Below the pieces are notes generated by a model. That model was not told where the DNA came from, made no database searches, and saw nothing but the letters and a program-made list of their open reading frames with translations. From assembly GCA_002269645.1 (NCBI GenBank), contig NIVC01002873.1, positions 73,037-132,777 on the forward strand: a DNA stretch of 59,741 bases. The letters are read 5' to 3'. The position numbers were made by a program, and so were the translations under genes. This document shows, in pieces, positions 1 to 59,741 of the stretch; the first letter of the stretch is position 1, and every line of letters begins with the position of its first letter. This stretch comes from Macrostomum lignano. Taxonomy: Eukaryota.

Positions 1-170
1 TCCCAGATTAACTGGCAAGCCGCTTTGTCCCACTCGATCCATAAACCGAAATGATCTGGGAAAACGTGTAACAAAAGCCAGTCAAGTCAGCCAGTCAGAA
101 GTCCGCAATCGCAGAACCTCTTTTAAAGTGCATGCTGAGATTTAGTTAACCGTTAACTTCAAAGGACCGC

Positions 171-470
171 AAATGGACAGGACGCCTTACCGAATGGACA
201 GGACGCCTTGCGCGAATGAACAGGACCCTTGCCGAATGGACAGGCCCTTGCCGAATGGACAGGACGGCCTTGCCAAATGGACAGGACGCCTTACCAAATG
301 GACAGGACCCTTGCCGAATGGACAGGACCCTTGGCCGAATGGACAGGACCCTTGCCGAATGGACAGGACCCTTGCCGAATGGACAGGACCCTTACCAAAT
401 GGACAGGACCCTTGCCGAATGGACAGGACACTCACCGAATGGACACGACCATCACACCATGAACAGGACC
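171..470. repeat. ~20-bp minisatellite (GAATGGACAGGACCCTTGCC), roughly 13 copies
   Basis: Unit repeats directly; the overlapping ORFs at 173-591 are translations of the repeat. Confidence 0.95.
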
Positions 471-1377
471 ACCATTCAATCTGTATAACTAAATATAAGC
501 TGTGAATCGAAGTTACCGATACAGTAACCTGATCTTGGGGTTTTGAGTATTCTTTACTCATAAAGCAAGTTAATTGCCCAATCAAAATCAATTTTTCTTA
601 CTTTGAAGCTACAAGCGAGCCTTCAACAACAGACATCGACAAAAATTGATGGCCTGTGGGTTGGCTAAGAAGATGATGCGGTACTTGGACATGTCCAGAA
701 TCCGATACTTGGTTGTTTTGGAAATTTGAGCCTTGTTTTCTCGCGGTACAAGACCGAGAGGACGAGGGCGAGAGAGAAGCGAGAAATGAGAAATAATATG
801 AACTGTAGCGGCGGCAGACATCGCTACTCAGGGACCTGAGAGCCGTCCGTGATTCAAGCAAGCCATTGCTCAGCAAAAAATCTAGAACATTGCAACACTG
901 CAGCAGCTGAGTAGCTTCACTCGCCCCACGGCACCACCTCCTATCTGCGCCACTGCTCAGATATTCAGGATAGACGCCAGGTCAAAGCCAAAGTTTTTAT
1001 TGCCTGCAGGCAGGGGGGGGGGTGGCCAGCAGAAACTTGAAACAGGCTGTCGGCGAGGCAGCTGGGACTGCATCAATTATGCAGGGCACGCGAGGCCTCA
1101 AACTGCGGCCGTCGCGCATCCGCCACAAACACGTAAGCACAAGCAGATATGGATACCTGTTATTGGCCATGATAATATCCGGGACTGATTAGGCTTGGTA
1201 TTGATGCTTAAACGGTAATTTAACCATTTAGCTATATGACAGCAGGGCTGCTTCATTCTAGAAAAAAAGTACACTGCAAATTGCCATCAACGAGCTGCAT
1301 GTAGACACGCTAGTTGAATTTTAGTTGTTTGTGTTCTTTTCTCGTTGAGTGCCATTGACGCCAGAGACGTCACAATG

Positions 1378-1545
1378 ATGACGCCAGCCACCGAAGTGGC
1401 GCCAGCTACCAAAATGACGCCAGCTACCAAAGTAACACCAGCTACCTAAGTGACGCCAGCTACCGAAGTGACGCCATGCAGCTACCGAAGTGACGCCATG
1501 CAGCTACCGAAGTGACGCCATGAAGCTACCGAAGTGACGCCATGC
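1378..1545. repeat. 18/21-bp tandem repeat (GACGCCA[TGC]GCTACCGAAGT)
   Basis: About 8 degenerate direct copies. Confidence 0.85.
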
Positions 1546-2446
1546 ACTTCCCTGTGACTGCTTGGCTGGAAGCTGGCTGCAACGAGCTGCCTGTCAGTGC
1601 ACACATGTCTAAGCTATCTAAATTTCGCCTACTTGTAAGCTCTGGTGTCAAGGACCGCTAGAATTAACGGTGACTTCTAGGGGTCCTTGGCTGGTGTTCG
1701 AAGAGGGTCTCTTATTTGCTGCTTCCGCACATCCTGCGATTGTTTTTTGACTGATTTGATGCACCGAGCACACAGCAAAGTTCGGAGAAGGCTACGCATG
1801 ACCATTATGGAAATTGAGTTGAGCAATCTTATATAAAGCGAATTGGATTTTTGCGGTTTCTTTGAGCACTTTGATTACTTTAGCTCTGGCTAAACTGCAG
1901 CAAACTGTGGTAGCAATCCCTGAGTATCGCAGAAACTTTTCCGGTCACTGGCACTGTGCAGCGGATTAGGTTATTATATAATTAAATGCACTATTAAGCC
2001 TAATAGAAACTCGCTACCCAAAACTGCAAATCACTTTGTCACGGAAGGGCACTGCCTCGCATCACTATGCAGCAGCGTTATCTTTGCCGCAACCTGGGTG
2101 ATTCAAAATGTCAGGAAATGATGCCAGTGTCTAGCATCGGTGCCATAAGACTGAACTAAACACACTAGTGTAGCACAGCCTTCCTTCACATGCAGTCTAT
2201 AGAAGATTGCGTCCCCTGCGAAAGCACCAGTACTGCTCCAGCAAGGCCTCTTGACTGGCTGGCTGGCTGACAGGCAGCGGTGACTTGAGTTGAGTAACGT
2301 AAGAATAAAAGCACTGCTTACTTGAAAGCATGTATTTTATTGATTTTAAAGTGCGGCGGGCACGGCTGATTGTCAGCCTTTCGGATTTCCAATTCCAAAT
2401 AAGCCAATTGATACAGAGCTTTTTTGTCTGTAGCTCACATGATTGC

Positions 2447-2605
2447 TTGTGAAGTGTCCCGCCTGTGAAGTATCGCGTTTGGAAGTATCCCGCTTGTGAA
2501 GTTTGTGGTGCCTGTGAAGTGAATATCGTGTCTGTGAGTATTGTGTTTGTGAAGTATCATGTTTGTGAAGTATCGTGCCTGTGAAGTATCGTGCCTGTGA
2601 AGTGC
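2447..2605. repeat. Degenerate ~16-bp repeat (GCCTGTGAAGTATCGT)
   Basis: Recurrent TGTGAAGTATC motif. Confidence 0.75.
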
Positions 2606-3617
2606 ATTTCTATAGTACTTGTCTATAAAACCCAGCTGTAGTTCTTAAGACTTGTATAGTCGTAGACACTGCACGGCATCAATAAAACTCACGCATCTTT
2701 CCTTCAAACTCCGTCAGTGTTTTTGAGCACAGTCTCAAAACACTTTAAATCCGCTGTATAAAGTAAAGAAGCCAATAGATGTTTTTAAGCTTCACAAGCT
2801 TAAGAGGGAATTCTGGGATTCCAAGGCTTAAGGGGAATTCTACATCTATTAGCATCTACAACAGGGTGGCTACTCGTACTTTGACATTACTCAGAGCATG
2901 GAGATTGGCATCGAGGTCCAGACTCAATTTCACAAGGCTCACTGAATCGAAAAGGTTCAGAAAGCCAAAGTTTCGAGTAGTTGAGAGGACTTGAAAATTC
3001 TAATTCAAAACTCTTTCAACCCTGCCGAGGAGCTGCAAGATGTGATTCCTACTGACAAAGCTGGCTGCACCTACCAAGCATGGTCGGGAGTCCTCGTAGG
3101 AGATTAAGACATCAAAGACGATGCCGACATCCGGTCTTTCACTGTATGAGTGAAATGGTAGAGCTCCTTGAAGCGCGTCCGATTGAGTTTGCTTTGCATG
3201 ATCCGGCAGTCAGAGGGGCATGGCGTGAAGTCGGGAGCGTTCATCGAGTCCTGCCAACAGTCTACAGAGGGTAGAATAAATAAAATTCTTCCGGTGCAAG
3301 CTATGGGCCATCAATCAATCATAATTAGGATCATATCCGCTTTTCGACCCAGCAAAGTAGCTATGCATGCACCTGTTGTACATAGAAGCCACAATGTTTG
3401 CAATCTGAATTGACAGTCTGTCTTGAAGTTTTCAAACTCGCTTACCGATATAGGGATTTCAGAAGAATTCTCTGTTTAAATATTTGGCGCATCCTTCAGC
3501 CTTCGCTGCATGTCTATGGGCCAAACCGAATTTCCCTCCGAGAAGAGAGACGTCGTTCTCAATATATGATTCAGCCAGAGCACCACACTGACAAAGACAA
3601 TAAGTAACCAAGTCAAG

Positions 3618-3757
3618 ATGTCAGACGGATATCTTTTCGAGAACATCTCAGACGATAACAGTAAGGAAGATGATGAGGCAGCTGACCAGTCACCAGATCA
3701 GCTGACAGTTCAAGACTCTCACAATTTTTTGAAGTCGTCGATTGCTTTGAAGCAGCT

Positions 3758-3807
<50 letters not shown>

Positions 3808-4829
3808 GCTTAAAACAGCAGCTGCAGCAGCAACCGCAGCTGCATCCTCAAGTTCACGTGGTGTCGCGCGGCGCCTCCGAACTGCTGCACATCTTTGACA
3901 GGGAGCTGGTCAAGCGCCTGACGGAGCCAAACAAAGAACTGATCACGGACACGGTCTGCTGCACCTGCTGCGGCCGGAACTTCGCCCGCGCCTTCACCCT
4001 GCAATCGAGTCTTGTCGGCCTGTTCAAACGCCGAGATGAAAAGTGCAGTGAGCGAGAGCGCAAGTTCTTGGTTAACGGAGATCTGGAAGCCTGGGCCATC
4101 GCTGACGCCGATTGCCAGCCGGCTACGGCGCTGGAGCGGCTCGAGGCTATCCGCCGGACCTACCGACGGCTCGGGCTGGGCAACATCGAGGTCTGCACCG
4201 TCTGCTTGCACAAGCCGGGCTTCCACCTCATCGAGATGGCCGGGTTGGACACTCTGGGCCGGCCGGTTATTTTCTCGTCCTTCAGCCTGCGCAGCTCCAT
4301 GGGACTCGCCGTGGCCGATCTGCCCGCCTACCTGGCGCACCTGTTCCACTTGATCATCGCTTGTATCGAGTATGAACTGCTAAATTTAGAAATCCGATTT
4401 TAGTGATTTTACCGCGAGCGAATTATGTACTTTTCAAATCAGGTTTAAAGCCAATTAGTTGCACGCCGAAATTTTCGGCACCCAATCTTCTCCAGATATT
4501 TGCCGAAAACTCAGCACGGCGTCTGTCTGTTCTTCGACTGCGCCCACCTGAACCCAAGTCACTGCACGGTGGACACCGTGAGCTCCGTTGCCGAGGTGCT
4601 CAAACTGCTGCCCTGCCAGATTGCGTACGCCGTACTCTACCGGCTGCCCTACCTGCTGCGCCGGCTTCTGGTGCCGCTGCTGTACCTCACCGGCCTGCAG
4701 GACAAGATCGTGTTCCTGACCGACGGCTCCGAGCAGGAAAAGATGCTCAACCGGCTGCGACAGTCGCGGCTCTTCTCGGACGCGGTGATGACGTATCTGG
4801 TGAATAACTGCTTCGACGCTGGGCAATGA
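3618..4829 (+). CDS. CRAL-TRIO (Sec14-like) domain protein with N-terminal polyQ, 2 exons, 361 aa
   Basis: Exons 3618-4369 and 4496-4829; phase-2 intron GA|GTATGA...CTCCAG|A joins ACIE-YLPKTQHGVCLFFD. Motifs GLDTLGRPVIF, VCLFFDC, LYRLPYLL and KIVFL resemble the CRAL-TRIO fold (MOSPD2/Sec14-like). CAG tract at about 3760-3810. Confidence 0.75.
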
Positions 4830-5633
4830 GCCACTGAGTAAACAGTTGGACTTGTTGGCGCAAGTGACCAAATGCTAAACAGAGATTTGCGGATAGACAT
4901 TGGGGAACCGGTTTGCGGATCAGGGCGGGCTCCATAGGAATAGTGAAAATTAAGTTGCGAGAAATGCAAGCGATAGGATAAGATCTGAGTAGAGGGTACA
5001 GGAGGCCCGCTCCTCAGCAACTGATCCCGATACCGATGACTGCTGATCCGTCAACTCACTGGAAATTGCCGGATTTATTGGTACAAAGCGATCCATCACG
5101 GCTCGTTGATTCCGCGAATTGGTGAAATCCGAATTTATTATAGGACAAAACTATTCGGTGCCAGCGATTCCGTAAGAGATGCTTCCTGTTTGAGATTTTA
5201 TCAAGTACACCAAGTACGATCGTATGACCAGTTTCAATAGTAAAATATGAACAAACAAAACCCCTAATTAATATTTGTTAACTAGGCAAGTTTTCTTCAG
5301 CGCTGTTATTAAACGTCCAGTCTTAAAGCCTATTGTCATTGTGTGTCTACTGTAGAAATAAGGAAGTGAACAGCGTACTCAAGAAGTCCAGCTGTTGCTA
5401 CTTGCGAGCAAGTAAACAGATTTTACAAGCCAGGCTAAAGCACTAAAACATGATGAGGTCAACGAGGGCTGTTATTGATCTGCTGGCTGCGCATTTTCGT
5501 GGGGTATTACTCAGTCAGCGCTGAGTAAGGCACTGCATGGCACTCGAACGACATTTGCATAATTTCATTACCCTTACACACTATCACTTAGCTCGTATAA
5601 AGAATCGAATAGGAAATCCAAACTAATAAAAGA

Positions 5634-6866
5634 AACTACACTGTAAGTCAGACACTAATAAGAGACACTACACTGTAAGTCAGACACTAATAAGAGACAC
5701 TACACTGTAAGTCAGACACTAATAAGAGACACTACACTGTAAGTCAGACACTAATAAGAGACACTACACTGTAAGTCAGACACTAATAAGAGACACTACA
5801 CTGTAAGTCAGACACTAATAAGAGACACTACACTGTAAGTCAGACACTAATAAGAGACACTACACTGTAAGTCAGACACTAATAAGAGACACTACACTGT
5901 AAGTCAGACACTAATAAGAGACACTACACTCTAAGTCAGACACTAATAAGAGACACTACACTCTAAGTCAGACACTAATAAGAGACACTACACTCTAAGT
6001 CAGACACTAATAAGAGACACTACACTCTAAGTCAGACACTAATAAGAGACACTACACTCTAAGTCAGAATAAGAGACCCTACACTGTAAGTCAGACACTA
6101 ATAAGAGACACTACACTGTAAGTCAGACACTAGTAAGAGACACTACACTCTAAGTCAGAATAAGAGACCCTACACTGTAAGTCAGACACTAATAAGAGAC
6201 ACTACACTGTAAGTCAGACACTAATAAGAGACACTACACTGTAAGTCAGACACTAATAAGAGACACTACACTGTAAGTCAGACACTAATAAGAGACACTA
6301 CACTGTAAGTCAGACACTAATAAGAGACACTACACTGTAAGTCAGACACTAATAAGAGACCCTACACTGTAAGTCAGACACTACACTGTAAGTCAGACAC
6401 TAATAAGAGACACTACACTGTAAGTCAGACACTAATAAGAGACACTACACTGTAAGTCAGACACTAATAAGAGACACTACACTGTAAGTCAGACACTAAT
6501 AAGAGACACTACACTCTAAGTCAGACACTAATAAGAGACACTACACTGTAAGTCAGACACTAATAAGAGACACTACACTGTAAGTCAGACACTAATAAGA
6601 GACACTACACTGTAAGTCAGACACTAATAAGAGACACTACACTCTAAGTCAGACACTAATAAGAGACACGACACTCTGAGTCAGAATAAGAGACACTACA
6701 CTCTAAGTCAGACACTAATAAGAGACACGACACTCTGAGTCAGAATAAGAGACCCTACACTGTAAGTCAGACACTAATAAGAGACACGACACTCTGAGTC
6801 AGAATAAGAGACACTACACTGTAAGTCAGACACTAATAAGAGACACTACACTGTAAGTCAGACACA
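5634..6866. repeat. 32-bp satellite (ACTACACTGTAAGTCAGACACTAATAAGAGAC), about 38 copies
   Basis: Period of 32 measured (5641 to 5673); near-identical units. Confidence 0.97.
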
Positions 6867-7814
6867 AATAATACTAATCCAGAATATATTTTTAGAGCTC
6901 CATGCACAACAATAATCACTGTCATATCAGCGGTGAGGCAAAGAGCCTGCCGGGTTTATTAACAACTCCCTGCCTTGCCTCCGCATCAGCTGCACCGCGG
7001 ACCCAAAGGATGGGCGTAGGTCGTAAAAATTGAACTGAATTGCCAGCAGCATCTCATAGGGGCGGCGTCTACTGCAGGTTGCTGGGTGGAAGAGGAGGTT
7101 TGCATTCGACTGAAAAATAATAGCTGAGAACGCGGAGTTTTTTATTCCCTCAGGCGCAAGCCGGTGCAATCACACGGCTGTATCAATATAATTACGTCAG
7201 CTTCCACGCATCAAAGCAAAGTTTTTTAGCCAGAGAGATGGGCGGGTCCGCCAAGTGTAGCTCACTCCGATATAAAGTACAACTGCATTACTATTGTACT
7301 ACAGACAATCCTACATGTATTTATTTCGCCAATGATTGCACAGACAGCACAGGATAATTGTATGCTTGCAGATAAAGATTTTCCGATAATTTTCATATCG
7401 TAACGATTAATTGAGATGGGCGAGCTTGGGAATGAGTTGTCTGCAGTATAAGCAGATCTAGGCTCTGCACTGCATACTGCTGAGCCAGGCAGTGACCTGG
7501 CGGAATGAGTATTGACTTCCGACTCCTGACTCAAATCATGCCGAGATCATATGGCTCAGTTTCTTCTCAAACTCAGCAACACGTTTCAACTGTTTTCTGA
7601 TCTCAGACCACAAGGGATGCAATTCACAACATTACGCCTGCAGTTCTTGGCTCAACTATGGGTGATGCAAGTTCCGAGGCCCCCAGCATAGGCTGGTGAG
7701 GAAAAAGTGGAGAGTTATGGCTCATTTTGCTTCGAGCTGGCACTTGTTGACTGCTGGTTTCGGGGTGGAAACTTTACAAGTTGCTGAGTGCATGTTGGCG
7801 AGGTTTTCAGCGTC

Positions 7815-9135
7815 ACAAGGCGCGCCTCAAGGTCAGGTCGCGAATGAACGCCACGCCGCCGGCCATATCCGGGGCGCCGGCGTCTGCAGCCAGCAGGCAG
7901 TCGACGAAACGGCGAGTGCGGGCCTGCCCCTTCCAGTAGGGTGCCTGCAGCGTCAGCAGCAGCACCTTCTGCACCGGTTGTGGGCAGTACTACTCGGCGC
8001 GGATGATGTGGCCTGCCAGCTGGAGTCGCCGACGGCGGAACACATCGCTTGGACGGACGAGGCCGGCGCGGCGATATAAAGCCGCGTTGGTCACTTGCTC
8101 GTAGCCGATCTTGAAGGCGGCGCGCAGCAGGCCAGCATGCGCCGCGTCAACTTGTTGCTAGAGTGGCTCCGTCAGCGTCCAGGTCTCGGCGTTGTACAGC
8201 AGGACGGTCTCGATCACTGCCTGGAACAACGCCGCCCTCTGGCGGTCATGTAAGGCCTCAGACTGCAGGACTGCCCTCACAGAACGAAAGGAGCTCACAG
8301 GCAAGCCCGCGGCGACACCGCAAATCCTCGCGGACACCGGGAACCAGACCACCGAGGTAGACGAACTGCTGACAACGCGGAAGCTCTGCTGTCTCTCTAT
8401 CAGCGCCTCGGCACAAAATCGCAGCCTCGATGTCGTCCGGCACGCAGAGCACGACGATTTTCTGCGTGTTGGCAACTAGGCCGACACTCGCCGCAACAGC
8501 AACTAGCTTTTCCAGCTGTCGCTGGGCAGCCTCGACAGTTGAAGACGACAGTGCGAGATCGTTGGCATAGCCAAGCACGCTGAGCCGTCTCTCCGGTTTA
8601 CGTCGACCCACGCGCTGCCGCAACAGAAAGCCGTGGTCGTAGGTAGGAATAGCGGTCTTCAGCACCCAGTCAAGCACCAGAACGAACAGAAACGGCGCAA
8701 GCGTATCTCCTTGAAGCACCCCGGAGGATGTCTCAAAGAAGTCCGATAGGCGGTACATCACCATGATTGCGGAAATCAGATGCTCTGGCACGCGTTGTAC
8801 GCACGGAGCACCTTTGGGAGCACAGAGCTGATGACCGAGTCGAATGCCTTCTTGAAATCTATGAAGATTACAATTAGGATCGACTGGCGTGTCCGCGCCT
8901 CCTAGATGACTCACCGAAGAGCCAGGATCTGCGTCAATGTGCCGCGATGGGGCCGAAGTCGTTCTGCTCAGGACGCACGTACGGATCGAGCACGGGCTGC
9001 AACCGCGATAGCAGCATCGCAGCGCAGGACTGAAGGCAGATACCTCGATGCTCCTCAAGCCTTGTGGTGCCCGGCTTCTTAGGAATTGTGACGATGTGCG
9101 TCTTAAAAAGATCGTCATTGTCATGCACTTCACCG
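7815..9135 (-). mobile_element. Degenerate 5'-truncated RTE-type non-LTR retrotransposon (reverse transcriptase and C-terminus)
   Basis: Frameshifted pieces THIVTIPKK..EHRGICL, GVLQGDTLAPFLF, LGYANDLAL (YADD mutated), FVYLGG, VLLYNAETWTL, LQLAGHIIR. Confidence 0.9.
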
Positions 9136-12100
9136 TTTTGCTTTCGAATTCGAAAAAATGAGCCTTCAATTTTGATACTTCGCAGGAAAAAACGATACTA
9201 CAATCAATTCTGACAAAATCCATTCTAGTGTAATGCACGAGCCGAACCTTCATAATTCAGTTGCCTGAATTGTATATTTTTATATTCATTGTATATTCAT
9301 CACCTTTTCTCCTTTTCCTTATTCTAATTTTTGCAAGCTGAAATTGATAAATTATGAATCTAGTTATTCGTTTTTCATGGTTAGGGTGCATAATAATGTT
9401 TTTCAATACGAGTACATGTATAAATTCGTGAAGTTTGTCATCTCTGATTAAGTCACTTTATACACATACAAAAGTACATCGTAGACTTTTCGAGTTCAAG
9501 TTGGCGCGGTTTTGCAACGACACGATATAAAATATGGTAGCAATCCCCAAAAAAGCTTTATTTTCAGAAGATCCAGGTTTCTATGCTTTTCTACTCGTAG
9601 TGCAGATTTTTCTTAACCGATCGAATTTGTCTATTTAATTACGTACATGCAGTACAAACTCTTTTGATCACGCAATTTGATCCCTTATTCTACTGATCAA
9701 GTCGTTCCTAAGGGGATGCAATAGATTGAAAAAATGCCAAGATTCTGTAGTAGATTTTGTTTAATATGCATTCGAGCCATTCGAAATGCATTTGCAGCGA
9801 TTATAATTGCGTTCTCTATCTAACTAAGTATAATTCATTTTCTGAGACACTCAACCAGACAAATTCAAGTGCAATTTCTTGTTCTCCTTATCAAGCTATA
9901 CGTCGTACATGTACATATGTATTGTAATTCAAGGAATGCTGAGCTGATTTTTTATATAACATTATAAAAAGTGTGCACGCAGATATTTCAGTCAGTTTAA
10001 TCACCGTTACAAGCTTTGCTGCTTAAATTTTGAATCGTCATTTCAAGCGGCTTGCTTGCAACGTGCGCATGAATCCCACTGGCTGTAATGCATGGATTGT
10101 AACTCAACATTTAGAAAATCGACAGGAACCAGAAGCGCCTGTGCAAATAAACACCTGTATCGGTTGCTTATGCTGAAACCTACGCAGAAAGTTGAATTTG
10201 AAGCGAGCATCGGGACAAATGCTGCTTTGTTTTATAGATACGAGTGCGTGTAGATCGCTGTTTATACTCAACTGCACCTGCACCCCGAGGAGACCGGCGG
10301 GTTTATTCCCTGAGCTTTTGCCACATTCCTATTCAAGTCCTGATTCAACGACCGCTGGGGTATCAAATTGTAAGAGGAAAGCAAAAGTGCTAGTACAATA
10401 TGTAGCACTTAAATTATCGACTACTAAATTACGCTCGTACTATACGTTACCACCACCACTACGGGTCCTAGTGCTTTTAATTGTAATTTTAAGTTAAGTT
10501 CTAATTATTGAATGGCAATAGTCAAGAAGAGAGTGAAAAATCATCCAAAGTGAGGCTGTTAAGACTGTCAAACATTCAACCAAGGTAAATAGTTATACTG
10601 CTTTTTTCTTGGCAGATCCGAACCAATTCTATATAGTTCTGGTATTGTAATGTGAAAAGCCTGTAGGCGTTAAAATATAAACAAAATGTCTGCCTCTTTT
10701 AGCGAAATTCAAGTAAAAAAAATAAAAATCAACTTTTCTTAAAACATTTACTCAACTTAAGAATAAGCAAGTGGAAGAAACAGTATGAAAATTGCAATTT
10801 AAAAAACGTTTTCATTTCAAATAGCAAATTTCTTATTTTGTCTTGCTCAGATTCTGTGGTGGCGAATTGTTTTAAAAAAATAATGAAGTGATAATGATTC
10901 GCTAGTGAAATGTGAATAATATGATGCCATACTTGGATAACAGTGATGCTGATGCAGGTGAACTTTACATTACTACATTCTGCTTGTATTTTTATGAAAT
11001 AAGCCTAGTCGATTTATTTCTAAAAGTAATAAATAATGAATATCAACGAATAGTCGAATACGACTATACGAGTAGGCATTCAAATTGAGCTTAGCCTTAG
11101 ACCTAAGGTAGATCCCAAAACCCCATCCGATCAGATAGGCATCCCCATGTTAAAATTCTTGCTCAAAATTTGAAGAAAACGTTTGTTTACTAAGAAAACC
11201 TGCATACTTGCATCAATGCATCACAAAATAAAATGGAATTGCATACAATTCAAGTGTACATTCTTTTGCTAAGGTGATAATAATGAATGTTAATATAGTC
11301 TATATTCTCAAAAATCTTAATAATATTATCTAGCCAGATCATTGTAGGCATATGCAGGAATGAAAATTTTAGCTTTTTTGTAGGCCTAAGCCTAATTTCT
11401 AGTTAAAGCTCAATTTAAATGGCAGTGTTTTTCAAAATTTTAAGGAGTCTTAACTCTAATTCAGTTTTTGTATATAAGCTGCTTATTATTAATAAACCAG
11501 TTATTAACTTAATATCAATGACTAGATATGGCAATACCATTGCCAATAAATCAATATTAGGTCTAGGCCTAGAAAAAATTAAGAAATGCCCTTTGTTAAA
11601 AAAGACCTAGAAATTGCAAGAGGGACAGAACAATTTTTCCAAAATATAAGATAATCACTTAGGTACTATCATATTAAAAAAACAAACTGAACAAATACTT
11701 GGCATTTCAATAGTTAGGCCCCTAGTAATCTTTTACCTTTGTATATTTAATTATTTTCTTAAAAGGTTTCTAAAGTGACAGTTTGTGGTTTGTTAGCTTG
11801 TTAACTATGTGGGGTTTGTTGCTTGGGGCCTAACTCTATTCAATTAAACTTTAAATTCAGTCAACCTAGTTACTTGACTTTATTTAGTTTGTATCTTGCC
11901 TTTGTGATCAACATGTTCTATATACTCTGTAAACTAATACACATTCTATGCAATTCAGTATACATTATTGCACTAGCTTTGCCTTGCCTTTAAAGTCTTT
12001 CCACTTACTCAGCCATGCCATGCATCAGTGCAATTCAATATTCACAATATATAACCTATTGCTCTTGATCTGTGTCTCATCAAGTAACTTGTACTATTCT

Positions 12101-13481
12101 ATTGCAAATATATCGCAAGAATTTATACTTGTTTTAACAACATTTGGTTCCTAACTTTCATGTCACATTAGTTTCAATTTGAATAGATATAGTGTGGCAA
12201 TATTTGTTTTTTATCTTCTTTATATTGGACAAACTGCATTTTAACCACTATGCAGCCTACTCTATATTGCGCTACAACTGTCACCTGTTATATATGCTAA
12301 TATATCAAACTACAAATGCTTCTGTGCACTAGAATTTTCTAGGCAAAAGGATATTACTCTGAGTTCTTTTGCCTAGAAAAGAACTTACAATGATGAGTAC
12401 TACTAGTAAGCTTTTGCTATCCCTTTGGCTGCACCAAATTGTGAAAGGCTTTTATTATCTACATAGCATTGAGAAGCCACCAATTTTTTATAGCAGTTTT
12501 TAGTTTGAGAAACATTTGAATAATAGCTAGTTTACAGGCCAAGATAAGGAAACATGCAAAGTTCTACAGTTTAGTGAATTTCTGCTAAGTGAAATATAGT
12601 AAACCAATTATTAGCTAAATTAATAAATTTTATAAGACAATGAGATATGTAGCTTAGGCAAGTTGGTGATAGTTAAACCTGTAATTTATTAAATAAAACT
12701 AAACAAACAGTGCAGCTTAAACTACTTATTAGCTGACAAGGCAACTTGGTCATGGTTATTCCCACTGTCTACTTGCTTGCCCCCTAGATTGGAAATGATT
12801 GGCATCATACATGCGCAACTTTGGGAATTACCCAGCCGTTTCTATTGGCAACACACATGTAAGTCGCTATTGGCTGAGAGCAGTCACGTGACTACTATTC
12901 CGTCCAATAGTGACTTACATATGTGTGTTGCCAATAGAAACGGCCGAGTGAATCCCAAGGTTGCACCCAAGCATGATTGGCATGCAAAGTGTCTTTGCTC
13001 AGAGTCTGGCCCCAGGGTGGTATGTTCTTTAATCAGTTTCTTGGAATGCTGTGGAGCCATTAGTAAAGACCTTTTTTTCTTTGTAAATTCATTTTCTTGC
13101 TATTTGTACTTGGTGCACAAAGACTATGATGCTTGTCTGTGTCCACAGACTGTTATAATTTATTTGAATAGGGACTTTTTATTTTCTTCACAGTCATAGC
13201 TTATGGGTGAAATCGCTAAGATAGCAGGGCTGAGAAGCCAGAAGCTACATGTCGCTTATTTAAGAAAATTGTTCCATTCTTTGTTGGCTCCTGAATGGGA
13301 GGGGACGCTGATTGCTAGTCTAAACTAAGGGCTTTTTGTCAAAATTTTTGGTATATAGAATTTTGGATTTGGCAAATGTCTTACTAATCTAAAGAAGTCG
13401 AATATTAAAAATCTCGATCCAGTAGGTATTTTTTAGGCTCAGCTGCCTGTTCATGGCTCAGCATTGGCTCTTTCTCTTCAG

Positions 13482-18858
<5,377 letters not shown>

Positions 18859-19217
18859 CGACAGAACTTTTTGCGCTGAATGCGCTGGTATCTACGAGTA
18901 TTTGTAATCCATGCTGTTTTAGCTCCAGCTCGGACTGCAATACTTTGTTAAATGAATGGATGGCATTTCATATTATGTATTCATGCTTATGTCAAGTTGA
19001 TTTATTGCTGTGTGAGGAGGAGAATTAGTTTTGATTATTGTAAATTATCCATGCGAATAATAGTGTCACAAGCTTTCTGTGCAATACTTGGTTTGTTGTT
19101 TAGGTCTCTCAATGTCTTTGACGGCTGAATGACTTTTTGCTTTCTACAGTTCGAGAGTACAATACGTGACTTAGTGGAATCTTTAAAAATCTAGTATAGA
19201 GAAAGTTGAACCTGATA

Positions 19218-19405
19218 CAGAGACAGACAGACAGACAAGCAGACAGACAGGCAGGCAGATAGTCAGACACACAAGCAGACAGACAGACAGACAAGCAGAC
19301 AGACAGGCAGACAGACAGACACACAGGCAGACAGACAGACAGTCAGACACACAGGCAGACAGTCAGACAGACAGGCAGACAGACAGACAGGCAGACAGAC
19401 AGACA
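19218..19405. repeat. (GACA/GGCA)n microsatellite upstream of Pcl
   Basis: Read directly from sequence. Confidence 0.95.
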
Positions 19406-19549
19406 AGGCAACAGCCGGCCAACCAGCCCACTAACAGCGCAGCCGCTGCAGTTGCAGGCAGCTCCCATCGAATACCTCGGAGACCGAAGGCAGCTCCGCC
19501 ACTCGCCAAAGTCGCTCGCCTAGCAGCTTAACGGCGGCGGCCGGTCAGC

Positions 19550-21149
19550 ATGAACTCCAGCGGCGAGGCTGGCGGCCTCCAGCGCTGCTTCTGGCGCAGC
19601 CACTCTGGGACGGTGCTGCCGGCCGAGATTCTGGGCAGCCAGCCCGGGCCCGGCCGCCAGAAGCTGCTGCTGCTCCGGCTGTCCGACACCGGCCAGCGCC
19701 GCCTAGCGCGAGCTCGGGACACCTGGCCGTGCCGGTCCGCGCCCGCCGGCGCCTGTCAGAAATGCCGGCAGAAGGCGGCAGAACCAGCAGCGCTGGTCTG
19801 CCAGGAGTGCCGCAATGTCTACCATCGGCACTGCGGCCTGCTGGACCCGGCGCAGACCGAAGGCTATCCCAGCGGCTTCTTCCGGTGCCGCAACTGCTGC
19901 TTCCGGTTGGCTGTCGGGCCGCTGGGCGCTGCATCCGACGGTCGCGACGGCCGAATGCTGCGGGCGGTGAAGCGGCAGCTGGAGTACAGCGTGGCTCAGC
20001 TGAGCTGGCCCAGCGATCTGGAGAACTCGGACAATGTCTACTGCTACTGCGGCGGGCCCGGCAACGCCGCCTACGGCATGCTGCGGTGCATCGCCTGCAA
20101 ACAGCATTTCCACTTGGCCTGCTTGCAGGACCTGCCCGACTGGATGCGGCATGGGCTGGTGCCCTGGGATCGGTGAGCTGTGTCTGATTGCAGATGCTCA
20201 ATTTAGGGGGCTAATCCTCTCAGATCCCCAATTTGAGTAGCTGATCCTCTCAGATCCCCAATTTGAGTAGCTGATCCTCTCAGATCCCCAATTTGAGTAG
20301 CTGATCCTCTCAGATCCCCAATTTGAGTAGCTGATCCTCTCAGATCCCCAATTTGAGTAGCTAATCCTCTCAGATCCCCAATTTGAGCAGCTAATCTTCT
20401 CAGATCCCCAGTTTGAGTAGCTGATCCTCTCAGATCCCCAGTTTGAGTAGCTGATCCTCTCAGATCCCCAGTTTGAGTAGCTAAACCTTCAGATCGCCAA
20501 TTTGAGTAGCTGATCCTCTCAGATCCCCAATTTGAGTAGCTAATCCTCTCAGATCCCCAGTTTGAGTAGCTGATCCTCTCAGATCCCCAGTTTGAGTAGC
20601 TAAACCTTCAGATCGCCAATTTGAGTAGCTGATCCTCTCAGATCCCCAATTTGAAGAGCTAATCCTCAGTCCTCAATTCGGAGAGCTAAGGTTAGGAGTG
20701 CACTATTATAGATCGAAAACAATTCCGCAACCGCAAATTCCCTTTCGGCTCCCAGTTGGCTGGTTGCTGCGCGGGTAGCTTCACACCAGTCAGACTGGGC
20801 TATATTTAGCTCCTCAGTCCTCTGCTTCAAAGCACGCCTTGTTGTCGTCTCTAAGACGGCAAGTGCAGTGACAAATCGCTGTGTTCTTAGCGACAAATCC
20901 ACCTGCGCCCCCAACTCAGCTATTTTTATCTGGCAATGTTGCTCATGTCGCTTATTTTGGTGCATGCCAAACTGCAGAGTATTGAAAAATATTAATTAAG
21001 GCTGACAGGGCTGCCGAATATTGAGGCTGCTTGGGGGCAGACAGCCAGCCAGACAGACAGACAGACAGACAGACAGACAGGCAGGCAGGCAGAGAGAAAG
21101 ACAGACAGCAGACAGACAAACAGACAGACAGGCAGGCAGGCAGGCAGGC

Positions 21150-21198
<49 letters not shown>

Positions 21199-21417
21199 GG
21201 CAGAGAGAAAGACAGACAGACAGACAGACAGGCAGGCAGACAGGCAGGCAGGCAGACAGACAGACAGACAGACAGACAGGCAGGCAGGCAGACAGACAGG
21301 CAGACAGACAGACAGACAGGCAGGCAGGCAGACAGACAGACAGGCAGGCAGGCAGGCAGACAGACAGACAGACAGACAGGCAGGCAGACAGGCAGACAGA
21401 CAGACAGGCAGAGAGAA

Positions 21418-21458
<41 letters not shown>

Positions 21459-21593
21459 GGCAGGCAGGCAGACAGACAGGCAGCCAGACAGACAGACAGA
21501 CAGACAGACAGGCAGACAGACAGGCAGGCAGGCAGGCAGGCAGGCAGACAGACAGGCAGACAGACAGACAGACAGGCAGACAGACAGACAGGC

Positions 21594-21638
<45 letters not shown>

Positions 21639-21718
21639 GGCAGGCAGGCAGACAGGCAGACAGACAGGCAGGCAGACAGACAGACAGACAGACAGGCAGG
21701 CAGGCAGACAGGCAGGCA

Positions 21719-21763
<45 letters not shown>

Positions 21764-22122
21764 ACAGACAGGCAGACAAGCAGGCAGATGGGCAGGCAGC
21801 CACCCGTCCCGCTATCCACCAGTCTCCAAGCAGCCGCTTTCTACCTCCCCCCTCCGCCAGTTTCTACGCATTTCTGTGCGCCTGCTGCAACGAGTTCGAG
21901 CCGCAGCCCGGCACGGAGTTCGTGCACCGCCTGCCGCTGCGCTGGCCGGACCTGGTGCACATGGGCCTGCTGAACCTGGCTGCCACCAGCGAGGGCTCCG
22001 GATTTCACTGGGCCCGGCACGTCACGCCCTGGCTGCGCTCCGTGTGGCACCGGCTGTACGTCTCCAACCTGCGGATGGCCGATCTGGAGACTCAGGTACG
22101 GCTTCTGGCTGCATTGCGACTG

Positions 22123-22206
<84 letters not shown>

Positions 22207-22211
22207 TTCTC

Positions 22212-22254
<43 letters not shown>

Positions 22255-22259
22255 TTCTC

Positions 22260-22294
<35 letters not shown>

Positions 22295-24656
22295 GCCTGT
22301 CTGTCTGTCTGTCTGCCTGCCTGCCTGCCTGCCTGTCTGTCTGTCTGTCTGTCTGTCTGTCTTTCTCTCTGTCTGTCCGTCTGTGTCCGTTCGTCTGTCC
22401 TGTGTACCAGATCTCTCCAAGTCAAATCCTGATCCCATTTAACTCCAGTTTGGTCCGCAATTTCCCTTTTCATGTCCAGGTGGTCCAGTCCTTGTCCAGC
22501 CACACCAAGCGTTTCCAGCCGGTTGTCATGACAACGGGCGACACGCTGTACCGGCCGATCTGCCCGCTGCGGCCCCCCGTGGTGACGCCGCCGCAGCCGG
22601 GCAGCCACCTGGCCCGCGTCAACTGGGCCGCCCGCATCTCCTATGCGCCGCCGCGCGGCGACCTTCCGCCGGCCTTGCTGCGGGACCCGGCCGCGCCCGG
22701 CCCCGAGGAGGCCGACGCCATCGCCGCCGCCACCGCGGCTGCCGTCTCCTTGAAGCCGAACTCCGTTGCTAATAACAATAATTTGAACTCGAAAGCTCGC
22801 AAAGCCTTCGCCAAACCAGAAGCTGACAGCGGCTCCAACAGTGAAGACAGCTGCTTGGATGTCGGAGACGACCAGCTGCAGGACGCCGATTTTAAGCCTG
22901 GCAGCAGCGGCGCCGACATGGCTTCTTTGAAATCCGCCGGCTCGCCGCAGTCCTCGTCCGCCGCGTCCCAGGCGCTGACGGCTGGGTGAGCGGATGCTGG
23001 GGATTAGTGATGGTGCGGATTAGTGATGCTAGGGATAAGCGATGCTTGGGATTAGTGATGCTGGGGATTAGTGATGCTAGGGATTAGCGATGCTTGGGAT
23101 TAGTGATGCTGGGGATTAGTGATGCTGGGGATTAGTGATGGTGCGGATTAGTGATGCTGGTGATTAGTGATGGTGCGGATTAGTGATGCTGGGGATTAGT
23201 GATGGTGCGGATTAGTGATGCTGGGGATTAGTGATGCTGGCGATTAGTGGTGGTGCGGATTAGTGATGCTGGGGATTAGTTATAGTGCGGATTAGCGATG
23301 CTGGGGATTAGTGATAGTGCGGATTAGCGATGCTGGGGATTAGTGATGCTGGGGATTAGTGATGCTGGGGATTAGCGATGGTGCGGATTCCAATCCATTC
23401 AGACCCCATATAACGACTCGAACCGCCGACCCTCCAGGCGAGCTCAGTTCGGCAGGCAGCAGCGCCGCAATTTGCAGCAGCAGCAGCGCCGCCGCGGCCG
23501 CCCGCTGCTGAACCTGCCGCGCCGGCGCCCTGACCAGCCCGCGTCGACATCGGCAGCAGCGGCAGCTCGAGGCGCCAAACGAGTCGCCGCTGACGAGGAC
23601 GCCGAGCAACAGCCCGCCAGCAAGCGGCGGCGCGGCAGGAAGCCTCAACGGCAGCGCCAGGCAGCGCCGAGACGCCAGCAGCTGGTCGAGGACAGCGACG
23701 GAGAGCTGGCGAAGGTTCGCCGGTCTGGCATTCTGGACAGCGACAGCGATGAGCAGTCCTACCACAGCGCTGACTTCAACACCTCCGAGGACGACAGCGG
23801 CGACGAGGATTTTGTTGTCCGCGGTGTTGGCGGCTCCCGTCGGCCTCGGCCGGTCGTCGAAGGCCGTCAGCGTCGTGGTCGAGGCCGTCCGCCCAGTGCC
23901 AGCACCGTCCGACTTCAGCAGCAACAGCAGCGGCGACGTCAGCAGCAACGGCTGCGGCTGAATTCTAGCGACCTGGACTCCGTCGGGTATATCGAAGACG
24001 GCGACGGCCGAGATGATATCGATGACGACGAGGACGCCAAATCCGCCGCTTCTACAGCCGGCGCTGCCGCTCCCGACGCATCGGCAGCCGCTGCTGGCGT
24101 CCCGGACGATTCCGGCCGAGACGATGTTGGCGGCGATGTTGTTGACCGGCCGTCTACGCAGCCGAAGCCGCCGCCGCCACCGCCGTCCCGACGTCGGCCG
24201 CCAAAGTCTCGCCGAAGTGCCTCTGGGCCCGGCCGGCCTCGCGGCTCTTCAACGGCGTCCCGCGCATCGGCGCCGTCCGCCCAGCCGTCGTCGTCGACTT
24301 GTTCACCGACACTGCCTTCGCCGCCGATCCGTTCGGTGGCCGACAGCGCCGCCTCCGTGCTGTCCTTCATTCCGCCCGCCCAGCGACACCCGTTCCGCCT
24401 GCCCTGGGAGCTGCCGGTGCACACCGACGTCCGCGTCAGGCGGTCTCTCTGGCTGCAGGTGCACGCCCTCATGCCGCCGCCACCGCCACCGGAGCTGCCA
24501 GCAAAGCTGTCTGAACTGGAGGCTCGGCTAGACGTGGCCTGCCGGTCCAGACAGGGCTCGCCAAGGAAACTACTGATAGGCCAGCTGATGGGCACCAGGG
24601 AAAGGCGTCTGCCCGACGGGAAGACAACCGTTGACTCGCTGTTCCGCTGGTGGTGA
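19550..24656 (+). CDS. Pcl: Polycomb-like protein (PHF1/MTF2/PHF19 family): Tudor-like, PHD1, PHD2, winged-helix/EH, C-terminal chromo-like; 4 exons, 860 aa
   Basis: Exons 19550-20172, 21861-22095, 22480-22985 and 23438-24656 with concordant phases (2,0,2; total 2583 nt). Family motifs [46 protein letters not shown] (formed across intron 1), [17 protein letters not shown], and C-terminal RRLPDGK..LFRW. Confidence 0.92.
20205..20665. repeat. 30-bp repeat (GATCCTCTCAGATCCCCAATTTGAGTAGCT), about 15 copies, Pcl intron 1
   Basis: Read directly from sequence. Confidence 0.95.
21040..21790. repeat. (GACA/GGCA)n microsatellite, Pcl intron 1
   Basis: Read directly from sequence; explains the spurious QTDR and CLSV ORFs. 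Confidence 0.97.
22122..22385. repeat. (GTCT)n microsatellite, Pcl intron 2 (opposite orientation to the intron 1 tract)
   Basis: Read directly from sequence. Confidence 0.95.
22993..23388. repeat. ~16-bp repeat (GGGATTAGTGATGCTG and variants) filling Pcl intron 3
   Basis: Starts about 7 nt after the donor at 22986. Confidence 0.95.
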
Positions 24657-24726
24657 TTTTTAGCTTATTTTTGGTTGTTTTTCTTCGATGTAATAATCAG
24701 TACCTTTACTTGATTGAGGATTAGTG

Positions 24727-25400
24727 ACTCTGATTGGTCAGGAGGAGCAATTAGGACTGTGCTACCCTCTGATTGGTCAGGAGGAGCAATTAGGACTGTG
24801 CTACCCTCTGATTGGTCAGGAGGAGCAATTAGGACTGTGCTACCCTCTGATTGGTCAGGAGGAGCAATAGGGTCTGTGCTACCCTCTGTTTGGTCAGGAG
24901 GAGAAATTAGGACTGTGCTACTCTCTGATTGGTCAGGAGGAGCAATTAGGACTGTGCTACCCTCTGATTGGTCAGGAGGAGCAATTAGGACTGTGCTACC
25001 CTCTGATTGGTCAGGAAGAGCAATTAGGACTGTGCTACCCTCTGATTGGTCAGGAGGAGCAATTAGGACTGTGCTACCCTCTGATTGGTCAGGAGGAGCA
25101 ATAGGGTCTGTGCTACCCTCTGATTGGTCAGGAGGAGCAATTAGGACTGTGCTACCCTCTGATTGGTCAGGAGGAGCAATTAGGACTGTGCTACCCTCTG
25201 ATTGGTCAGGAGGAGCAATTAGGACTGTGCTACCCTCTGATTGGTCAGGAGGAGCAATTAGGACTGTGCTACCCTCTGATTGGTCAGGAGGAGCAATAGG
25301 GTCTGTGCTACCCTTTGATTGGTCAGGAGGAGCAATTAGGACTGTGCTACTCTCTGATTGGTCAGAAGGAGCAATAATGACTGTGCTGTGTCTAATTGGC
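24727..25400. repeat. 39-bp minisatellite, about 17 copies, most with CTGATTGGTC (reverse CCAAT box)
   Basis: Unit TCTGATTGGTCAGGAGGAGCAATTAGGACTGTGCTACCC. Confidence 0.96.
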
Positions 25401-26224
25401 TAGGAGTCTAACAGGTCAGATTAGCATCCGGGCATGCACGTTCTTGTTTTATAAGTGCCTTGTACTTCATGATACATATTTGCGGCACGTTAGTTTGGTG
25501 AAAGAATCATATTTAACTTGTATATTTTTTAGAGCTAAGAGAAATCTAGCCATGCTAAACATTAAGCTTGTTTGCCTTTCTATTCCGATACTCCTAAACC
25601 CTTTAATCCGCCTATTACGAGCGCTGTGACTTGGATAATCCATTCAGCCCCAGTCTGTCACTGTCCCGTCTGTCTTTTTAATAATGGTACAACTGATGAC
25701 TGCCTGTGCCACACGAATAACATTCTGCAGCAGATAGGCCTGCTGCTAGTGTACAATGAACTGCATCTTGTGCTTAGCCATTCAATGAACTTTTCTCTCT
25801 TTAATTTAAATGCACTGTAAGCCTTACTTGCATTTTTTGGTTTTGTGTCCTTTAGTAAAGTTTTCTGATCAGCTCTCGATGCTCTAATAAATTAAATCGT
25901 GTTTATGCGGACTGCTTTTGCCCTTGATTTGATTATCTAAACGTTATCCCTGATAACGACTGGCTGCCCCCACACAGTTGACTCTTCAGCCTACAATTTC
26001 CTAGCTGATTTTTTATAACAAGCAATTGTCCTTTGTCTTCTGTTGCCAAGGAGAATTGCGTTTTCTGAAGTTTTCACTGCGTGTTTTGTGCGCTTCACTG
26101 TATACTACTGGTCTGTAGAGTTCATCTGAGTAGTCAGTGCTGCTTTTGTTATTGCGGTGCCGGGCCCTGCTTTACATTCGGTGTTAGCAATACGCGGCAC
26201 TCTTAACCCGTTTTGAAATAGTCT

Positions 26225-28190
26225 TTAGCGATGGAATGTACATTGTGCAGCCAATCAAGTACACTGATTAGCGATGGAATGTACATTGCGCAGCCAATCA
26301 AATAGACTGATTAGCGATGGAATGTACATTGTGCAGCCAATCAAATAGACTGATTAGCGATGGAATGTACATTGTGCAGCCAATCAAGTAGACTGATTAG
26401 CGATGGAATGTACATTGCGCAGCCAATCAAGTAGACTGATTAGCGATGGAATGTACATTGTGCAGCCAATCAAATAGACTGATTAGCGATGGAATGTACA
26501 TTGTGCAGCCAATCAAGTAGACTGATTAGCAATGGAATGTACATTGCGCAGCCAATCAAATAGACTGATTAGCGATGGAATGTACATTGTGCAGCCAATC
26601 AAATAGACTGATTAGCGATGGAATGTACATTGTGCAGCCAATCAAGTAGACTGATTAGCGATGGAATGTACATTGCGCAGCCAATCAAGTAGACTGATTA
26701 GCGATGGAATGTACATTGTGCAGCCAATCAAATAGACTGATTAGCGATGGAATGTACATTGTGCAGCCAATCAAGTAGACTGATTAGCGATGGAATGTAC
26801 ATTGCGCAGCCAATCAAATAGACTGATTAGCGATGGAATGTACATTGCGCAGCCAATCAAATAGACTGATTAGCGATGGAATGTACATTGTGCAGCCAAT
26901 CAAGTAGACTGATTAGCGATGGAATGTACATTGCGCAGCCAATCAAATAGACTGATTAGCGATGGAATGTACATTGTGCAGCCAATCAAATAGACTGATT
27001 AGCGATGGAATGTACATTGTGCAGCCAATCAAGTAGACTGATTAGCGATGGAATGTACATTGTGCAGCCAATCAAGTAGACTGATTAGCGATGGAATGTA
27101 CATTGTGCAGCCAATCAAATAGACTAATTAGCGATGGAATGTACATTGTGCAGCCAATCAAGTAGACTGATTAGCGATGGAATGTACATTGTGCAGCTAA
27201 TCAAATAGACTGATTAGCGATGGAATGTACATTGTGCAGCCAATCAAATAGACCGATTAGCGATGGAATGTACATTGTGCAGCCAATCAAGTAGACTGAT
27301 TAGCGATGGAATGTACATTGTGCAGCCAATCAAGTAGACTGATTAGCGATGGAATGTACATTGTGCAGCCAATCAAGTAGACTGATTAGCGATGGAATGT
27401 ACATTGTGCAGCTAATCAAATAGACTGATTAGCGATGGAATGTACATTGTGCAGCCAATCAAGTAGACTGATTAGCGATGGAATGTACATTGTGCAGCTA
27501 ATCAAATAGACTGATTAGCGATGGAATGTACATTGTGCAGCCAATCAAATAGACCGATTAGCGATGGAATGTACATTGTGCAGCCAATCAAGTACACTGA
27601 TTAGCGATGGAATGTACATTGCGCAGCCAATCAAATAGACTGATTAGCGATGGAATGTACATTGTGCAGCCAATCAAATAGACTGATTAGCGATGGAATG
27701 TACATTATGCAGCCAATCAAGTAGACTGATTAGCGATGGAATGTACATTGTGCAGCCAATCAAGTAGACTGATTAGCGATGGAATGTACATTGTGCAGCC
27801 AATCAAATAGACTGATTAGCGATGGAATGTACATTGCGCAGCCAATCAAATAGACTGATTAGCGATGGAATGTACATTGTGCAGCCAATCAAGTAGACTG
27901 ATTAGCGATGGAATGTACATTATGCAGCCAATCAAGTAGACTGATTAGCGATGGAATGTACATTGTGCAGCCAATCAAGTAGACTGATTAGCGATGGAAT
28001 GTACATTGTGCAGCCAATCAAATAGACTGATTAGCGATGGAATGTACATTATGCAGCCAATCAAGTAGACTGATTAGCGATGGAATGTACATTGTGCAGC
28101 CAATCAAGTAGACTGATTAGCGATGGAATGTACATTGTGCAGCCAATCAAATAGACTGACTGTATCATGATTGAATGTACATTGTACGCT
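26225..28190. repeat. 43-bp satellite, about 45 copies, containing AGCCAATCA and the palindrome AATGTACATT
   Basis: Period of 43 (26227 to 26270). Confidence 0.97.
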
Positions 28191-28611
28191 GCTTGACAGC
28201 CTAGTTTATGATTTACAAAAATTAGCTCTTGTAGTCTCTTTTGTTAAAAGCCAAACACCTGTCCTGTCCCGGAGTTGGCTCCAGGCGCTCTCCTTTGTTA
28301 TTGTCCGATGGGCCTCAGACTGCGTCTCACTTTAGCTGTATGCTCTGTGTACTGATCCTGGATGCTATTTGGAATTGCACCTTTCCCATCATAGCCTGCT
28401 TATTCGAATGCACGCTTATCATTAAGCTCTGCCATTTATTGTTACTGTTATATTTTCATAAGGTCTTCGGCCATTTGTTAGCCCCGCTTCGGGCTAATTG
28501 TGAGAAGAGCCAAGAAACTCTAAAAAAATAGACTGAAGTTGAGTTCCAAATTCGAGTTTATTTTACCGTGTCAGTATGGGAGGCTGTGAAGGATTTGGAG
28601 ATGCAGAGTGA

Positions 28612-28985
28612 TCTGGGGGGATGCTGAGGGATCTGGGGGATGCTGAGGGATCTGGGGGGATGCTGAGGGATCTGGGGGATGCTGAGGGATATGGGGGATG
28701 CTGAGGGATCTGGGGGATGCTGAGGGATCTGGGGGATGCTGAGGGATATGGGGGATGCTGAGGGATCTGGGGGATGCTGAGGGATATGGGGGATGCTGAG
28801 GGATATGGGGGATGCTGAGGGATATGGGGGATGCTGAGGGATCTGGGGGATGCTGAGGGATATGGGGGATGCTGAGGGATATGGGGATGCTGAGGGATCT
28901 GGGGGATGCTAGGGATATGGGGGATGCTGAGGGATATAGGGATGCTGAGGGATCTGGGGGTGATGCTTGGGATCTGAGGGATGCT
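28612..28985. repeat. ~19-bp repeat (GGGGGATGCTGAGGGATCT)
   Basis: Read directly from sequence. Confidence 0.95.
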
Positions 28986-29905
28986 GAGTGTGATGCCGAG
29001 CGCTGAACTCTAGGCACTGCAGAAACTAATTACAAGATGCGTACCGTGACTAACCGATATTATGTACATGTTACTGGATTTCCCGGGCATTCTTCAGGTC
29101 GGTCCAGGGCTGCCAAAGTAGCGGCACCTCTTCGAAGGCTGCATGCACCTATTGGTGTTCGTCTTCGAGCAGTTCCACAACGGGCCAGGGCGAGTGGCCT
29201 GTGATAACTTCAATAACTGAGGCAGTAATGTTGGAGTGAGAAAGTGCTCACGTGAGAGCTTGGCTGGCTATTTATTAGTTTGCAAAGTGATGGTGGGTGC
29301 AGACCAGGCGCGCATAGCTTGAGGGTGAATACAAGTTCATTCAAGTCACTAAGCCTGTCGAAAAAATAGCGATCAGACGCGCCACTGGCTGGTCTAAAAT
29401 TCAGTTCATGCAAACTGTTGTAAAGTTCATCGTGTCACTAACAAAGACTAATTAACAACTCAGGACGTTACACTCTCGAATAGTAGAAGTTCTAGAAAAG
29501 GCCGACTGCTTTACATGGATGTAGCTGTTGGTATAATTGTAAAAATAATTACTATAGCGCGAAAAATGAATAACTTAAGTAGTCCTTGATCACTAAGTCA
29601 CAGTGCGGCCTGCTCTGGATTCATTCACGCTCAGGACATGCCCCGCCCCCAAGCCGTCAAGTTCGCCATGTCGAGTCAGCCTGTCCCAGCCGAACACTGC
29701 TAGTCCTGTCCAGCGCGTACATAGGACTAGGCTCCTTCGTTGCCAGCACAGCGACTCCAGGGCCGTGCTGGGCTCTGTACCCCGACCACCCGGCCCGCCG
29801 CGGGGCCCATCTCTGTCGCTGGACACCCTCCGGCCTCGTGGCTCCGCGTCCGCTTGGCCTGAAACTGCAAAGCCTGTATCCGCAAAGGCCTCTTCCTCGG
29901 CTGGC

Positions 29906-30119
29906 CTTCGCTTTCGTAATGGAGCTGTAAACAAATTTACTGAGCTTCTCCGCCTGTAACAACATAATGACGTGGCGGCCATCGATGAAACAAAGCTTCA
30001 GCCTCATGACCTGCTTCTCAACTCTCCTGGCTATATTGCAGGTTCGCGCTGATCGCCGGCCAGACACCCTGGGGAGCGGTCTCCTCTTCCTAGTACACAC
30101 GCAAATTAAGGTGACTTAG
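29906..30119 (+). mobile_element. Degenerate LINE ORF2 N-terminus (apurinic-like endonuclease); upstream GC-rich 29580-29900 may be the end of ORF1
   Basis: NGAVNKFTELLRL*QHNDVAAIDETKL..SPGY then a frameshift to VRADRRPDTLGSGLLFLVH, matching APE motifs N.nG..K..EL, D...qETK, PGY, R.DR and GGG..ilV. Confidence 0.75.
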
Positions 30120-30212
30120 ACAGCACACACACGCATATGATAATTGATCTAGTTTACTGTAGAACGTGCTGGCACAGTAAAAATCAATGGATTAAAATTG
30201 TTTGAAAGAATA

Positions 30213-30491
30213 CCGGTGTTAGGCTTTCTGTTCACCGGGGTCTTAATATCACCGGGGTCCCAAGACAACTTCCACTTCTTGTGATCTCCGGGCCGGATAG
30301 CAGAGTTAGTGCCGTAGGATGTCCGGGAGAGGCACCTCAAAGTGCCCGGATATTGCAAATCAGCTCAAGATATCTGGGTAGGAGAAAATAAAGCAGGTTT
30401 TTTGCTTGGCAGTATCCGGGCGGATATCGTAAGTGCTTTCTGATATCCGGGCCAGACAAAAAACCCCGGATAGTCTAAAGTGTAACACCGG
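30213..30491. mobile_element. Possible 279-bp MITE with 15-bp imperfect TIRs and internal CCGGAT repeats
   Basis: CCGGTGTTAGGCTTT (30213-30227) versus reverse complement of 30477-30491 CCGGTGTTACACTTT, 13/15 identical; no TSD seen. Confidence 0.45.
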
Positions 30492-30956
30492 CAGCGTCGA
30501 AAGTATACATGCTGTGGCTCACGAGGTGTTGCTGAGATGCCTATGCGCGATCAATTTAAATTGGTTGTTTCGTCAAGCCAAACCTAAATTGCATCAAAGT
30601 GATGATGAGGATTAAGCGGCTAAGCCATGACGCAAAAGGAAGGCTCACAGTGAGACTACATAGCTGGCTTTCGGGGCTGATGCTTCTTGTGTAAAAAATC
30701 ATTTTCCTCAGGATGCAAACAATAGCGACTGTACACGGTCTAAACCTATACATGTACGAGGGTAGCTTCTTGAAAAAATAAACTAAGTAAACAGAGCGAA
30801 ATGCAAAGAGGGCGATAGCGCATCTAAAGATCCATCCACAAGGCCCATGCCACCCCATGCAATTAGGATCAACGATGCAACCATTCAGTACTACTAAGAA
30901 TCAGGGATGCAGCCACTCAGACGAACTGAAGGATCAGGCTAGAGATGCAGCCTCAA

Positions 30957-31205
30957 CCTCTATGGAAAGGACATTTCTATGGAGAAGCAGGTCCACTGCC
31001 TGGGCCTCACTCTGACGCAGGCCGAACTGGATTTCCTATACATCCAAGCTAAAGCTAAAAAAGCCCTGCCTGTCCTGGCTCAGATCATATCAGGCGCGGT
31101 GAACACCACCTGGGGACTCACCCCAGGAAGCTGTGGTGGATCTACACTGCCATTATCCGCCTCGTGTGGGCTAGCGACCTAGTGGCTAGTGGGTCACCGA
31201 TCGAG
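30957..31205 (+). mobile_element. LINE reverse-transcriptase C-terminal fragment (Loa/R1-like)
   Basis: LYGKDISMEKQVHCLGLTL..AKAKKALPVL..NTTWGLTP resembles the YLG...KA..AL...TWGL.P region. Confidence 0.7.
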
Positions 31206-31538
31206 CTCTCTGATATTTGCACTGAATTACTGCATCCCTGATCCTTCAGTTGCACTGAATGGCTGCATCCCTGATCCTTCAGTTGCACTGAATGGCTGCA
31301 TCCCTGATCCTTCAGTTGCACTGAATGGCTGCATCCCTGATCCTTCAGTTGCACTGAATAGCTGCATCCCTGATCCTTCAGTTGCACTGAATAGCTGCAT
31401 CCGTGATCCTTCAGTTGCACTGAATGGCTGCATCCCTGATCCTTCAGTTGCACTGAATGGCTGCATCCCTGATCCTTCAGTTGCACTTAATGGCTGCATC
31501 CCTGATCCTTCAAATGCACTGAATGGCTGCATCCCTGA
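31205..31538. repeat. 33-bp repeat (GCATCCCTGATCCTTCAGTTGCACTGAATGGCT), about 9-10 copies; inverted copies at about 30865-30940
   Basis: Read directly from sequence; 30901-30938 is a reverse-complement unit with a few mismatches. Confidence 0.92.
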
Positions 31539-31539
31539 T

Positions 31540-31689
31540 AGACAGAAACAAAGACAGACAGACTCAGACAGACACACAGACAGACACAGACAGACACACA
31601 GACAGACACACAGACAGACACACAGACAGACACACAGACAGACAGACAGACAGACAGACACTAAGACAGACAGAAAGACAGACACTAAA

Positions 31690-31720
<31 letters not shown>

Positions 31721-31765
31721 TACAGACAGACAGACATACAGACAGACAGACAGACAGACAGACAT

Positions 31766-31824
<59 letters not shown>

Positions 31825-31845
31825 TACAGACAGACAGACTGCCAG
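31540..31845. repeat. (GACA)n microsatellite
   Basis: Read directly from sequence. Confidence 0.95.
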
Positions 31846-32821
31846 ACTGGGGGTGGACCGAGGTTCCTCGGGCCTCGAGGTCGACGAGGCTGGCCCAGAC
31901 GGCGTCGATCATCGTGGCGCCCGTCGACCCGGGGCCGGACGCGAGCGCGCTTAGCGGGCTCAGGGAGTCAGAGCAGATGCGGACCGACAGCTCTCCCGGG
32001 TCCGGGGCCGCGAGCACCCACCGAAGGGCCTCAGCGATGGCCACTAACTCGGCGCGGAAGCTGGACGTCACGTGGCCAGCAGCGACGCACAGCGTGGTGT
32101 TGGGCTCGACCAGGATGCCGCTGCCGCCGTCCAGGATGCCATCCTTCGCCGCTCCGTCGGTCCAGACCACGGTGCCAGCGGGCGGCAGGGCGGCAAGCGT
32201 CTGCTCCGCCGCGGCTCTCCGGGCCTCCGGCAGGTCCCCCGGGAGGCCAGCTGGGTGCCTGGCCACGCGGGAATCCCCGGCAACGAGGCCGTGGACGAGA
32301 TCGCCAAGCGAGGCTCCTCGCTGGCGCAAGGCACCGCGCCCGTGCCGTTGGCTGCCGCGCAGGCTGCCGTCCGCCGCCACTGCCTCGCCCGCTGGCACCA
32401 GATCTACAACGCGGCGGCCACCGAGGCGGCGAGCACGAGCTCGCTTGCCTGGCACCTTGCCTGCACGGCGGGCCGCCTGCCGCCTCAGCCGACGAGTGAC
32501 CTCACGCGGCGGCAGGAGCGGCTGATCTGCCAGCTGCGCGCCGACCGCTGCCCGGCCTTGCGAGGCTTCCAGGCCGCCATCGGTGTTGATGTGGCCCCCA
32601 CCTGCCGCTTCTGTGGCGATGGAGAGGAGACGGCGGCCCATCTGCTAATCTCCTGCCCCGCCCTGACTCCACACCGCTGCCGCCTCTGGGGGCCAAGCCC
32701 GGAGCTCGCGGCAGTTTTCGAGAACTGCGTCGCGGTGTTGAACTTCCTCGGGAAGGCGGGCGCCGTCTGACGCCCGGTGCCATGGGCCCTGGCCCGAGCA
32801 CGCCCGAAGAAGAAGAAGAAG
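31846..32821 (+). mobile_element. Young 5'-truncated, 5'-inverted RNase H-bearing non-LTR retrotransposon (I group) with (GAA)5 tail
   Basis: Minus strand 32251 to 31846 encodes VWTDG, SSFRAELVAI, ICSDS...VHPQ. Plus strand from 32252 encodes WVPGHAGIPGNEAVDEIAK...CRFC..HLLISC, with a stop at 32768-32770 and a GAA tail at 32806-32821. No internal stops in either piece. Confidence 0.92.
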
Positions 32822-32990
32822 CTCGGGACACCTGGCCGTGCCGGTCCGCGCCATCCGGCGCCTGTCAGAAATGCCGTCAGAAGGCGGCCGAACCGGCCGG
32901 GTCAGCGCTGGTCTGTCAGGAGTGCCGCAATGTCTACCATCGGCGCAGACCGAAGGCTATCCTTGCGGCTGCTTCCGGTGCCGCAACTGC
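32820..32990 (+). pseudogene. Relic of a Pcl paralogue exon 1 (PHD1 region)
   Basis: Aligns to 19711-19897 with a 6-nt in-frame insertion, a 22-nt deletion (between CGG microhomologies) and about 10 substitutions. Confidence 0.9.
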
Positions 32991-33723
32991 ATGCGGCTTC
33001 CGCAACCGGCGACTCCATCTGCCGTCATGTCTGATCTCCCCCAGTTAACTGGTCACTAGAGTGCCTCTCTAGAGTGGCAAATGGCATCAGGCCTGCTCCA
33101 TTGTTCACGACGGCCCGGATGCGAGCAAAGAAACTCAAGTAGCAGGGGAAGTCGATACAGACAGAGCTTTGCCCTTGCCTTCAGAACCCAACGCCACTTC
33201 AATGTCTTCAATCAGGGCGGCTGATCTGTCACCAGAGGCCTGTGGCGGCACCAATGCCTAACATGCAGGTCCCCCGCAGCACACCTCCCAGTCCCCGAAG
33301 TTCCCGAATCCTTTTCAGCAGTGCGGGATGAGAAGGACGGATAATATATGTAAAAAGAGCGGAACAGCTGATAAGCCAGCAAATGTATGAGTTGGGAGCA
33401 TTTATGCCATCTCTAATTATATTTGCAAGCGGAAAAGGTTATATTGGCTCAATAACTTACTCGGGCACACACAAATGTACATGCAAATGCAACCCTGCTG
33501 CTCACTGAAGAGCACCATTTTATACGCAAAGAAAAACACTCGATCTTCCTCATTTGACCTTTGTCGAGCTGGATAAAACGGAATACGAGTAAGTCTGCAG
33601 CAGTTCTAATTGCACATGGAGTATTCCAGTCCATCTGCTGACAGAGGTTCTCCTACAGAAAACTGAAGTGCAGGTAAATTCGCTGAGTACTTGGGTCCTG
33701 AGCACACAGTGCAGCTATACAAG

Positions 33724-36189
33724 CTAAGGCATGAGCAGTTGCTGATGCCAGACCAGCCTCAGAGCCGGTGCTGTCGCCAATGAGAGAACGGACACCAGGG
33801 CGGTCGGTCGGGTCACCGAGCTGCTCACAGAAACTGCCTCATCGCTGAGAAGCTTTGACCCTTTTATAAAAGTATACGGTCTCGCATCTGGATCTCCGTA
33901 TTCCCAATAGTCGCCCCTGTTGTTGCACAGGTCGGTGTGGCAGCGGCGGCAACTTTCCCAGCCAAATTGCTCGCAGTCCTCCCCGCAGCCAACCAGTATT
34001 GCCTGAAACTGGAGCAGGGTGTGGAAGATCGAATAGCTTTGTTGGGATCAATGCGAAAGCTGCGATTCTGACAGCTCAGCTCAGAACAGACGCAAAGAGT
34101 TTGAGTAAACTCGACAACTTACAGTGTCGTAAATAAGACCAGTGGAACAGCCATGTTTTCTGGGACACTGCATCGCAACCGGATGAATAACCTCTCCATC
34201 TTCAAAGTTCTGTGTTGCGTAGCAAGTGATTAAGTTCGGAAGTTCCGGTACCAGTTCCTTGGCGAATTTGTCGTTGCACAAATTTGTGGTGCATTCGCGA
34301 CAATCGAACACGCTCGGATCCCTGATATACCACTCTGGACAGTGTCCGCAGCGCACAAGCAATTGCTGAAGTGTAAGATATTTTAAAATGCCTGTTTGTA
34401 GCCATTAAATATTCGCTGATAAGATCATCGCCTGTTTCGTAATGGTTTTAGCTATGGGGCTAGAATTCCACGATATTACTTGGGACTAAGCGGTCTTATT
34501 CTAGATAGTTTCCGACTAATTCTATTTGCAAACTTATTCTATTTGCAAATCGGTGCAAGTAGATGCCGCGAACTGCCCGTGGGGAACTCGAAGAGCCGCG
34601 CTTAACTGCTGCGCCAACAGCGGCAAGACCAAGCGAGGGCAGCGAAGCGAGCGCCCGCGAGTTGAACGTCGGCGTGAGCGAAACCGGCGAGGTCAGCAAT
34701 GCGGTTCCGCCCCTCGAGCTGCTGCCATTCTTGGCCAATCGGATCTTCTGGGTGGCGCCGGGGACCGTGAGGCTCACTGTCATCGAGCCCCAGCGGTATC
34801 ACAGGGACGCTTCAGGTCACAGGTATCACAGGGACGCTTCAGGTAAGGACGCTGAACTTCCGCCCTCTCAACGCCGCCTGGCGGAGAGGACTGTTGGCGC
34901 AGCCACCGCTCGACTTAAGCTGTGACGTCATCGCGCTGCAAGAGGTTCCATCAGGGCCCAAGCTGAGGAACTCATTGTGAGGAACTGGGCGCCAGTCGAA
35001 CCCTCTGGTACACATGTCGGCGGACCAATAAAGCCGTGGAAGAGTTGGGAACCTGATCGGAGAAAGGCTGCAGCAGAGTTGTCGCTGGCATCTCCCTGTC
35101 TGACTGGCTGCTTCGGGTCAACGTCCGGCTTCGTGGTCGGAACGCTCATCTGTTCTGCGCCTAAGCGCCTCCTGCTATCCGACCTGACGAGGCTCAAGTC
35201 TTTTTCAAACAGCTCTCGACGCAGGTGGAGGAGAGGGCGCAGTGTGACACAGTGGTCTTTCTAAAGACTTCGCCACTGTTGACTTGCTTGACTCGCTGAC
35301 AACTTTGTTGTTGTTCGAGCTGGTTCTGTCGTCTGTCTACTGTTGTATAAATCCTAAGCACTCAACAAAATTTCTCTTTTGAAAACGCATCTCTCTAATA
35401 CGCTCGTAGCTCTTCCTATTCTTTAGTAGAGTTGCTCGCTTAATTAATAGCAAATAAATAAAGCTTAAAATCAACAATTACGGCAAAAACCACTTTTGTC
35501 GCTTGTTACCCTCCCGTTTTCAATTTGACACTTTCGATAGTACAATCGTTTGCTTATTTATATTGAGTGTTTCGTTCAATGATAAAATATACCCTGACGA
35601 CGGCCCTAGTGGGTTGAAACGCGTTGGTTTTCGCCGTAAATGTTGATTTTAAGGTTTATTTATTCTTCCTATTCTATCAATCAAAGACCATCGACCGGGC
35701 CACAGCTTAAAGCTTGGGTCAGCAACGACCAGCCCCGGAAATGCGGCAACTGAGATACCCGGGCCTGCGCAATCAGGCGAAGAGCTGCTCACATAAAAGC
35801 CGATTCTCTGTTTCCAGTTCTTCTTCGATTGAAGCTCGAAGCAGACGGTCGCGTTGGGACAGATTTTCATGCCCTTGGGAAAGTCGCGAGTCACGTCAGT
35901 ACCCCAGCCTCTGTAGCAGCTAATGGTTTCGTTTGACTGCGAATTGGCTCGGCCTAAAAAGGAAAACGTGCGAACGAGCGGTTTGTGTGGTGAGACGAGC
36001 TGACCGCCACCTGAAGTCAGCGATTCGAATTTCGTCCCAACCCTCCTAGACTAAGGAGTAACGCACCACAGTGTCTCAGGGTACTTTGCAAGAGAGATGA
36101 GAGCAATGTTCAACAGCAAACTCGAACGCACCGAGCAGAGCGCCAGCCAAAACGAGTGCAGCTATCGGCCAAAGGTGCTGCGCCAGCAT
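33724..36189 (-). CDS. Secreted/GPI-anchored protein with two Ly6/uPAR-like (three-finger) domains, 4 exons, 246 aa
   Basis: Exons 36189-36132, 35953-35793, 34365-34123 and 34002-33724 (phases 1,0,0; total 741 nt). Signal peptide MLAQHLWPIAALVLAGALLG; domains ISCY...CRECTTNLCN and ITCY...CRRCHTDLCN; Ser-rich then hydrophobic C-terminus. Most of it is missed by the ORF track. Confidence 0.85.
35588..35631 (+). ncRNA. Type I minimal hammerhead ribozyme motif of the Penelope-like retroelement kind
   Basis: ACC-CTGACGA(35594-35600)-C-GGCCC tagt GGGTT-GAAA(35616-35619)-CGCG-T-T-GGT. Conserved core, stem II, palindromic tetraloop in place of helix III, GUU cleavage site, 3-bp stem I; sits in an AT-rich tract. 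Confidence 0.65.
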
Positions 36190-36579
36190 TTGCCGCAGTT
36201 TAGACAGCTGGTAAAGTGTCTGCAATTGTTAAGGTTGTTGATATAAATCTGACTTCTTTCGTTGGTAGGCAGCTAATGTGCATTATCAATGTATTATCGC
36301 GCGCTTTTACTCATTCGTAGTGTTAAAATTTATAGTCTCTGGCCGAGACACAAACTGTAGTAACCAGATGCTGACTGCAGCTTAAAAACTGCAGTTAAAA
36401 GCTAAAAGGAAGCTAAAGAAAGCTAAAGCTAAAGCTGCAGTTAAAAGTTAAAAGCTGATCAATTTTAAGAGGAACGGAATGGTTCGGTGAGCTGTGGGGC
36501 TGAACTGCAGACTCCACAGACTACTCTATATAACATATAAGGGACCGCTTCTTCAAGGGCCGCACTTTTTAAAGGCCAT

Positions 36580-37245
36580 CTCATAAGCTAGAAAGCGCGG
36601 GATGCTCTTCGCTGCCTCTTTTTGATATATATATCCAGAGGTGCCCTGAGGAAGGCATTCATGCCTTTAAAAGGAGCAGCGTGTGGAGCGCCCATATTCA
36701 TGCGGCAGGCTCTGCCCTGGATTTTGTAGAGAGCGTCAAGGTTGCTCTACCCTTGCTCTCGATCGGTTATCCACTAGCCACTAGGTCGCTAGCCCAGGCA
36801 GTGGACCTGCTTCTCCATAGAAATGTCCTTTCCATAGAGGGTGAGGGCCTTCATGGTCCAGAGCAGTTTGGTAGCGGATTTCTTGCCTTTTAGACCGTAA
36901 GAGCGGGCAGGCTGCTTCATAGGCAGTGGTGATCGCCCCGCCCAGGGAGGAGGCAAGATCTTTGAAAACAGGCCGGTAAGGACCTCTTCCTCTGGCCCTC
37001 TATCTGGACAGGCGCCCTTTGAGAGCTTCCGTTGAGGTGGGCCACGACAGTGCAGTTCCAGATCATGAACATGATCCACCGGACTAGGTGAGGGTGCGTG
37101 TTCCTGGATTCCAGGGCTCTTCCAAGGCCTTGAAGATGACATTGTCGAAGACCTCCTCAATGTCCAAGAAAAGCGAGAGGGCAATCGGCCTCTCCAGGAC
37201 GTCAACGATGACATGGAGGAGTACTATCGGTGGACCTGCCGAAGT
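36580..37245 (-). mobile_element. Degenerate LINE reverse-transcriptase/connection fragment (same family as 30957-31205)
   Basis: SLFLDIEEVFDNV, LVRWI, LYGKDISMEKQVHCLG, ALYKIQGRACR..GAPH; 49 nt identical in inverted orientation to 30957-31005. Confidence 0.8.
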
Positions 37246-37284
37246 CATTTTGGTTCTGTGAGAGTGGGAAGCGCTTAAGCTCGA

Positions 37285-37286
37285 CC

Positions 37287-37350
<64 letters not shown>

Positions 37351-37493
37351 GCCTGTCTGTCTGCCTGTCTGCCTGTCTGTCTGTCTTAGTGCCTGTCTGT
37401 CTGTCTGTCTTAGTGTCTGTCTTAGTGCCTGTCTGTCTGTCTGTCTGTCTGTCTGTCTTAGTGCCTGTCTGTCTGTCTGTCTGTCTGTCTTAG

Positions 37494-37528
<35 letters not shown>

Positions 37529-37545
37529 TTTTCCGTCTGTCTGTA
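37285..37545. repeat. (GTCT)n microsatellite
   Basis: Read directly from sequence. Confidence 0.95.
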
Positions 37546-38116
37546 CTCTCTGTCTGAATGTACTCAAATGCGCCTCTAAGTCTTTAAATGCGCCGCGCAA
37601 TAGCTGCGGCTGAGCTGCAGGTTGCACATCTGCATATTAGAGCAGGTGTGATAAAACGCATTTGCGAGAAATGAATGCATAGTAACAACACACGTTATGG
37701 TGACTGGGCAAATAAATTTATGATTCCAGAATGTATTGGTGAAATAAAAAATCAATGTACGAGCTAGTGTGTAAAAATGTGTTTGACATTTACATACTTT
37801 TACATACTTTGGTCAAGCCAGCTAGTAGTGAATGGATAAGAGAGTATTACGCAACACAAGCGGCGATTGACGATTAATTAAAGTATTCAAAATATGAGTA
37901 AAGTATGAACGAGATCCATATAAAAGATAAAATGTGCTACGTATTAAGTCACTTCGTTTTTCGTGCGCAGGAGGATGCGATTCCAGGTGGATGAATGCGC
38001 TCTCTGGTATCCTCTGGTGTCCTCTGGTGTCCTTTGGTGTTCTTAGCGTCCTTAGTGCTTAGCGGTTTGTGCTCAGAGGGCCTTGCTGCACTGCCCATGC
38101 ATTCGGTCGAGCTCTC

Positions 38117-39683
38117 TTAAGCAATGAAGGCTCTGAGGCTGGCTAGGATGCCGGCGCCACATTTCGGACAGCTGGCCCTGTGCGACAAGCAGCCTGTGCA
38201 CAGCAGGAAGTGGGCACACGGCAGGGTCACTTGGGAGCGGCGCGCGGACTGGCAGGAGACGCACTGGTCTGATGACGGGACCTCAGCGGAGCTGGCTGCC
38301 TTGGAGCTGCAGCTGTCGGTGCCTGGTGAGTTATTTTGCTCCTGCAACTGCTGCTGCTGCTGCTGCTGCAGCGGACTGGGAGCCTGCGACCTGGCCGGCA
38401 GTGCTGCTGCTGCTGAGCACATCGGCGTCTCCAGCTGCTGCTCGTCGCGCGGCTGGCAAGCCTCAGTCAGAGCCAGCTCGATGTCAATCACGGCGCCGCT
38501 GTGCAGCAGAGCGTCCAGCGTGGCTTCGGACTGGTGCAGCAGCTGGATGATGTCTCCCGGCCGGCTGCCGCTGAGCACCCTGCCATCCCGGCTGCGCATG
38601 AACTCCCGGCACACCGCGAAGGCAACCTGGCGACGGTCGAATCCGTAGGAGGTCACGTGACCCAGCAGCTCGGAGCGGACGAAGAAGTCTTTGAACAGTT
38701 TGGCGCAGGCCCGGCGCAGCTTTGTAGCGTCTTCGACGGGCACCGCGCCGCTGTCGGCCGCCTGCAGGAAGCGCGCGAGCTGGCAAGCCGGGCTGCTGCT
38801 CAGGTGCAGCCGCAGGGCATCCGCAGCGGCGTCAGGCAGCTGCTGACAGCGAAGGCCGCAGTGGAAGCAGGTCGCCAATAATTTGCCTTTGTTCCGAACG
38901 TCCTCGTCGTCAGCAGCCTGAAAGTAAAATCCGGCATCGCTCCAGCCGGCTGCTTGCGTCTGGTCTCTGTTCTCAGAGTCTTTGTTGCTGTTATTGTTGT
39001 GGTCTCTGCCGCAGTTGCGGCTCTCGTCGAGCAGCAGAGAGCGAATTCGAGTTTGAGACGCCAGAAACTCCGGGTGCCGAGCGGCGGTGGCCACGAATAT
39101 CAAACAGCCTAACGGTAAATTTGTAATTAGCGGTAATAAGATTGGATTGTATTGTGTGAAGTACTATACAGTGTACATTGAAAACCGCCACTACAGAGAC
39201 TGGCAGAGTGATTGATTGACTTCAGCTCACTATCACTGCAAATGACGTCAAGTTTTCCAACTCGCTCTGCGCACTGCGTCTTTGATGGCGATTGTCAACG
39301 TACGCTACGCTACTATTGTGCAATTCTGTGATTACTACTGTAAATAGTAGTATTGGGCTATTTCTCGACCTATCAAATTGGATCTTAGAATTGTACATCA
39401 TCGCATGGTGGCAGGGTGGACCCGTCGGCGCACTGCAAGAAGACGCAGGTGCGGTGGGCACCTTAATAATCTATTGGCAGGGAAACAAGCTCAGCAATGG
39501 AGACTTACATAGGCAGTAGACCATCGCCTCAGCGCTTTGGCGACTAAACCGATCGAGTTTGGCAGCTGAACTGCCGCTGAACATCACGGACGTCAGCTGA
39601 GCAACTGCTGAGCCGCATTTGCGGCTGGAACTCCCCAGCTGCTGCTGATGATGCTGGCTGGAATGGCTGGCTGTGCTTAGCAT
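38117..39683 (-). CDS. IAP-like protein (divergent BIR, UBA-like, C3HC4 RING), 2 exons, 388 aa
   Basis: Exons 39683-39509 and 39108-38117 (phase 1; T|GTAAGT...TTAG|GC; total 1167 nt). BIR: RHPEF..RIRSL, AGFYF, CFHCG..H......C. UBA-like: HVTSYGFDRRQV. RING: CVSC..LPCAHFLLCTGC..CPKC..LRAFIA at the C-terminus. Confidence 0.85.
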
Positions 39684-41040
39684 TTTTATTGCGATTCGGT
39701 TAAATTTTTCCTTTTTTCGGTTATTCTCGTAGTTTTGCTGGGATAAAATGGGTTAAAAAAAGCGGTTGCAGCTACATATTTATACGGTGTATTATAGCTA
39801 GAAAAAATTCTGGAAAGTTCCAAGTTCACAATAAGGTAAAGCTGGCTGTACAAGTTCTATTTTTAGCACCCTGACTCACTAGCTTATGCCTCCAGTATTA
39901 TTAGCTAGTGAAAATGTCAGTACGCTACAACGTACACCACTGTTGGTACCATGTTGTGAGGTTATCTGTAGCTGCTTTCGATAGATAAGCGTTAATATTG
40001 AACATTCCCTGAGCTTTGGCATGTAACTATTACTTATTTTCTAAAATAAACACTGCATCAGTAAGTACATGTAGACCATATCTGATTATTATGCTTTGCA
40101 TACTAGGGTCATAGATCGAATTATTTGAATCCGTGCTTGATGACAGGCATAATACATGAACACATTCACTTATTCACCTTTACATGAGTAAACTGTAGTT
40201 CAGATCAACCTTATCGCGCAGTAGATTGCTAGTTCTTGAGTTAGACAGAACATTTAAATCCCATTGAAAATCATCAGTTATAAATTTCTGAGGCATTTTT
40301 ACTTACAAAAGCAGCATAAAAACTACCCAATGGACCTTAAGTTATCACCATATAGCACCTAGCTCATGGGGTTACCTACCGAGAGTGCACCTTGAGAGCT
40401 CTATCTTCACATTTATGAGAATTTCAAGGTGGCTGCTTCTATATTCACGTGTCCCACGCCATGTACAGTGTTTATGTGAACAAGTACAGGGCTAGTGCTC
40501 TAGGGTGCAATCTTTTGTGTACTTATAGTTCGTACAGCTAATTTCATTACTCTCAATGTCTATACCTTTTGATATTAGCTATCTACCACAAGCACTGTTC
40601 ATTCGTTTGTATCACGCGCTTCTGTCGTGGACCTGCTAAAGCGTGTGATATACATAGCATAGAGTGAGCACGACGCAAATTTGTACTTTGAGAGTATTTT
40701 TCCAGGAAAGCGCCTTCCTATGCTGCACGAGACTTAGTTTTCTACTGTTCTACTGTTTTCTACTTGCACGAAGGTTTCTGAACCAATATTTTCAGTCAAG
40801 CGCTTGTATAAGCTCAGTGCTCAGGAGTCAGCGCTGGTTCGGGACGATGTCGCCGAAGGCGTTGCACCAGGTTGCTCACAGCTGTCCTGCAGTTATTATT
40901 TTAACAGCGCCAAAGCCAAGATCACCAAACAGTGTAAAACACATGACGTGATGCCCCAGGACAAGTAAAGAGTAAAAATGAGAAGCAACATCTGATTGAA
41001 ACTATAGCCGAATAAAACATTAACTTGAATGAATCGGCTA

Positions 41041-41661
41041 TGCTCAGCAACAATCAAAAGTTCCACCCTCCAAGCGAGATTAAAATTCTCTCACTTATTG
41101 CTACAATTTCTCACTGACAATTCAACCCTCAAGTTTACGCAACTAAGCTGCAGTGAGGAAGGGAAAATTGATTGAATCAATAATAGACGTCAGTCGCACA
41201 AAATCATAACAGTTTAACTTTTTTAGTAATCAGTCAGTTAGAGTGGCAATGCTTAATAACGCGTGTGGGATGCCCTCGCACGCAGAAGTGCGGCCACTTT
41301 GCGGGGCATCCCCAGGATGAGGCAGTGCAGAAAGTCCTGGGAAGCTGCTGCCAAGCCTTTTCAATGGCATGACGCAGCTCCGCAACATTCTGTGGTGGAT
41401 TCTCGTTTTGAATGTTGCGTTTTATCGGAAGTCCCAGATATGCTCGATGGAATTAAAACGTCTGGGAACCGGGAAGGCCAGCGCAGAGTGCGCAGCTGTA
41501 GCTGTTCTTTCAGTCGACTAACAGCATCGGCTCGGTGTGGCGGCGCGTTGTCATCCTGGACAACCCTCTCAAGTGGCAATATAAGCTTTGCGTCACTCGC
41601 ATTAAGTGAGAAAAATTCATCCCGCTAATTGGAAGGTGGAACTTTTGACTATTGCTGAATA
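41041..41661 (-). mobile_element. Internally deleted Tc1/mariner element (621 bp) with TA target duplication
   Basis: About 33-bp imperfect TIRs (41041-41073 and 41629-41661) flanked by TA at 41039-41040 and 41662-41663. Retains transposase C-terminus QDDNAPPH, WPSRFPD, IEHIW, ELRHAIEKAW, MPRK..HTRY*. Confidence 0.88.
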
Positions 41662-42228
41662 TATTCTGCACCAGGAATACTAGTTCACTGCACAGATACT
41701 AAATATTATCTGTGGGTCACTGGGCTTCTAGAAAAACCACAGTACTATTGACTTTAGGAACAACGATTAAGGTTTGTTTTTTCTTTTGTCCAGCACCAAA
41801 GCATTAACAATAGGGCACCGTTCAAAAAGATGGCTTTTGGTTATATAATTTTTTTAAATTCATTCGTATTAAAAATCGTTAAAAATTTGCTTTAATCAAT
41901 CAAGGAGTGTATTGTCAAGTTCTTCCCATTTCCGAACCAATGCTCAAATCTGCAGCACTTCACGAAGAGCCAGCGTTCCAGACCATGTACCTGTCATTTC
42001 GTGTCTCTCAGAAGGAAAATCTTCCGTTATACAAGCCTCCATATCCACCAGTTCTTGAGCACGATCTGGAATATCCGTCCTGGTCCCTGTCTATCGTGGA
42101 AAACTGCCATATCCTTTTTGGTAATCCCAAGCATCCCAGGGGAAGCTGAACCCGTTCCTCAGCATCTCTTGGTACATGTACGTCATCCGATACCCATCGC
42201 TGGCGTTTTTCACCTCGAATCCGGCGTT

Positions 42229-42739
42229 CTACGCGTGTGCAGCTCGGAGCCGTCCCAAATCTTCATCTCCCACTCTCATTGTGGTGATGCCGCGGCTGAG
42301 AGAGTGGATATTGGAGAGACCTGCGGAAAGAAAGGGAGAACGCTGAGACAATTCTGCCTATTCCGCTGACTCCTGAGTCTTGTGTGAGCTCGAGCTTTCT
42401 TGCCAAGCTCACACAAGGTGTACAGCGGGCCTGACTTTCTAATCGTGCAGGCATGTACAGTCTCTGTGTCTTATTTTGAAGCTAAAAATGTACGGTAAAC
42501 ATCCCCAGATCCAGTTTTGGTTGCTTCTGATCCTCCAAAGGAAACCGCTGAGTCCAAGCAAATTTTGAAGCCCGTTTGCAGTAGGACGTAACTACGAGCT
42601 ACAAAGTAACTACTATGCAATAAAGTTATTTAAAAAGGACACACTTCAGACTCGAACAACTTGCAATTATCGAGCACAGCAGCAGAGCCAGCGCTGCTGC
42701 AACCGGGATAGAGGAGAGCTGCATCTTAGCAAACTCCAT
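42229..42739 (-). CDS. Hypothetical small secreted protein (94 aa) or pseudogene, 3 exons
   Basis: Exons 42739-42652, 42598-42494 and 42320-42229 are phase-1 concordant with good acceptors; hydrophobic leader VAAALALLLCSIIASC; donors are weak and no family is recognised. Confidence 0.35.

Positions 42740-59741: not shown

Follow-up and report, generated by a model that had tools for sequence, protein, structure and literature searches.

A 5'-inverted copy of an RNase H-bearing LINE in the flatworm Macrostomum lignano, most likely formed by twin priming

The LINE fragment and its genomic surroundings

The window, which is the whole stretch of 59,741 nt of Macrostomum lignano DNA that was analysed, contains at 31846-32821 a LINE fragment whose 5' part is inverted relative to its 3' part. 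The fragment and the features around it are as follows.

31540-31847, no strand: (AGAC)n microsatellite of ~77 units, 308 bp, the 5' genomic flank (TRF and sequence)
31846-32821: the whole 5'-inverted LINE copy, 976 bp, a block of 71% GC between the (AGAC)n microsatellite and 32821
31846-32253, minus strand: inverted LINE segment, N-terminal part of RNase H with the active-site residues D, E and D (matches to P0157 and L001, see below)
32247-32254, no strand: inversion junction, 8-nt palindrome CCAGCTGG
32252-32770, plus strand: non-inverted LINE segment, C-terminal part of RNase H (WVPGHAG...NEAVDE), linker, finger and stop (matches to P0157, L004 and L001)
32771-32805, plus strand: short LINE 3'UTR of 35 nt, which aligns with the 3'UTRs of L002 and L004 as far as the tail
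32806-32820, plus strand: (GAA)5 tail, the 3' terminus of the element (comparison with L002 and L004)
32821-32990, plus strand: 3' flank, a degenerate, frame-broken 170-bp copy of a PHD1 sequence with 81% nucleotide identity to 19711-19897 and indels of 6 nt and 22 nt
19550-20173, plus strand: Polycomb-like (PHF1/MTF2/Pcl) host exon with two PHD fingers (Pfam PHD; PDB sequence search)
8258-9253, minus strand: reverse transcriptase (RT) fragment of another LINE (Pfam RVT_1), unrelated to the family studied
16642-17055, minus strand: piggyBac-type transposase fragment (DDE_Tnp_1_7), unrelated to the family studied
38117-39103, minus strand: RING-finger ORF, host coding sequence
47110-47790, plus strand: 14-3-3 exon (Pfam E=4e-100)
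57507-58154, plus strand: collagen-like Gly-X-Y repeats, host coding sequence

The 14-3-3, collagen-like, RING and Polycomb-like content identifies the window as animal DNA. Tandem repeats are very dense (43 TRF rows), many of them minisatellites of 12-80 bp such as that at 26225-28185 (43 bp x 45), and (CAGA/AGAC/GTCT)n occurs at six places, beginning at 19221, 21038, 22123, 31540, 37287 and 54790. Further pieces of the LINE family studied here were not found within the 59,741 nt.

The inverted piece encodes the N-terminal two thirds of RNase H. Its minus-strand reading from 32251 opens with AGLPGDLPEARRAAAEQTLAALPPAGTVVWTDGAAKDG, followed by FRAELVAIAEAL and ICSDSLS, and the stop-free translation of 32251-31847 comprises AGLPGDLPEARR...VVWTDGAA...FRAELVAIAEAL...ICSDSLS...RGTSVHPQ. 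The forward piece, read on the plus strand from 32252 to 32770, is translated as WVPGHAGIPGNEAVDEIAKRG...CRFCGDGEETAAHLLISC...KAGAV, with the stop codon at 32768-70. Residues typical of RNase H are found on both strands: D (32156-58), E (32048-50) and D (31967-69) on the minus strand and H (32264-66) and D (32294-96) on the plus strand. A zf-RVT-like finger of the form CX2C-X7-H-X4-C follows, with C at 32603-05 and 32612-14, H at 32639-41 and C at 32654-56. The four active-site residues and the CCHC finger named in an earlier note on this DNA are therefore present. RNase H and the C-terminal finger are all that this copy retains; it has no RT and is a dead fragment, both 5'-truncated and 5'-inverted.

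The inverted piece itself is tailless. The end that lies towards the 3' side in the element (...GTCCACCCCCAG(T)) is found at 31846/47, adjoining the microsatellite, and so forms the outer genomic junction. Placement of this end at 31846-31849 in the earlier note was right in that the reading ends in Gln, but the Gln codon occupies 31849-31847 and does not include 31846. Base 31846 is A (T in the sense of the element), the same as the first base of the Trp codon.

One domain on two strands and the unsplit relatives

Neither piece alone reaches the family cut-off of the Pfam RNase_H profile, the inverted piece scoring 23.6 bits (profile positions 4-68) and the forward piece 20.7 bits (118-140). 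When joined, they score 50.4 bits in a single stretch over positions 4-140. A PDB sequence search aligned the joined domain with solved retroelement RNase H domains straight through the join. The joined sequence of 307 amino acids has 7659 relatives at E<=1e-3 among 1.84 billion representative proteins, and in 149 of the best 150 of these 7659 the match runs as a single stretch across the join between residues 135 and 136. Since nearly all of these best relatives align unbroken over the join, a chance origin of the split domain is very unlikely. The joined Pfam score and the relatives spanning the join bear out the proposal that one RNase H domain is divided between the strands.

The closest named relative, P0157 (UniRef A0A1I8FZX6), comes from M. 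lignano and is 93.6% identical to the joined element protein. Its residues 407-538 correspond to the inverted piece (90.9% identity) and residues 539-701 to the forward piece (95.7% identity); at the break between 538 and 539 no residue is missing or duplicated. Occurrence of so similar an element in an M. lignano protein record, together with the host itself, a free-living flatworm, agrees with the earlier assignment to an invertebrate. P0157 bears the database name 'Ribonuclease H' and is a chimeric gene model that took in an unsplit copy of this element, with leucine-rich-repeat exons followed by a LINE fragment (C terminus of the RT, RNase H and finger) and then by an EF-hand-like tail. 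The model looks like an annotation artefact caused by transposon insertion.

Unsplit DNA copies are present in three metagenome contigs, L001 and L002 (ENA ERZ27315224 and ERZ27315199) and L004 (JGI 3300022723). The inverted piece, 31846-32246 in this comparison, matches L001 from 822 down to 420 and the forward piece, 32247-32695, matches L001 818-1248 with 81.5% nucleotide identity. In L004 the respective matches are 223 down to 92 and 224-792 (85% nucleotide identity). L002 covers the forward piece and has no match to the inverted piece. All three run ...CAC CTN CAR and then TGG GTN CC... through the break point. The three copies show 70-85% nucleotide identity to the LINE family, and their presence in environmental metagenome assemblies indicates that Macrostomum-like animals were probably in those samples. 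A metagenome scan for further DNA copies yielded two distant loci only.

Both pieces give the same order of relatives, L004 before L001 before L002, and whichever pair is compared, conservation is lower in the N-terminal than in the C-terminal part, from which it follows that both pieces stem from one subfamily. They are also adjacent in the element, as seen in P0157 (538 and 539), L001 (822 and 818) and L004 (223 and 224). Descent from different subfamilies and non-adjacent positions, which the earlier note had named as evidence that would count against its reading, were both looked for and neither was seen.

The 3' end of the element was determined from the same contigs. L002 finishes with the same short 3'UTR and (GAA)7 and L004 finishes with (GAA)6, each followed by unrelated flanking sequence. 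The (GAA)n tract is therefore the terminus of the family and the element ends at 32820/21, so that the (GAA)5 recognized earlier as a tail is a true family 3' end. Full-length relatives at 35-40% identity contain Exo_endo_phos, RVT_1 and RNase_H in one ORF of 1250-1425 amino acids. Judged by this domain content, they are target-primed LINEs with an AP-endonuclease and RNase H, as in the I group, by which the clades I, Nimb, Ingi, LOA, Tad1, R1 and related ones are meant; the source annotations of the relatives were uninformative on clade. One distant full-length relative, P0035 (ENA, 1425 amino acids), has a PHD finger in the N-terminal part of its endonuclease-RT-RNase H ORF.

Junctions, target site and 3' flank

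At the 5' junction the inverted piece, read in the sense of the element, ends GTC CAC CCC CAG T and is followed by the reverse complement of the flank, CTGGCAGTCTGTCT. The final in-phase AGAC unit of the microsatellite occupies 31844-31847, and the 4-nt phase is maintained through AGAC TGCC AGAC at 31836-31847. Because the phase is maintained, AC at 31846-47 may belong to the last repeat unit just as well as to the element. Possible microhomology thus amounts to at most these 2 nt, and not to the 4 nt, ACTG, that had been proposed.

A palindrome is indeed present at the inversion point, but it comprises the 8 nt CCAGCTGG (32247-32254) rather than 6, and it was probably not created by the junction, since CAG CTG appears to encode Gln-Leu of an element-internal 'LQLAS'. 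Compared with L001, the window has one G fewer in a run of G near 32236-32240. In the frame upstream of this run, the inverted piece has CAG CTG GCC TCC CGG (Q L A S R) at its far end, and QLAS matches 'LQLAS(PTS)RGD' of P0157 and CTGCAGCTG of L001. A 1-nt deletion near this end has probably put the last ~6 codons out of frame. It is probable, although not proven by so short a match, that the inverted piece reaches 32253 and that the palindrome belongs to the element. With the same reservation, the 'AGLP' with which the earlier note began its ORF is an out-of-frame translation. TG at 32252-53, the first two bases of the Trp codon, fits both segments and is a possible 2-nt microhomology at the inversion junction.

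The sequence GCCAG[A]CTGGG is found twice, once at either end of the inverted segment (31841-31851 and 32246-32255). Recurrence of its CTGGG part is accounted for by an inverted repeat in the element (CACCC...GGGTG). GCCAG, common to the left flank and the right element, may be due to chance or be a footprint of templated end-joining. An RNA hairpin at the breakpoint, with a CACCC/GGGUG stem and the break in the loop, is predicted in the window and in L001; it was dismissed, the z-score in the window being -0.15 and the hairpin being absent in L002.

Comparison of the 5' flank with either candidate 3' flank revealed no common string of 5 nt or more. The target-site duplication to be expected from twin priming, and normally found with 5'-inverted L1 insertions, is therefore lacking. 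L004, the sole relative with both ends visible, has a duplication of at most 4 nt (AAGT), and short or absent target-site duplications may be usual for this LINE family.

The 3' flank, overlooked in the earlier note, is a fragment of a nearby host gene. The PHD1 fragment lies 13 kb downstream of the intact Polycomb-like exon, which is its parent or its paralogue, and AG at 32820-21 is common to the LINE tail and the fragment. In a PDB sequence search the exon matched PHF1 (E=2e-19), MTF2 (4e-18) and Drosophila Pcl (3e-10); a homologue search with the exon gave no match. The exon ends at a GT splice-donor-like site, followed by presumed introns filled with satellites, and the gene perhaps continues in the GC-rich ORFs at 22400-24656. 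Sensitive blastn and tblastn searches near the insertion for the rest of a duplicated exon uncovered only the 170-bp PHD1 piece, with none on the 5' side. As the 3' flank derives from a gene 13 kb away and has no match on the 5' side, the target site is not simple. From an ATG within the LINE 3'UTR, an ORF of 88 codons (32782-33048, plus strand) extends without a change of frame through the tail, translated as EEEEE, and on into the PHD fragment; this is probably accidental. Assignment of the PHD fragment to a 5' ORF of the LINE itself, as P0035 might suggest, was rejected: the ORF at 19.5 kb matches PHF1/MTF2/Pcl at E=2e-19, and not P0035.

The PHD1 fragment may stem from an old partial duplication, from filler DNA or from co-mobilisation. 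An (AGAC)n array precedes both the LINE locus and the Polycomb-like exon, and the LINE may have landed in an old partial duplicate of the exon, removing ~300 bp ((AGAC)n plus exon block, ~305 bp). This idea is weak because (AGAC)n arrays occur at six places in 60 kb. It is improbable that the fragment was laid down in the same event, in which case reverse transcription or break repair would first have used a host transcript or nearby template before switching to the LINE RNA at its 3' end, with twin priming to follow. Divergence of the fragment from its parent far exceeds that between the LINE and another genomic copy, and published LINE chimeras have the foreign part at the 5' end (PMC13174262). 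Host sequence downstream of a LINE tail is a configuration missing from the published catalogues of L1 chimeras. If the fragment had been co-deposited, such a chimera would represent a route to exon-fragment shuffling in flatworms.

Twin priming and its alternatives

Ostertag and Kazazian reportedly described twin priming in 2001 for 5'-inverted human and mouse L1 insertions. The mechanism predicts a flank, an inverted segment that runs from element position b down to a, and a sense segment that runs from b+1 to the tail (PMC2912911, PMC4245944). All geometric features of this arrangement are found in the Macrostomum copy: the segments are opposite in orientation, the tail is on the sense segment, the two are neighbours in the element, and the inverted piece has its element-3' end at the outer junction. 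A tailless inverted piece with its element-3' end outermost cannot result from an ordinary independent insertion. Twin priming, inferred in the earlier note from the same geometry, remains the best explanation, and we consider it most likely, with a probability of about 0.68, that this LINE copy with its RNase H and (GAA)n tail arose by twin priming in a single retrotransposition event. The possible 2-nt microhomologies at both junctions would fit reports on 5'-inverted L1, in about 70% of which the 5' junction shows microhomology of 2-5 bp (PMC2912911). The points against are the lack of a target-site duplication of 5 nt or more, a target site that is not simple, the fact that there is one copy only, and a 5' junction that adjoins a 308-bp microsatellite, where assemblies can go wrong.

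The anatomy of the copy, the exact adjacency of its segments and the family 3' end are observed directly, and from them the order of events and the priming steps may be reconstructed. One DNA end would prime on the (GAA)n tail, and the RNA would be copied back to the Trp codon of WVPGH, yielding the forward segment. The other DNA end, with the top strand terminating at the (AGAC)n border, would anneal in the same RNA just upstream of the Trp codon, and its extension over ~400 nt towards the 5' end of the RNA would yield the inverted segment. The two cDNA 3' ends would then be joined via ~2 nt of complementarity (TG). The lack of a target-site duplication makes it probable that the two breaks differed from the usual staggered nicks and that the event was blunt or removed target sequence.

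The missing duplication is also the starting point for an alternative in which the element was inserted independently of its endonuclease at a pre-existing double-strand break at the (AGAC)n edge, both ends being primed on one LINE RNA. The break would have been patched with LINE cDNA, possibly together with a copied piece of the nearby Polycomb-like exon as filler, which would amount to twin priming without staggered nicks. The junction lies at the edge of a microsatellite, a 170-bp fragment of a gene 13 kb off adjoins the tail with only AG common at the joint, GCCAG[A]CTGGG at both ends of the inverted segment could be a footprint of templated end-joining, and endonuclease-independent L1 insertions without duplications are known (PMC1920257). 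However, the (GAA)5 family tail is intact as in other copies, a typical sign of normal target-primed initiation; the gene fragment, at 19% divergence from its parent, probably predates the insertion; and with at most 4 nt duplicated in L004 as well, short or absent duplications may be normal for the family. Such break repair is unlikely, yet deserves to be kept in mind.

A still smaller probability attaches to an ordinary 5'-truncated insertion, the first ~400 bp of which were inverted later by a DNA-level rearrangement. A simple inversion would result in the same final order, and CCAG/CTGG quasi-palindromes are present at both ends (31842-50 and 32247-54), but one breakpoint must then coincide, to within 1-2 nt, with the former 5' end of the insert, no inverted repeats are of sufficient length for recombination, and nothing was lost or gained at the internal breakpoint. 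We rate marginally lower, and thus as a slim chance, a false join in a repeat-rich long-read assembly. The window is dense in micro- and minisatellites, one of which touches the 5' junction, and exact-ORF look-ups in other assemblies gave no match; against this, the inversion junction is in unique GC-rich sequence, and the known artefacts of chimeric reads are perfect fold-back duplicates, whereas the two segments here do not overlap and meet to the nucleotide in element coordinates. Snap-back synthesis was discarded because it would leave duplicated sequence, of which there is none. Two independent insertions of the same family, adjoining in opposite orientation, are highly implausible. LINE fragments do often nest, and unrelated LINE RT and piggyBac fragments are found in the window. 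However, the inverted piece lacks the 3' end and tail that target-primed insertions keep, no differing subfamily signatures were seen between the pieces, and coincidence of the element coordinates within 2 nt has a chance of ~5 in >=4000 nt, or ~1e-3, the element length being estimated from the ORF2 of 1250-1425 amino acids in relatives.

Resemblance of the twin-primed Macrostomum copy to 5'-inverted L1 extends to the inverted 5' segment, the sense 3' segment with its tail, the adjacency of the segments in the element, the placing of the inverted segment with its element-3' end facing the 5' genomic flank, and short possible microhomologies at both junctions. It differs from L1 in belonging to another LINE group, with RNase H and with (GAA)n in place of poly(A) as its tail, and in having a flatworm as host. 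Its lack of a target-site duplication, where 5'-inverted L1 insertions nearly always have one of 10-20 bp (PMC4245944, PMC2912911), constitutes a further difference, as does the lack of a deletion or duplication at the internal breakpoint (0-1 nt). About 30% of young mammalian L1 insertions are 5'-inverted (PMC2912911). In a retrotransposition assay in chicken DT40 cells, one 5'-inverted insert was obtained with zebrafish Nimb-2_DR, a LINE of the I group, and its authors emphasized that, this case apart, only L1 in human cells had shown inversions; their systematic comparison revealed that 5' inversions depend on both the LINE and the host, with Nimb-2_DR as the single exception (PMC4245944). 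The Macrostomum copy resembles Nimb-2_DR in being an RNase H-bearing non-L1 LINE with a 5' inversion; the Nimb-2_DR insert shows that the phenomenon is not confined to L1. However, the Nimb-2_DR insert arose de novo in a heterologous cell line, as one among many, whereas the Macrostomum copy is a genomic relic in its natural host.

L1 insertions associated with target deletions and endonuclease-independent L1 insertions (PMC1920257; Gilbert et al. 2002, as cited in PMC13174262) likewise lack a target-site duplication and have flanks unlike each other, but they are often without a normal tail or are 3'-truncated, whereas the Macrostomum copy has the normal tail of its family. As in chimeric LINE-1 insertions with other RNAs (PMC13174262), the LINE is joined directly to a piece of a host gene; unlike in those, the gene fragment follows the LINE tail and is more simply taken as pre-existing flank.

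Two broader statements of the earlier note were not sustained. It had called the insertion recent, but with 71% GC chance open frames are common, in several frames at once; the copy differs in protein by 6% from P0157, has an L to P change in the conserved VHLQ motif and probably a frameshift near the far end of the inverted piece. Nor can one copy demonstrate that a clade uses twin priming; membership in the I group, as given in the earlier note, is putative for this copy, and the 5' inversion of Nimb-2_DR had already been published (PMC4245944). The locus is a real and tidy single example of a mechanism already known, here in another host and another element family, and not a discovery. No frequency can be drawn from one relic copy, which is of value as a prompt for a census of the Macrostomum genome. 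Documentation of twin priming is almost confined to mammalian L1, and a natural case in an RNase H-bearing LINE of a flatworm suggests that distant LINE groups also have access to second-end priming, even when no long target duplication is made.
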